Positions 1 through 64,000 of a stretch of 64,000 nucleotides of DNA are shown piece after piece (positions within the stretch are counted from its first letter, which is position 1; the number at the start of each line of letters is the position of its first letter). Position numbers and translations under genes: made by a program. The notes under the pieces are model-generated. The model worked only from the letters and a program-made list of their open reading frames with translations. It ran no database searches and had not been told where the DNA came from. Origin of the DNA: a virus; IMG/VR virus record IMGVR_UViG_3300035232_000453, one strand, 5' to 3'.

Positions 1-1
1 C

Positions 2-241
2 CTATCTAATACTAAAGAACGAGTTAAATTTTTAGAGTTAGGTGAAGAATGGTGGTGGGAAACAAATAGAAAACTACCTATAAACATTGCATTAATTAAT
101 AGATGGAACTTTGCTCATTGTGTAATGAGTTTTAATGTCAAACAATTGGATATAGTAGCAGGGCCTGAAGTTAGATTAAGTAATAGTATCACTAAACGTA
201 TAAAACGTAGAAGTATTAATCTTGTAAAGAAAAACCAGTAG
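2..241 (+). CDS. 3' part of a phage hypothetical protein (5'-truncated by the window; not in the ORF track)
   Basis: Frame 2 is open from base 2 to TAG at 239-241: LSNTKERVKFLELGEEWWWETNRKLPINI...KRIKRRSINLVKKNQ. It overlaps the convergent DnaE-like gene by 26 bp. Confidence 0.7.
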   Translation, partial: LSNTKERVKFLELGEEWWWETNRKLPINIALINRWNFAHCVMSFNVKQLDIVAGPEVRLSNSITKRIKRRSINLVKKNQ

Positions 242-803
242 CTAACATATTTAATTGTAATACAATAGCCATTGCATATGCGTGAGCATGTGCTTTTTTA
301 AAGAAGTAATCATCGTTAGTTGGTTTTACCCATACATCTTTATTAATAGTATCCCAATCCTTACCTATCAAATGTCTTTTAGCAGGGCGTATTACTGCTA
401 ACACGGCTGCAAGTTGAGATACACTTGCTGGTTTCATTTGGCTTACAATATTATGATGTTTGTGAATGTGAAAACATTGTTCAACTACTTCTTTGTGTTC
501 TAACAATTCCCACATAGGTTCTTTGTCAAGTAATTCTACTAATTGCTTTTTAGTTTTAATATTTTTATACAAACTAACATTCAGAACATCGATTTTAAAG
601 TAGCCCATTTTTTCTGCTTCTTTATGATCTATTGTACTAAGTCCACTAAATGGATTACTTGGAATATCGTGAAAGTATACACCCGTATTATGCTTTACTT
701 GTTTATTATTATCTCTGGCAATCATTGCTGGTATGCCTTTAATTATTTTTAACAACTGATCTCTGTCAGCAATGTCAATGTCGATATCTGTATTTACTAT
801 CAT
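216..803 (-). CDS. Miniature DnaE (Pol III alpha)-like polymerase core, ~195 aa
   Basis: Colinear C-family motifs: DIDID, KHNTGVY, GYFKIDVL, AVIRP, FKKAHAHAYA. Start placed at ATG 803 (ATGA overlap with the upstream stop, AGGA upstream). Confidence 0.75.
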   Translation of the reverse strand: MIVNTDIDIDIADRDQLLKIIKGIPAMIARDNNKQVKHNTGVYFHDIPSNPFSGLSTIDHKEAEKMGYFKIDVLNVSLYKNIKTKKQLVELLDKEPMWELLEHKEVVEQCFHIHKHHNIVSQMKPASVSQLAAVLAVIRPAKRHLIGKDWDTINKDVWVKPTNDDYFFKKAHAHAYAMAIVLQLNMLATGFSLQD

Positions 804-1471
804 ATTCCTGCTTGCTCCAATATTCCTTCTACCCACCTAGTATCTTGTGGGTTAACGCTCATAGTACGTTGCCAGTAATCTATTTCTAAATAGTCTGTTA
901 TCATTTTTAATTGTTCACCGTTGAACCTGTCAATAAGTCCTTGTGCTTCTGTGCTGTTAAATAATACCCACGGTGATATCTTTCCACTACAAATATGAAA
1001 CACTGCTAAACTTGGTGCAATGTCATTAAAGTATCTATTGTATGTTGTATTGTTTTCTTCAGCCCAAGTTTGTAAAAATAATATTGTGCGTTCTACACCT
1101 CTGTCAACTGATTCAGTTTTTAAACGCTCTTTCATCCATCTTGTAAATTGCCTATCCTTGCCCCATATATCAAGTCGCACACTGTTCTTTATTAACCAAG
1201 TGGTATAACCCGGTACATCATCGATCCCAATGTCGCGACAGTAATAACCAAACTTGCAAAAACTAATATAATATTGGCTTTTTGCAAAATCTTCGTAAGT
1301 TTTATCATTTTTTGAATTTGTCCCTATCTTATAAAATAATTGATATGCTCTAAATCCAAGTTGCACATGCTTCTCGTCTTTTTGCATAAACCTTCTTTTT
1401 TGTTCGCACAGATGTACTGCTAATGTGTTTTCTTTCTTAAAAGATTTACCACAGTATTGACATTTGAACAT
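800..1471 (-). CDS. Hypothetical protein with N-terminal zinc finger (CQYC-x12-HLC)
   Basis: 223 aa ORF starting MFKCQYCGKSFKKENTLAVHLC; translationally coupled to its neighbours. Confidence 0.7.
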   Translation of the reverse strand: MFKCQYCGKSFKKENTLAVHLCEQKRRFMQKDEKHVQLGFRAYQLFYKIGTNSKNDKTYEDFAKSQYYISFCKFGYYCRDIGIDDVPGYTTWLIKNSVRLDIWGKDRQFTRWMKERLKTESVDRGVERTILFLQTWAEENNTTYNRYFNDIAPSLAVFHICSGKISPWVLFNSTEAQGLIDRFNGEQLKMITDYLEIDYWQRTMSVNPQDTRWVEGILEQAGI

Positions 1472-1472
1472 A

Positions 1473-1934
1473 CTATTTTTTCAACAACTCTTTGATTTGT
1501 TTTTTATCCATACCGTGTTCTTCAAACAACTCAACAAAATCTTCTTTTGTTTTAGTACTAATAAAAATTTCTACTTCGTCATCATTTAAATGACTGTAAT
1601 TTTCTACAACCCACTTTTGTACTTTACTTTTCTTCATTGCCTTGCCGGGTGCTATCCAAGGATGAAATGTGCTTTTACCCAATCCTACTAATTGCATCAG
1701 TTGATACTGCAATTGTGGATGCTTGCGTAATTTATTAAAGTGTACATTAACTACTTCGTTGGTCCATTCTAAGTAATGCTCGCTGAACATCTTATCACCG
1801 CAACTACTAGTATAACGCATCAGCAACCATATGCCTACTTTTTTCTTTTCTTCTTCTGTTAAACTATCATACCAGCTTCTATCTTTAGTATCAATAGATC
1901 TCATTTCTTCTTTGATGTTTAATTTATTTGACAA
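1473..1934 (-). CDS. Putative clamp loader small subunit (T4 gp62-like)
   Basis: Size, replication-module context and NEVVN..HPQLQYQL...FHPWI pattern resemble gp62-type proteins. Confidence 0.5.
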   Translation of the reverse strand: MSNKLNIKEEMRSIDTKDRSWYDSLTEEEKKKVGIWLLMRYTSSCGDKMFSEHYLEWTNEVVNVHFNKLRKHPQLQYQLMQLVGLGKSTFHPWIAPGKAMKKSKVQKWVVENYSHLNDDEVEIFISTKTKEDFVELFEEHGMDKKQIKELLKK

Positions 1935-2145
1935 TGATTACTTCTCCTTCAGTTTCTATCCAAACCTTTGCGCCACATGATAATGGCTTGTCTGGGCTAT
2001 ATACTACTTTTGAATCACCCTTAATAACAACTTCGTGTGCGTAGTTATTATTTTTAGATGTTTTACATGTTAGTACAGGTTCTCTTTCGCCTGTCTTAGC
2101 ATTACGTTTAACAACGTGTTGATTAACATGTATTCTAGTCTTCAT
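1924..2145 (-). CDS. Small phage hypothetical protein
   Basis: MKTRIHVNQH...KPLSCGAKVWIET; the start at 2145 avoids overlap with the upstream gene. Confidence 0.7.
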   Translation of the reverse strand: MKTRIHVNQHVVKRNAKTGEREPVLTCKTSKNNNYAHEVVIKGDSKVVYSPDKPLSCGAKVWIETEGEVIIVK

Positions 2146-2149
2146 TGTA

Positions 2150-2650
2150 CTACCAAAGTTCGCTAATGTCAAGTACTTCTGGTAACTTGTTTGCTTCTTT
2201 TACAAATAATACACAGGGTGAATTTGGTTCATCACTTAATGGAACATTTAACAAATGTCCAAACTTTAGTTTAGGTGCATACCATTTTACATCTGTATAG
2301 ATATTAGTAATATTTACATCTAAATACTTTGGAGTAAAACCAGTTAATGGATTAAATGCAAATACACTAAACCCTCTGTCATTTAAACTCATTAAACTTA
2401 ATACTTCTGGATTACCGCATTCTGGGTCACAAATTACAATGCTCCAATCTAATGGCATAGTAATAGAATATTCACCTATTTGAATAACTGCCGCTGGTGC
2501 ATAAAAACTTTCTAAGAACACTAGTGGAATAAAGTAATAATCAATGTGTCCTGGATTACTATAATCTAAAATGCTGTATCTTAAATCGTCTATTGTTTCT
2601 GGTATGTCATCTAGTTCATACGTTTCATTCTCAACTGTTAATATTTTCAT
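2150..2650 (-). CDS. Hypothetical beta-rich protein downstream of UvsW
   Basis: 166 aa ORF with an AAGGA ribosome-binding site. Confidence 0.75.
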   Translation of the reverse strand: MKILTVENETYELDDIPETIDDLRYSILDYSNPGHIDYYFIPLVFLESFYAPAAVIQIGEYSITMPLDWSIVICDPECGNPEVLSLMSLNDRGFSVFAFNPLTGFTPKYLDVNITNIYTDVKWYAPKLKFGHLLNVPLSDEPNSPCVLFVKEANKLPEVLDISELW

Positions 2651-2659
2651 ACTTATTCC

Positions 2660-4111
2660 TTATTGCCAATCTACTTTATCAATCGTAAATGGATAGTTTG
2701 CTTCTTTATAAAACTTCTTACGCTCTGTTAAGTGTTTTTTACTGAATTTTGCTGAACTGGTAATATCCCATATTTGAACATTATCCTTATCTTCAGCTTT
2801 ACGTATTCCACGACCAATACTTTGAATAACTCTAACAAAACTTTTACCCGGTTCTATTAGTACCAAATTAAAGATGCGTGGTATATTGATTCCTACTGCC
2901 GCAACACCATATGTTGCTACTACAATTTGATTAGTTCCTTCATTGATATCATCATAATGATCTTTACGATCTGTTGACTTCATTGCGCCACTAACAAAGT
3001 TTGCTTGTGGAAGATTATCACAAATCAATCCGCCTGCTTTGATTCTATCTACTAATACAAGTGTATTTCCTGATTGAGAAACCTTTTCAATTAATCCACT
3101 CACATATTCCATTCGAGCTTTATCTGTAGTAAGATATGTTAGCTCGCTTTGGTAATTATTATATTCTACAAATTCTTTCATTTGTACAACATTAACATGA
3201 CATTGACTAAGTACATCCATGTCTTGTAGTTCACTTGCACTAAGTCTGTTAGTTACTTCGCCTAAACACGCTTGTAAACTAACCTTCTCATGATCCGCTT
3301 TAGGAATAGTTCCTGTTAGACCCCAACGCAATGGAATGTGTGCAAATTCTTTTGTTAATAAATCTTTTAACACATCTGCTTTAGCTTGGTGTACTTCGTC
3401 TACAATAACACAAGTTACATTTTCAGTAAATTCGTGTAAACTAAGTTCATCAAGTCCATCACGGAAACGCTTTCTAATACTATTCAAACTTTGCCATGTA
3501 CATATAGTATGGGTATGTCCTATTTGTTTTTTGTCGCCGAAGTAAACTCCAACGTCTAGTCCTAAGTTAGCATAATCATCAGCAGTTTGTCTTACCAAAT
3601 CTTTGTTTGGTACAATAACTATTGATCTTCCATACTGTTCTACACGTTCACTAAGTGCTGCAGTAATTAATGTTTTACCTGCACCAGTGGCAATTTCTTG
3701 TAAACAATGTGGTGTACTTAAAAACTTGTTTACAATAGTAATTTGATAGTCACGAAGTGTAATAGGTTGTCCTGCCATCTGATGTTTTTCTGGCCACAGT
3801 CTATTTTGAAATGTTGTTTCATCTACGGTTGGAAAATCAAAAGTGTGTACTTTTCTAAGATCATCAATGTCAATATGATATCCTTGATCCATTATAATAG
3901 GTAATACTTTGTCTAGTAGGTTAATGTATGTAACACCGCCTACTGTAAAGTAACTTTGACATCCATCCCATCTGCCTAACTTGTATGCTGGCACATGAAA
4001 AGCATATGGTAAAAAGAACTTTAATTCTTTTTCACATTTTCTACGAGTGTTTACATCAAGTCCTTCGACTTTACAGTTAACTTCATCTTTAAGAATAATT
4101 TTACATTTCAT
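2660..4111 (-). CDS. uvsW: UvsW-like SF2 DNA helicase
   Basis: LRDYQ Q-motif, ATGAGKT Walker A, DEVH, GLTGT, QSIGRGIR motif VI. Probable leaderless start at 4111. Confidence 0.9.
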   Translation of the reverse strand: MKCKIILKDEVNCKVEGLDVNTRRKCEKELKFFLPYAFHVPAYKLGRWDGCQSYFTVGGVTYINLLDKVLPIIMDQGYHIDIDDLRKVHTFDFPTVDETTFQNRLWPEKHQMAGQPITLRDYQITIVNKFLSTPHCLQEIATGAGKTLITAALSERVEQYGRSIVIVPNKDLVRQTADDYANLGLDVGVYFGDKKQIGHTHTICTWQSLNSIRKRFRDGLDELSLHEFTENVTCVIVDEVHQAKADVLKDLLTKEFAHIPLRWGLTGTIPKADHEKVSLQACLGEVTNRLSASELQDMDVLSQCHVNVVQMKEFVEYNNYQSELTYLTTDKARMEYVSGLIEKVSQSGNTLVLVDRIKAGGLICDNLPQANFVSGAMKSTDRKDHYDDINEGTNQIVVATYGVAAVGINIPRIFNLVLIEPGKSFVRVIQSIGRGIRKAEDKDNVQIWDITSSAKFSKKHLTERKKFYKEANYPFTIDKVDWQ

Positions 4112-4117
4112 ACTAGT

Positions 4118-4146
4118 ATAATACACTATTGTATAGGATAAGTCAA
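4118..4146 (-). promoter_or_regulatory. sigma70-type promoter for uvsW (leaderless transcript)
   Basis: TTGACT-17 bp-TATTAT, with ATG 6 nt after the -10 box. Confidence 0.55.
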
Positions 4147-4160
4147 GCTCGAACGCTTGA

Positions 4161-4490
4161 TTATGTTAGATATTTTAAAAGTAAATAAAGACAGAACAGT
4201 GTAAATGATATTGATACTGTTAATGATATCCAAAAACCATTTTGTAATACCATGTATGCAAAGATAGGAAAGAAAACTAAACTTACAACTACAAAGTAAA
4301 CTGTTTCCTTTGCCAGTTGAGCAAACACTTCTGGTTGTACTCCACTAAGATGCATAAAGATAACACTTATTACACTGCCCAATGGTATTCCTAATATTAA
4401 TGCACCCATGGTTGGGTTACCTTTTTCGGCTGCAGTTACTACACCTGCTATAACTAGCCCACCTATGATTGCTTTGATTAAGAATTCCAT
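4161..4490 (-). CDS. Small multi-TM membrane protein (DUF3147-like)
   Basis: MEFLIKAIIGGLVIAGV...GALILGIPLGSVIS, about four hydrophobic helices. ATAAATA lies 5 nt upstream of ATG 4490. Confidence 0.7.
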   Translation of the reverse strand: MEFLIKAIIGGLVIAGVVTAAEKGNPTMGALILGIPLGSVISVIFMHLSGVQPEVFAQLAKETVYFVVVSLVFFPIFAYMVLQNGFWISLTVSISFTLFCLYLLLKYLT

Positions 4491-4507
4491 ATGTTTATTT
4501 ATGTCAT

Positions 4508-4530
4508 AAAAAAAGCCCCGAAGGGCTTTT
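4508..4530 (-). terminator. Intrinsic terminator with UUCG loop after the AAA ATPase
   Basis: AAAAGCCC-UUCG-GGGCUUUUUUU on the minus strand. Confidence 0.85.
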
Positions 4531-4542
4531 CTAAATTTTATT

Positions 4543-5409
4543 TTATGCTCTACGCATACATGTAACTTCTGCAGTACGTTTCCACTTTTCTTCACCAAAA
4601 CTCTTTTTAAGATCTGCAAGTTTGGTAACCATACGCAAACTAATTTCACGCATCTTTTCTTTGTTATCAAACATGAAGTTCATTAAGTCTTCTTGTTCAT
4701 CTTGTGTAAACTGATATTCATTAAGCATACCATCTGCAACAATCTGCTTACAACGTAATACTTTTTCACGCATTGTATCCATTGTAAGATCTAAGTAGTG
4801 ACATCTTGACATAATAGCCGCTAAGTGATCTTTAATCTTACCACGTACATTATCAAATTTAAGGTTAGTAATAAAGATAACACTACCTTGGAATTCGAAA
4901 GTATCTGGAATTCCTTCACGTCTTAGCAATGCACTATCTGTATTCCAACTTAGTTTACGTTTCTTACAAGAATCAAGTGCCGCTTTAAGCAAGTTAAGAC
5001 TTGTCTCGTCATACAATACTGTATCACAATCATCTAATACAAGAACACTATTTTTGTCTGCGTTATTGTAAAGTACTTTGTACAAACCAATTGCACTTGA
5101 GGCACCTTTGATAACTTCAAAACGCAATTTGTTACCTGCTAGTGTATCAAACAAACTATTTTTTTCTAGTACTTGTTCAACACCATATGATTTACCAACT
5201 CCTGGAGGGCCTGTTACAACCATGCCACGCACAACACCATCAATTGACGCTTGCGTCATATCATCTAGTATACTAAAACGTTCACGCATACGCTCGATAA
5301 TTTGATTATCAGTTTCATTTGGATTGTCCTTCACATTATTAGGAAGAACTTCTACAATTGTCTCGCCTTTACGATTCTTGCGAGCCTTCTTTAGTTGCAT
5401 TTGTGCCAT
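4543..5409 (-). CDS. AAA-type P-loop ATPase
   Basis: Walker A GPPGVGKS, Walker B LVLDDCD, sensor IFITN, SRC arginine finger. Confidence 0.85.
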   Translation of the reverse strand: MAQMQLKKARKNRKGETIVEVLPNNVKDNPNETDNQIIERMRERFSILDDMTQASIDGVVRGMVVTGPPGVGKSYGVEQVLEKNSLFDTLAGNKLRFEVIKGASSAIGLYKVLYNNADKNSVLVLDDCDTVLYDETSLNLLKAALDSCKKRKLSWNTDSALLRREGIPDTFEFQGSVIFITNLKFDNVRGKIKDHLAAIMSRCHYLDLTMDTMREKVLRCKQIVADGMLNEYQFTQDEQEDLMNFMFDNKEKMREISLRMVTKLADLKKSFGEEKWKRTAEVTCMRRA

Positions 5410-5444
5410 TTATTAAACTCCTGTTTTTTATTAACTATACTTAC

Positions 5445-5473
5445 AGTATACAGTAAGACATCTTACTTGTCAA
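5445..5473 (-). promoter_or_regulatory. sigma70-type early promoter with palindromic operator GTAAGA-CA-TCTTAC (5453-5466) in the spacer
   Basis: TTGACA-17-TATACT; perfect 6-2-6 inverted repeat between the boxes. Confidence 0.85.
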
Positions 5474-5501
5474 CCTTTTATTTGATCTTTTATTCATAGA
5501 T

Positions 5502-5528
5502 TTGGGCCCAATACAATAGAGGGCCCAA
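5502..5528 (-). terminator. Hairpin, probable terminator after the HTH gene
   Basis: TTGGGCCC-11 nt-GGGCCCAA inverted repeat; the U-tract is weak. Confidence 0.45.
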
Positions 5529-5547
5529 TAATCTAGTTTAGTAAGTA

Positions 5548-5817
5548 TTATACTAATACTCTTTTTTTAGAAATAGTGTATTCGTTAGTTTGTCTACCAA
5601 CAACACCTGTTTCAACTGTAGTTGCTTTTACATTAAAACCTTCGTCTCTTAATTCAGAAAGTCTTGCACCCGGAGATGCTATGTCTAACTTGTGTCTCAA
5701 GTCGTCCATAGTAAAAGATTTACCTGTACCCCAGAATTTAGCTAGGATTCTTTGATTTTGAGTACCTTCTTTGAAAAATTTAGTACCCACTGCTTTTGTT
5801 TTTTTAGTTTTTGGCAT
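5548..5817 (-). CDS. Winged helix-turn-helix DNA-binding protein
   Basis: QRILAKF...FTMDDLRHKLDIASPGARLSELRDEGFNV...EYTI; basic termini. Confidence 0.75.
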   Translation of the reverse strand: MPKTKKTKAVGTKFFKEGTQNQRILAKFWGTGKSFTMDDLRHKLDIASPGARLSELRDEGFNVKATTVETGVVGRQTNEYTISKKRVLV

Positions 5818-5867
5818 TTTAACTCCTTTTTTATTAATTATAATAACTTAATGTTATTGTTAAGTAT

Positions 5868-5896
5868 AATATATATTAGGAAGTGGATTCTGTCAA
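5868..5896 (-). promoter_or_regulatory. sigma70-type promoter of the HTH gene (no operator)
   Basis: AAAAGG-TTGACA-17-TATATT. Confidence 0.7.
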
Positions 5897-5912
5897 CCTT
5901 TTAAATAAAACC

Positions 5913-6614
5913 CTATAATTGTAGGATTTTTACCCTATTTACAATGGTTTCTTTTGCATTTGAGTACTTTGATAACTCATGTTTGTTAACTGTACCACGA
6001 ATTTTAATAGTTTTATCCGAAATAATATCACTAATATCCGGTTGATCTCGCCACCAAAACTTAATAATATCCTTTTCAGCGTAAATTGTAGTAATCATAT
6101 AAACATCACTAGTTTGAATGAATTTAACATCTAGTACTTTTACATTAATATCGTATCTTTTACCACGATTGCCAAAATACATACTACTATGCTTTAGTGC
6201 AGACATCTTGTCGTCAACTGCTTCACGCTTTTTATCAATTACTACACTATGTGGTAAACTAGCAATAATACTTACTGCAAATTTATTAACTTCTGGGTCA
6301 GATAATGCTTTAGCAACGTTTTGCTCAAAATTATTGAGGTTGTTAGTCATCTTTTTGATCATTAACTTACCATTAATACTATCAATAAGATTATTAGCAT
6401 TTGTAATTTCTTCTTCAGAGAATGACATTTCTGGATCTTCTAGAATATCAACAATACAAGTTTTGTTATCTCGTATTTCAATGGGATTTCCAGATTCTGT
6501 GTCTGTATCTGTGTAACCTTGTCCACTACGAACAAATCCTTGATCGTTATAAACTAAGACTGCTGCACACATTACATCAATAACTGTAATAGTTGGCCAT
6601 GGTGTTTTTTTCAT
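5913..6614 (-). CDS. Hypothetical protein with probable C-terminal OB-fold
   Basis: C-terminal GNRGKRYDINVKV...IKIRGTVNKH...TIVNRVK pattern; GGAG upstream of ATG 6614. Confidence 0.65.
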   Translation of the reverse strand: MKKTPWPTITVIDVMCAAVLVYNDQGFVRSGQGYTDTDTESGNPIEIRDNKTCIVDILEDPEMSFSEEEITNANNLIDSINGKLMIKKMTNNLNNFEQNVAKALSDPEVNKFAVSIIASLPHSVVIDKKREAVDDKMSALKHSSMYFGNRGKRYDINVKVLDVKFIQTSDVYMITTIYAEKDIIKFWWRDQPDISDIISDKTIKIRGTVNKHELSKYSNAKETIVNRVKILQL

Positions 6615-6667
6615 TTGAGACTCCAGTGGTAAAGTTGAATAATTAAACATTTCCTATTTATAACTAT

Positions 6668-6696
6668 AGTATACAGCAAGATGTCTTACTTGTCAA
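6668..6696 (-). promoter_or_regulatory. sigma70-type early promoter with operator (6676-6689)
   Basis: TTGACA-AGTAAGACATCTTGCTG-TATACT. Confidence 0.85.
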
Positions 6697-6701
6697 CCTT
6701 T

Positions 6702-7160
6702 TTATAGTGAAATATCTTCTAAACCTGCTGCACGTAATTTAACAACATTATTAATTTGGAATTGTTTGGCTTCTAATGCCTTAATAATGCCTATGTATTT
6801 GTTTCTTACCAAACTAAAATCGTTGATAAGATATTGTAAATCTACTACATCTTGCTCGCCGTCAACAAACTTGTCTGCATCACGCGAGCTAAGTGCTTTA
6901 TTGTAGTTTTCTAGAAACTTACGAAATGTTTTGGATCGTAATGTACGCATTTCAGTATGTAGAAACTCAAGTATTGCTTCTACTTCTTGTAATTGATTAA
7001 ATCGATGTTCTACAATACCAGGCATATCTCTGCTCTGCTTTTCTAGTACACCTTTCATACTACACTCAAATCGTGCTTCATCAATTTGCTTTTCATAATG
7101 AGAGATAGCCGCAACTATCTCTCCTAAATTTGCTGTAACTTTACGATACCATACACTCAT
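6702..7160 (-). CDS. uvsY: UvsY-like recombination mediator
   Basis: Helical 152 aa protein ending KALEAKQFQINNVVKLRAAG; located next to uvsX. Confidence 0.75.
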   Translation of the reverse strand: MSVWYRKVTANLGEIVAAISHYEKQIDEARFECSMKGVLEKQSRDMPGIVEHRFNQLQEVEAILEFLHTEMRTLRSKTFRKFLENYNKALSSRDADKFVDGEQDVVDLQYLINDFSLVRNKYIGIIKALEAKQFQINNVVKLRAAGLEDISL

Positions 7161-7429
7161 TAGTATTCTAACTCCTCGTCATCTTCGTTGTATTCGTCAA
7201 AAACATCTTCTTCTTCTTCTTCTTGCGATAAGTGTTCTTCAAGTGCCTCACCTAAGTATTCGCAATGATCAGATATTTCTTTATATGCCGGTTTTAGTTC
7301 AAACCCGAAGTCGAGAAGCTGGTATATTGTTCTTCGAGCAAAGTCTGGTTTATCTTTATCAGCTATAAAGTTTGATGCTTCATCGTATAAATTAAAAATA
7401 AACTCAAAATCTCCTTCATCAAGATTCAT
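7160..7429 (-). CDS. Acidic hypothetical protein
   Basis: 89 aa ORF coupled between uvsX and uvsY. Confidence 0.7.
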   Translation of the reverse strand: MNLDEGDFEFIFNLYDEASNFIADKDKPDFARRTIYQLLDFGFELKPAYKEISDHCEYLGEALEEHLSQEEEEEDVFDEYNEDDEELEY

Positions 7430-8522
7430 TTACCACCTCCGTTGTATTTTCTTCAATGTTATCCATAATTTCTTCTTCTGCATCAGCTACATCATTGTCA
7501 TATTCTGACATGACGATATCCAATGCGCCGTCCTTATTTGCATTCCAAGGTTTACGGAACATTTTAATTACTTCACCTGTTACCGGGCTAATGTATTCTA
7601 AACTGTTTCCACTTTTCTTTAACAAACCTTTTGCTTCAAAGAAGTCAGTCAAGCCACTGTATGGGCTCATACCTGTTTCATATGGGATTTCAACTTGTAC
7701 ACTTTCAAATGGTTTAGCGTAACGAGATTTCATTACTTTACATGCTGCTCTAATACCAAATACTTGTGATGTTTTGTTACCGTCTGCATCAACTTTTAGT
7801 TTAAGTTTACGCATTGCAATAACAATACTTGATGCATAGATAAAGCCTTGTCCACCTGAGATCTTATCATCTGGATCAAACATATCTTGCGATGCATATG
7901 TATGGTTAGTTGCTAGTAGTCCTACATTGTACTGTCCAAACATATTAACTGTGTTACGAACTAATGAAGTTAGTGCTTTAGGCTTACGACCCATATCACC
8001 TTTCATATCACCTTTGTTAAACTGATCAACATCAGTAGGTGTTAGTAACATACCCAACGAGTCAACTACAAACAATACCTTAGGTCTGTCTTCGTCTTCT
8101 GCTTCGGCGTATTCTGCCTTGTAATCCTTCATAAAGTCACTAATTGTTTTAGCAACATCATCAATCATACTCATGTTAAGTTTTAATAGTTTTTCTGGTG
8201 TAGTATCTACATTCAGTGCGTGTAGCCATTTCTCATCTAATGCATTTTCTGTGTCAATTAGAATAACAAATATGCCTTGTTCTTGTGCTGATCTAACTAC
8301 ATTACCTGCCGCGATAAACGATTTACCTGCGCCTGATTCTCCTGCTAGAACAGTTACCTTACCTAGTGGAATTCCTTTGTCAAATTCGTTACTGATAAGT
8401 TTGTTTAGTGTGTAATTTCCTGTACTAATCCAAGTGTCAGGGTCATTGAAGCCTACGCTTAACCCAGGAACACTTTTAGTAATAGCTTTTCGGAATTTAC
8501 TTACGTCAAATGGTCTTGCCAT
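7419..8522 (-). CDS. uvsX: UvsX/RecA-like recombinase
   Basis: GESGAGKS, IDTENA, VVDSLG, NHTY, SGGQG motifs. Confidence 0.92.
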   Translation of the reverse strand: MARPFDVSKFRKAITKSVPGLSVGFNDPDTWISTGNYTLNKLISNEFDKGIPLGKVTVLAGESGAGKSFIAAGNVVRSAQEQGIFVILIDTENALDEKWLHALNVDTTPEKLLKLNMSMIDDVAKTISDFMKDYKAEYAEAEDEDRPKVLFVVDSLGMLLTPTDVDQFNKGDMKGDMGRKPKALTSLVRNTVNMFGQYNVGLLATNHTYASQDMFDPDDKISGGQGFIYASSIVIAMRKLKLKVDADGNKTSQVFGIRAACKVMKSRYAKPFESVQVEIPYETGMSPYSGLTDFFEAKGLLKKSGNSLEYISPVTGEVIKMFRKPWNANKDGALDIVMSEYDNDVADAEEEIMDNIEENTTEVVNES

Positions 8523-8582
8523 AATGTTTTTTCTCCTATGTTAAAGTGAGGGCACTAAGGACCCCCACTCAATTTATATTAC

Positions 8583-9593
8583 TTATTGCTTACGATTTCT
8601 AATCGCTGCTAAAATGTCTTGAGCACTTGCTTGCCCTTCAACTGCTGGTGCTGCCGTTGCCATTTCTGGTTCTGGCGTCATATCAACTGCTGTTGGTGCC
8701 GGTGCTGTTGCTTGTTCAACAACTGGTGCCGCTGGTGCTGGCGCCGGTGCTGGTGTTGGAGTAGTTGCCGCTGCAACAGGTTTTGCTCCTGTAGTAGCTG
8801 GTGCATCTACACCATATGGACGATAGTACTGACCAAAACGTTCTGGATCATACAACTGTCCATCAACACTTGCTTCAAACATTTCAAAGATAGCGTTTAG
8901 ATGTTCTGCATCAGGCTTCTTAGGTAAGAAGTCATTTAGATTGTGCAGGTCGTGTGTTGCAATTGCATCACGTTCTGTTTGATCTAAACTACGTTCTCTA
9001 CGAGCCCAATTAGATGTTGAATAGTCAGCATATTGACCTTTGGTAGATTTCTTAATTACGAAATCTGTACCAGCTTCATAGTCTGTAGGAATTTCCTGGA
9101 ATTCAGGATCCATTAATGCTGAACTAATGATTTTATAAATTTGAGGTGAAATAACAAAACGTCTAATAGGATTCTCAGGTACTGAGTCTTCCTGTAGATC
9201 ACTTTGTGTTACAAAGCCTTGGAAAATGTAACTACGCTTTTTCCAATACTTACGACCCATGTCTTCCATAGTAGGGTCTTTAAACCAAGGACGAATTTCT
9301 GCATGTACTGGACATGTATCTCCCCACATTTCAACACAAGGTACTTGTATTGTAACTGGTTTGTTTTCGTCGCCGCCTTTTACACCTGGAAATGATAGAC
9401 GGATCATCTGACGTTCTTTCCAAAAGAAAGTGTTGTCGGGATCTGCGTCTGGTAGGAATCGTAGTGTTGCACTACTGCCTTCTGGAATATTCCAGTGTGT
9501 GAAGATAGCGTTATCGCCGCCACCTTGTGATGAGCCTGAGCTCTTAGTTTCTTGTGCTTGTAATTTTGCACGGATTTCTGCTAAAGATGCCAT
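8583..9593 (-). CDS. gp32: gp32-like single-stranded DNA-binding protein
   Basis: ATLRFLPD, CPV, RKYWKKRSY, YADYSTS motifs; Ala/Pro-rich linker near the C-terminus. Confidence 0.85.
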   Translation of the reverse strand: MASLAEIRAKLQAQETKSSGSSQGGGDNAIFTHWNIPEGSSATLRFLPDADPDNTFFWKERQMIRLSFPGVKGGDENKPVTIQVPCVEMWGDTCPVHAEIRPWFKDPTMEDMGRKYWKKRSYIFQGFVTQSDLQEDSVPENPIRRFVISPQIYKIISSALMDPEFQEIPTDYEAGTDFVIKKSTKGQYADYSTSNWARRERSLDQTERDAIATHDLHNLNDFLPKKPDAEHLNAIFEMFEASVDGQLYDPERFGQYYRPYGVDAPATTGAKPVAAATTPTPAPAPAPAAPVVEQATAPAPTAVDMTPEPEMATAAPAVEGQASAQDILAAIRNRKQ

Positions 9594-9712
9594 TATTAGT
9601 TTCTCCTATATTAGCCTTTATTTGTAACAAAACTTATAGTTCTGCTTTGTTTGTGTAGCTAGTGCTACTTTGCCTTTGTGTAGCTCTTAACTACTTTTGC
9701 CTTTAGTTGCCA
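9594..9712 (-). promoter_or_regulatory. Repetitive, structured gp32 mRNA leader (candidate translational operator)
   Basis: Repeated AAAGGC units and two GUAG..CUAC hairpins. Confidence 0.55.
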
Positions 9713-9716
9713 TTAC

Positions 9717-9745
9717 AGTATATAATAAATTGTGCCTACTGTCAA
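9717..9745 (-). promoter_or_regulatory. sigma70-type promoter for gp32-uvsX-uvsY
   Basis: TTGACA-17-TATACT. Confidence 0.8.
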
Positions 9746-9762
9746 GCACTTTTAAAGAAAAA

Positions 9763-12607
9763 TTATGCAATCTTTCTTCTTAGATTATTTAACGTAGCTT
9801 CAGCAAGATCTTCCATTGCTGGTTCCTTTGCCGGAGCCTTGTTATTTTTGTCTAAATATTTTGCAATTTTGGCCAATAATACAACATGCTCTTTTGGCAA
9901 GCTATACATTTCGCCTGAAATTTGACTTAGTAAGTTAAATACTTCGTCATTTTTACTGTTCATTGCTAGAAAAGATAAGTGTGATACTAACTTAGCCATT
10001 GCACCATTACCACCTGAGTATTTAATTGGATCTTCATTATCAGGATGTTCTGGATCATTTGGATCAATGTTAAGTTTGAAATCTTCCTTGTTTTTAATCA
10101 TATCGTATAAACGATTCATATTACTTTTAGTTAGATCTGTCATACTGTCTCTCTCCTTTATAATACGGGCTACTGTTTCTAAGACTGAATCCATATTTGC
10201 AGTCTCAAATGTATTATACATGAACTTGTCAGTTAAGTCAACCGATTCTTTATCATTGTCTTCTACAATCGCAGTAGTAGGTGCTTGATAGTCGTTATAA
10301 CCTCTTGAAGTCTGTAGACTCTTAACTGTGTTCTTAAATTCTTTTAATTTTTGTTTAACTGCTTCAACAATGTTTACATTGCTTTCGTTAGTTAATTTGT
10401 TTGTACGCACATGTCTCAAAAACTGTGTACATTGTGCTACTTCTGTACATAAAGTGATAATTGATTCACCAATTGCATCATATGGCGTTCCGCCATTGCT
10501 TACATGGTTGGCCATAGCTTTAGCACCTTGTAAATACTTGTGTGGGAATCTAAATCTCTCTCCTGCACTGTTTTCAATAAACAATGCTTTGATGTTACGT
10601 GATCTGCTACCACGCACTTCTTCATTAACACCTTTTGTATGTTTAATAATAAGTTTAGTGTTTTCTGGTAATTGAATATAACTTGTTTTCATACTACCTG
10701 TTGCAGGTGTATAACCTTCGCCTAAATTATTTGGGCGTAATTTTGGTTTTACAGTTGGTTTTACAGTAGGTCTAATATTTTTAAATTTAGGATCTTGCAT
10801 GTTGAAAGTATCTCTCCATTTAGGATCTTTAATTTTAGCAATAGTTTCTGGATCCATAGCATCTGTACCATAGTTAGGATTACCAATATGATCATAACCG
10901 CCGATCATTGAATCTGGATTTTCTCTTGCACCAGTCTCTGGATTTGTGTATGTGCCATATCCATTCTGGTCGGCAATATCTTTTGCAATATTAAGAGGTA
11001 ATTTAGCTAAGTATCTGTTAATTTGTATTTGGTTTTCAGTGCCTAATACATCTTTAAATCCTTGCATTGCACCGTCTAATTCATTTTGACTCCAGCCAAT
11101 ACCATCTGCATGTCCAGTTCCACTTGCATCAAAAGGATCATCTACACCTCTTGTTGAACCTTTATGAATTAATGCAGCATTTGGGTCTGTAATATCTTTA
11201 GGGGACATATTCTGAGGATCTTTTGGACCAAAAGAGAAAGATCCCTTTCCTGGAGCTTCTGTAATACCAGATAGTTCTTTTAATCTGCTTACTTCTGATT
11301 CGTAGTATTCTTCATCTGGTTCGCCAGCTGCCATTTCTTTACAATCTGAACATCTACCATGTCCATCATTGTAGTCCATTAATTGAGCGCCACAGCAATT
11401 ACTTACTACGCCATCTTCCATTTCATCACCTGGTGAATATGATTCAGTTTCTGCTTCAAGTAATTCACCTGATGCTAAAATATCAATTGCATGTTTAATA
11501 TCTGTGTTTTCCATATCCACATGTGGTATTGCTTTTAATATAGCTTGCACTTGTGGCATACTCATAAATTCTTCATCATCTGTATCTATTTCATCTGTGA
11601 ATTCATAATATGAACTATCAGTCATTCTATAGTTATCTGCTTGAATTTCTTTAGCATGATCAACTACATGTGCCATAAATGCCTCTACTGAATTTCCGCC
11701 TTCATTTATCGATTCAACAAATACTTCTACCATGTCATCGCCATTACGCAATGCACCTTTTTTAACTTTTACGTTTTCTTTGCCGTATTTTTCAATTGCT
11801 TCTTCTGGAGACATACTAGTTTGTTTCCAACGCTTTTCTGATTCATTAGTTTGACGCTTTTCTGCCGCACACTCATCACATGTATCAATGTCGCCGTCTG
11901 TTTCGTCTTTAATCCATTCGCAATCTGCACAACCTTGTGTGCCTTCGTTTGGAGCTTCTGCAATACCAGATAGTTCTTTTAATCTGCGGACATCTTCATT
12001 TTTTGATTCCAATTGAGCAATCATGTCATCAAATGTCATATCGTCTTTTTTGTTCCTCAATGCGTCAACTACTATTGCTAATGTACGTTTTGCTAATTCA
12101 TCTCTGTCTCTAGTGGCTGTTGTCATTTCAATCCAAGTCCACTCATAAATCATTTGCATCACTTCGTCAACACTTTTGTCCCACATCTGCGTGTGTTCTT
12201 TCCAGAAGTCTGTAATCTCGTAATAGCCTGTAACTGCACTTGGTTGCATGTCTTTCATTGCCTTTTCAGTACGGTCGTCTTCTTTTACTACATCGTGTGC
12301 GAAGTCTTTTAATTCAATATTCTTATCAAATTTTCTAATGTTATATTCTGCCATAGCGTTGTGTCCTGCCTTTTTAATACTATTCAATAAATCGTTGTGT
12401 TCATTAAAATTGAAACTAGCTCCTGCTTGTACAACTAGTTCAACTCCATCTTCTTCTTCTCTAATAGTGATAAGAAAATCATTATCATATGCGTAAAATC
12501 TCGCTGATAATTCAGGATCTAATGTTTTATTTCCCATTGGATCAAACAATTTTATTTTAATGTTTGCACCCTTTAGAATGTTAAAAATCTCTTGTGATAG
12601 TTGCATT
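9763..12607 (-). CDS. Large modular acidic protein, probably a protease-processed internal head protein
   Basis: Late promoter upstream, repeated RLKELSGI motif, several xNE/xxE sites, Cys-rich modules. Start MQLSQ with AAGGA. Confidence 0.6.
11251..11288. repeat. 38-bp direct repeat, copy 1 (encodes RLKELSGIxEAP)
   Basis: 37/38 identical to 11950-11987. Confidence 0.9.
11950..11987. repeat. 38-bp direct repeat, copy 2
   Basis: 37/38 identical to 11251-11288; 11940-11959 is also identical to 15375-15394. Confidence 0.9.
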
Positions 12608-12626
12608 GTATAGTATTCCTTTAATG

Positions 12627-12634
12627 TATTTATC
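12627..12634 (-). promoter_or_regulatory. Late promoter GATAAATA
   Basis: T4 late-promoter-like octamer that recurs just upstream of structural genes. Confidence 0.7.
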
Positions 12635-12644
12635 AATTATTGCA

Positions 12645-14201
12645 TTATAATAGGCTAAACGGCATTGGTTCCATCCCGTCACCATCTTCAAAATCGTCGT
12701 TTAGGTAATCAAACGCATCTTCTTCATACTTAGATACCTCTAAACTCATACGTACAATTAAGTTAAGTGACATTACAAGATCATCATGCTCGCCGTCTTT
12801 AGCAGCATAACTATTGCCACGTGCAATAAATGTTTTTAATTCTCTTAATAGAGGTTTACTTGCTATTTCTAGTTTTTCTGTCTCAACCCAATATTTTAAC
12901 TTAGCACATGCATTTATTTTTGCTTTGTGTGTAGTTGTAAAGCCTCGTCTATAGCGTTTGGCATTTCCGTGTGAACGTGTTTCACTTAAAAATGTACCTG
13001 GAAAGTTTTCTTCGCCTGTTTCTTCAACAACAACTAGTGCTGCTTCGCCTAATGTGTTGTTTTCCATACTGTAATATATTTCACAATCACCATTTGTTTC
13101 ACTTTCTATAAACTGTGCTATTTCTCGCAAAATTTTTATCTGCCCTTGAACTGTTGTTCTATTATGCATCCATTCTGCTACTTGTTTCATTCCTGGCATA
13201 CTGTATACTTGTATAGCACTATTATCGCCACCTGTACCTAAACTAGGATCTAATCCTATCATATATAATTTACCCTTAGCAACTGGTGTGTACCAACGTA
13301 CTTGTCCTGATATAGCGTATGGATCCCGAGCTTCCATATTGCTTAGTTTAATACTATCAATAAGTGTTTCGTCAAACGCAATAAATTCACATTTGTGTTC
13401 ACGCCTGAATCTTTCTTCACCAATTTTACCTTGTTCAACATCTGCCCATTCTTGATCCCTATCTGGATGTACTTCCCATGTAGCTAGATAATGTGCAAAA
13501 CCATTAATACCTGTATTAGTTTCCATGCCGTGTTCGTCTTGGTTCTTATTAGCATCTCTCCAAATCTGTGCAAATTGGTCGTCATCCATATTTGGTGTTG
13601 ATGTGATAATACATTTACCACCTGTTGCTAATGTAGGAGAAAGTGAGGTCCAAAATTCTTTTGCTATGTTAGGTCTAACAAATGCAAACTCGTCTAAGTA
13701 TGCTAACGATATACTCAAACCACGTCCAGTATTTTCTGTTGTTGACTGTGCTACAATACGTGAGCCGTTATCAAATTCCAACGATCCTTTGTTATATGCA
13801 GTAACACCAGCTCTAATAAAGTCAGGCAGTGTTTCGTACGCAAAACGTATACGTTGCATAATTTCACTAGCACCACTATATTTGTGTGCTGCTATAAGAA
13901 TAGTTTGATCTGGATTAAACATTGCATACCATAACAAGTATCCTGCCGCACATGTACTTTTACCTGTTTGTCGTGCGAGCATACTAATACTATATCTATT
14001 ATTGTGATATGTATCTACTAGATCTTCTTGGAAATCATATAACTTAAATTTCATACGACCTTTAGTAGGATGCTGAATAAAACAGTGTTTCTTCATAAAG
14101 TGTTTAGGATCTTGTGAACATAGTGCAAGTTCTAATAACTGCTCTTCTGTGTACTTTTCTTTTTTATATGGGGTTTTAGTTAATTTTGTATCGACTGCCA
14201 T
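12645..14201 (-). CDS. gp17: Terminase large subunit (gp17-like)
   Basis: LYDFQ, ARQTGKST, LAYLDEFAF, ITSTPN, GLDPS, HDDLVM motifs. Confidence 0.95.
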   Translation of the reverse strand: MAVDTKLTKTPYKKEKYTEEQLLELALCSQDPKHFMKKHCFIQHPTKGRMKFKLYDFQEDLVDTYHNNRYSISMLARQTGKSTCAAGYLLWYAMFNPDQTILIAAHKYSGASEIMQRIRFAYETLPDFIRAGVTAYNKGSLEFDNGSRIVAQSTTENTGRGLSISLAYLDEFAFVRPNIAKEFWTSLSPTLATGGKCIITSTPNMDDDQFAQIWRDANKNQDEHGMETNTGINGFAHYLATWEVHPDRDQEWADVEQGKIGEERFRREHKCEFIAFDETLIDSIKLSNMEARDPYAISGQVRWYTPVAKGKLYMIGLDPSLGTGGDNSAIQVYSMPGMKQVAEWMHNRTTVQGQIKILREIAQFIESETNGDCEIYYSMENNTLGEAALVVVEETGEENFPGTFLSETRSHGNAKRYRRGFTTTHKAKINACAKLKYWVETEKLEIASKPLLRELKTFIARGNSYAAKDGEHDDLVMSLNLIVRMSLEVSKYEEDAFDYLNDDFEDGDGMEPMPFSLL

Positions 14202-14896
14202 TAGTATCTCCCAAATGCCCAGTGGCGTTCTCTACACCACCAACATTCTCCACAATGTGTTATCATCCAACTAGGTTCATCTTTGTTGTGCCTTGCTTCT
14301 TGCTCGCAACTACGAGTAAACGGAAAAAGTGTTTCCATTAAATCAAAATGTTCATATAAGTATGCTGGCATGTGTTTATCTACTTTTATTAATGGCATCC
14401 ATCTTGTTATTCCATTTTCATATTCTTCTATTATTGGAACAGAATGCCCTGGATCTCTTTTAGCAAATCTTCCACCATCTTCTAAGCCTGGTGTATCTAA
14501 ACTAGGATTTTGCGTAGTACCGTGTATTGTGAAAGTAATATCATGTAACTTTTTTATACTTCTTTCAGCTTCATCTATTTCTGATCTAATTTGATCTGTA
14601 CTATAAAATGAATAGTGACTTTTAATTAATTTAGTTCCTGTGAGCTGGAGTACTTTATCGAGTACCTTGGTACTCCAGTTCGCATTGTACCAGCCCTTAA
14701 TAGGATTAGCTGATGTTATAACATGTAGTTCAGCTTCTGGTATATGTTTTTCACAGTATTGTATTAACATCCATAATAGTATAGCACTATCGGCTCCACC
14801 TGAGATGTTAATGCAAATCTTTTTATGTGGTTCTGGTACAGTAAAATGTATAGTTTGACCAAAACTATCAGTGTATGTTTCTATAGGTCTTTTCAT
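14201..14896 (-). CDS. QueC-like PP-loop ATPase
   Basis: ISGGADS PP-loop; TRSC...HCGECWWCRER zinc site. Confidence 0.7.
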   Translation of the reverse strand: MKRPIETYTDSFGQTIHFTVPEPHKKICINISGGADSAILLWMLIQYCEKHIPEAELHVITSANPIKGWYNANWSTKVLDKVLQLTGTKLIKSHYSFYSTDQIRSEIDEAERSIKKLHDITFTIHGTTQNPSLDTPGLEDGGRFAKRDPGHSVPIIEEYENGITRWMPLIKVDKHMPAYLYEHFDLMETLFPFTRSCEQEARHNKDEPSWMITHCGECWWCRERHWAFGRY

Positions 14897-14901
14897 ATTA
14901 C

Positions 14902-14909
14902 TATTTATA
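14902..14909 (-). promoter_or_regulatory. Late promoter TATAAATA (leaderless QueC-like/terminase transcript)
   Basis: Exact T4 late consensus, 5 nt before the ATG. Confidence 0.7.
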
Positions 14910-14912
14910 AAG

Positions 14913-14945
14913 AAAAAACGGCGTAGTTAATTAAAACCACACCGC
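14913..14945 (-). terminator. Intrinsic terminator
   Basis: GCGGUGUGGUU-loop-AACUACGCCGU followed by a U-tract. Confidence 0.8.
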
Positions 14946-14976
14946 TTAGTTTTCACCTGGGAGGAAACGTGAACTT

Positions 14977-15873
14977 TTATTTTTCTTTAGATTTCTTATA
15001 TGCTTCTTTAATATCTTCAACTTTATGTTCTTTTAAGCCTACTTTCATATCTTCTGCATCTAAGTATCTTTTTAAACTTAGGTTAACGCTTTGTGCAAAG
15101 TTCTCGTATGGCTCACCGTGTGATGTAGCTTCTTCTTCTGCTGCACCGTCTGGTGTGTTTGCCCATTCGTTTATCTTTTTATTAATTGCTTCTTCGCTTA
15201 AACCTGAATTCTTTAATAATGTAATTAATTGTGTTGTATCCATAGTTGGAGACTCCTCTAATTCTTCTTTGTCAGTTTCTGATTCTTCTGATTCTACTTT
15301 GTATTTTTTACCATCAACTTCAAATTCTTTTTTACCATTTTTCTTAGCATCAGCTAATGCACCTGAGAATTCATTGCCTTCGTTTGGAGCTTCTTCTAAT
15401 GAATCTGGAACGCCATTGCCGTTCTCATCTTTCCACCAGCTACCTGTTTCGTCATCACAATCATGTGAACAATCTGTAGTTGGTTGATGCATTGTGTCGC
15501 CACAGTCTTCGCATTTGTAGTCTGATGCGTTTAGTTGCTCTGCTTCACCAAAGTTTTCATCGTCATCACCATAATCGCCATCTTCACCTGGGTGATTCAT
15601 GTCGTTGTGTCTACGGAAGTCTGCTACGAAATCTTTAATTGTGTCGCCATCTAAATAACGAATTAATTCGCCAAGTACTGGATGATCTGAATCACATCCT
15701 AAATCATCGCATAAATCTAAAATTGGATCTGCAAATTCACCAACTGCTTCTCTTGTTGTAGTTGGTTCTTCAACTACTGGTACGTCTTTTAATTCTCTTT
15801 CTGCTGGAGCCTGGCTGTGAGCATCTGCTGTGCCGTGGCTAGCAAGTTTTAGTATTCTGTCTAAATCACTCAT
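14977..15873 (-). CDS. Acidic modular protein, putative internal head protein
   Basis: RILKLA N-terminus, LEE-A/S sites, CxxC module; shares EAPNEG-encoding DNA with the 9763 ORF. Confidence 0.6.
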   Translation of the reverse strand: MSDLDRILKLASHGTADAHSQAPAERELKDVPVVEEPTTTREAVGEFADPILDLCDDLGCDSDHPVLGELIRYLDGDTIKDFVADFRRHNDMNHPGEDGDYGDDDENFGEAEQLNASDYKCEDCGDTMHQPTTDCSHDCDDETGSWWKDENGNGVPDSLEEAPNEGNEFSGALADAKKNGKKEFEVDGKKYKVESEESETDKEELEESPTMDTTQLITLLKNSGLSEEAINKKINEWANTPDGAAEEEATSHGEPYENFAQSVNLSLKRYLDAEDMKVGLKEHKVEDIKEAYKKSKEK

Positions 15874-16360
15874 CGCCTTTTTCCTTTTGTTTTTTTACTT
15901 TCATTAATTCTTTAATGAAACTGGAGTTATACTCGTCACCGTAATAATCTGATGCATTTACTTTTTCTGCATCCTTGTATTCACCATCAGCTAGTACGCT
16001 TTCAACACGCTCGCCCATTGGTGGAACCAATTCATCTGGTTCATGTTCGCCTTTTACTTTAAGTACACCGTCTGTTAGTCCAAGCATATTACGAATATCA
16101 TTTTGTACTTGCCAACCGCTAGCAATAATGTTAGTTTCGAATTCATGTGTAAAGACTTCATATCCTTTATGATTTGGAAAATCACGTGGAGCACTTTGTA
16201 GTATTGTTTTCTTTGCAGCACCGAGTCCTTTAGAGTCGTATTTACCGAGGTGCTTCTCTATGCGATCACATTGTTCATCAGTTAGATCATGTACTGTTTT
16301 AATACAAAACTTCCACGACTTTTTTGATTCGTTTAAGTATTGTGAAAATAGTTTTTTCAT
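15866..16360 (-). CDS. Putative internal head protein with capsid-targeting-like N-terminus
   Basis: MKKLFSQYLNES resembles the T4 capsid targeting sequence (MKTYQEFIAE); late promoter at 16383-16390. Confidence 0.6.
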   Translation of the reverse strand: MKKLFSQYLNESKKSWKFCIKTVHDLTDEQCDRIEKHLGKYDSKGLGAAKKTILQSAPRDFPNHKGYEVFTHEFETNIIASGWQVQNDIRNMLGLTDGVLKVKGEHEPDELVPPMGERVESVLADGEYKDAEKVNASDYYGDEYNSSFIKELMKVKKQKEKGDE

Positions 16361-16381
16361 TGCGGTTATCTCCTATTAATA

Positions 16382-16918
16382 CTATTTATCTTTTTCGGGC
16401 AAATTTTTCATAATTTCGGCAAGCATAGCAGTTCTATCTCCTACTATACGCCCTTCTACTTCTTCTTCATCGCCCAATTCGTGTTTTTTGCCGGCTACAT
16501 ACGCATCAATCTTCTCACTATCTTTTTCAAGTCTAGCTTGACGCATTTGTAACTCAATCATTTTCATTTTTTTATCCATTTTGGCTTGTTTGGCCTGTAG
16601 AGCTGCTGATATCATTTTGCTCGCACTATCAAATATAGGAGCTGCATGTCTATCTTCTACATTTTTACCAAGATCTACTAAATCTTCAAATGTTTCCATG
16701 GCTTTTTTTGCATATTCATCCATTTCTCTGTCTAACTGTTCTAAGCCTTCAACAGTAGGCAATGCAATATTGGCACGTTCTACCATACTCATTTCGCCTT
16801 CTATATTTGCTATTTCTGTTTTAAGTTCTTCAGTAGTAGGTTCTTCCTGTATATCATTTTCAGGAAGTAACTGATCTAAATCTGGTAAATTTAATTCTTC
16901 TTCTAATTTTTTTGTCAT
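16382..16918 (-). CDS. Putative terminase small subunit (gp16-like)
   Basis: Helical/coiled-coil protein of gp16 size near gp17 and gp4; only weak motif resemblance. Confidence 0.5.
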   Translation of the reverse strand: MTKKLEEELNLPDLDQLLPENDIQEEPTTEELKTEIANIEGEMSMVERANIALPTVEGLEQLDREMDEYAKKAMETFEDLVDLGKNVEDRHAAPIFDSASKMISAALQAKQAKMDKKMKMIELQMRQARLEKDSEKIDAYVAGKKHELGDEEEVEGRIVGDRTAMLAEIMKNLPEKDK

Positions 16919-17361
16919 TTTCTTTTCTTTTTAGAGTTTTGAGGCTTGTTAAATATCTGATGTTCGGTTATAACCCTAAACGCCATTCCTTGTTGTTTGC
17001 ACCATGCATGTGCGGCGGACCATTTAGCTTGATTAACTACTGCTGCTGCCTTTTGTGCTGTTGTTCTTGCTTCAGCTAAAGTCTGACTAGCAGGCTTAAT
17101 CTCTACCATTTCAGCATGGTTCTTTCCATTCCTGTCTTTGTATACTAATAGCAAGTCAGGAACATATGTGCTTTTCTTTCCAGTAAGTGGGTTTTTGTAT
17201 GGAATTCTGTGTGTTTCGCTACCCCAACCTAAAATAGCTGGATGATTATCACACATACGAAATACTGCTAATTCCCATCCACTTCTGTAATGTGGTGTTC
17301 TTTTACCTAAGTATTTATCTGGGTTAGTTGGTACGAATTTTCCGTTTTGGAATTTTGGCAT
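16915..17361 (-). CDS. gp4: Head completion nuclease (T4 gp4, TnsA-like PD-(D/E)xK)
   Basis: YRSGWE, WGSE, IPY, YVPD, VEIKP motifs. Confidence 0.85.
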   Translation of the reverse strand: MPKFQNGKFVPTNPDKYLGKRTPHYRSGWELAVFRMCDNHPAILGWGSETHRIPYKNPLTGKKSTYVPDLLLVYKDRNGKNHAEMVEIKPASQTLAEARTTAQKAAAVVNQAKWSAAHAWCKQQGMAFRVITEHQIFNKPQNSKKKRK

Positions 17362-17366
17362 TTATA

Positions 17367-18173
17367 TTACCTCTGTAGTCCAGAACGCCTTGGTACTACA
17401 AAAGTTTTATTGTCAATTTCTGCTAAAGATTCACTAGATTCGGGATGACGTCCTGTATATTCTTTTACTGGTGGTTTATTAGAACTAACATTATCATCTT
17501 TAGTTGCATATACACCAGATTCGTTTACATCAACAGTTTCTTCGTTGCTGGCTTCCAGTGTTGTTGTAGATGTGGATGCTTGGACTGGATTTTTAGGCCC
17601 TGCATCACTTTTTATTCTATAACCTTCATATTGGAATGACACTCTAAATACTGAAGGAGAACTGTCTGAATAATCTAATGTATCAGCGTCTGCATTTTGT
17701 ATAAAAGGATTAAATATTTCTATTACACTACTATCGTGATTAGAGTCTTGACGTGTAATAATCAGTTGTGTTATATAATGATTAGATTGTTGTAATTCAA
17801 ATCCTTTTTTACCTGTGAGCCAACTAGAATAATCATCTTCATTCATTGGTCCTGAGATATAATGTTTAGCATAGCTCTTTAGAAATGTTTCAAACGCTGC
17901 ATCTTTTGTATCATATGCAGTAAGAGTTATAGGAGTGTAATCTATTCCTGTTTGAACTATGCTTTTATCATTGTACTTATTAAGTGTCTGTGTTCTATAT
18001 ACAAACGATGGCATTTGAACGTTAGCAATTCTTGTTAGCTCCACTGGTCCATCTATTGTAAGTAGCTTAACCGAGAATATATATTTATTTCTCGGTATCG
18101 CACTCATTTTAGTGTTTTTATTATGTGCTAATCCTTGACCATATAATAGGTATGCATCGTTGCCTAATGCCAT
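17367..18173 (-). CDS. Tail tube-like protein (gp19/gp54 paralog)
   Basis: NVQMPSF...YTPITLTAYD...LDYSDS...VSFQYE tube-fold pattern; adjacent to gp19. Confidence 0.65.
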   Translation of the reverse strand: MALGNDAYLLYGQGLAHNKNTKMSAIPRNKYIFSVKLLTIDGPVELTRIANVQMPSFVYRTQTLNKYNDKSIVQTGIDYTPITLTAYDTKDAAFETFLKSYAKHYISGPMNEDDYSSWLTGKKGFELQQSNHYITQLIITRQDSNHDSSVIEIFNPFIQNADADTLDYSDSSPSVFRVSFQYEGYRIKSDAGPKNPVQASTSTTTLEASNEETVDVNESGVYATKDDNVSSNKPPVKEYTGRHPESSESLAEIDNKTFVVPRRSGLQR

Positions 18174-18202
18174 TGCTGACTCCTTAATCTAATTTAAAAT
18201 TA

Positions 18203-18823
18203 TTACGAGTTGCCAGCTGCGTTAACAGACCCACGATCAGATGATGCTTCAATTGTTGATAACATATCTTTTCCATCTGGTCCAGTATGCAATGCATGAT
18301 CATATCTTAATGTCACTGTTACTTGTACCATATTAGAATCTGCGTAGTTTAAGTCGCCATATTGAATATTACTAATAAAACAACCCTGCAAGTCCCATGT
18401 ATCAAACGGCTTAGGTGCATTTTCACTGCCGTTGTTACCATCTAATGTTTCAATCTTTGTTGAAAATTTATATGAGCTACCAGAGATAGCACTTGTTTGA
18501 TCTGCGTGATCTACTTGTTTATTTAGTTGGCTACCTAGTGCTTTAATAACATGTGAATTCATGTCATCACGGAACACAACTGTTACTGGTTCCCAAGTAT
18601 GCTTACCTGCTAGGTACATTTTTGAGTTGTATGAATCAACAACAACTTCTTCATGTGTTAAGTTAGGTCTTGAAGCTGAAATAACATTCTGTGTTGTTTC
18701 GCTTTTAAGATTTCCATCGCCCATGTTAGTAAACGATACTCTAAATCTATATTGTAGTTTAGGCATTAAAGTTACGCCTGCTGCCGAACCTGTTGGTACG
18801 CCAAAGTTTTGTATTACAGCCAT
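18203..18823 (-). CDS. gp19: Tail tube protein (gp19-like)
   Basis: PKLQYRFRV, YLAGKHTWEPVTVVFRDD, GDLNY, LRYD motifs. Confidence 0.85.
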   Translation of the reverse strand: MAVIQNFGVPTGSAAGVTLMPKLQYRFRVSFTNMGDGNLKSETTQNVISASRPNLTHEEVVVDSYNSKMYLAGKHTWEPVTVVFRDDMNSHVIKALGSQLNKQVDHADQTSAISGSSYKFSTKIETLDGNNGSENAPKPFDTWDLQGCFISNIQYGDLNYADSNMVQVTVTLRYDHALHTGPDGKDMLSTIEASSDRGSVNAAGNS

Positions 18824-18919
18824 TTGTTTTCTCCTATATACTAATACTGTAGTATTTCTGTTATATTGTATTTATCAAATCTTTTGTAAAAATGACAATT
18901 TTTAAAATTTGTCACATTA

Positions 18920-18948
18920 AAGGCTACTATATTTCTATAGTAGCCCTT
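18920..18948 (-). terminator. Hairpin after the tail sheath gene
   Basis: GGCTACTAT-ATTTCT-ATAGTAGCC inverted repeat. Confidence 0.55.
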
Positions 18949-18974
18949 ATTTTTAATTAAATTAAACTTTTAAC

Positions 18975-21365
18975 TTAAAGTTCGCCAGTATTTACGATTC
19001 TAATTGGAATATAAATAAATTCTGCTGATTTTGTAGGCTCAATTGCTACATCAACATAAAATTCATTTGCATCAATTCTTGCAGGTGTATTGTTTGTTTC
19101 ATCACAAACTACTGCAAAGTCATAAACACCACGTTGTGCCATAATGTTTGCTAAGAATCCTTCAAATGTTGCTTTAGCATTTTCACGTGTTCCTACATCA
19201 TTTGGCTCAAACAAGTAAGGTCTTGCTATTACGGCAAAACGTTCTCTTAGATAGGCTGTAAGTCTTGCAACGTTAACTCTATCCAATGCTGATGCACTTG
19301 GATGTAAAGATTTTTGTCCAAATACTACAACACCCTCTGTAGGGAATTTTGCAATTGGATTCATCTTCTGCTCATACATTGCATCTCTAGAACCTTGTGT
19401 TAGTGCTAATGGTGTAAACTCATTTTCACTATTTAAGTAACCAACGTTAGTTGCATTTTGTACTTGTCCACGTGTTAAGCCTGCTGGTGCAAACCATTGA
19501 AAGCTCACGCTATCACTATATGCGAATGTATATAATGCAATGTGTGAAGCTGGAGCAACAACACTATCACCTGTTGAAGGGTTAGTTGTTAATGCATGTG
19601 GATAATAAACCGCACTATAAGTATTTGATGTTACTAAGCCATCTTCGCCATTTTCTGTTGCAGTTGTGCCTTGTTTCCAAGTAATTGCTTCAGTTTGATT
19701 TAAACGGAATGGAGCGTCAACAATAATAAATGCTGTTTCATCTCTGTCACTGTTAAGTGTTACCATTTCATCATATAACTCTGGATAACCTGGAGAAGCC
19801 ATTAAACGGAATTGAACTGTATCTTCACGTAGTTCCGAACCGCCTGCTGATGCCTGCATAGCTGTTGTAACAACTTTACGCTGAGCTAATCTACCAAACG
19901 AACCTTTGCCGCTTGCTTGATTGCCTGCTTTGTTACGCCATTTCCAATCTGTAGACAATGATGAATCATATTCTCTAACAGTATTACCTGAACGACACAT
20001 ATTAATACCAGTCATTCCAACTGGGTGTACTAGTGGGTTTGGAGAACTTGCTAAAAGAGTTGCTTCAAAGGCACCAGCTGCTGTATCATTAGCAGTAATG
20101 TCGCCAAATACAATACCTGCACTTGTGCTTTGATCTGTAGCATCTTTTGCCACCCATGCACTACCGTTTGAACGATAAATTACTGGGTAACCAGTTGCAT
20201 CTGTATCGATCCAGTAGTCGCCTGCCGAACCTACTGCTGGTGCAGAAGTTCCATATGCTACGTTAGTTACACGTTCCCATTTTTGTGTTCCACTGTCATC
20301 TTTTACTTCGTAAACTGCTAATTCGTTTACATCTGAATCGTGCCATAGTGTACCATTTGCTGGATTACCAGTTGGTTGTGTTGTACTTACTGATACTGGG
20401 TATGTTCCAGTTGAACCGAATCCATTCCAGCTTGTTCCATCATAACGTTTAAGCTCAATACTTGAACTTGCGTCAGCAAAGTCCAACCAAAGATCACCGT
20501 CTTGTAATGTACGAGCAGTTGCTGATGAACCGTCTTGGAATATATCTGATGTAGTTCCATCTGGTGCATTATCGTCTGCATATGTAATTGCTTGTCCAAC
20601 AAAAGAACCACTTGCAGTTGTGTATAAACTTGGTGCAAGTTTTAATCCACCTTTTGCTGTTGTTTTAATCCAAACATCGCCACTTGTTGGTGAACTTGGT
20701 GCTGAATAATGTGGAGCAAATGTAGTGTCGCCATCTACTAATGCTACCCATGCCGAACCGGAGTCCTTAAAGTAACTAATAGTTGTGTTTGATGTACCGT
20801 TAGTAATCAATACTAAGTAGTTGCCTGCTGTGCCTGCTGCCGTTGTAGGTGCGCCACTGTTAACAATTTCTACTTTAGTTGGAGTTTGTTCAGTCCACGA
20901 TGTACCATCGCTTTCAAAAATTCCCCAACTTGCACCTGTTGGGTTTACCCAATAAGTGTTATTTGCTGCTGCACCTGTTGGTGCTGATGAACTTGGTCTA
21001 AGTTCTGTTAGGTTAACATCAGCACGTACTACATACGCCGCCGAAGCTTGTCCTAAAAATGAATATGCTGCCAAAAGCCCGTATTCGTTAGTTTCATCAC
21101 CCTGTTGAACTGTAGCACCTTTTTTATTGAAATTAATGTTTCCAAAATATTGTGTAAGTTCTCTTTGTGAAGTAACTAGAATAGGTTTTTTTGATTGTGC
21201 AGACTTTGTGTATTTTGCAATGCCATCTGATTCAGTTAGGGTAGGATCTGCCTTATCCTCACCAGTAGCAATGAATAACATAGGAACAGTTCCGGCTCCT
21301 GCTGGGCCGTATACTGATTCGTCTGTTACTGAAACCTGTACACCAGGTGAAGTAAGATTTGCCAT
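18975..21365 (-). CDS. gp18: Tail sheath protein (gp18-like)
   Basis: LTSPGVQVSVTDES N-terminus; WFAPAGLTRG, GQKSL, DRVNVARL, FEPND, EFIYIPI motifs. Confidence 0.95.
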   Translation of the reverse strand: MANLTSPGVQVSVTDESVYGPAGAGTVPMLFIATGEDKADPTLTESDGIAKYTKSAQSKKPILVTSQRELTQYFGNINFNKKGATVQQGDETNEYGLLAAYSFLGQASAAYVVRADVNLTELRPSSSAPTGAAANNTYWVNPTGASWGIFESDGTSWTEQTPTKVEIVNSGAPTTAAGTAGNYLVLITNGTSNTTISYFKDSGSAWVALVDGDTTFAPHYSAPSSPTSGDVWIKTTAKGGLKLAPSLYTTASGSFVGQAITYADDNAPDGTTSDIFQDGSSATARTLQDGDLWLDFADASSSIELKRYDGTSWNGFGSTGTYPVSVSTTQPTGNPANGTLWHDSDVNELAVYEVKDDSGTQKWERVTNVAYGTSAPAVGSAGDYWIDTDATGYPVIYRSNGSAWVAKDATDQSTSAGIVFGDITANDTAAGAFEATLLASSPNPLVHPVGMTGINMCRSGNTVREYDSSLSTDWKWRNKAGNQASGKGSFGRLAQRKVVTTAMQASAGGSELREDTVQFRLMASPGYPELYDEMVTLNSDRDETAFIIVDAPFRLNQTEAITWKQGTTATENGEDGLVTSNTYSAVYYPHALTTNPSTGDSVVAPASHIALYTFAYSDSVSFQWFAPAGLTRGQVQNATNVGYLNSENEFTPLALTQGSRDAMYEQKMNPIAKFPTEGVVVFGQKSLHPSASALDRVNVARLTAYLRERFAVIARPYLFEPNDVGTRENAKATFEGFLANIMAQRGVYDFAVVCDETNNTPARIDANEFYVDVAIEPTKSAEFIYIPIRIVNTGEL

Positions 21366-21453
21366 GTTATAGCTCCTTTTCTATTATAGACTAATGCCTA
21401 AATTTACTATACATGTATTTATTTGATTTTGCTTAAAACCAGGGTTTATAGAA

Positions 21454-22212
21454 TCAATTAGAGGCTATATTTATCAAAAGATCTTCAAAACTTTCGCAAA
21501 TGTGTCTTTCAAAACCATCGCCCCATAGCCCATGTATAATCATATGAATTCTATTTTCAGTACCTTTGTTGTGTACTGCATGTTTTCTTCCAATATCAAT
21601 TCCACGTGCTTCGCCTGGTTGCCAAGGAATAAGGCCAGCATCTTCTTGTGCAAATTCAACACCCGGAGGATTGCTTAATGATACATTAAACGCCGCCATA
21701 CTTCTTTTATCATAATCAATGTGAGGTTGTATATACCCACCAGGTTCTAATAGCATATATCTAACTCGATTATATTTCTTAAATGGAAATACATTCTTTA
21801 ACCAATCTACAGTAGCAGGACACATCCATGCTATTTCTGTCCAGTCGTATGGAGGACTATTTTCTTTTGTATATGTTCCATTGTCAATATAATAATCATC
21901 TGGTTGTGTTTTATTTGCACCTTGTCCGTGTACTGCAAGGCTACTCCATCCTGGATTATAACTACCTCTATGTTTTACAAACATTGGAATTAATCGTTCT
22001 GCTTCTGCAGCCATCTCTTTATGTGGTACTGGAATATTTAATTTAAGTGATGGTATATTTGACTCGTGCATGATCCATTTAGCATAGTCACACATTATTC
22101 CGTGATCATTTTTCCAATCTTTAAATCTATTATCATAATTGTGCATGTGCTGATAATGTGTACTTTTTTTACATTCTGTAATAAAGTGTCCTAGTGTTTC
22201 TACTGATTCCAT
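21454..22212 (-). CDS. Aspartyl/asparaginyl beta-hydroxylase-like 2OG-Fe(II) oxygenase
   Basis: LEPGGYIQPHID (HxD), HAVHN, RIHMII motifs. Confidence 0.8.
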   Translation of the reverse strand: MESVETLGHFITECKKSTHYQHMHNYDNRFKDWKNDHGIMCDYAKWIMHESNIPSLKLNIPVPHKEMAAEAERLIPMFVKHRGSYNPGWSSLAVHGQGANKTQPDDYYIDNGTYTKENSPPYDWTEIAWMCPATVDWLKNVFPFKKYNRVRYMLLEPGGYIQPHIDYDKRSMAAFNVSLSNPPGVEFAQEDAGLIPWQPGEARGIDIGRKHAVHNKGTENRIHMIIHGLWGDGFERHICESFEDLLINIASN

Positions 22213-23729
22213 TTGAATATCCTTGTTAAATCGTTCTCTGGCAATGATGCCCAAGAAGTTGTATTATATTGTCTTGCCCAATCTACAGATGCAAATCTTT
22301 TACATAATTCCTCATTAGTAGGATCAATCATTAATCCTCTAGATGATGATAACATCACTTCGCACTTCTCTGCTGAGCTTTTCTTTTGTAATTTTTCTAC
22401 AAGTTCATTGTGCAGGTTCCATCTTTCTTCGGCTGAATAAAAAAATGAAGTTGGCAAATAATGAAATATATTAGTAAGGTGAACAAAGTTTACATCTTTG
22501 AAACAACACATGTCAACAAACTTATCGTAGCAGTGTACATCAAATAAATTACATTGATTTATTTTAACATCAATATATGGAAGTTCGTTTTTTATCCAAT
22601 CACTAAATCCTTCTTCATTTAATTCATCAACTCTTTTTTGCATATAACCTAATTTATTAATTCCTTTAAATTTATCAGTTAGTTCTGTATATTTTTCTAT
22701 GCGATCATCTTTTTTATCATCATCTTTAATAATTGTAGGAGACACTGATTCCATTAAGTTATTAGCAAACGACGAATAATCTTTACCATCAAAATTATTT
22801 ATAATGTATTCCGTCATGTTCAATGCAAATTTATTAATATCATACACTGATAGTCTGTCGCCCTGTTTTAATCCAAGTTTAAATCCATACACTAGCGGAG
22901 TTAATCCAGCTGCTGGTACAACAACATTATTATATGTTCCATCCCATTCTGGTTTTTTGATCTTTAATATGGGATGTTGTGTTGTAGGGCTAACTGTATA
23001 TTCGGTATTAGCAATAAAAAAACTATCCTCGGGTTGACAACTTTGTATTATGTCATTTATGTGTCTTGGACCATCATGCTTAACTTCTGGATATCCATAA
23101 TATTTATTACGGCGTATTTTAGTAGGCCATGATAATATTTTTTGTTTGTCTTTTACTAATGCTTCAACCATTGACCAGCCACCTTCGGTGCCAATGTATT
23201 CATGGAATACTGGATGCTTAGGACCGCTTACCCATGTTGGTGTATAGTTATCGTGGTGGTTTGATTTGCTTCGGTCTGGTTTAATTGTAGAAAATTTATT
23301 TGAAGTCCAGTCTCCCCATTTAGGAGATTCTGCACTAGCCCACCAATCTAAATCAATAAGAAAACATTGAGAATGAATACTATAATATTTGTCACCCTTA
23401 TCAAGTATATGCCCAACAAATTTAGCAGTTGGATTATCATCGTAAAATTCAGAAAAATGTTCATAAAAGTCAGGGCCCAACGAACTGCCCTGTTTAAACA
23501 CTAGCATTTTAGAAAATCCTGCCTCGTGAGCTTTTTTAATCAGTTCGTTTTCAGTATCTGCTGCAAACTGTTTTCGCATACCATAGATTGATGTTTCAAT
23601 GGACCAATAATCTAATAAGTTTTTTGAATAACCTTTGGCAAAGTCACTTCCAATTCTATTATTATATAGCCAACCTATTGTTAACTCTTTTGATTTATTT
23701 TTGTGTCTCCACCAGTTTTCGTTAAACAT
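22200..23729 (-). CDS. Hypothetical protein, possibly a modification enzyme
   Basis: 509 aa ORF; TATAAATA late promoter at 23759-23766; coupled to the hydroxylase. Confidence 0.7.
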   Translation of the reverse strand: MFNENWWRHKNKSKELTIGWLYNNRIGSDFAKGYSKNLLDYWSIETSIYGMRKQFAADTENELIKKAHEAGFSKMLVFKQGSSLGPDFYEHFSEFYDDNPTAKFVGHILDKGDKYYSIHSQCFLIDLDWWASAESPKWGDWTSNKFSTIKPDRSKSNHHDNYTPTWVSGPKHPVFHEYIGTEGGWSMVEALVKDKQKILSWPTKIRRNKYYGYPEVKHDGPRHINDIIQSCQPEDSFFIANTEYTVSPTTQHPILKIKKPEWDGTYNNVVVPAAGLTPLVYGFKLGLKQGDRLSVYDINKFALNMTEYIINNFDGKDYSSFANNLMESVSPTIIKDDDKKDDRIEKYTELTDKFKGINKLGYMQKRVDELNEEGFSDWIKNELPYIDVKINQCNLFDVHCYDKFVDMCCFKDVNFVHLTNIFHYLPTSFFYSAEERWNLHNELVEKLQKKSSAEKCEVMLSSSRGLMIDPTNEELCKRFASVDWARQYNTTSWASLPENDLTRIFKWNQ

Positions 23730-23786
23730 TATCTATAACTCCAAATATATTATATTGTTATTTATATAACATTATTGTGAGTTAAA

Positions 23787-24425
23787 TTATGCTAATTTAT
23801 CTAAGGTGTGTTTTTGAAGTTCTTCCAATGAAGATCTATTGATTAGTTCGGTGTCAAAATTCCACCCTGCCCAGCTCCATTCACTTTTGTGTACTTCTGG
23901 CCAGTGTCTTGACATTCCATCAACTATGTTATGTCTTTTACCAGACGAGTTTGCTTCATTTAGAACTGAAGCATTATGCCACCATTCTGGTTTATCGTGT
24001 CTCCATACAACTGCGGTAGTTCCACCTAAGTTTTTAATTGCACTTAGTTCGTTAAAAAATCGACAGTCACTAATAACAACATTTTTATCTGTGTTTATAA
24101 TTTGTCTTTCGCATGCTGCAACCCATATATCTGGATGAAAGTGTGTACGCAATGCATCTGTTCCTACTTGCTGTAATGCAAGACGGGGTGTAAAGTTTGG
24201 TATGTCTAACCTATCAGCCCACCATTCATCTGTTGTTTCTCGCCATTCTCTGCTTTCGTCTGTAGTGCCTTCGAGTAGCTCTCTGTCCCAACCAAATATA
24301 TTAGAACATGCATCTTTTAACACGCCAGCAAAACTGACTCGCTCAAACCCTTCATCAATTAAGAATCCTGCAGCTGTATCTTTACCGTGACCTATAAGTC
24401 CGCATATGCCTATTATTTTCTTCAT
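23787..24425 (-). CDS. Deoxynucleoside monophosphate kinase (T4 gp1-like)
   Basis: IIGICGLIGHGKDT, SFAGVLKD, TPRLALQQVGTD, ISDCRFFNE, HKSE motifs. Confidence 0.9.
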   Translation of the reverse strand: MKKIIGICGLIGHGKDTAAGFLIDEGFERVSFAGVLKDACSNIFGWDRELLEGTTDESREWRETTDEWWADRLDIPNFTPRLALQQVGTDALRTHFHPDIWVAACERQIINTDKNVVISDCRFFNELSAIKNLGGTTAVVWRHDKPEWWHNASVLNEANSSGKRHNIVDGMSRHWPEVHKSEWSWAGWNFDTELINRSSLEELQKHTLDKLA

Positions 24426-24432
24426 ATGTGTT

Positions 24433-24461
24433 ATTATACTAAACTATTCTTTAATTGTCAA
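24433..24461 (-). promoter_or_regulatory. Consensus sigma70 promoter, leaderless dNMP kinase mRNA
   Basis: TTGACA-17-TATAAT, with ATG 7 nt after the -10 box and no Shine-Dalgarno. Confidence 0.8.
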
Positions 24462-24647
24462 GTTATCTTTTTTTAATTTACTACACCGTTTACATCTACA
24501 ATGATCACAAATTTTAATTTGTCTGTATTCGCCACCATCGCATGCGTAGTCTTTTACTTCTGCATATCTGGATGTTCCGCAATGAGATCCCCACCCGCAA
24601 TTTTGACAATAAGCGCCGTTTGTATCATGAATTGTATTTAAGTGCAT
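24444..24647 (-). CDS. Small Cys-rich (zinc-binding) protein
   Basis: CQNCG..SHCG and CDHCRCKRC motifs; abuts the gp13 stop codon. Confidence 0.65.
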   Translation of the reverse strand: MHLNTIHDTNGAYCQNCGWGSHCGTSRYAEVKDYACDGGEYRQIKICDHCRCKRCSKLKKDNLTIKE

Positions 24648-25385
24648 TTAGCCGATTACAAATCCGAGACCAGTACTTCCATCACTGTATAATGTTAGTT
24701 CCATCTCTAATTTGTCAATCTCACCTTGAGCGTCTGTTCTCAATTGGTCTGCGTTCATTGTAGTACCACCCTGTGGTCCTGCAATCTGTGTAAACTTACC
24801 ACGAGCTTCTGCTAGAATTAGTTTAGCATGAGCAAATGCGTAATCCTTTATCCAAGGACCTGCATATGTATCTTCAAGTAAACTTTCAGTTGGTCTGTAG
24901 TTATAGCAATGCAGTACTGCATTGTCATCTGCTTTAATTTTTCTTTGTAGGATTAATTTTTTATCTTGTGGGCGCCAAGTAAACATTAGTTCTGCACCAA
25001 ATAGTTTACCCATTGTTTCTCTGTTTTGTTGTAAAAAATCAAAACTCGATAGTCCACCATTTCTGCTACTACCTAATAAGTACGTGTTAAGGTAAGCTGC
25101 TTGAAACGGTTCTATATCATTTCCTGTTCCACTACTTACACCTGTTGTTCGTCTGTAAATATCTCTAACTTCCATTACTTCAGATGGAAGTGTATATTCA
25201 CTTTGGTCTTTTACCATTTCTAGTATAATAAAACTTTCTTCTACGGCGTTTTCTGCACGTTGTCTATATTTTGCAAGTGCCTTATCGGCGGCAAGTTCAT
25301 AGTGTTCTGGGTCGAGTTCAACATCAACCATTCCACCGCCTAAGCGTAGTTCTATTTCTTTTTGAAGTTTATTTATTGCTGCCAT
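24648..25385 (-). CDS. gp13: Neck protein gp13-like
   Basis: LRLGGGMVDVELD, WIKDYA, RGKF...GPQGG..MNAD motifs; late promoter at 25405-25412. Confidence 0.8.
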   Translation of the reverse strand: MAAINKLQKEIELRLGGGMVDVELDPEHYELAADKALAKYRQRAENAVEESFIILEMVKDQSEYTLPSEVMEVRDIYRRTTGVSSGTGNDIEPFQAAYLNTYLLGSSRNGGLSSFDFLQQNRETMGKLFGAELMFTWRPQDKKLILQRKIKADDNAVLHCYNYRPTESLLEDTYAGPWIKDYAFAHAKLILAEARGKFTQIAGPQGGTTMNADQLRTDAQGEIDKLEMELTLYSDGSTGLGFVIG

Positions 25386-25418
25386 TTAAGTTTCTCCTAC
25401 TATGTATTTATCATAGTA

Positions 25419-26714
25419 TCACTTATTGAAGGCGGCTAATAAGATAGTTTCTCCGTTGATTCGTCCATTTAGTTTAGTTTCAGTTGTTTTTAGTGTTTCA
25501 AACAACTTTTCTGTTTTTGCTCTTGTGGCTTTTTTAATTTCTGGTAGAAACTCTTGTGGCTTACGAATTGTTCGTTGTAAACTCTTTTCTTCGTCATAGC
25601 CAGTTATAGTAGTTCCTTTAACACTTAGTCCACTACCTTCTCGTTTTAGTCCCATTGGGTCTACGTTCTTAGCATAGTACACTCCAACCTTGCGGTTCTT
25701 AGTGTTAAAAACCACCAGTATGCGGGCGTAAATAATATCTGCTGGTGTTATACTACCTAAACCGTATTCGGCGTCTGTTTGCTTAAATTTGAGCTTCTTA
25801 ACAAGGTCTTCTGGACTCTTTGTACGTGTCTTTCGTGGCTTACGACTTGCTTTGCTTTCTGCTTCAACAATATCACATGCATCTACAATTTTACGATATA
25901 TTTCCAAAGCACCTTTTTGTTGTGCAGTAGACATATGTTCGTAGCCTTCTTCTAACTGCAAACGCATATCGTCTTTGTCTTCTTTTTTAACTTTTTTAGC
26001 AAGCTCTGTAAACTCTGCAACATTATCTTTGTATATGTTACGAATAATTCGTACATGTGCCTGCTTTGCAGTTACTCTACGTAGCATCATATCTGGTTTA
26101 AAATCTTTTGCAAGTTTTGGATCATATCCACTAACTACCCACTGCTCTAAGAATTCTTCTATCTCATCAGTCATTTGCAATGCGGCTGCATGAAGCAGTT
26201 GTTGTATAGTAGGCTTTGGCCTATTATTTCGTTTTGCTTCTGCTTCTGCTAAACGCTCTGCTTCTTCTACATGTTCTTTGCCATCTTCAATTGCTCGTTT
26301 AATTGTTTTATTAATAAACTCACTAATTGGTGTAGGAGTACCTCCTGTACCAGGAAGACTTTCCCAATATGCATTCCAGGCCAAGTGTTCATCTGGACAA
26401 CCCATTGTAAGCATACGACAGTAATATCCTGTTGTTGCATTTATGGATCCAGCTTTTGCTGCCTTAACACATTTTATATCTTTTTTATCATAACCATTTG
26501 CAAGCATCCAATCCCATGCAAAATCTATAAGAACAGCAGTTTTATAATTTTTGTAATAATAATCAGTTGCGGCTTGACGCTTCATGTGGTATTCTTTACC
26601 AGACCATCCGTCTGCGCCTTCCCAATTAGGATCTTTTAACTGATTTGCACGAATTCTCTCAGAGGGTCGCCGAGGTTGCTTCTTTTTTATTTTTATTCCA
26701 GCCAATCTAGCCAT
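25419..26714 (-). CDS. Basic hypothetical protein
   Basis: ~431 aa ORF; GGAG upstream of MARLAGIK. Confidence 0.75.
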   Translation of the reverse strand: MARLAGIKIKKKQPRRPSERIRANQLKDPNWEGADGWSGKEYHMKRQAATDYYYKNYKTAVLIDFAWDWMLANGYDKKDIKCVKAAKAGSINATTGYYCRMLTMGCPDEHLAWNAYWESLPGTGGTPTPISEFINKTIKRAIEDGKEHVEEAERLAEAEAKRNNRPKPTIQQLLHAAALQMTDEIEEFLEQWVVSGYDPKLAKDFKPDMMLRRVTAKQAHVRIIRNIYKDNVAEFTELAKKVKKEDKDDMRLQLEEGYEHMSTAQQKGALEIYRKIVDACDIVEAESKASRKPRKTRTKSPEDLVKKLKFKQTDAEYGLGSITPADIIYARILVVFNTKNRKVGVYYAKNVDPMGLKREGSGLSVKGTTITGYDEEKSLQRTIRKPQEFLPEIKKATRAKTEKLFETLKTTETKLNGRINGETILLAAFNK

Positions 26715-26877
26715 TGTTATTGTCTCCGTTATATTCATCAAATAACCTGCGTTCCATGTCGTCGGCTATTTTTCGGTACTTATCAATAACAGAAGAAATC
26801 TGTCGTTTAGAGGTTAAATCTTGTGTTTTAGAGTATAGATCGTTTAATTCGTCTATAAAAGATAATATTTCGAGCAT
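26707..26877 (-). CDS. Small hypothetical protein (56 aa; not in the ORF track)
   Basis: MLEILSFIDELNDLYSK...RRLFDEYNGDNNNG with a GGGAG Shine-Dalgarno; fills the intergenic gap. Confidence 0.6.
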   Translation of the reverse strand: MLEILSFIDELNDLYSKTQDLTSKRQISSVIDKYRKIADDMERRLFDEYNGDNNNG

Positions 26878-26914
26878 TTGCGTTACTCCCTTTGATTAGT
26901 GATTTAAAACAAGT

Positions 26915-27289
26915 TTACGCTAAAACTTTAATTTCGTCAACCTTTTTAAATCCAAAGTCAGCAACAACATGTTTTACACCGTCTGTTCCTTCAACAATAT
27001 CACCAACACTAAGACTGTGCATAGGTGCTAATCGTTCAATTAATTCTTCTGGACCCATGTTTCCTACATGAAACACACCTTCGAGATTTAATGCAGTAAT
27101 ATTACTAACATGTGTGTAATATCCTCTGTTGAATGCATCAGCGGCAAGTCTACCTGTATCTTCTCTACCAAGATTCATGTCTAATCTTAGAGAATTTTTA
27201 TGAACTGCACTGTGACCTTCTTCGTTAATAAGATCAATTTCAGCGTCTGTTAGTCTAATTTGAAATACTTTAAATGCTTGCATGTTCAT
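26915..27289 (-). CDS. YodL-like domain protein
   Basis: LEGVFHVGN...MHSLSVGDIV...VADFGF matches the YodL-like pattern. Confidence 0.6.
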   Translation of the reverse strand: MNMQAFKVFQIRLTDAEIDLINEEGHSAVHKNSLRLDMNLGREDTGRLAADAFNRGYYTHVSNITALNLEGVFHVGNMGPEELIERLAPMHSLSVGDIVEGTDGVKHVVADFGFKKVDEIKVLA

Positions 27290-27322
27290 AGTTGGTTTCC
27301 TTTTTTTATTTAATATACTTAT

Positions 27323-27351
27323 ATTATAGAGCAAGATGTCTTACTTGTCAA
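27323..27351 (-). promoter_or_regulatory. sigma70-type early promoter with operator (27331-27344)
   Basis: TTGACA-AGTAAGACATCTTGCTC-TATAAT. Confidence 0.85.
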
Positions 27352-27365
27352 CCTTTTTAGTCAAG

Positions 27366-27391
27366 AAAAAACCCTTGCAGAACAAGGGTTT
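27366..27391 (-). terminator. Intrinsic terminator after the sbmA-like gene
   Basis: AAACCCUUG-UUCUG-CAAGGGUUUUUU. Confidence 0.8.
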
Positions 27392-27415
27392 AAAAGTTTT
27401 TTATTTTATTTTATT

Positions 27416-28387
27416 TTATTTTTCGTTGATTTGACGCTCAAATTCTCTCAAACGCTTAAACACACTCATTAATTCAATAAGTGTTGGCCACGCTCTAAAG
27501 AGATATTGCATCGAACCTTCAACTCTACCAAATGCACGAATAATCTGTTGCATTACACCTAGTGTTACAACGCCTGCTACAATAGCCGGTGCTAAGAACA
27601 CATAAGCTGATAATACGTTTGCTTGTAAGTATGTAATACGTCCTACATTAAAATACAAATAACGCAAATAAGACTTAAAGTGAATACCACGAACATCTTG
27701 GAAAAGTTCGTTAATAGTTTTTGGTCTTACAGTCTCATCATCTTCTGCAATAACAAGTATCTTACGATATGCTGCTTCTTTCTTCTGTAAATCATATTCA
27801 ACACCCACAAGTCGTAGTAACCAACCTAGTGCGATTAAGAATAATGTTCCACCTACTGACCAAACAATAGCACCTGTAACAAGTCCATATTGCCAATCAC
27901 CAAAGAAGAAGATAGGAATACCAACTGATAGTCCTAATAGAATAGGAACGAACTGAACTAGAACCATAATTGATTCAATAAAACTTGTACCTAGACCTTC
28001 CATAATTCTACTAAATTTAATAGTATCTTCTTGTACTCGTTGTGCGGCACCTTCAATAGTTCTAGCTTTGTCATAAACTGAATGATACCATTCTACCATT
28101 GCAGTACGCCATCTAAACAAATAGTGTGCTGTAAAGTAACTTACTACTACTGCGATACCTACATAGATAGCCGCTAAGTATAAGAAACTTGCTAAACTAC
28201 CCCAATACTCACCTATGGTGATTGCATTGGGTGTTGCTAGGGCTTTCTGAATCATATCATAAAACTGACCGAACCATTCGTTAATTTTAACATCAATTTC
28301 GACTTGAACCCAAAGTGATGATAAAATTATTGCTGATCCTAACCAGGACCACAATGCCCATTTCTTTTCTGTGAAAAATCTAAACAT
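27416..28387 (-). CDS. sbmA: SbmA/BacA-like peptide transporter
   Basis: INEWFGQFYDMIQ, FRWRTAM, IEGAAQRVQEDT, QKKEAAYRKILV motifs; multiple TM helices. Confidence 0.85.
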   Translation of the reverse strand: MFRFFTEKKWALWSWLGSAIILSSLWVQVEIDVKINEWFGQFYDMIQKALATPNAITIGEYWGSLASFLYLAAIYVGIAVVVSYFTAHYLFRWRTAMVEWYHSVYDKARTIEGAAQRVQEDTIKFSRIMEGLGTSFIESIMVLVQFVPILLGLSVGIPIFFFGDWQYGLVTGAIVWSVGGTLFLIALGWLLRLVGVEYDLQKKEAAYRKILVIAEDDETVRPKTINELFQDVRGIHFKSYLRYLYFNVGRITYLQANVLSAYVFLAPAIVAGVVTLGVMQQIIRAFGRVEGSMQYLFRAWPTLIELMSVFKRLREFERQINEK

Positions 28388-28433
28388 AGTCTTTTCCTTT
28401 TATAAAATGCAGATTATTAACTGCATACAGAAC

Positions 28434-28478
28434 TATTTATCCTAAATTTGTCTTGTATAATTCAAAATCGGATAAATA
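28434..28478. promoter_or_regulatory. Back-to-back late promoters (GATAAATA on both strands)
   Basis: 28434-28441 on the minus strand (sbmA) and 28471-28478 on the plus strand (gp14). Confidence 0.7.
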
Positions 28479-28499
28479 CATTATAACAAGGAAAACCAC

Positions 28500-29567
28500 A
28501 TGCCAAGACTCAGTTTATACAAACCTTTTAAAGGAAATGATTATAAGTTTATGGATCACAGTATCCGTGAACAATTTGACATAGGCGGAACAGGTATACA
28601 TGTACACAAATACCTAGGACCCGATGTACAACAAGGTAATAATGACCCTAGTGAACCAAACTACGGCAGTGGATTAGAAATTGACAATATCACTGGAGAA
28701 GAAATTAATCCCGAAGGCTTAATTGACGAAACAAACATACAAGACTTATTGTTTATGGAAAACAGAGATCGTAAATACGATCCTGATGTTTTTGAACTAC
28801 GTGGCGTATATAATGTAAGTGACAATGACTTTGATTTAACACAATTTGGTTTGTTTTTAACAAACGATACATTGTTTATTAGTTTTCATATTAATGATAT
28901 GGTAGAACGTATGGGGCGTAGACTTATGCCCGGTGATGTAATTGAATTACCTCATTTGCGTGATGAATTATTACTTACCAATGACAGAGAGGCTATTAAT
29001 AAGTTTTATGTTGTGCAAGATGCTGCAAGAGGAAGTGAAGGTTTTTCACAAACTTGGTATCCACACATTTGGCGTGTTAAAGTAGCACCACTAACAGATA
29101 CACAAGAATACGCAGATATACTTGGTACTGCTAGTGATCCGGATAGTCTTAAAAATGATGTTAGTTCTTACAAAACAGAACTTAACATTAGTAATGCTAT
29201 TGTGGCTTCTGCAGAAGCGGCCAATCCAAATAACTTACCACTAGCTGATCATTTATTTGGACAAGCAGACGATAGTACAACATATGAACACGGTGAAGTA
29301 TTGCAACAAGGTGATCAGTTTCCTGCTCAACCAAACGAAGGTGAGTATTTTGTAAGAACAGATTTTACGCCTAACAGACTTTTTGTTAGACGAGGTAATA
29401 AATGGCATAGATTATATGATAATGTTAACGACCAAACATGGAGTGATAGAACTTATAATGCAAGTAGCTTTATTAATAATAATTCTACTAGTGTCGTTAA
29501 TAACCAAGAACAACCTGAGAAACAAGCACTATCTCAGGTAATTAAACCAAAGAGTGATTTTGAATAA
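28500..29567 (+). CDS. Neck/head-closure protein gp14-like
   Basis: DLTQFGLFLTND.LFISFH, PGDVIELPHL motifs; directly upstream of the gp15-like gene. Confidence 0.7.
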   Translation: MPRLSLYKPFKGNDYKFMDHSIREQFDIGGTGIHVHKYLGPDVQQGNNDPSEPNYGSGLEIDNITGEEINPEGLIDETNIQDLLFMENRDRKYDPDVFELRGVYNVSDNDFDLTQFGLFLTNDTLFISFHINDMVERMGRRLMPGDVIELPHLRDELLLTNDREAINKFYVVQDAARGSEGFSQTWYPHIWRVKVAPLTDTQEYADILGTASDPDSLKNDVSSYKTELNISNAIVASAEAANPNNLPLADHLFGQADDSTTYEHGEVLQQGDQFPAQPNEGEYFVRTDFTPNRLFVRRGNKWHRLYDNVNDQTWSDRTYNASSFINNNSTSVVNNQEQPEKQALSQVIKPKSDFE

Positions 29568-30925
29568 TGGCACAACAATACTTTTACGATAAACAAATTA
29601 GAAGATACATTCAGCAGTTTATAAGACTGTTCAGTGGTTTTAGTGTACAAATGGGTAAGAACGAAAACAACCTTTCCATATACCAACAAGTACCAGTACG
29701 TTACGGTGATATAAACAGAATGGCGGCACATATAACTAGAGAAAATTCAGAAAACGTTATGAATACCGTGCCATTTATAAGTTGCTATGTGACTTCGTTA
29801 GATATGCTATCAGAAAGACGTACATACCAAGATCACGTAGACAAAGTTCAAGTAAACGAAAAAAAGTATGATCAGACTACAGGTGAATATACTAATGAGC
29901 TAGGAAATCAGTATACTATCGAGAGACATGCACCTGTTCCTTATAAACTAATAATGAACTGTGACATTTGGACATCAAACACAGACCAAAAACTACAATT
30001 AATGGAACAAATACTAGTGTTGTTTAACCCAACACTTGATATAAGGACTAACAGTAGTCCAGTTGATTGGACTGCTTTGAGCATGGTAGAATTAACAAAT
30101 ACAACATGGAGTACAAGAAGTGTCGGATCAAGTATTGACGATATTATTGACGTTGCAACATTAACATTTGACATTCCTATATACATTACTCCGCCTGCTA
30201 AAGTAAAACAACAAAAACTTATTCATACAATTATTAATGAATTATATAGCTTAGATGATGATGACTTAGATAGCTTTAAAAGTAACGAATCATTTAATAC
30301 TGAAACATTAAAATATACAATTGTTACATATGAAGATAAAAAAGTTAAGTATGAGAATGACACGATGCAATTATTAAATAATCAAGGTTCTAATTTAGAC
30401 ACCAACGGAGAAATCTTAAGTTGGAGCAAAGAACTAACTCCATTTGGAACATTACGTGACGGAATAAGTCAAGTGAGATTACGAAAGGGAGCAGATCCAT
30501 CAGACAATGATGATGATATAGTTGGACGATTAGAAGCACATCCAAGCGATCCTAATTTACTAAATGTTACTATAGATACTGCAACGTTAAGAACAAATAC
30601 TCTTCAACCAATTGACGGTGTTGTTGACCCTAGCAAAAATTACCCAGGAGACGGAAGTGTTCCTAGTGTTGTTTCTGGTCAAAGATATGTTGTTTTAAAT
30701 GATTGCCCAGTGTCAGCACAATGGACTAATGTAGTTGCTAATAAAAATGATATAATCGAATATAATGGATCAAGTTGGGTTGTGAGCTTTGATAGTTCTA
30801 CAATAAATGATACACAATACGTAACAAATGTTTCAAGTGATGATCAATTGGAATGGAATGGCACAGATTGGATTAATAGCTATGAAGGAATTTATAATTC
30901 TGGATACTGGCGAATATATCTGTAA
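29567..30925 (+). CDS. gp15: Tail sheath stabilizer/terminator gp15-like with C-terminal extension
   Basis: YFYDKQIRRYI.QF, VPVRYG, PVPY, QLMEQILVLFNP motifs. Confidence 0.8.
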   Translation: MAQQYFYDKQIRRYIQQFIRLFSGFSVQMGKNENNLSIYQQVPVRYGDINRMAAHITRENSENVMNTVPFISCYVTSLDMLSERRTYQDHVDKVQVNEKKYDQTTGEYTNELGNQYTIERHAPVPYKLIMNCDIWTSNTDQKLQLMEQILVLFNPTLDIRTNSSPVDWTALSMVELTNTTWSTRSVGSSIDDIIDVATLTFDIPIYITPPAKVKQQKLIHTIINELYSLDDDDLDSFKSNESFNTETLKYTIVTYEDKKVKYENDTMQLLNNQGSNLDTNGEILSWSKELTPFGTLRDGISQVRLRKGADPSDNDDDIVGRLEAHPSDPNLLNVTIDTATLRTNTLQPIDGVVDPSKNYPGDGSVPSVVSGQRYVVLNDCPVSAQWTNVVANKNDIIEYNGSSWVVSFDSSTINDTQYVTNVSSDDQLEWNGTDWINSYEGIYNSGYWRIYL

Positions 30926-30970
30926 TACAGATGACCCGTGTGACGATTGTACCCATTGGATAGGACATAT

Positions 30971-31399
30971 ATGATAACAGCAAGTGGATGTATATTTTTA
31001 AGTATAGATACTGGCAGAGTAATGCTACAACAAAGAAGTGGTGAGGTTAATCATCCTAGAACATGGGGCTTTTTTGGTGGTAAATCTGAAGGTAACGAAA
31101 GACCTATAGAAACGCTATATAGAGAAATTGAAGAAGAAGTTGGTTTAGTTCCATCTATAGAAAAAGTTATTCCCATAAATAAATTTACCAGTCCAAATAA
31201 AAAATTTGTGTACAATAGTTTTGTTGTTACAGTACAAGACGAATTTATACCCGTACTAAACAATGAAAGTGACGGGTATTGTTGGGTTAAAATTGGAAAC
31301 TGGCCCAGACCAGTACATCCTGGTGCAAAGATACAGTTTAACTCAAAACAATTTGTTAAGAAACTTAAAACTGTACTTGCACATCAGATTAAAAAATAG
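30971..31399 (+). CDS. NUDIX hydrolase
   Basis: GGKSEGNERPIETLYREIEEEVG Nudix box. Confidence 0.9.
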   Translation: MITASGCIFLSIDTGRVMLQQRSGEVNHPRTWGFFGGKSEGNERPIETLYREIEEEVGLVPSIEKVIPINKFTSPNKKFVYNSFVVTVQDEFIPVLNNESDGYCWVKIGNWPRPVHPGAKIQFNSKQFVKKLKTVLAHQIKK

Positions 31400-31404
31400 A
31401 AATA

Positions 31405-32493
31405 TTAAGTTATTTTCTTTTTCATAGAAGCAACAAACTGCTCACGTAACCATTCAAAATCATTAATTTTATTTAAGGCTTCAATATCATCTTTGTGTTC
31501 AAGTCCGTATGTTTTGCCTTCATTAGCACCTTTGATACAATAACGTCCAAAACGTTCTCCGTTATCAACTGTACACCATGTTTCTAATCTTGAATCAGTT
31601 TCTTCCTGATTTTGATTTGGATTAACAGAACTAGCTAACTTAACACATTCACGAAATGCACTACGCCATGTTCTGTATGGATCTTTATTAAATCTTGTAA
31701 TGTTTGACACATCCTTGATTGGCTGGTAGAAAGAAGTACCTGTTGTATAATCTGGTAATTCGTGTCCCAATGATAATAATTGTTCACGTGGGAACAATTT
31801 AACTGCTCCATATCCATATTCTAAATCATTGATAGGATTTTTAGAGCTCCATACATATGTTGTATTCTTACGCTTACTCATTGGTGGAATAAAATCAAAA
31901 CTAAAGTGTCCTGAAATATCTGCATCTGCATCAACTATGTATACCATTTCGGTTTTTGCTAGTTCTCCAACTTTTTTATGTGCATTTCCAATACCTTCAA
32001 CATTTTTTACATGTTGTGCGTCTTTAAATCTATCTCTTAATTTTGTAAAGTTTTCATCTGCTTCAGCTTCGTGAAAACTAATCATAAACACATCAAATTC
32101 TGCAACATGATAGCTAGATACAATTTTATTTTGTACTGTTGTATGCGAAACACCATTAGTAGGCACTAACTGAATATCTCCCCAACTAACAGGTCTATTT
32201 GTTCGTTTAACTACTCTGGGAAATGTATGAATTACATTTTTTGCAAGTCCATCACCTGGTTTGTATGTCCAAGGAAAATTAGGATTTATTTCAATATCAT
32301 CAAATACTACCCACACCATGTCTGCTTTATCTTTATAAGTAGATGCTGTTTCCAGTAGTGAATCTTCGTCTTTTATTTTAACAGGAGTCTTAATAACTGG
32401 ATATGAATCAAAAATAAATTTCTTTAATCTATCCCAAGGTGTTATAACATTCTGTCCTTGATATTCTCTTTGTACATTGTGTAAATTAATCAT
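31405..32493 (-). CDS. Glycosyltransferase-like protein (two GT-A-like repeats)
   Basis: VWVVFDD and VYIVDAD DxD-type motifs; YGYGAVKLF; WRSAFRECVKL. Confidence 0.65.
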   Translation of the reverse strand: MINLHNVQREYQGQNVITPWDRLKKFIFDSYPVIKTPVKIKDEDSLLETASTYKDKADMVWVVFDDIEINPNFPWTYKPGDGLAKNVIHTFPRVVKRTNRPVSWGDIQLVPTNGVSHTTVQNKIVSSYHVAEFDVFMISFHEAEADENFTKLRDRFKDAQHVKNVEGIGNAHKKVGELAKTEMVYIVDADADISGHFSFDFIPPMSKRKNTTYVWSSKNPINDLEYGYGAVKLFPREQLLSLGHELPDYTTGTSFYQPIKDVSNITRFNKDPYRTWRSAFRECVKLASSVNPNQNQEETDSRLETWCTVDNGERFGRYCIKGANEGKTYGLEHKDDIEALNKINDFEWLREQFVASMKKKIT

Positions 32494-33136
32494 TGCAATC
32501 GCCCTTAATTGTATATGCACGTGTTCCTATATGTGCAATTCTGTCACTTAACTCGTGACTAACATTTACTTCGTATCCATTTTCGTTTGCTAGATTACAA
32601 AAGTAAATATCTTCTCCTACTAAACTAGTATAACCTTCGTTATACTCAATTTTATAATGAGGACGAGAAATATTTTCGTATACTTCTCTTTTTACTAACA
32701 TCATTCCACTTCCTACGGCCCATACTTTTTCAATTCCTTTTCCTGTAAAAACTCTGCTATCTAAATTAGCTTTGCTTTTAAAGGCAACTGGCCTGTGGGG
32801 CGGAACTCTTGTTGAGTAATTTCCAGCAACAATATCTTTGTTTGCTGCTAATAGTATATTTAGCGTATCTACTGGAAACTGCATGTCTGCATCAATCCAC
32901 ATAATATGAGTGCAATCTGTTTCTAATGCTTGATCTACTAACTGTTGTCTTTGCATTGCAACTTCACTACCCATATTAAAATGTAATGAAGTTGCAAGCC
33001 CAGTTTCGCCACACTTTTTTTGAAGCATGGCTAAACTATAGGCAAAGACCGCTGTAGTCTGATTTTGCACAGGAACACAAATTGCCACATTAGCGGAATT
33101 GTCTTTCTTGTAATAATGGTTAGTTACACTGACCAT
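32486..33136 (-). CDS. GT2-like glycosyltransferase
   Basis: THIMWIDADM, GSGMMLVKREVY, GEDIYFC, HIG motifs. Confidence 0.75.
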   Translation of the reverse strand: MVSVTNHYYKKDNSANVAICVPVQNQTTAVFAYSLAMLQKKCGETGLATSLHFNMGSEVAMQRQQLVDQALETDCTHIMWIDADMQFPVDTLNILLAANKDIVAGNYSTRVPPHRPVAFKSKANLDSRVFTGKGIEKVWAVGSGMMLVKREVYENISRPHYKIEYNEGYTSLVGEDIYFCNLANENGYEVNVSHELSDRIAHIGTRAYTIKGDCND

Positions 33137-33139
33137 TAA

Positions 33140-33562
33140 TTATTTTTCAGAAGCTAGTTCTGACTGAAGTTCAGCTTCAATTTGCTGTACTTCGTAATTT
33201 AATTGTTTAGCAATCGAAGTTGCTTCTTTGACACATGCCGAGAATGCCTCATCTTGTAATGAAACCATATAGTTCATATGTTCTGGTTGTACCTTACCTA
33301 ATGTAAGAATGTCAATTGCTGCCAATTTTGCTAAACGGTGTACCCAATATTCTTCTTCATTACTTTCAATGTCTCTCATCAGAGATTCAATATCATGCTT
33401 CTCTGAGAAATCTTTATAAATGATTTCTAATATTGGTAGATCTGGATGTTGTTGTTCACGAGCTTGTAATAGCTCTGTTGTTAGTGCTTGTGCTTTTCGA
33501 CCCAGTGTCGGATGTGCACCTAACACAAACGTTTCAATTTCAAAACGTGTTCTTATACTCAT
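33140..33562 (-). CDS. Hypothetical protein
   Basis: 140 aa helical ORF with CAGGAG Shine-Dalgarno; first gene of the glycosyltransferase operon. Confidence 0.75.
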   Translation of the reverse strand: MSIRTRFEIETFVLGAHPTLGRKAQALTTELLQAREQQHPDLPILEIIYKDFSEKHDIESLMRDIESNEEEYWVHRLAKLAAIDILTLGKVQPEHMNYMVSLQDEAFSACVKEATSIAKQLNYEVQQIEAELQSELASEK

Positions 33563-33603
33563 TGTTTTCTCCTGTGGTTGAGTTTACTTTTGTAAGTTAG
33601 TAT

Positions 33604-33632
33604 ATTATACTATAAAGTAATAACGCTGTCAA
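33604..33632 (-). promoter_or_regulatory. Consensus sigma70 promoter of the GT operon; -35 box overlaps an upstream terminator-like hairpin (33619-33650)
   Basis: TTGACA-17-TATAAT; AATAACGCTGT...ACAGCGTTATT inverted repeat. Confidence 0.75.
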
Positions 33633-33674
33633 TTAAATAACAGCGTTATTATTAGTTTTATTTAGCTAATTAAA

Positions 33675-33860
33675 TTAACCGTGTGAACCTGTTGGGTTCG
33701 GGTTTTGCCATCCACCAAACGTAGCTGAAAGCTGAATGTTTGTTGTTACTGATGGTGAAATGTAGTTACCTAATGTACTCATAGAAATTGTTCCACTTAG
33801 TCCAAAGTAGTTACGTACTGTTCCCATTGTCATTGCGGCGCCTGTTGCTGGTAATGCCAT
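33675..33860 (-). CDS. Small virion protein, probably fibre-tip associated
   Basis: MALPATG...ISMSTL N-terminus typical of small proteins that follow S74 fibres; late promoter at 33917-33924. Confidence 0.6.
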   Translation of the reverse strand: MALPATGAAMTMGTVRNYFGLSGTISMSTLGNYISPSVTTNIQLSATFGGWQNPNPTGSHG

Positions 33861-33956
33861 ATTGTGACTCCTTGCTTGTAATTATCGATAATTGCATGCT
33901 ATAGTGCTTGCTATTATATTTATCTTATATACTTCATAGCATATAGTAGTATATTA

Positions 33957-36068
33957 TTATTTATTTTTTTCTGCTCGTTCTTGCTCTTTTTTTGCTTGAG
34001 CCATATATAATGTTTGCAAATCATATATATGTTTTTTCATATCTTCTATAGTTTTTTGTTGTTCTTTGATTGCTTCAATTAGTAATCCAGATATATTTCC
34101 GTATGCTACAGACTTCATTCCATCGGCATCAGTGTGAACTACTTCTGGGAAGAACTCTTCTATTTCTTGTGCAATAACACCAGTGCTATGTCTGCCGTCT
34201 TTTTCGAAATTAACACCTCGTAAACAATTAACTACGTCTACTGCATTAGTTATTGTTTCTACGTTTCTTTTCAACCTTTGATCTGAATAAGCAGTAACGT
34301 CACCAGTTGCAGTAAAGTCACCCGTGTAACTTCCACTCATTGTGAATTCTGTACCAGTTAATGTTAATCCATTACCTGCTGTATATGTTGTATTTGTATC
34401 TGTTGAAGATATAACATTAGAACCATCTATTGCTACATTTGTTCCAGCTGTGTATGTTGTGTTAGTATCAGTGTTTGTATCCGTGCTACTAATAGTAAAG
34501 TTAGGATAAGTTCCACTGATACTTGTAGCACCCGAACCTGTCAGACTTACAGTTTGATCTGGTGCAGTATTTTGAAACTCTGTTCCAACTAAGTTTAATC
34601 CTGTGCCTGCTGTATATGTTGTGTTTGTGTCAGTAAAAGATGTAATATATCCTGCACCGTTAGTTAACTGATTGTTATTAGTAGGTATTGTTGGCTTATT
34701 AGATAAGTCATTATAATTAATTGTTCCTACACTTGTTAAATATCCGCTATCATTTGTAAATGTGCTTACATTGGTTGGTATACGTGCATCTACTCTAGCA
34801 TTTGTATAATATAAATTTCCTGCTTCTGTAATATCGTCTGTATCTAATGCGCCTGTTCCGCCTGTTACTGCACTATCTACATATGCCTTGGTTGCGGCAT
34901 GATTTGCACTACTTGGTGCACCACTTAATGTAAGTGTGCCCGTCATTGTGTCGCCAGATTTAGAAACTTTTGTTCCTATTTGTGTGCTGAGTGTTGTGCT
35001 GAGATTTGCATCATCGCCAAGTGCTGCAGCTAATTCGTTTAATGTGTCTAGCGTTCCTGGTGCGCCATCAACTATTGCAGAAATTTCTGCATCGGTATAT
35101 GCGTTTGCAGTTGTTACTGCATCTGCTTCGGCTGTATCTGCATATGATTGTGCTGATGCCAGTGCTGCGTTTGCTTTAGAAGTTGCATCACTTGATGCAG
35201 TTGAAATTGCGTCTGCTTCGGCTGTGTCTGCATATGCTTTTGCATCCACTAGTGCTTGGTTAGCCTTAGTAGTTGCGTCTGTTGCCGCTGCATTAATTGC
35301 CGCTAATTGAGCCGCATTTGCTTTAGAAGTTGCGTCTGTTGCCGCTGCATTAATTGCCGCTAATTGAGCCGCATTTGCTTTAGAAGTTGCGTCTGTTGCC
35401 GCTGTACTAATTGCATCTGTTTCAGCGGTGTCTACATATGTTTCTGTAGCATAGCTCTTCGTTCCTAGTAGCGTGTTTACTTGTGCATCTGTGTAATATA
35501 AATTAGTACTACCTTCTGCTATATCATCTGTATCTAACACAACTGAACCAGTTGCTGAATTAACACTTACTACTGGTGCTGTGGTTGCAGAAAAACTAAT
35601 TACACCTGTTGTACTATTGTATGCTAAATCACCGCTTACACTAATAGCACTTCTAGATCGTGCATCCGTATAATATAAATTACTACCTTCTGACAAATCG
35701 CTAGTGTCTGCTGATGCTAGTTTCGAATCCCAACGTGCAGCAGTATAGTATAAATTTGTACCTTCGCTTAAATGTGTAGTTGTTTTGGAACTTAGATCTA
35801 AATTAGCACCTGTTTGTAAAGTTATACGTGCATCAACTAATGCATCATCATAAAATAGATTTGTTGTGCCTTCTGTTAAATTGTCTGTATTGATACTAAC
35901 CTCTACACCATCAGCAATATTTACGTTCTGTAATGTAATTGTTCCTCCGCTGTGTGTTAGAACATCGGTACCATTGATTTGCAATACATCAACATTACTA
36001 TTTGCCACAATTGGGGCAAGTGGATCTGCATCATGTATTACTGTTTTGTTTCCTATAATAAAAGCCAT
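33957..36068 (-). CDS. Tail fibre with C-terminal peptidase S74 chaperone
   Basis: TAYSDQRLKRN...GVIAQE...VAYGNISGLLIEAIKE; EGxxNLYYT and Ala-rich repeats. Confidence 0.85.
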   Translation of the reverse strand: MAFIIGNKTVIHDADPLAPIVANSNVDVLQINGTDVLTHSGGTITLQNVNIADGVEVSINTDNLTEGTTNLFYDDALVDARITLQTGANLDLSSKTTTHLSEGTNLYYTAARWDSKLASADTSDLSEGSNLYYTDARSRSAISVSGDLAYNSTTGVISFSATTAPVVSVNSATGSVVLDTDDIAEGSTNLYYTDAQVNTLLGTKSYATETYVDTAETDAISTAATDATSKANAAQLAAINAAATDATSKANAAQLAAINAAATDATTKANQALVDAKAYADTAEADAISTASSDATSKANAALASAQSYADTAEADAVTTANAYTDAEISAIVDGAPGTLDTLNELAAALGDDANLSTTLSTQIGTKVSKSGDTMTGTLTLSGAPSSANHAATKAYVDSAVTGGTGALDTDDITEAGNLYYTNARVDARIPTNVSTFTNDSGYLTSVGTINYNDLSNKPTIPTNNNQLTNGAGYITSFTDTNTTYTAGTGLNLVGTEFQNTAPDQTVSLTGSGATSISGTYPNFTISSTDTNTDTNTTYTAGTNVAIDGSNVISSTDTNTTYTAGNGLTLTGTEFTMSGSYTGDFTATGDVTAYSDQRLKRNVETITNAVDVVNCLRGVNFEKDGRHSTGVIAQEIEEFFPEVVHTDADGMKSVAYGNISGLLIEAIKEQQKTIEDMKKHIYDLQTLYMAQAKKEQERAEKNK
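35271..35404. repeat. Perfect 57-bp tandem repeat (~2.3 copies)
   Basis: Encodes ATSKANAAQLAAINAAATD. Confidence 0.9.
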
Positions 36069-36083
36069 TATCTACTCCATCTT

Positions 36084-36734
36084 TTATGTATTTATCACTT
36101 TAACTGCAAATACATTCCAACATGGATATTTTCCCCACTCGTTATGAGATTGTAATACAGTATCATCTAATATTTTGATATTCAAATAATCAAATTCATT
36201 CCATGTATGTTTTTCTACAGTAGGTGGTTGAAAATTGTATGGATTGTTTGGGAATTCTTCAATTTTACCAGGTTCTGGAATAAATTCTTCATCTATATTA
36301 TTATGCCCGCTTTGATTAATATATATTCCATTATCTTTAAGTACGGCACGTAGTTGTTGATGATAAAATAGTCTTTGTTGTTGTTTATTATCTACTGTAT
36401 GAATTGATGTACAAAACTGATGGAAATATCCAAAGTCAATTACAACATCATATGTATTGTTACTCCAATTTTGTTCTTCTAAATTCTTAAATTCAAATGT
36501 TACATTACTATGTTTTGCAGTTGCTTGTTTTATTGCTTCTTTAGAATTATCAATAGCATGAACATTAAAGCCTTGTTCTGCTAGATAAAATGCATTTCTT
36601 CCTATTCCACATCCAATGTCTAATATTGTTGCATTTTGTGGGAATTTACTTATACATTGTTTAAGGAATAATGCAGGTTCGTGTCCCCATGCAGGGTTGC
36701 CTTTTTTATATATACTATCAAATGAATAAGTCAA
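36084..36734 (-). CDS. Class I SAM-dependent methyltransferase
   Basis: ILDIGCGIGRNA motif I; YDVVID motif. Confidence 0.85.
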   Translation of the reverse strand: MTYSFDSIYKKGNPAWGHEPALFLKQCISKFPQNATILDIGCGIGRNAFYLAEQGFNVHAIDNSKEAIKQATAKHSNVTFEFKNLEEQNWSNNTYDVVIDFGYFHQFCTSIHTVDNKQQQRLFYHQQLRAVLKDNGIYINQSGHNNIDEEFIPEPGKIEEFPNNPYNFQPPTVEKHTWNEFDYLNIKILDDTVLQSHNEWGKYPCWNVFAVKVINT

Positions 36735-36747
36735 TTAATGACTCCTA

Positions 36748-37908
36748 TTAGGGAGTAGACTGAAAAGTTGATGGTACAAATTGTACCCATGCTGTTCCGT
36801 CATATCCTTCAAACATACTTGTTCCTTCGTTAAAGAACATCATTCCTGCCACTGCTGGTGATGGACGATCTACTGTTAAGCCTTTTGGTAATCTAAATAC
36901 ATCAGGAGAAAGTGAGCCTGAGTTATCAATTACAACTTGTCCTTGCGAATTAATAATACCACCTTCGAGGTTACCTGTAACATTACCATCTACATTACCT
37001 ACAAGGTTACCTAAAACATCACCAACAACGCCGCCTTGTATGTTTGCGTAAACAATTGGTTTAGGTACGGCAGTATCATCAATAATAAGTGTAGAACCAG
37101 TTCTATCATAAACTGCACCGTTCCAATTACCAAAAGCAGTTGTTCCAGTAAAGTCTGCACTACCACCAGTAAATGTAGCAATGCCACTAATATTAGTAGT
37201 GCCTGCATTTAATGTTGTAGTGGTTGCTGAATCAACCGTTAAGGCAGAATCTAAATTTCCAGTTCCGCTTTCTAAAATTTTATTTGCACCAGTTGGGTTG
37301 TAAACATCACCATATGCATCGCCCACTAGTCCACCTGTAAATGTAGTAGTTGTGCTTGATACATCAACAATAACGTTTCCACTATTATCAACTACATCGC
37401 CACGATATGTTGCTGGTGTACTTGCATCTCCTGGGTTTAAAACAATTGATGTTGCGTCTGTTTCGTCTGCTAAGTTATAACCAACTTTAGTAGCATATGC
37501 AGAGTCTGTATCAGTAAAACTAATAACACCTGTTGCACTATCATAAGATAAACTACCAGTTGCTGATATGGCTGCTCTTGCATCTGCATCTGTATATTGT
37601 GTTGGTAAATTACCTGCAATAATTGTATCTGCAGTAATTGTTCCTACTGTAATACTACCTTTTACTATGCTTGCATCTAAGGCACTTACATCATTAATAG
37701 TAGAAGGTGATAATTGAATTGAATCAAGTAAAAGAAAGTTGTTTGTTTCACTATCTCTAACAAGACCTGCATATGTAGTTGGTCCTAGTTTTCCTAAAAA
37801 CCCAACATCTGTTGCTTGTAATCCATCTTTATTTAATATTAATAGTGGGTCAGAAAACCCAACATCTGTACTAATTATATTAGTAGTTTGTATTCCTCTA
37901 AATGCCAT
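36748..37908 (-). CDS. Virion fibre/structural protein
   Basis: Gly/Thr-rich beta repeats (GNVDGNVTG); C-terminal GMMFFN...FEGYDGTAW; late promoter at 37934-37941. Confidence 0.7.
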   Translation of the reverse strand: MAFRGIQTTNIISTDVGFSDPLLILNKDGLQATDVGFLGKLGPTTYAGLVRDSETNNFLLLDSIQLSPSTINDVSALDASIVKGSITVGTITADTIIAGNLPTQYTDADARAAISATGSLSYDSATGVISFTDTDSAYATKVGYNLADETDATSIVLNPGDASTPATYRGDVVDNSGNVIVDVSSTTTTFTGGLVGDAYGDVYNPTGANKILESGTGNLDSALTVDSATTTTLNAGTTNISGIATFTGGSADFTGTTAFGNWNGAVYDRTGSTLIIDDTAVPKPIVYANIQGGVVGDVLGNLVGNVDGNVTGNLEGGIINSQGQVVIDNSGSLSPDVFRLPKGLTVDRPSPAVAGMMFFNEGTSMFEGYDGTAWVQFVPSTFQSTP

Positions 37909-37965
37909 GATACAATTCCTTTAATTATAGTAGTATTTATCACAAACAAACTTTTACACGGCCAT

Positions 37966-37993
37966 AAAAAAAGCAGGGCTTTCACCCTGCTTT
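37966..37993 (-). terminator. Intrinsic terminator
   Basis: AAAGCAGGG-UGAAAG-CCCUGCUUUUUUU. Confidence 0.85.
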
Positions 37994-38014
37994 AGTTTTG
38001 TAATTAAAGTTTAA

Positions 38015-40336
38015 TTACTTCTTTTTTAGTTCTTCTACTTGAGCTGATAATTCCTTAACTGCTTCAATTAGTAGACCTGTAATGTTTCCGTATGCTACTG
38101 AATGAACACCTTCTGCATCTGTATGTACTGCTTCAGGAAGTACTGCTTTAAGTTCCTGAGCGATAACACCTGTTGATACTGAACCGTCTTCAATTCTTTC
38201 AAATGTAACACCACGAATTGCTTCAACTCTACCTAATGCACCGTCAATAACTTGAACGTTAGTTTTTAAGCTATCATCTGAATAAGCAGTAATATCACCA
38301 GTTGCTGTAAAGCTACCAGTGTATGAACCACTCATTTTGAACTCTGTGCCACTTAACGTCATACCGTTACCTGCTGTGTAAGTAGTATTTGTATCAGTGT
38401 ATCCAGTAATATAACCAGCACCGTTAGTTAGCTGGTTGTTATTAGTTACATTTGTAGCGCCTGTGGCAATACCGTCTAACTTAGTCTTCAATGTAGAAGT
38501 AAAGTTTTTCTGAGTTAAGCCACCATCGCCTACTGAATACGTAGTATCCGAGTCTGCCGCTAATGCTGATGCCAATGCTGCGTTTGCTTTAGTAGTTGCA
38601 TCACCTGCCGCTGTAGAAATAGCTGCTGCCTGTGCCGCATTTGCTTTAGAAGTTGCATCTGTTGCCGCTGTAGAAATAGCGTCTGCCTCAGCTGCGTCTG
38701 CTTTAGTAGTTGCGTCTGTTGCCGCTGCACTAATTGCCGCTGCCTGTGCTGCATTTGCTTTAGAAGTTGCGTCTGCAGAAGCAGTAGAAGCCGCTGATGA
38801 AGTAACACTAGAGATTGCTGAACTTAGTTCTGCATCTGTTGCCATTGCATCTTGGATTTCTTTAAGCGTATCAAACGCTGCGCCTGCACCGTTAGTTACT
38901 GACGAAATAGCTGCTGCCTGAGCTGCATCTGCTTTAGCAGTTGCGTCTGCACTTGCAGTTGCTTCTGCTGCCGCCTGTGCCGCATTTGCTTTAGAAGTTG
39001 CATCTGCTGCCGCTGTACTAACTGCATCTGATTCTGCTGTATCAGCATAAGTTTGTGCTGATGCCAACGCTGCATTTGCTTTAGTAGTTGCGTCTGTTGC
39101 CGCTGCCGACTCTGCGTCTGCTTCGGCTTGGTCTGCATATGATTTAGCTGCTACCAATGCCGCATCTGCTTTAGAAGTTGCATCGCTTGCCGCTGTACTA
39201 ATTGCATCTGCTTCGGCTGTATCTGCATATGATTGTGCTGATGCCAGTGCTGCGTTTGCTTTAGAAGTTGCATCTGCTGCCGCTGCCGACTCTGCGTCTG
39301 CTTCGGCTTGGTCTGCATATGATTGATATGCAGTTGTAATTGCAGTTTCACGTGTATCAGTATATGCTTTAGCATCTACTTCAGCTGCATTTGCTTTAGA
39401 AGTTGCATCTGCACTTGCAGTTGCTGTAGCTGCCGATACTGCGTCTGCTTCAGCTGTATCTGCATAAGTTTGTAATGCTGATGTTTGAGCTGAATCTGCC
39501 GCTGCCCATGCTGTATTAATTGCAGTTTCACGTGTATCAGTATATGCTTTAGCGTCTGCTTCGGCTTGATCTGCATATGTGTTTGATGCAGTTACGTTAA
39601 GTGCCATTTGAGCATCTACATAAGCTTCGTTTGTTTTAGTGTTAATTGCAGTTAAGTTAGAAGCAATTGCAACTGTGTTAGTGGCAATGTCTGCTGCGTT
39701 TGTGGCAATATTTGTGTTTGCAGTAACAATATCTGCTGAGTTAGTTGCAATTGAGTTAGTTACTGTTGTACTAAAGTTTGCATCATCACCCATAGCATTA
39801 GCAAGTTCGTTTAGTGTATCCATCGCACCAGGGGCGCCATTTACTAAGTTTGAAATTGCACTATCTACATAGCTTTTGTTTGCTGCATCAGTACTAGCTA
39901 CTGCTGTACCAATGTTAGTGACTAAATTGTTGTTCATATCAATTTTGTCACCGAAAGAAACGGCGTTTCCTGCCGAATCAGTAATGTTATTTCCGGTCGC
40001 GATTTGAAGCGTACCGTTTACGTTGACTGTAGTTGCTGACTGAAGTGCTAAAACACCTGTACCAGTTGTTTTAACTGTTAAGCCTTGGTCTTCATCTGCA
40101 CTAACAACAATTGTTCCAGAATCATCTTGTAGAACTTTTTGGTTGTTAATGAATAACGAACCTTCTGATAGATATAAGTCTCTCCACTTTGCAGTAGTTG
40201 AACCTAAGTCAAAACCAGTAGAACCGTTTGAATCTACGTTAGGTAGAATGTGTCCACCCATAGTTAGATTTGCTAATAATTCAGAAGCATCATCAGTTTT
40301 AAAACCACCGTCAATTATAAATTTTCTTTGTGCCAT
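38015..40336 (-). CDS. Tail fibre with Ala-rich coiled-coil repeats and peptidase S74 chaperone
   Basis: ADATSKANAA repeats; TAYSDDSLKTN...GVIAQE...VAYGNITGLLIEAVKEL. Confidence 0.85.
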   Translation of the reverse strand: MAQRKFIIDGGFKTDDASELLANLTMGGHILPNVDSNGSTGFDLGSTTAKWRDLYLSEGSLFINNQKVLQDDSGTIVVSADEDQGLTVKTTGTGVLALQSATTVNVNGTLQIATGNNITDSAGNAVSFGDKIDMNNNLVTNIGTAVASTDAANKSYVDSAISNLVNGAPGAMDTLNELANAMGDDANFSTTVTNSIATNSADIVTANTNIATNAADIATNTVAIASNLTAINTKTNEAYVDAQMALNVTASNTYADQAEADAKAYTDTRETAINTAWAAADSAQTSALQTYADTAEADAVSAATATASADATSKANAAEVDAKAYTDTRETAITTAYQSYADQAEADAESAAAADATSKANAALASAQSYADTAEADAISTAASDATSKADAALVAAKSYADQAEADAESAAATDATTKANAALASAQTYADTAESDAVSTAAADATSKANAAQAAAEATASADATAKADAAQAAAISSVTNGAGAAFDTLKEIQDAMATDAELSSAISSVTSSAASTASADATSKANAAQAAAISAAATDATTKADAAEADAISTAATDATSKANAAQAAAISTAAGDATTKANAALASALAADSDTTYSVGDGGLTQKNFTSTLKTKLDGIATGATNVTNNNQLTNGAGYITGYTDTNTTYTAGNGMTLSGTEFKMSGSYTGSFTATGDITAYSDDSLKTNVQVIDGALGRVEAIRGVTFERIEDGSVSTGVIAQELKAVLPEAVHTDAEGVHSVAYGNITGLLIEAVKELSAQVEELKKK

Positions 40337-40481
40337 TTTATTGACTCCTTTTTGATCAAAAAAGTTATGATACATAGAGTATCATACATATTTATTTCTT
40401 TTTCTTAATTGTAAACAACTATTATAAGCAGTTTCCAATTAATGGGACGTTGCTTTCACAACGCCCCTAGTTTTTTAGGTA

Positions 40482-43400
40482 TTAAACATCAATGTAAGTT
40501 GCAATAACTTTCACTGTTGCTGTACCTGAAGTTGGTGTATACTGAAGTTGAACATTGTTGCCCGACATAGTAACACTTGCATCACCAATTAAATCTGTTC
40601 CGGTATAAACCATTGCAAATTCAGTAATGTATGCAGTTGTACCATCGTGTACAACCAATGCTTCTCTTGTTTCGTAGTTACCAGCGCCATCATCAACTTG
40701 AATAATATACTTTGCAGAACGATATAATACACCGTTGAAAGTATCTATTGTTGTTGAACCTGTTGCTGATACGTCCATTCCTTGCACATAAGCCTTAATG
40801 TCTGATGACAAGATATCTGTAGTAACCTGACCCGCTGTCAATACTGGTGTTAAACCATTTTGATTAGCTACAACTACTGCTTGTGTTCCAACCGGTAAGG
40901 CTGAAGCAAACGTAATTGTTTTAGCACTACTGTTGATAGTATAGTGAGTTGCCGGATCCTGAATAACACCACCAACAAATACCATGCTGTTTGCTTGGTC
41001 TGTTGTAAATGTTAATGAATACGTTGTCGCACTACCATCACCTGGGATAGTCTGACGATTGTTACTTGTAAAGATCTCTAGTGGATCTGCAAGTTCCATT
41101 CCAGACTCATCTGCTTTAACTTGTAAAACAAAATCTGCTTTACCTGTATATGAGTTGTCTGAAACGTCAGTTAAGTCAAGTACTGATTCGTTAGTATTAA
41201 TACTAATTACACCAGTTGAACTATCATAAGATGCTAAGCCGTTGCCTGCTACGTCTGTTACAGAAATTGCTGCTCTTGCTCTAGCTGGAGTAAAGTACTG
41301 GTTGCTTCCTTCAGCTAAGTCATCTGTGTCATAAACACTGATGTCTTGTGCTGTGATTGCCGCTTGCATTACTGCTAATGAAACTGCATCACTTGATGCT
41401 GAAGCTGTACCTAGTCCAGTTATCATGTTACTATCCATATCAACATCACCTGACATAGTTCCACCAGCTAGTGGTAGTCTTGCCGCGATTGCTGTTACGT
41501 TAGTTGCGATATCTGTTACGTTAGTTGCTACTTGTGTTGTGTTAGCCGCTACTGCGCCTGTTAAAGTACTGTCTGCATTTGTGAATGCATTAACAATTTC
41601 TGTTAATGAATCTAAAGCTGCTGCATCTGTATTGTTTTGAATAAACGCAATATCAGTTTCGTTTGCACCCACACGTGTATCTAGTGCCGTAATTGCACTT
41701 GTGTTAGTTGCCACATTAGCTGTTAATGTTGCATCTGCTGCCAAATAAGCTGTATCAACTGCTTTAATTGCCGCGTCCAGTTTCATATCAGCGTCTGCTA
41801 ATGTTGAAGCTGCATCGTGGTAGTTAGATGTAGTTGGAGCTACATAGGCACCCGATACGTCTAAGCCTGCGCCTGCCTGTGTTGCAGTAATTTCAACTAA
41901 GTTAGCCGCCGAAGCTGCTGCGTTTGCTGATTCTGCCGCTCTTGCAGTTGAAGCCTCAGAAGTGATAGCATTAGCATTAGCTAATTCTGCCGCTCTTGCT
42001 GTTGATGCTTCTGCTGAAATAGCCGATGCATTTGCTTGTTCTGCCGCTCTTGCCGTTACTGCTTCTGCTGTAATATCACTTGCGTTTTGGGCAATTGCTG
42101 TTACGTTAGTTGCAATACCACTTGTGTTAGTTGCAATGTTAGTTACGTTAGTTGCAATATTAGTTGCGTTTGTACCTTCAGCTGCTCTAGCCGTTACTGC
42201 CTCTGCTGCAATTGCGTCTTCATTTGCTTTAACTGCCGCGTCTAGTAATACGTCTACTGCTTTCATTGTAGAACCACTATCCATGTAGTTTGTTCCACTA
42301 TGTGCTGTAAATGAACCGTCTGCGTTTAAGCCAACTGCTGTTTCTATTGCGTCAACTTCAACTTGTAATGCTTGCAATCCTGCTGTTGAACCTGTGTTCA
42401 ATTCATTGATCGCTGCAGTTACAGTTTGTGCTGTAGTTGTAAGTACTGTTGAACCCATTTTTGTTTCTAATGCGTCAACATTTGCTTCTTCAGTTGTTAA
42501 GCGTCCGTCTAGTGCTGTATCTGCCGCTGCAAACTCTGTACGAATTAACGCACGGTCTGAAGTTGCTGCAGTTGACAAACCAGTTAATGTTGCGTCAACA
42601 CTTTGGAATTCAGTAACAATTTCTGCTAATGAGTTAAGTGCTGTTGCATCTGTGTTTGACAAGATGTTAGCAATTGCAGTTGTGTTAGTTGCCACGTCTG
42701 CTGTTAGTACACCTTCTGCCGCTCTTGCAGTTGCTGCCTCAGTGTTAATCGCTGATGTATTAGATGCGATATCTGAAGTGTGTGAAGCTAATAAAGTATC
42801 ATGTGCATTATCTTTATTTGTTGCACGAGTTACTTCGTTAGAGATAGCTAGTGTATTAGCTGCCTCAGCCGCTAAAGCACGAGTTTCTTCTGCCGCAATA
42901 TCGTTTGCGTTTTGTAGTTCTGCTGCACGAGCTGTTGAAGCTTCTGCAGTAATGTTGCCTTGCAATGTAGTATCTGCAGATGTTCTGTTAGTGATTTCAC
43001 TAGCAAGACCTGCCGTGTTAGTTGCAATATCACTTGTGTTAGTTGCAATGTCACCTGTGTTAGCAGTGATAGCCAATGCATTTACTTGCTCAGCCGCTAA
43101 AGCACGAGTTTCTTCTGCTGTAATTGCTGCTACATTTAAAGCTACTTGTGTTGTGTTAGCCGCTACTGCGCCTGTTAAAGTACTGTCTGCATTTGTGAAT
43201 GCATTAACAATTTCTGTTAATGAATCTAAAGCTGCTGCATCTGTATTACTAATGATGTTAGTAATGCTACCTTCTGCTGCAGTTACACGTGTATCTAACG
43301 CTGTATCTGCACTTGCTCTAGTAGTTGCTTCAGCATTAATGTCTGTTGCGTTTGCTGCCTCTGCCAAACCTGCACGAGTTACCTCTGCTGATAAGTTTGT

Positions 43401-44246
43401 TGTCAACGTTGAGATATCTGCATTAGTGGCTGAAATTTCAGCTGCTAAACCATTTGTTAATGTTGTGATATCACCTTCGTTTGCAGTTACACGAGTGTCT
43501 AGTGCATTATCTGCCGCTAGTCTTGTTGCTGCTTCTGAAGTTATTGCTGATGCATTTGCTTGCTCTGCCGCTCTTGCCGTTACTGCCTCTGCTGCGATTG
43601 CAGTTGAGTTAACGCCCTCTGCTGTTGTAGCACGATTTACTTCGTTTGTAATTGCAGTACCGTTTGCTGCTACTGCTGCCGTTAATGTACTATCTGAACT
43701 TTGGAATTCTGCAACGATCTCTGCAAGAGAGTTCAATGCAGTTGCATCTGTGTTCTGAATAATATTACTAATTTGTGTTTGTAAACCAGCGTCTGCTGCC
43801 TTATAAGCTGTGTCTAGCGCCGTATCTGCCGCTGTACGATCACTTACTTCAGTAGCAAGGTTGTTAGTTAATACAAGCTCTGCTGCCAACGCACGAGTTT
43901 CTTCTGCAGTAATGTCTGTAGCATTCTGAGATTCTGCTGCACGAGCAATTGACGCCTCTGCTGCAACTGCTGACGCAATGTCTGCCGCTACTGCCGACTG
44001 AGCACGTGCTGGTGTAAAGAATAATGCACCTGCATCTTCAGTTAGATCTGATGTATCAAAAGATCCAATTAAATTTGCTGCCGTAATTTTCTTTAATGTT
44101 GACGTACCTGAGTCATGTACTAATAGTGTGTCTAAATCCACTAGAGCTGTTGTTGCACCTTGGCCTGAAACTGCACTTGCATCTAGTTTTGTGTTAAGAA
44201 CTGAATTGTCCCCTAACGCTGGACTCTTAATTTGTCTAAAAGCCAT
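40482..44246 (-). CDS. Long coiled-coil fibre / virion structural protein (~1254 aa)
   Basis: AEAxxARAAE heptad repeats, four NTDxxALxSLxEIV motifs, C-terminal YRSAKY beta domain. Confidence 0.8.
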   Translation of the reverse strand: MAFRQIKSPALGDNSVLNTKLDASAVSGQGATTALVDLDTLLVHDSGTSTLKKITAANLIGSFDTSDLTEDAGALFFTPARAQSAVAADIASAVAAEASIARAAESQNATDITAEETRALAAELVLTNNLATEVSDRTAADTALDTAYKAADAGLQTQISNIIQNTDATALNSLAEIVAEFQSSDSTLTAAVAANGTAITNEVNRATTAEGVNSTAIAAEAVTARAAEQANASAITSEAATRLAADNALDTRVTANEGDITTLTNGLAAEISATNADISTLTTNLSAEVTRAGLAEAANATDINAEATTRASADTALDTRVTAAEGSITNIISNTDAAALDSLTEIVNAFTNADSTLTGAVAANTTQVALNVAAITAEETRALAAEQVNALAITANTGDIATNTSDIATNTAGLASEITNRTSADTTLQGNITAEASTARAAELQNANDIAAEETRALAAEAANTLAISNEVTRATNKDNAHDTLLASHTSDIASNTSAINTEAATARAAEGVLTADVATNTTAIANILSNTDATALNSLAEIVTEFQSVDATLTGLSTAATSDRALIRTEFAAADTALDGRLTTEEANVDALETKMGSTVLTTTAQTVTAAINELNTGSTAGLQALQVEVDAIETAVGLNADGSFTAHSGTNYMDSGSTMKAVDVLLDAAVKANEDAIAAEAVTARAAEGTNATNIATNVTNIATNTSGIATNVTAIAQNASDITAEAVTARAAEQANASAISAEASTARAAELANANAITSEASTARAAESANAAASAANLVEITATQAGAGLDVSGAYVAPTTSNYHDAASTLADADMKLDAAIKAVDTAYLAADATLTANVATNTSAITALDTRVGANETDIAFIQNNTDAAALDSLTEIVNAFTNADSTLTGAVAANTTQVATNVTDIATNVTAIAARLPLAGGTMSGDVDMDSNMITGLGTASASSDAVSLAVMQAAITAQDISVYDTDDLAEGSNQYFTPARARAAISVTDVAGNGLASYDSSTGVISINTNESVLDLTDVSDNSYTGKADFVLQVKADESGMELADPLEIFTSNNRQTIPGDGSATTYSLTFTTDQANSMVFVGGVIQDPATHYTINSSAKTITFASALPVGTQAVVVANQNGLTPVLTAGQVTTDILSSDIKAYVQGMDVSATGSTTIDTFNGVLYRSAKYIIQVDDGAGNYETREALVVHDGTTAYITEFAMVYTGTDLIGDASVTMSGNNVQLQYTPTSGTATVKVIATYIDV
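41527..41633. repeat. 107-bp exact internal duplication, copy 1
   Basis: Identical to 43141-43247. Confidence 0.9.
43141..43247. repeat. 107-bp exact internal duplication, copy 2
   Basis: Identical to 41527-41633. Confidence 0.9.
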
Positions 44247-44418
44247 ATAGATTTCTCCAATCAAATATATTTGATTCCTTATAATCTTTACAAGGAAAAA
44301 TTAAATGTGGTATATGAACTCCACATTTAATACACAGGTTGAAACCCGTGCAATGTATTTACCTATACTGCAATAGAATTAAGTTATTTGAGAACTTGTT
44401 TTTTGAAAATATATTTCC

Positions 44419-46002
44419 CTAGATTGGGAAATATCTGAAGTCAACTGTTGAACTTGTTGACGGTGCATTTGTGATTGTTAATGTTGATCCACTAATGCTA
44501 TACTCTGTTGGTTGTAGAATTAAACCATCTACAATAACTAACATACTGTGAACGCTGTGTCCGCTCTGAATAGTATATTGTGTTGTAGTGTTATCTCCCA
44601 CATATTGACTACTAGTATATATCAAATTTAAGTGCTGGTTTCCTACAGAGTTATTTAATAAATTTACATTAGTTGCACTTGGATATCTATACTTGACATA
44701 TATTTCATCACCACTTGCAGGAATTTCATTAAATGATAGTGTTGTTCCATTTAGTGAATAAATGCTAGGACGTTGTAAAACATCATTTACGTATACGTCA
44801 ATTGATTCTTCATCTGCTGGTGCATCTGTTAATGTGTACGATGTTAATGATCCGTTTCCTGTAAATACTTGAGAAGCAGGTAACGGATTGGATGTAATAC
44901 TGTTGTTTGTAAAAGAAAAATTTCCATTACCATCTGTTTGTAATACTTGTCCACTTGTACCATCGCTAATACCTAAGTCAAGTATTCCACTTACGTCACT
45001 AGCAATTGTTATACCTTTAGAACCAGTAGTAGTAACCGGAGTAATTGTAATATTATTACCAGCACGTATTGATATTTCATCAACCGCTGCCGCTATAATA
45101 TCAGTTGGTGTTGTATCACTAACTGTATCATAAATGTGCCACGTTTTAAATGTGGATTCAATTGTAACTGTTACTGTACCGTCTGCGTTATCAGTTAATG
45201 CAAAACCGCCGTCAACATTGAAGTTAATACCTGTTACATTTGCTACTTCTACGTTTGATACTGGGTCGTTAATTTCCTTAACTGAGAGCGCCAAATCGCT
45301 TCGTATAGAGGTGTTTATGTTTGCAAGCTCTGTTGATGTTGCAAAGGCACTATCTGCTGACTGGAAGCTATTTACAATTTCTGTAAGAGAGTCTAGTGCT
45401 GCAGGATCTGTATTTGACAGTATGTTATTAACTTGCGTTTGTAATGCAGTAATATCAGCAGTAATACTAGATGATACTACTCCTCTGTTACCAGAGTATG
45501 TTGCACCTGTAATATAAACACTTTTGCCAGAAAAATTAACACCATTTGGTAAGTTATCACCAATAAAGTTTAGTACACCTGATTGATAATCAAAGAACCA
45601 TTCATCGTTATTACCACTACCAGTAGTAAAGACTTTGTTGGACATTGTTTCAGCACCAGCGGCATCACCACTAGTATGAACATAAACATTTACAAGATAT
45701 GTTGAACCAAATTCTGTTGGAATCCAATCTGTGATTCCTGTTTTCCAAGTTCTATTGCCTGTTGCAGTAATATCTTCGGTTGCTTCAATTGCCGTTTGTA
45801 GTGTTACATAACTATTAGAAGCAGAAGGCTTTACTGCTGGAATACTTCCAGACTCTGCCCAAATCGTATCACCACGTATTAGTAATGGACTTGGTAAACT
45901 TTCGTTGGCTGCAAGTTTGTTAAAGACTGTATCAGTTTTAGTTGCACCAAAACCAACTTTCTTAAATAGATAGTCTAACTTTTGATTATCGGAAATTGCC
46001 AT
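44419..46002 (-). CDS. Virion structural protein (baseplate/fibre-associated)
   Basis: WFFDYQSGVL, NTDPAALDSLTEIV, two C-terminal VxVxxxLQ.P..Y beta domains. Confidence 0.7.
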   Translation of the reverse strand: MAISDNQKLDYLFKKVGFGATKTDTVFNKLAANESLPSPLLIRGDTIWAESGSIPAVKPSASNSYVTLQTAIEATEDITATGNRTWKTGITDWIPTEFGSTYLVNVYVHTSGDAAGAETMSNKVFTTGSGNNDEWFFDYQSGVLNFIGDNLPNGVNFSGKSVYITGATYSGNRGVVSSSITADITALQTQVNNILSNTDPAALDSLTEIVNSFQSADSAFATSTELANINTSIRSDLALSVKEINDPVSNVEVANVTGINFNVDGGFALTDNADGTVTVTIESTFKTWHIYDTVSDTTPTDIIAAAVDEISIRAGNNITITPVTTTGSKGITIASDVSGILDLGISDGTSGQVLQTDGNGNFSFTNNSITSNPLPASQVFTGNGSLTSYTLTDAPADEESIDVYVNDVLQRPSIYSLNGTTLSFNEIPASGDEIYVKYRYPSATNVNLLNNSVGNQHLNLIYTSSQYVGDNTTTQYTIQSGHSVHSMLVIVDGLILQPTEYSISGSTLTITNAPSTSSTVDFRYFPI

Positions 46003-49000
46003 TAACTAGCCTCCCCAATTGATATACTAGTTATTTCTTTTCCACTTGCTAATGCTACTCTAACCAACACAACATTATTTGTTGCGTTACTCATATTTTC
46101 ACTACCTAGTGTCATTGTATAACTTGAATTGATACTGGAACCTGTTGGAACAACATCAGCACCTGTTAACGCACAACCATCTGCACCGTTACCGCCATTA
46201 GCAGTATCGCTACCCGGTATACCAGCACCTGCGTACTGACTTGTACATTCAATCCATCCATTTAATCCACTAGCATTATCTACGCCAGTTCCAGGAGCTG
46301 CAATCCACATACCAGCTATTCCGTTTGAAGTAATGTTAATATCAAAATTAGCAACAACTTGTCTGCGGAAAGCAAAAGTAAAATACTGTGTTCCAGTATC
46401 TGCACTTCTGTCTGGTCCAACTGGTAAAAATCCTGTTGAATAGTCTGTAGTATTATGTTCTAATGTACCCCATCTTACAGTAGCTTCTTGTGTTCCACTT
46501 ACACTTACTGCACCAGTAAATGGTGTAGCAGTATAATCTGTTGAACCTGTTATAGTTGGTGTATCAGTTGTAGCATTTACAAAATCTGCAATACGCAAAC
46601 CGTCTTCAGTAATTGTTCCATTACCTAAGCTATTTGCTACTGGTATATTGTCTTCTATAACACCTGTAGGATTAGCAGTATGCACCTGTACAGCGGTGTT
46701 AGTTAGTTCTGCATAGTTTGAGCTACCATTTACATTATTCGCTTTAAATTTAAGCGTTTCGACTGCTTTAACACTACTTGTAGTAATGTTAATTGTTTGG
46801 TCTGCTAATGCATATGATGAACCAAATCCAGTATTAGCATTTGGTATACCTGCTGTTAAATACGAAACTGCTTCCAGGTTTGCATATCCTTTATACTGTG
46901 TACTAATGGTTGCACCACTTGTACTTTCTGAATTAGTACCGTTAGCAATTTCAAATACATTGTTTGTATCTCTATATGCTTGACCAATCCAGTCAGAAAG
47001 TGATGCACCACTAAGTGTGAGGGTAGGGCTTCCTGTGTTGTAGTATGGAATTCCAGATATGTATCTGTAACTACCTGCGGTGCTTTCTGTCAAAGTAGCA
47101 CTTGTTAAGTCAATAGTAGGAACGCTAGTTAAGTCATCACAAATAACTGTCACGTAGTTAGTATTGCCTGTTGCATTATGCTCTATTCTTTGATCATTAA
47201 CACCAGTTGAATATTCAGCAAATGGTTTAGTAATTTTTGCATCAAATGTTTGGAAAAATCCAGTAGGATAAGTTGAAGAACTTATACTGTCATTTGCATC
47301 TCTTTGATCACTAATTACCAAGCTGTCAAAAGTACCGTTTTCATTTAAGGAAGTAGTAAACGCTTTTGAACCATCTGCTGAACCGTTAACAATTGCAGTT
47401 GCAGTACCACTTAAACCATTATATACATTTTGTGCAATGCTGGTGTCAATAGTACCGTTAGTATATCGTCTTTCGGTATTTGTTTTTAAACTTGCTCCAG
47501 CCGAGACTGGTGATGTTGCACTATTATCAGTAAAGTTATTAGCTAGTTTAGGATCAATACCCTGTGCGGAATCAGTAAGTGTAATTGTTTTTGTACTTAA
47601 TCCGCCTGGTGCGTTTGGCACTGCATTAACTTGAAAAGTTAAGCTGGCCGAATCTGTTTGAGCTGTTATATCTGGAGTACCTGTTGCGGTAAAATCTAAT
47701 TGATAGTTACCCGGTGTTACTCCTGTAAAGTCGTGTTGGACACTTGTTAGTCCTGCTTCATTATTATTAGCACTACCATCGTTCCAATCGTATTCATGAT
47801 TGTCACCATTTTCACTTGTGTTGTTTACAGTAACTAATGCTCTGTTTACGCCGGTATAATCTACGCCGTCATATACATCATATTGATTATCGCCGTTGCG
47901 ATCTGAAACTGTATCTGCACTACCCAAGATGTTTGCTCTAACATCTGGTTCTACGTGAATTACAAAATCTATACTTTCAAAAGGACTGCTAGTATGATCG
48001 CTTAAAACTTGCAAATTACCTGTGTAGTCCATTGCTACACTATTATCTAATAAAGTGTATTTGTGTGTTATTGTTCTAGCAGTATCTCCACTTTGATTAC
48101 TGCCTACATTTACAGTTGTAATTGTACCATCGCCAAAGTCCCATAGATAACGTGTTCCGTATGTACTATAGCTTCCTATAGTTGCTTCAGTGCCATTAGT
48201 AAATGTTACTGTTAATCCGTTATTTGATTCTTCGTTAATACCTGTTGTAATGTCTGATGTTGCATCTGGTGTATGTGTGTCATAAATTTTATAACTTGCA
48301 TCATCATCTAATGGAAGTAATGATGGCGTAGCTGTGCTATGACTGTCTAATGTTAGTGTAACGGTTCTTTGCACTTCTTGTTGTGTGCTAAGAGCAAATG
48401 TGTGGGCTATACGTCCTCCGCCTACGCCACCTGCTACACTATCTAAGTTAATAACATCATCTGCGGAACCATCTGCCCAATCCCATGTGTATTGAATTAC
48501 TGCTCCCGATGTGTTAGTTGTTGTATTTTCAAAATAGACAGTATCGCCATCATCCCAATGTGTAATTGCGTTGCCACCAGTTGGTGCATCGTATACTACA
48601 AATGAAACGGCTGGATCGCCTGTGAAGATTGTAATATAATCTTCTCTTAATTTTTGTACTGAGCTACCAGCGCCTGTTCCTGTGTTATTAAATGCTGTAA
48701 CATTTACATCAAAGGGACTACCAGTGTTGGTTGCGTATGTGTGAGTTGGAGTTGAGTCTGTTGTTGCGGTTGTTTGAGTGCCATCGCCCCAATCAATTGT
48801 ATATCTGTTTGGGTCGCCAACAGTACTGATGGTTAATGTTGCAGTTAGTCCTGCTCCACCTGTTACTATATCAGAAACAAAATCTACAGACTTAACATAA
48901 GCACCTATTCTTATGTTTTCAATAATTTCTAAAACAGTAGCAGTATCGGCATCGCCGCCTGCATCAACATTTGATATTGCTGTTTCTAAAAATACTTTTG

Positions 49001-49145
49001 TTACAAGGTCTTGCGGGTCAACTGGGTCTGATGCGTTTTTTACAATTTTAGCGGAAACATCAATATTGTTTGCCGCTCCTGCATCTAGTATTAGATCAGA
49101 TTCAGATTTAATTTTATCTGCCTGATGATTTATGTTTATAGCCAA
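46002..49145 (-). CDS. PKD-domain virion surface protein (TTG start)
   Basis: Repeated YxWDWGDG/WDFGDG PKD motifs; GAGGA Shine-Dalgarno. Confidence 0.75.
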   Translation of the reverse strand: MAININHQADKIKSESDLILDAGAANNIDVSAKIVKNASDPVDPQDLVTKVFLETAISNVDAGGDADTATVLEIIENIRIGAYVKSVDFVSDIVTGGAGLTATLTISTVGDPNRYTIDWGDGTQTTATTDSTPTHTYATNTGSPFDVNVTAFNNTGTGAGSSVQKLREDYITIFTGDPAVSFVVYDAPTGGNAITHWDDGDTVYFENTTTNTSGAVIQYTWDWADGSADDVINLDSVAGGVGGGRIAHTFALSTQQEVQRTVTLTLDSHSTATPSLLPLDDDASYKIYDTHTPDATSDITTGINEESNNGLTVTFTNGTEATIGSYSTYGTRYLWDFGDGTITTVNVGSNQSGDTARTITHKYTLLDNSVAMDYTGNLQVLSDHTSSPFESIDFVIHVEPDVRANILGSADTVSDRNGDNQYDVYDGVDYTGVNRALVTVNNTSENGDNHEYDWNDGSANNNEAGLTSVQHDFTGVTPGNYQLDFTATGTPDITAQTDSASLTFQVNAVPNAPGGLSTKTITLTDSAQGIDPKLANNFTDNSATSPVSAGASLKTNTERRYTNGTIDTSIAQNVYNGLSGTATAIVNGSADGSKAFTTSLNENGTFDSLVISDQRDANDSISSSTYPTGFFQTFDAKITKPFAEYSTGVNDQRIEHNATGNTNYVTVICDDLTSVPTIDLTSATLTESTAGSYRYISGIPYYNTGSPTLTLSGASLSDWIGQAYRDTNNVFEIANGTNSESTSGATISTQYKGYANLEAVSYLTAGIPNANTGFGSSYALADQTINITTSSVKAVETLKFKANNVNGSSNYAELTNTAVQVHTANPTGVIEDNIPVANSLGNGTITEDGLRIADFVNATTDTPTITGSTDYTATPFTGAVSVSGTQEATVRWGTLEHNTTDYSTGFLPVGPDRSADTGTQYFTFAFRRQVVANFDINITSNGIAGMWIAAPGTGVDNASGLNGWIECTSQYAGAGIPGSDTANGGNGADGCALTGADVVPTGSSINSSYTMTLGSENMSNATNNVVLVRVALASGKEITSISIGEAS

Positions 49146-49221
49146 CTTCTTCTATTCCTCACAATTTCGCCGCTCTTGCGTTTTTGTTATACTTACTTAT
49201 TTAACCAGCGTTTATTAATTA

Positions 49222-49830
49222 TTAATTTACGCTAGGGTTTCCATATAAGGAAAGAATAGCCCAACCAGACTCAGTAAAAATAAATTCTGCACACTGACCA
49301 ATGGTTACAAATGATATGTCTGTTCCATTTAAGAACGTGTCTGGTGTGACAACAATTGTACTACTTGGAGTATCAGTTACTACTAAAATTTTTCTTTCAC
49401 CTTCAATGCCATCTGCTAATGTTAGTGCAGTGCTAGTTGATGCATTTAGATAAACTGTGCCAGATGTTGATAAGGATACAGAGTTTGTAGCTGATGTTTT
49501 AACTGATACTACTTTTTGTAAAAATGCAATATCCCAAGGACTACTATTTGTTCCTAGATCATATTGTATTCCAGAATCAGTATTTGGTACAACATTACTG
49601 TTTACGTTTGCATTCAGCGTTAATGATCCTCCTGCGTTTCCTAATGATATAACGTTTCCGTTTACAACAAGAGTACCGCCGACATATAAATTGTCTAATA
49701 TGCCTGCTCCGCCTCTTACGCAAAGAGCAGATGTTGTTGATGCTAAATTCAAATCAGCAGCATTAACGTCTAATACGTTAGTGCTTTCTATTACTAGTGT
49801 TCCAGAATCTGGGTTAATGTGTGATGACAT
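49222..49830 (-). CDS. Virion structural protein
   Basis: ALCVRGGAGI..NLYVGG and YDLG...W fibre motifs; late promoter at 49868-49875. Confidence 0.7.
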   Translation of the reverse strand: MSSHINPDSGTLVIESTNVLDVNAADLNLASTTSALCVRGGAGILDNLYVGGTLVVNGNVISLGNAGGSLTLNANVNSNVVPNTDSGIQYDLGTNSSPWDIAFLQKVVSVKTSATNSVSLSTSGTVYLNASTSTALTLADGIEGERKILVVTDTPSSTIVVTPDTFLNGTDISFVTIGQCAEFIFTESGWAILSLYGNPSVN

Positions 49831-49902
49831 AATACTTTCTTCCTACTACTTCCTTTTATTATATATGTATTTATCAAAGACAAACCTTTTTGGCTGCTCA
49901 AA

Positions 49903-50146
49903 GAAAAAGACGCCAAAGCGTCTTTTTAGAATAAGCAAAATAGGTAGGATTCGGTTATACCTACAACCCCATAACACAGATACCATCTGAAATAAGGGAG
50001 CCAAGTTCCGCTTAGTATTGCGATGTGACACAGCGTATTTCTACTACCACGCCTGGGTACTACCCCTAACTTGCCAAGTTCGACCCTCTGGTAAAGGCCT
50101 CTTCCTTGCACTATAAACATTGAGCCGCTAAACTCTTTGTTGCTAT
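49903..50146 (-). ncRNA. Candidate structured ncRNA of ~240 nt, family unknown
   Basis: Own promoter and terminator, GC-enriched, multiple hairpins with G-U pairs on the minus strand, 3' H-type pseudoknot. Confidence 0.7.
49904..49927 (-). terminator. Intrinsic (bidirectional-type) terminator ending the candidate ncRNA
   Basis: AAAAAGACGC-UUUG-GCGUCUUUUU. Confidence 0.85.
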
Positions 50147-50152
50147 GTACTT

Positions 50153-50181
50153 AATATACAACATATTTGTACAAAGGTCAA
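50153..50181 (-). promoter_or_regulatory. sigma70-type promoter of the candidate ncRNA
   Basis: AAAGG-TTGACC-17-TATATT. Confidence 0.65.
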
Positions 50182-50222
50182 CCTTTATTTAATAAAAAAT
50201 TAATCTTTTTTAAAAATAAGCC

Positions 50223-50253
50223 AAAAAAATAGGCCCAATAAAGGGCCTATTTT
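50223..50253 (-). terminator. Intrinsic terminator after the major capsid gene
   Basis: AAAAUAGGCCC-UUUAUU-GGGCCUAUUUUUUU. Confidence 0.9.
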
Positions 50254-50275
50254 AGTATTACTTGTTAAGTTCGGT

Positions 50276-51439
50276 TTATGAGAACTTAAGGTTACCTGAT
50301 GCAACGTCAATTTTCGCTAAGTAGTCAGCTGCATTACCAAGAGATGAAGCTTGGTTGTTTAGCTCAACATAGCCATAACGTGTCATAAATGATACTGTTG
50401 GCTCGAAAGTTGATGGATCAAGTACTGTGCCTGAAGACATTAATGGAATGTATGGGCAATAGAATGCTGCCGCATCAATTTCACCGTCGCCTTTATAGCC
50501 AACTAGTACTGGAGCATTATCTGCCGCGTACTGGTCAACGAAAACACGCATAGTATTATTCAAAGTACCAACAAATTTAGTGTTAGTTGGAGCTTCAAAT
50601 GGACCTTCAGTTGTTCTTGCAAACGCTGAAGTTGTCGCACTTTGTAGTACTGTTAACATTGTTGGTGAAACAACAACGTAGTTACCTGCGCCACGACGTG
50701 TACGTGTAGCGATTAGGTTTGCAGATCTGTTAATAAGAACCGCTAGTGCAGCATGCTCGTCACCGACGAAAGTTGCTTGTCCTGAAACAGCGCCTTGGTC
50801 GTATGTGTCTGCAGCTGTACCTGCTAATGTACGTAGTGAAGTTAAAACTTCTTGATCGATTTCAGCAGTAATTTCTTGTGCAAGTGCTTGCATGATTTCT
50901 GCTTCAACGTCTAGACCGTGCATTGAATTAGCATCTTGTGCCGCTTCAAAAGTCCAACGTGCTGATAGTTTACGTGTTTTAGCTTCAACAGTTTGTTTCA
51001 ATACTTGGATTGAAAGTTTACGACCTGCTTCTGCTTCTAAAGAAGAAGTTGAAGTCGCTTTACCTGTTGCTGCGTCACCTGAGTAACCTTTTGCAATTGC
51101 AAATGGGCTTAGTGCTTCGTCGCCTGCTGTTGCAGTTGCGGCTGTTTCACCATATCTTACTCTTAGTGTGTGAATTTGTCCTACTGGACCTGTCATAGGT
51201 TGTACACCTACTAGTTCGTTCGCGATAACTGTTGGCATTACACGACGAATAACTGGAAGAATCACTTTGTTAAGTGATGCAACGTTACCTGCCATTGTTG
51301 TACCAGCTGCGGCTGATTCTGAAAGATAGCTCTTAGTGTTTTCTAGAACTGACTCCATAACAACCTTTTTGTTACCTGATAAACCATCTGTTAGTGCGTC
51401 TTTAGTTACGCCCCAATTTTCAAATAGATTCTGTGTCAT
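50276..51439 (-). CDS. gp23: Major capsid protein (gp23-like)
   Basis: GVQPMTGPVGQI, VEAKTRKLSARWT, EITAEIDQE, FYCPYIPL, FMTRYG motifs. Confidence 0.97.
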   Translation of the reverse strand: MTQNLFENWGVTKDALTDGLSGNKKVVMESVLENTKSYLSESAAAGTTMAGNVASLNKVILPVIRRVMPTVIANELVGVQPMTGPVGQIHTLRVRYGETAATATAGDEALSPFAIAKGYSGDAATGKATSTSSLEAEAGRKLSIQVLKQTVEAKTRKLSARWTFEAAQDANSMHGLDVEAEIMQALAQEITAEIDQEVLTSLRTLAGTAADTYDQGAVSGQATFVGDEHAALAVLINRSANLIATRTRRGAGNYVVVSPTMLTVLQSATTSAFARTTEGPFEAPTNTKFVGTLNNTMRVFVDQYAADNAPVLVGYKGDGEIDAAAFYCPYIPLMSSGTVLDPSTFEPTVSFMTRYGYVELNNQASSLGNAADYLAKIDVASGNLKFS

Positions 51440-51451
51440 TTGGAATTCTCC

Positions 51452-52549
51452 TTAGTTGATTCCTGCTAACTTTTTAAGGTTAATAATTTCGGCTTCATTT
51501 GCAGTTTCATTTGCAGTTGCTGCCTTGTTACCGGTAATCACAGTCTTCTGTGATTCTGTTAGTTTTTGTGATTTAACTGTGCTTGATTCATTTAATACTG
51601 TTGGTAAGTATTTGTTGAATTGAGCTTTAAGTTTACTTGTGCTTACGCTTTCAAGTAAGTTGTTCATTAATTCACGCTTATCTTTAGATAGTGGAGACAT
51701 AAGTTCAGTTATAACTGCCTCACGCTCACGGCTTTCGTTAATTGCTGCAACTTTATCAGTTGCTTCGGTAATTTTTGCCTCTCTATCTGCAATTTCTTTT
51801 TGTGATTCGTCAAGTTGACTCTTCACATCTGAAAGTTCTTTTGAAAGTTTAGAAATATGTGTTCCTTCAGCTATATGTGAACTCATAAACTCAGCTGCAA
51901 AAGTTTCGAACAGTTTACGTCCAAACATATTTTCTTTTGCTTGCTTTATATCTTCTTTCAACGTACCTAATTCAGTTGATAATGTTGTATCAACAATATT
52001 AGCTAGTTTAGTTGAAGCTTTGTCAATGAAATCAGTTTTAGCTTGATTGATCATTTCTTTACCTTCCGCAACAAGTTTTACCTTTTGTTCAATAAGGTCT
52101 TTCTTGTCATTATGGAATTCATTAAGTTCTGAAGTAAGTTGTTCCATCACAAAATCTTCTAGCTTCTCAAAGTTGCCTTCTTGTAGCTTTCTGTCTTTGC
52201 GTAGTTCTGTAATTTCCTTGTTAAGCGTTTCCATAACAAACTTATCAAGTATTTCTGCATGTTCTGAGATTTTACGTTTGTACTCAACTTGAGCTTCTAC
52301 TGCCGCTTTTTTGTCCGCTGCAAATTCTTGCAATTCAGTGTTAATCGTATCTGATACCATGGCATCTAGTGCTTCCACCATTGATGTCTTATCAGTTTCG
52401 TATCTGTTTGCGAATTCTTCACGTAATTCAGCAGTGATCTCTTCTCGAGCTTCTGTTAAACGTTCTTCCCATGCTTCTGAAAGTGTTGAACGCACTTCCT
52501 CAGAAAGGACTTCGGAACTTAGGAGTTGTTCTATTGCATTATTAGCCAT
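51452..52549 (-). CDS. gp22: Prohead scaffold/core protein (gp22-like)
   Basis: Acidic coiled-coil protein between the protease and the capsid gene; ends LKKLAGIN. Confidence 0.85.
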   Translation of the reverse strand: MANNAIEQLLSSEVLSEEVRSTLSEAWEERLTEAREEITAELREEFANRYETDKTSMVEALDAMVSDTINTELQEFAADKKAAVEAQVEYKRKISEHAEILDKFVMETLNKEITELRKDRKLQEGNFEKLEDFVMEQLTSELNEFHNDKKDLIEQKVKLVAEGKEMINQAKTDFIDKASTKLANIVDTTLSTELGTLKEDIKQAKENMFGRKLFETFAAEFMSSHIAEGTHISKLSKELSDVKSQLDESQKEIADREAKITEATDKVAAINESREREAVITELMSPLSKDKRELMNNLLESVSTSKLKAQFNKYLPTVLNESSTVKSQKLTESQKTVITGNKAATANETANEAEIINLKKLAGIN

Positions 52550-53179
52550 CTAGCTTCTCCTAATGTTTAGTTTTTCAATGAACTTTAATACTTCCTTCTG
52601 GAGGTATTGATTTGCTATTGTGTCGTCTTTTACTGCGGTTGCAACATCCAATAAAATATTACCACGGTGTCCATTCATGATCTGCTCATATAGAGGATCT
52701 GGGTATGCATCCGGGGCACTTGGATTAGCAACAATATCAACAGTTTGTATTTCAAAATCACTGACATTACCGCTTTCTGCTACGTTACCACTACCTCTTG
52801 ACGAAACGCCAAGTTTTACTCCGTTTTCTAAAAGGGTTTTACAAATATTTCCCATTGGAGTTGGTAACAGTTTTAAACGACCATAACCGTCTTGGCCGTC
52901 CATCCACATTTTTTCAATCATGTGAGATACACGGTCCAAATTGACTTGCAAATCATCTGGATGATCTGCTTCGCCTAATACTGAATAACCAGTTTCAATT
53001 TTTTCTTGTATTGCCTTAACGGCTTTTGAAATTTCTGTAACTGGATAAACTCTACTATTTTGATTACGCTTGTCACCTTGTACAAAGATACCTTGCATAA
53101 ACAAGTTCTTACCTTCCTGATCTGACTCAGTAATGATTTTTGCTTGATCGTAACTTAGGTTCTCTTTTAGTGTAAGCAT
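52550..53179 (-). CDS. gp21: Prohead protease (gp21-like)
   Basis: NQNSRVY, GEADHP, GVSSRGSG, DIVANPSAPDA motifs. Confidence 0.95.
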   Translation of the reverse strand: MLTLKENLSYDQAKIITESDQEGKNLFMQGIFVQGDKRNQNSRVYPVTEISKAVKAIQEKIETGYSVLGEADHPDDLQVNLDRVSHMIEKMWMDGQDGYGRLKLLPTPMGNICKTLLENGVKLGVSSRGSGNVAESGNVSDFEIQTVDIVANPSAPDAYPDPLYEQIMNGHRGNILLDVATAVKDDTIANQYLQKEVLKFIEKLNIRRS

Positions 53180-53181
53180 AA

Positions 53182-54024
53182 TTAGTTAGCCTTGCCTTTT
53201 TTCTCAGCACCGTGGCCTGCTGGGTTTGCTTTAAGATCGTCTATGTCTTGTGGACCATCAACGTTCATATCTTTAGCATCGCCTGTTAAGCCTTTTTTAG
53301 CGCCTTCTGAAGATTTCTTAGACATGTCTACTGTTTCGCCGCCCATGTCGTTCTTACCTGCAACTGGTGACGCTTTACCGTCATCGCCTGCTGGCATACT
53401 TACTGGAGCTGCTTTTAGTTCTGCACCTTCTTCGATTTCTTCTGAGTCTTCATCAGTTTCAGCATCAGTTTCTTCAATTACTGGAGATACTGCTTCTTCC
53501 ATTTCTGGTTCCATTTCTGGTTCCATTTCTGGCATAGCTTCTTCTTCTGAATCACCCATTACTTTGGCAAATTCTGCTTTAAGATCTGCTAGTGCGTCTT
53601 CGACGTTTACTAACTTATCTTCAATTTCTTCATGCTCTTCTTCGTGTGCTGATTCTTCACCATCACCGTCAAAGTCCATGTCGCCATCTTCGTCTGATAA
53701 TTCCATTTCAGCTTCTGGGTCGCTTAGATCTGATTCAGGAGCGTCTTCGCCGTCTTCATCTTCACCGAACATTTCTTCTGCTTCGATTTCTTCATCATCT
53801 TCTTCGATGTCGCCGATAAAGTCGTCAGCTTTTTCGTCGCTGATCGCTTCATCAATTTCTTCTTCTGCAACTTCATCTTCAACAACTTCGTCAGCTTCGA
53901 CTAGGTCATTCCAGATTTCACGTGCTTTTTCTACGAATGCTTCGTGTAATAGATCCGATGCTTGTGCTTCTTCACCATTAACTAGGCTTTCAATTACTTT
54001 AATATAACGTTCGCGAGTACTCAT
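53182..54024 (-). CDS. Highly acidic prohead core protein (gp67-like position)
   Basis: Very E/D-rich; located between portal and protease; AAGGAG Shine-Dalgarno. Confidence 0.7.
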   Translation of the reverse strand: MSTRERYIKVIESLVNGEEAQASDLLHEAFVEKAREIWNDLVEADEVVEDEVAEEEIDEAISDEKADDFIGDIEEDDEEIEAEEMFGEDEDGEDAPESDLSDPEAEMELSDEDGDMDFDGDGEESAHEEEHEEIEDKLVNVEDALADLKAEFAKVMGDSEEEAMPEMEPEMEPEMEEAVSPVIEETDAETDEDSEEIEEGAELKAAPVSMPAGDDGKASPVAGKNDMGGETVDMSKKSSEGAKKGLTGDAKDMNVDGPQDIDDLKANPAGHGAEKKGKAN

Positions 54025-54056
54025 TTGACATTCTCCTTTAAAGGTTATAACATGTG

Positions 54057-54089
54057 TATTTAGTCTTGGCATAGAGCAAGATGTCTTAA
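54057..54089 (-). promoter_or_regulatory. Late-type promoter (CTAAATA, 54057-54063) with an upstream copy of the operator (54076-54089)
   Basis: 54071-54088 is identical (18 bp) to 27326-27343. Confidence 0.65.
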
Positions 54090-54093
54090 ATAC

Positions 54094-54122
54094 AAAAAAA
54101 ACCGTGGTTTTGAAGTCACGGT
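54094..54122 (-). terminator. Intrinsic terminator
   Basis: ACCGUG..CACGGU stem followed by a long U-tract. Confidence 0.8.
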
Positions 54123-54156
54123 AGTGATTTTAGGCATTATAAGTGTATATTACTTA

Positions 54157-54351
54157 CTATGCTTCGGGGCTAGCGCCGTACTGTAGTTGCACATCTTCTA
54201 TCTTATCTGCATGCTCACTACGAGTCATTTCGCGTCTATTACGCATTTTGTTTAGATGTTTTAGTGTCAATTTAGGTCTACGAGTATCATCCTCGTCCCA
54301 TTTATTGAAGTTATCATCTTGTTCATTTTGTGCTAATTCATTAAATCGCAT
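54157..54351 (-). CDS. Small head-module protein (64 aa)
   Basis: MRFNEL...DTRRPKLTLKHLNKMR; CAGGAG Shine-Dalgarno; overlaps the portal end. Confidence 0.7.
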   Translation of the reverse strand: MRFNELAQNEQDDNFNKWDEDDTRRPKLTLKHLNKMRNRREMTRSEHADKIEDVQLQYGASPEA

Positions 54352-56014
54352 CGTCTGGTACTCCTGTGTCTCCACCTGTATCGGCATCGCCACCGTCTGT
54401 TGGTAGATCATCTAATCCTTCGTCATTGGCATTCTCTGCTCCTACGTCTGTAGGTTCAAAGCTATCTACGTCTGAGCCTCTTAGACCCATTCCACCTAAG
54501 TCGCCTGTAGCTGACCCGGCTGGTTGATTGCCTGCTTGATTTTCTTCTTTCCACATTCTTTCGTTCTCAACCATTTCTTCTTCGTTAAGTCCCAAATATC
54601 TTTGAAGTATAAATCTCTTAGATAAGTATGGAACACCTTCGATAGAACTAAATAGGTTTGCCTTTTGAGCATCAATTTCAATTGTTCTATATTGTGAGAA
54701 ACTCTGTGGTTCACTAAATGTTAAATTAAACAAACTAGCACTAACATCAACACCTCTATGCTTACAGAATAATTTAAACTCGTGGTCTAAAGACTGTTGT
54801 AGTGTTAATTGTAATCTTTCGCAATATTTTGCAAAACGGAATTCTTGGATCATTGCAGTACCAATTCGTCCGTCATTAAACGCCGCTATACCGTCTTCAC
54901 TTCCAGTAGGAAGGTACGATGTTGGTACACGAAGTCCACGCATAAGTTTGTTGTTAAAGTACTTTAAATCATCAATCTCACCTAGGTTTTCACCACCTGG
55001 TAATACTTCAACTTTAGATCCACGTCCTTCAGCTGTTTGAGCAAAGAAGTAATCTTCCATTATTGATAACGGGTTATAAGCTGCATCAACAACTTTAGTA
55101 CCACCGCCACTCATATTTGGAATACGTGTTTGGTGTACTTCATTTTTAACTCTTTCAACAAAGCCCATTGCCTTGTGTGCTGGCATATTACCAACATCAA
55201 CATAAAATACTCTACGCTCTGGAGCTCTTTGTACACGATAGATAATAATACTATCTTCTAATAATTCTTTTTGTTTGTATACTTTAAATACTGGTTCTAG
55301 TATACTATCACCAAATGGCCAGTTGCCATTCATTCCGTCTGATAAACTAACATGTACTACATGTCTAGCATCAACGGCAAATTCTGAATTTTGTCCACCT
55401 GATGAATTTGGTGTAACAATGCCCGAGTTTCCTTTACCAACTGTATAACCAGTTGTTGGATTTACTGCGGTTGAATCTGAATGTTTCTTAGTATCAGTTG
55501 CTACCAAGTCATGTAAGTTAAGTGCTATATTTTTAATAACATATTGATCAATTTCTCTGCCTTCACTTTCGTTAACAATTGCTTTGGCAATGTCACCCGG
55601 TTGTACAAAGATAAGTTTATATGTTTCTGGATCTCTGATAAAGAACTGATCACCGTATTTAATACAAGATCTAAACATAGTAAATATTCTACGTTCAAAG
55701 TTATTAATAGCAACCCACTGCTTTAATGTAGTTTCTAATGCACTTACTTCTGAGTCAGTTGGGCTTGTTTTGTAATTAATTTCAAAAGGCAAATTTGATT
55801 CTGGGTTTAATTGTGTACTAAATTCTGCAATAGTATCTAGTGCTGCATTAATCTCACTGTCTTGGTCCATTTGATCGTACTGTGTGTAACGCTCAACACG
55901 ATTTGGTTGACCTGAATATACTTCCGGTAGCCAACTTTGCCAGCGATTGTTACTCGTGGTTCCGGTTGTTCCACCTGGTGGATTATATTTTGTAAAGTGT
56001 TTTTTCCAACTCAT
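54341..56014 (-). CDS. gp20: Portal protein (gp20-like)
   Basis: LLEDSIIIYRVQRAPERRVFYVDVGNMP, EDYFF, LPGGENLGEIDDLKYF motifs. Confidence 0.95.
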   Translation of the reverse strand: MSWKKHFTKYNPPGGTTGTTSNNRWQSWLPEVYSGQPNRVERYTQYDQMDQDSEINAALDTIAEFSTQLNPESNLPFEINYKTSPTDSEVSALETTLKQWVAINNFERRIFTMFRSCIKYGDQFFIRDPETYKLIFVQPGDIAKAIVNESEGREIDQYVIKNIALNLHDLVATDTKKHSDSTAVNPTTGYTVGKGNSGIVTPNSSGGQNSEFAVDARHVVHVSLSDGMNGNWPFGDSILEPVFKVYKQKELLEDSIIIYRVQRAPERRVFYVDVGNMPAHKAMGFVERVKNEVHQTRIPNMSGGGTKVVDAAYNPLSIMEDYFFAQTAEGRGSKVEVLPGGENLGEIDDLKYFNNKLMRGLRVPTSYLPTGSEDGIAAFNDGRIGTAMIQEFRFAKYCERLQLTLQQSLDHEFKLFCKHRGVDVSASLFNLTFSEPQSFSQYRTIEIDAQKANLFSSIEGVPYLSKRFILQRYLGLNEEEMVENERMWKEENQAGNQPAGSATGDLGGMGLRGSDVDSFEPTDVGAENANDEGLDDLPTDGGDADTGGDTGVPDDAI

Positions 56015-56063
56015 AATGTATGCCTTTTATTGTATTTGTATTTATCTATTTACTTATTAACGT

Positions 56064-58082
56064 TTACGCTGAAAATCTCATACGCTGTTTTCTAAGTTGA
56101 TCAAAATTAAGATCTTCTGCATTTTTTACCCTAACTTCAGCTAGTTTATTACTTTCTTGCAATATATCCATTTCTCGTTTAGCTCTCTTAATAGCATCAT
56201 CTGTTAAACTCAGCCATGCAGTTTTATGTATTATACTACTATTATCATCATTTGTCAAGTTCGCTGTGCTAAAAGACATGGGTTTACTCTCTACAACACT
56301 TGCTGTTTCAGGTATTTCGTTTGCAAATGCAGAATCTGACCCACGTGTTACTTGTGCGTCACTAGTAGATGCAGTAGGTGTAAGCGAGGAAGTTTCTGTT
56401 GTTGTTTCATTTAATTCAGTTGCATTACTACCAAGTATATGCTCAAATAATGAATTAGATGATTTATTTAATGTTGAAGTAGTATCTGTTGCCCAACTAG
56501 TCATTGTTTCTAATGCACTACCAAATGTTTGCATAGGAACTGTAATAAACTCCTGTGCTGTTAAAAACATTTTAGCCATATCATTCATTGCTACTGTGGT
56601 TTTTCCAGACTCACCTAGTTTTGATTTAGTATCAACTAAATACCCATCAATTTCGGTATCAGTTTTATTGATCCAGTTTTTAAAATTCTTATTAATAAGT
56701 ATACCAGTTGATTGCAATTCTTGTATTAAACGTAAAGGCGAACCTGCTTCAGATCCAGCAGTTGCAATTTTTGTCATGTCTATTTTAGCAAATTCTTTGA
56801 CCATAAAGTTTTTAGCAACTTCTTCGCTTGCTTCACCGGAACGCACCATATCATTAATTCTGCCTAGGAAGCCTGGCATAGCTTTATCAAATGCTGCTCG
56901 TTGTTCTGTTGACATACCTGTTTCAACTTGAAACCTACTTATATCATCTGAAAACTCAACTAAGTTTCTATTAAATGCATCTTCGAGAGATTGCATTATT
57001 CCTGCCGCTGGTCCTGTGTCTTTAATTTGACCTAATTGTATCATTAATTGTTCAGCTGCTTTGGCAGTTTTTTCTAATCCCTGATCTCTTAAAGTTTGCG
57101 TACCTGCTGCTAAAAATTCATTACTCATTGCTGTCATAGCTGCCTGCAATGCTTCGCTTCGATTTAATGATGTTAGACTTGCCATAGCTGAACTTTCAAC
57201 TACTAAATTTATAAAACTCTTTTCTAACTCTTCGCCATTGTTTGCTAATTTTTTATCAAGGGCGCCAGTTAAACGTTGTGTTTCCATATACTGTGTATAC
57301 GTTTGCAATAATTCATTATTCAACATTCCAAGATCGCCTAGCGAATCTGTAGTAGTTGACATGCTTTTAAACATTTGTAATAATCTTACAGAGCCACCAG
57401 ATACATCACCGCCAAGTGCTGTCATTGTTCCACCGAAGTTTCCAACTGTTTCTGCAAATTTATCATATGTTATACCTGCCTGAAAACTATCTGTATATAA
57501 ATCATCAAAAATATCACCTGTCTCATAAAATATAGAACCAGCATCAATCATTGTTCGTTGTACTTTTGCAAACTGTTCGTACTTGGCTGCATTCCAACCT
57601 GCAAATGCTAATGCGGCATCTGTAGCAACTGCCATGCCTCCGCCAAACTTTTCAAAGAAAGGTTTAATACTTGGAATTTTTTCTGTTAAGTCCATTAGTC
57701 CACCTTTACCATTTGCATCTTTCATTTTGTCTGCTAATGTTCCAGCTGCATCAACTAAACTACTTAACGGTGTTTCAGAGTCTCCAAAAAAGTCTGCTAC
57801 GCTATTAACTTTTTTAACACCACCCATTATTGAATTAGCTGCATTTTCTGATTGTTTTTGATTTGTCTCGGCATTTCTAGCAACTGCATCAATGGCAGTT
57901 TCAACTGCATCTAATGTTGCTTGATTAATTTTTGCTGATTTTTTTGCATTTTGTAAAAGTTTTTTAGATAACACGTTAGTACCGTATGTGATATTTCCTA
58001 TACGTGCCATTGTGGCTTCTGTTGCCCAAGCTGGAACAACTAGCTCACCGTTTTGTGTTGGTATGTTATATGATTTTGCCAT
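56064..58082 (-). CDS. Tape-measure-like / baseplate hub protein, paralog 2
   Basis: Long Ala/Gly-rich helical protein; N-terminal VPAWATEAT. Confidence 0.55.
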   Translation of the reverse strand: MAKSYNIPTQNGELVVPAWATEATMARIGNITYGTNVLSKKLLQNAKKSAKINQATLDAVETAIDAVARNAETNQKQSENAANSIMGGVKKVNSVADFFGDSETPLSSLVDAAGTLADKMKDANGKGGLMDLTEKIPSIKPFFEKFGGGMAVATDAALAFAGWNAAKYEQFAKVQRTMIDAGSIFYETGDIFDDLYTDSFQAGITYDKFAETVGNFGGTMTALGGDVSGGSVRLLQMFKSMSTTTDSLGDLGMLNNELLQTYTQYMETQRLTGALDKKLANNGEELEKSFINLVVESSAMASLTSLNRSEALQAAMTAMSNEFLAAGTQTLRDQGLEKTAKAAEQLMIQLGQIKDTGPAAGIMQSLEDAFNRNLVEFSDDISRFQVETGMSTEQRAAFDKAMPGFLGRINDMVRSGEASEEVAKNFMVKEFAKIDMTKIATAGSEAGSPLRLIQELQSTGILINKNFKNWINKTDTEIDGYLVDTKSKLGESGKTTVAMNDMAKMFLTAQEFITVPMQTFGSALETMTSWATDTTSTLNKSSNSLFEHILGSNATELNETTTETSSLTPTASTSDAQVTRGSDSAFANEIPETASVVESKPMSFSTANLTNDDNSSIIHKTAWLSLTDDAIKRAKREMDILQESNKLAEVRVKNAEDLNFDQLRKQRMRFSA
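56230..56258 (-). promoter_or_regulatory. Consensus sigma70 promoter inside the 3' end of the upstream gene, pointing at the portal
   Basis: TTGACA-17-TATAAT. Confidence 0.55.
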
Positions 58083-58083
58083 A

Positions 58084-64000: not shown

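Follow-up and report, generated by a model that had tools for sequence, protein, structure and literature searches.

The locus described here raises the question of what is encoded in the intergenic stretch that follows the major capsid gene of an uncultured, marine, T4-like phage, and whether the product serves the gene lying after it or stands on its own. The sequence analysed is a stretch of 64 kb, referred to as the window throughout, and the intergenic stretch and both its neighbours lie on the minus strand. The upstream neighbour (50276-51439) encodes a gp23-like major capsid protein (phrog_138, major head protein, E 3.4e-100), which shares 65-70% identity with the capsid proteins of the jumbo T4-like phages Vibrio phage 2.275.O, PA5oct and CBB. 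The downstream neighbour (49222-49830) is an ORF of 202 aa that has no PHROG or Pfam family. A sequence-only reading of this DNA had proposed a GC-enriched gene for a structured RNA at this place. The GC content of the stretch is 44.4% as against 36.2% for the window, corresponding to the 94th percentile, and the flanking spacers have 25-31%, so that the enrichment is real. The RNA stretch is present in about 20 seawater metagenome or metatranscriptome runs. A tRNA scan of the 64 kb window yielded no tRNA.

The comparison with Rfam called for by that reading was run in E-value mode, and manA (RF01745) is the sole family matched in the 64 kb window. The match extends from 50132 to 49934 on the minus strand, takes in model positions 1-192 of 192 and scores 50.2 bits, with an E-value of 7.6e-12 in the local scan and of 7e-10 when computed over the entire window. 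The gathering score of the family is 55.2 bits, 5 bits above the window copy, because of which this RNA is missed by a routine Rfam scan; a scan of the whole window at the gathering threshold returned nothing. The full-length match, taken with the homologues described below that exceed the cut-off, argues that the RNA, with its core at 49934-50132, is a slightly divergent manA and not a new class. Its sequence places it within the manA family, and the unknown RNA of the earlier description gives way to a catalogued one.

Relatives of the locus were drawn from 80 IMG/VR loci encoding related capsid proteins, some of which are referred to below by our own numbers (L007, L035 and so on). An RNA homologue is found just 3' of the capsid gene in about 20 of the 80, seven of them scoring above the Rfam cut-off for manA. 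The RF01745 scores are 79.9 bits in L061, 67.6 bits in L050 and 61.9 bits in L007, the RNA of the last being 90% identical to that of the window. A covariance model of our own, R1, built from 8 related sequences, matches the window at 49931-50142 with 214 bits, and a search of 85 sources with this model gave 24 copies, one of them in the window. An unannotated copy has also been identified in Pelagibacter phage Mosig (MT647606), where it scores 64 bits with the Rfam model and 188 bits with R1 and shares 73% identity with the window RNA. R1 detected no manA copy in the loci of four isolate jumbo phages (Vibrio 2.275.O, Phosso, PA5oct and CBB); the isolate jumbo phages with the closest capsid proteins have merely about 100-150 nt beyond the capsid gene. 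No match was obtained among the GenBank phages either by megablast with the window locus or by blastn with the canonical relative L061, and manA is absent from three of the five Kyanoviridae genomes searched (S-RIM2, S-MbCM7 and S-H35). The manA members in the jumbo-phage relatives lie just below the Rfam cut-off and are skipped by standard scans, which constitutes a gap in annotation.

The helices of the window RNA follow one another as they do in manA: the 5' hairpin comes first, then the closing stem, and then five more hairpins, of which an inner stem encloses three. The RNA also has the conserved blocks AGUGC, GGGGU.GUACCC and UUG.AGGU...UCCU.CC. Like most of the known members it comes from a marine T4-like phage. 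It differs in its diverged 5' hairpin, in an extra terminal helix uniting both ends of the RNA, and in having a promoter and a terminator of its own, whereas the family has been described from the 5' UTRs of metabolic genes. Weinberg et al. 2010 (PMC2864571), who described manA from marine metagenomes and T4-like cyanophages, counted it among the riboswitch candidates and gave a consensus that includes a doubtful pseudoknot. It is classed as cis-regulatory in Rfam, and later phage papers carry on this label without any test. The family has been on the list of riboswitch candidates since 2010, for fifteen years, without ligand or known role; no ligand is reported in the literature that we found on manA, and a review of former orphan riboswitches (PMC7266159) makes no mention of it.

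The fold was examined by covariation in 23 distinct homologous sequences. In this set 96.4% of the cells pair and compensatory changes on both sides are seen in 37 of the 46 base pairs, as compared with at most 48% paired cells in controls with slid partners. All ten consensus helices are found in the window RNA. The hairpins listed in the sequence-only reading coincide with the helices of the manA covariance model, and the search of related genomes for homologues and compensatory changes, which it had also proposed, has provided both. A GNRA tetraloop, GAAA at 50038-50041 (minus strand), caps helix P6 and is GAAA or GAGA in the relatives. The terminal helix is formed by AUAGCAA at 50140-50146 (minus strand) and UUGCUUAU at 49931-49938, a single U being bulged out. 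Its counterparts in the relatives include AUAAGCAA/UUGCUUAU, AUAAGU/ACUUAU and AAUGC/GCAUU, and within the clade of the window 19 of 5000 permutations with shuffled partners score as high as the matched ends; in a more distant clade the helix is AU-rich and ambiguous.

The last hairpin, P9, consists of GUAGG, a loop of 11 nt and CCUAC (49944-49964, minus strand); it corresponds to helix 10 of the model and is paired in 100% of the cells. This hairpin had been mistaken for part of an H-type pseudoknot closed by GGUU and AACC. The proposed pairing is formed in 62.5% of the cells, which is no better than shuffles (95 of 500). It was rejected also because both of its G's already take part in a covarying helix, with which it would compete. 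The loop of P9 covaries instead with the loop of the neighbouring hairpin, as described in a later paragraph.

The 9-mer GAACUUGGC does occur twice, at 50073-81 and 50000-08, as the first reading had noted, and this repeat had led to the suggestion of two alternative folds. The idea amounts to a two-state RNA switch in which a single CAAGUU chooses between two partners, and both the 9-mers and the CAAGUU are present in the window phage as well as in the 90%-identical L007. CAAGUU is indeed found once, at 50068-73; the notion that either copy pairs with it leaves out of account another GCAAG, which lies at 50105-50109. The first copy of GAACUUGGC pairs with this GCAAG (50105-09) and the second with CAAGUU (50068-73). 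Each copy supplies the 3' strand of a different helix, and the two helices covary independently, each with its own partner, at 100% and 98.4% paired cells. In the relatives the two helices differ in sequence, for example GAAGAUGG as against GAAACAGG in L035. As the helices differ in this manner and covary separately, the identity of the two 9-mers is best seen as a coincidence of the window lineage, and a switch between two folds is considered very improbable.

The covariation bears equally on the coding potential of the stretch. Two ORFs of 61 and 64 codons overlap the RNA, and a small protein could be the functional product if either of them were a gene. Both reading frames are intact in the window and in the 90%-identical L007; the 20 remaining relatives have lost the start codon or acquired stops within 0-44 codons. 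No codon-type conservation of either ORF was found among the relatives, where the substitutions track base-pairing and not codon positions. We therefore attach almost no probability to a small protein gene, and the structured non-coding RNA proposed from the sequence remains the appropriate description.

The signals around the RNA are those of a separate transcription unit. The capsid gene is followed by an intrinsic terminator at 50226-50253, minus strand, made up of an 11-bp hairpin and a T-run. It is followed at 50153-50183 by a sigma70-type promoter, GGTTGACC-17-TATATT, which agrees with the consensus at 10 of 12 positions and in which TTGACC-17-TATATT occupies 50181-50153 of the minus strand. 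A near-consensus promoter of the form GGTTGAC-17-TATATT lies at a fixed distance 5' of the RNA in 21 of 21 related loci and also in phage Mosig. The 64 kb window contains 10 copies of the GGTTGAC-type promoter, with 0.43 expected. Transcription would start at about 50146-50148 on the minus strand, a few bases 5' of the terminal helix. A boxA-like anti-termination signal was considered for the 5' leader, which offers no more than a loosely similar AACAAAG.

At the other end the RNA runs into an intrinsic terminator (49904-49927, minus strand) that consists of an A-tract and the hairpin GACGC-UUUG-GCGUC with U5, the hairpin and U5 lying at 49922-49904. A GC-rich hairpin and a U-run were found 3-27 nt 3' of the RNA in all 19 loci tested. 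The sequences of these terminators are free to vary among the related loci; the RNA core is conserved. Beyond the terminator, GATAAATAC at 49867-49875 (minus strand) precedes the next gene and is conserved in the related loci. Ten copies of this element are present in the 64 kb window, with 0.9 expected, and seven of them lie 19-64 nt upstream of an ORF start; by this position it is probably a T4-type late promoter. A conserved element, TTTGATAAATAC, is seen between the terminator and the next gene in most of the related loci. Among the related loci that have the RNA 3' of the capsid gene, the order of promoter, RNA, terminator and late-promoter-like element recurs. The sequence-only reading had described the RNA as insulated from the capsid gene by its terminator, as provided with its own promoter and terminator, and as separated from the next gene by a late promoter of that gene; each of these signals lies where it had been placed, and the promoter, the terminator and the late-type promoter are all conserved in related phages. 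The sequence evidence supports the view that the window RNA is an insulated transcription unit, that is, a free-standing RNA gene and not a leader. With a terminator behind the RNA and a separate promoter for the next gene, the window does not show the setting in which members of the family are annotated, namely the 5' UTR of a protein gene.

The arrangement also admits another interpretation, in which the manA fold acts as a riboswitch-like leader, binding a ligand and controlling read-through of the terminator at 49904-49927, so that the 202-aa gene would be expressed early and conditionally in addition to its expression from the late promoter. The cis-regulatory type given to manA in Rfam and its place among the riboswitch candidates of Weinberg et al. 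2010 (PMC2864571) speak for it, and transcriptional riboswitches classically show this succession of aptamer, terminator and gene. A transcriptional riboswitch is expected to have a terminator and a mutually exclusive anti-terminator overlapping the aptamer. The terminator is present. For an anti-terminator, the duplex energy between the 5' arm of the terminator and the RNA of the same locus is -7.2 kcal/mol, as compared with -6.9 kcal/mol for cross-locus pairs, a difference reached in 868 of 5000 permutations (19 loci). The 5' arm is thus no more complementary to its own RNA than to those of other loci, and since the terminators vary freely as well, no expression platform could be found. A common aptamer joined to differing expression platforms, as the copy in Mosig described below would suggest, could be expected of a riboswitch family. 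Against the riboswitch reading stand the free variation of the terminators beside a conserved RNA core, the terminal helix uniting both ends of the RNA, and the conserved late-type promoter that belongs to the next gene. The genes 3' of the RNA are unlike each other across the related loci, and the search of PHROGs and Pfam with the downstream genes of the window and its relatives gave no informative family.

The settings of manA in other phages bear on the same issue from both sides. In Mosig the RNA has the same promoter and no terminator, and the RBS and ATG of a rubrerythrin gene follow about 20 nt downstream. Here the RNA runs into the protein gene as a true 5' leader, whereas that of the window ends at its own terminator; the annotated 5' UTR setting is thus found in Mosig. 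It is not found in Synechococcus phage ACG-2014f (KJ019151), in which a canonical manA of 90 bits lies between two tRNA genes with gaps of 1 nt, as against the own terminator and the position after the capsid gene in the window. The unit of tRNA, manA and tRNA stands behind a sigma70-type promoter, CTTGACA-17-TATAAT, and such a promoter upstream of the RNA is common to Mosig, ACG-2014f and the window. Processing of the tRNAs would release the manA of ACG-2014f as a discrete RNA. In L033 a tRNA-Gly gene lies between the RNA and the terminator. The layout in Mosig, lacking a terminator, indicates that some manA members are mRNA leaders. As the manA family includes free units as well as mRNA leaders, a cis-acting role is possible for some members. 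For the window RNA, in view of the tRNA genes adjoining manA in L033 and ACG-2014f, the unrelated downstream genes and the separate late-type promoter, control of the 202-aa gene by a ligand is judged distinctly unlikely.

The strong promoter of its own, the unconditional terminator, the separate promoter of the next gene and the tRNA neighbours in other phages argue together that manA at this locus is a free RNA product. We consider it probable that the locus is a gene for a free manA RNA which is made early and associates with itself. In the scheme suggested by the signals, the host RNA polymerase would use the conserved sigma70-type promoter, initiate near 50146-50148 (minus strand) and transcribe a compact RNA of about 215 nt ending at the unconditional intrinsic terminator at about 49904. 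The covariation shows that this RNA folds into the terminal helix, a small 5' hairpin and a closing stem around a multi-helix core of five hairpins, one of them capped by the GNRA loop.

Two observations on other copies may be recorded at this point. In L050 (L050:4264-4485, minus strand) the manA, at 67.6 bits, is in the opposite orientation to the capsid gene, and from this inverted copy the manA unit appears to move as a cassette. The GenBank record of Mosig carries an annotated tmRNA (SsrA; L085:92-430, MT647606 111467-111805) a few kb from the manA copy.

Contigs from seawater metatranscriptomes provide some indication of expression. Contigs from all four runs examined cover part of the RNA, and the word depth in the contigs is 100-550 for the capsid gene and 8-23 for the next gene. 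In run X8, part of the RNA has a depth of 127-192 as compared with 23 for the next gene. The promoter and spacer (50124-50277) are uncovered in three of the four runs and covered in X16. Contigs cannot show the ends or the levels of RNAs, and this coverage is accordingly a weak hint of expression only. A strain-variant contig of run X19, as a single observation, ends in an Illumina adapter at about 50113-50122, the junction of the 5' hairpin and the closing stem; this end may reflect processing of the RNA or a stop of reverse transcription.

The nature of a free manA RNA may be approached through its loops, two pairs of which covary. In the numbering L5-L9, obtained for the window RNA by counting helices with the GNRA loop on L6 as sole anchor, the bases UAGUA of loop L5 (50058-50062, minus strand) are complementary to UACUA of loop L7 (50013-50017, minus strand). 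In relatives the pair appears as AGUA/UACU, GGUA/UACC, UAGU/ACUA and UGGU/ACCA; it varies less than the one between L8 and L9, and 136 of 5000 permutations with shuffled partners score as high as the matched loops. Loop L8, with UGGU at 49982-49985 (minus strand), is complementary to ACCG of loop L9 at 49952-49955. The L8/L9 pair takes the forms GGU/ACC, AGGA/UCCU, AUGA/UCAU, GAGA/UCUC and UGAU/AUCA in relatives, and its matched score was reached in none of 5000 partner permutations. The sequence comparison shows that the loop contacts are under selection, and the covariation fits contacts within one molecule or between molecules alike.

A preprint of July 2026 (10.64898/2026.07.01.735769) describes cryo-EM structures of manA RNAs, which assemble in vitro into RNA-only cages of 10-60 subunits. 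In the case of manA_A0F1, 60 subunits make up a T=1 cage in which the kissing loops L5-L7' and L8-L9' hold the copies together, and other manA RNAs form decamers (pho34) or octamers via the GNRA loop on L6 (10.64898/2026.07.01.735769). The assemblies reported there are in vitro only, and manA is still termed a putative cis-regulatory element (10.64898/2026.07.01.735769). The covarying loop pairs identified in the present analysis, taken with our own helix numbering, probably correspond to the L5-L7' and L8-L9' contacts of that work. The window RNA and its relatives have in common with the cage-forming manA RNAs (manA_A0F1 and pho34) the covarying L5/L7 and L8/L9 loops and the GNRA loop on P6; assembly has been seen in vitro for other members. 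As the covarying loops appear to be the cage contacts, again on our helix numbering, the cage assemblies may be under natural selection.

By analogy with the manA RNAs studied by cryo-EM, L5/L7 and L8/L9 may be the contacts by which copies of the RNA bind each other, and such binding would give closed particles based on pentamers. On this view the phage would produce the RNA early in infection, and it would associate with itself and act in trans instead of serving as a leader for the next gene. In its wider form, this reading would hold that manA RNAs are free early phage RNAs miscatalogued as riboswitch-like leaders, which form cages in infected cells through L5/L7 and L8/L9 and act in trans. 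We put this forward only tentatively and regard it, as a whole, as rather doubtful. If it is true, the cage might enclose or titrate a host or phage factor, and manA cages would be a protein-free RNA compartment of marine T4-like and jumbo phages.

RNAs with comparable behaviour are familiar from other phages. ROOL and GOLLD, RNAs of phages and prophages often encoded next to tRNA genes, assemble into multimeric cages made of RNA only, as described in cryo-EM papers of 2024-2025, and we know of no function for either. They are about 500-800 nt long, several-fold larger than manA, and are unrelated to it in sequence and fold. No Rfam match to ROOL or GOLLD was obtained in the 64 kb window.

Other structured RNAs have been identified in the vicinity of manA in the related phages. 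Glutamine riboswitch aptamers (RF01739, 43-55 bits) occur between the capsid gene and manA in six related loci (L007:2935-2984, L048:4666-4713, L035:3972-4021, L046:4234-4281, L061:4233-4280 and L045:4236-4282); none was found in the 64 kb window. The freshwater-2 RNA (RF02980), which to our knowledge is known only from metagenomes, lies between GATAAATAC and the RBS of the gene after manA, the product of which begins with MGRP (L046:4702-4784, L035:4540-4623, L045:4700-4784, L048:5230-5313, L032:3450-3533 and L061:4702-4772). From this position, freshwater-2 appears to be a 5' UTR element of late genes in these T4-like phages. The proteins encoded downstream of the freshwater-2 copies have no PHROG match. 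In ACG-2014f (L092:1492-1600, KJ019151 128491-128599) about 75 nt with the potential to form hairpins lie between the promoter and the first tRNA, and Rfam gave no family for this stretch at an E-value of 0.01 or better.

The promoter type that precedes the RNA gene also faces other stretches of the window. At 61598-62290 (minus strand), a GGTTGAC-type promoter (62260-62290) faces about 660 nt free of any ORF of at least 70 codons, for which Rfam returned no family at an E-value of 0.001 or better. Two further promoters of this type are situated in the region 26912-27353 (minus strand), at 26912-26942 and 27323-27353; the next ORF of at least 70 codons follows 171 and 582 nt downstream of them. 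Small genes or other RNAs may be encoded between these two promoters and that ORF.
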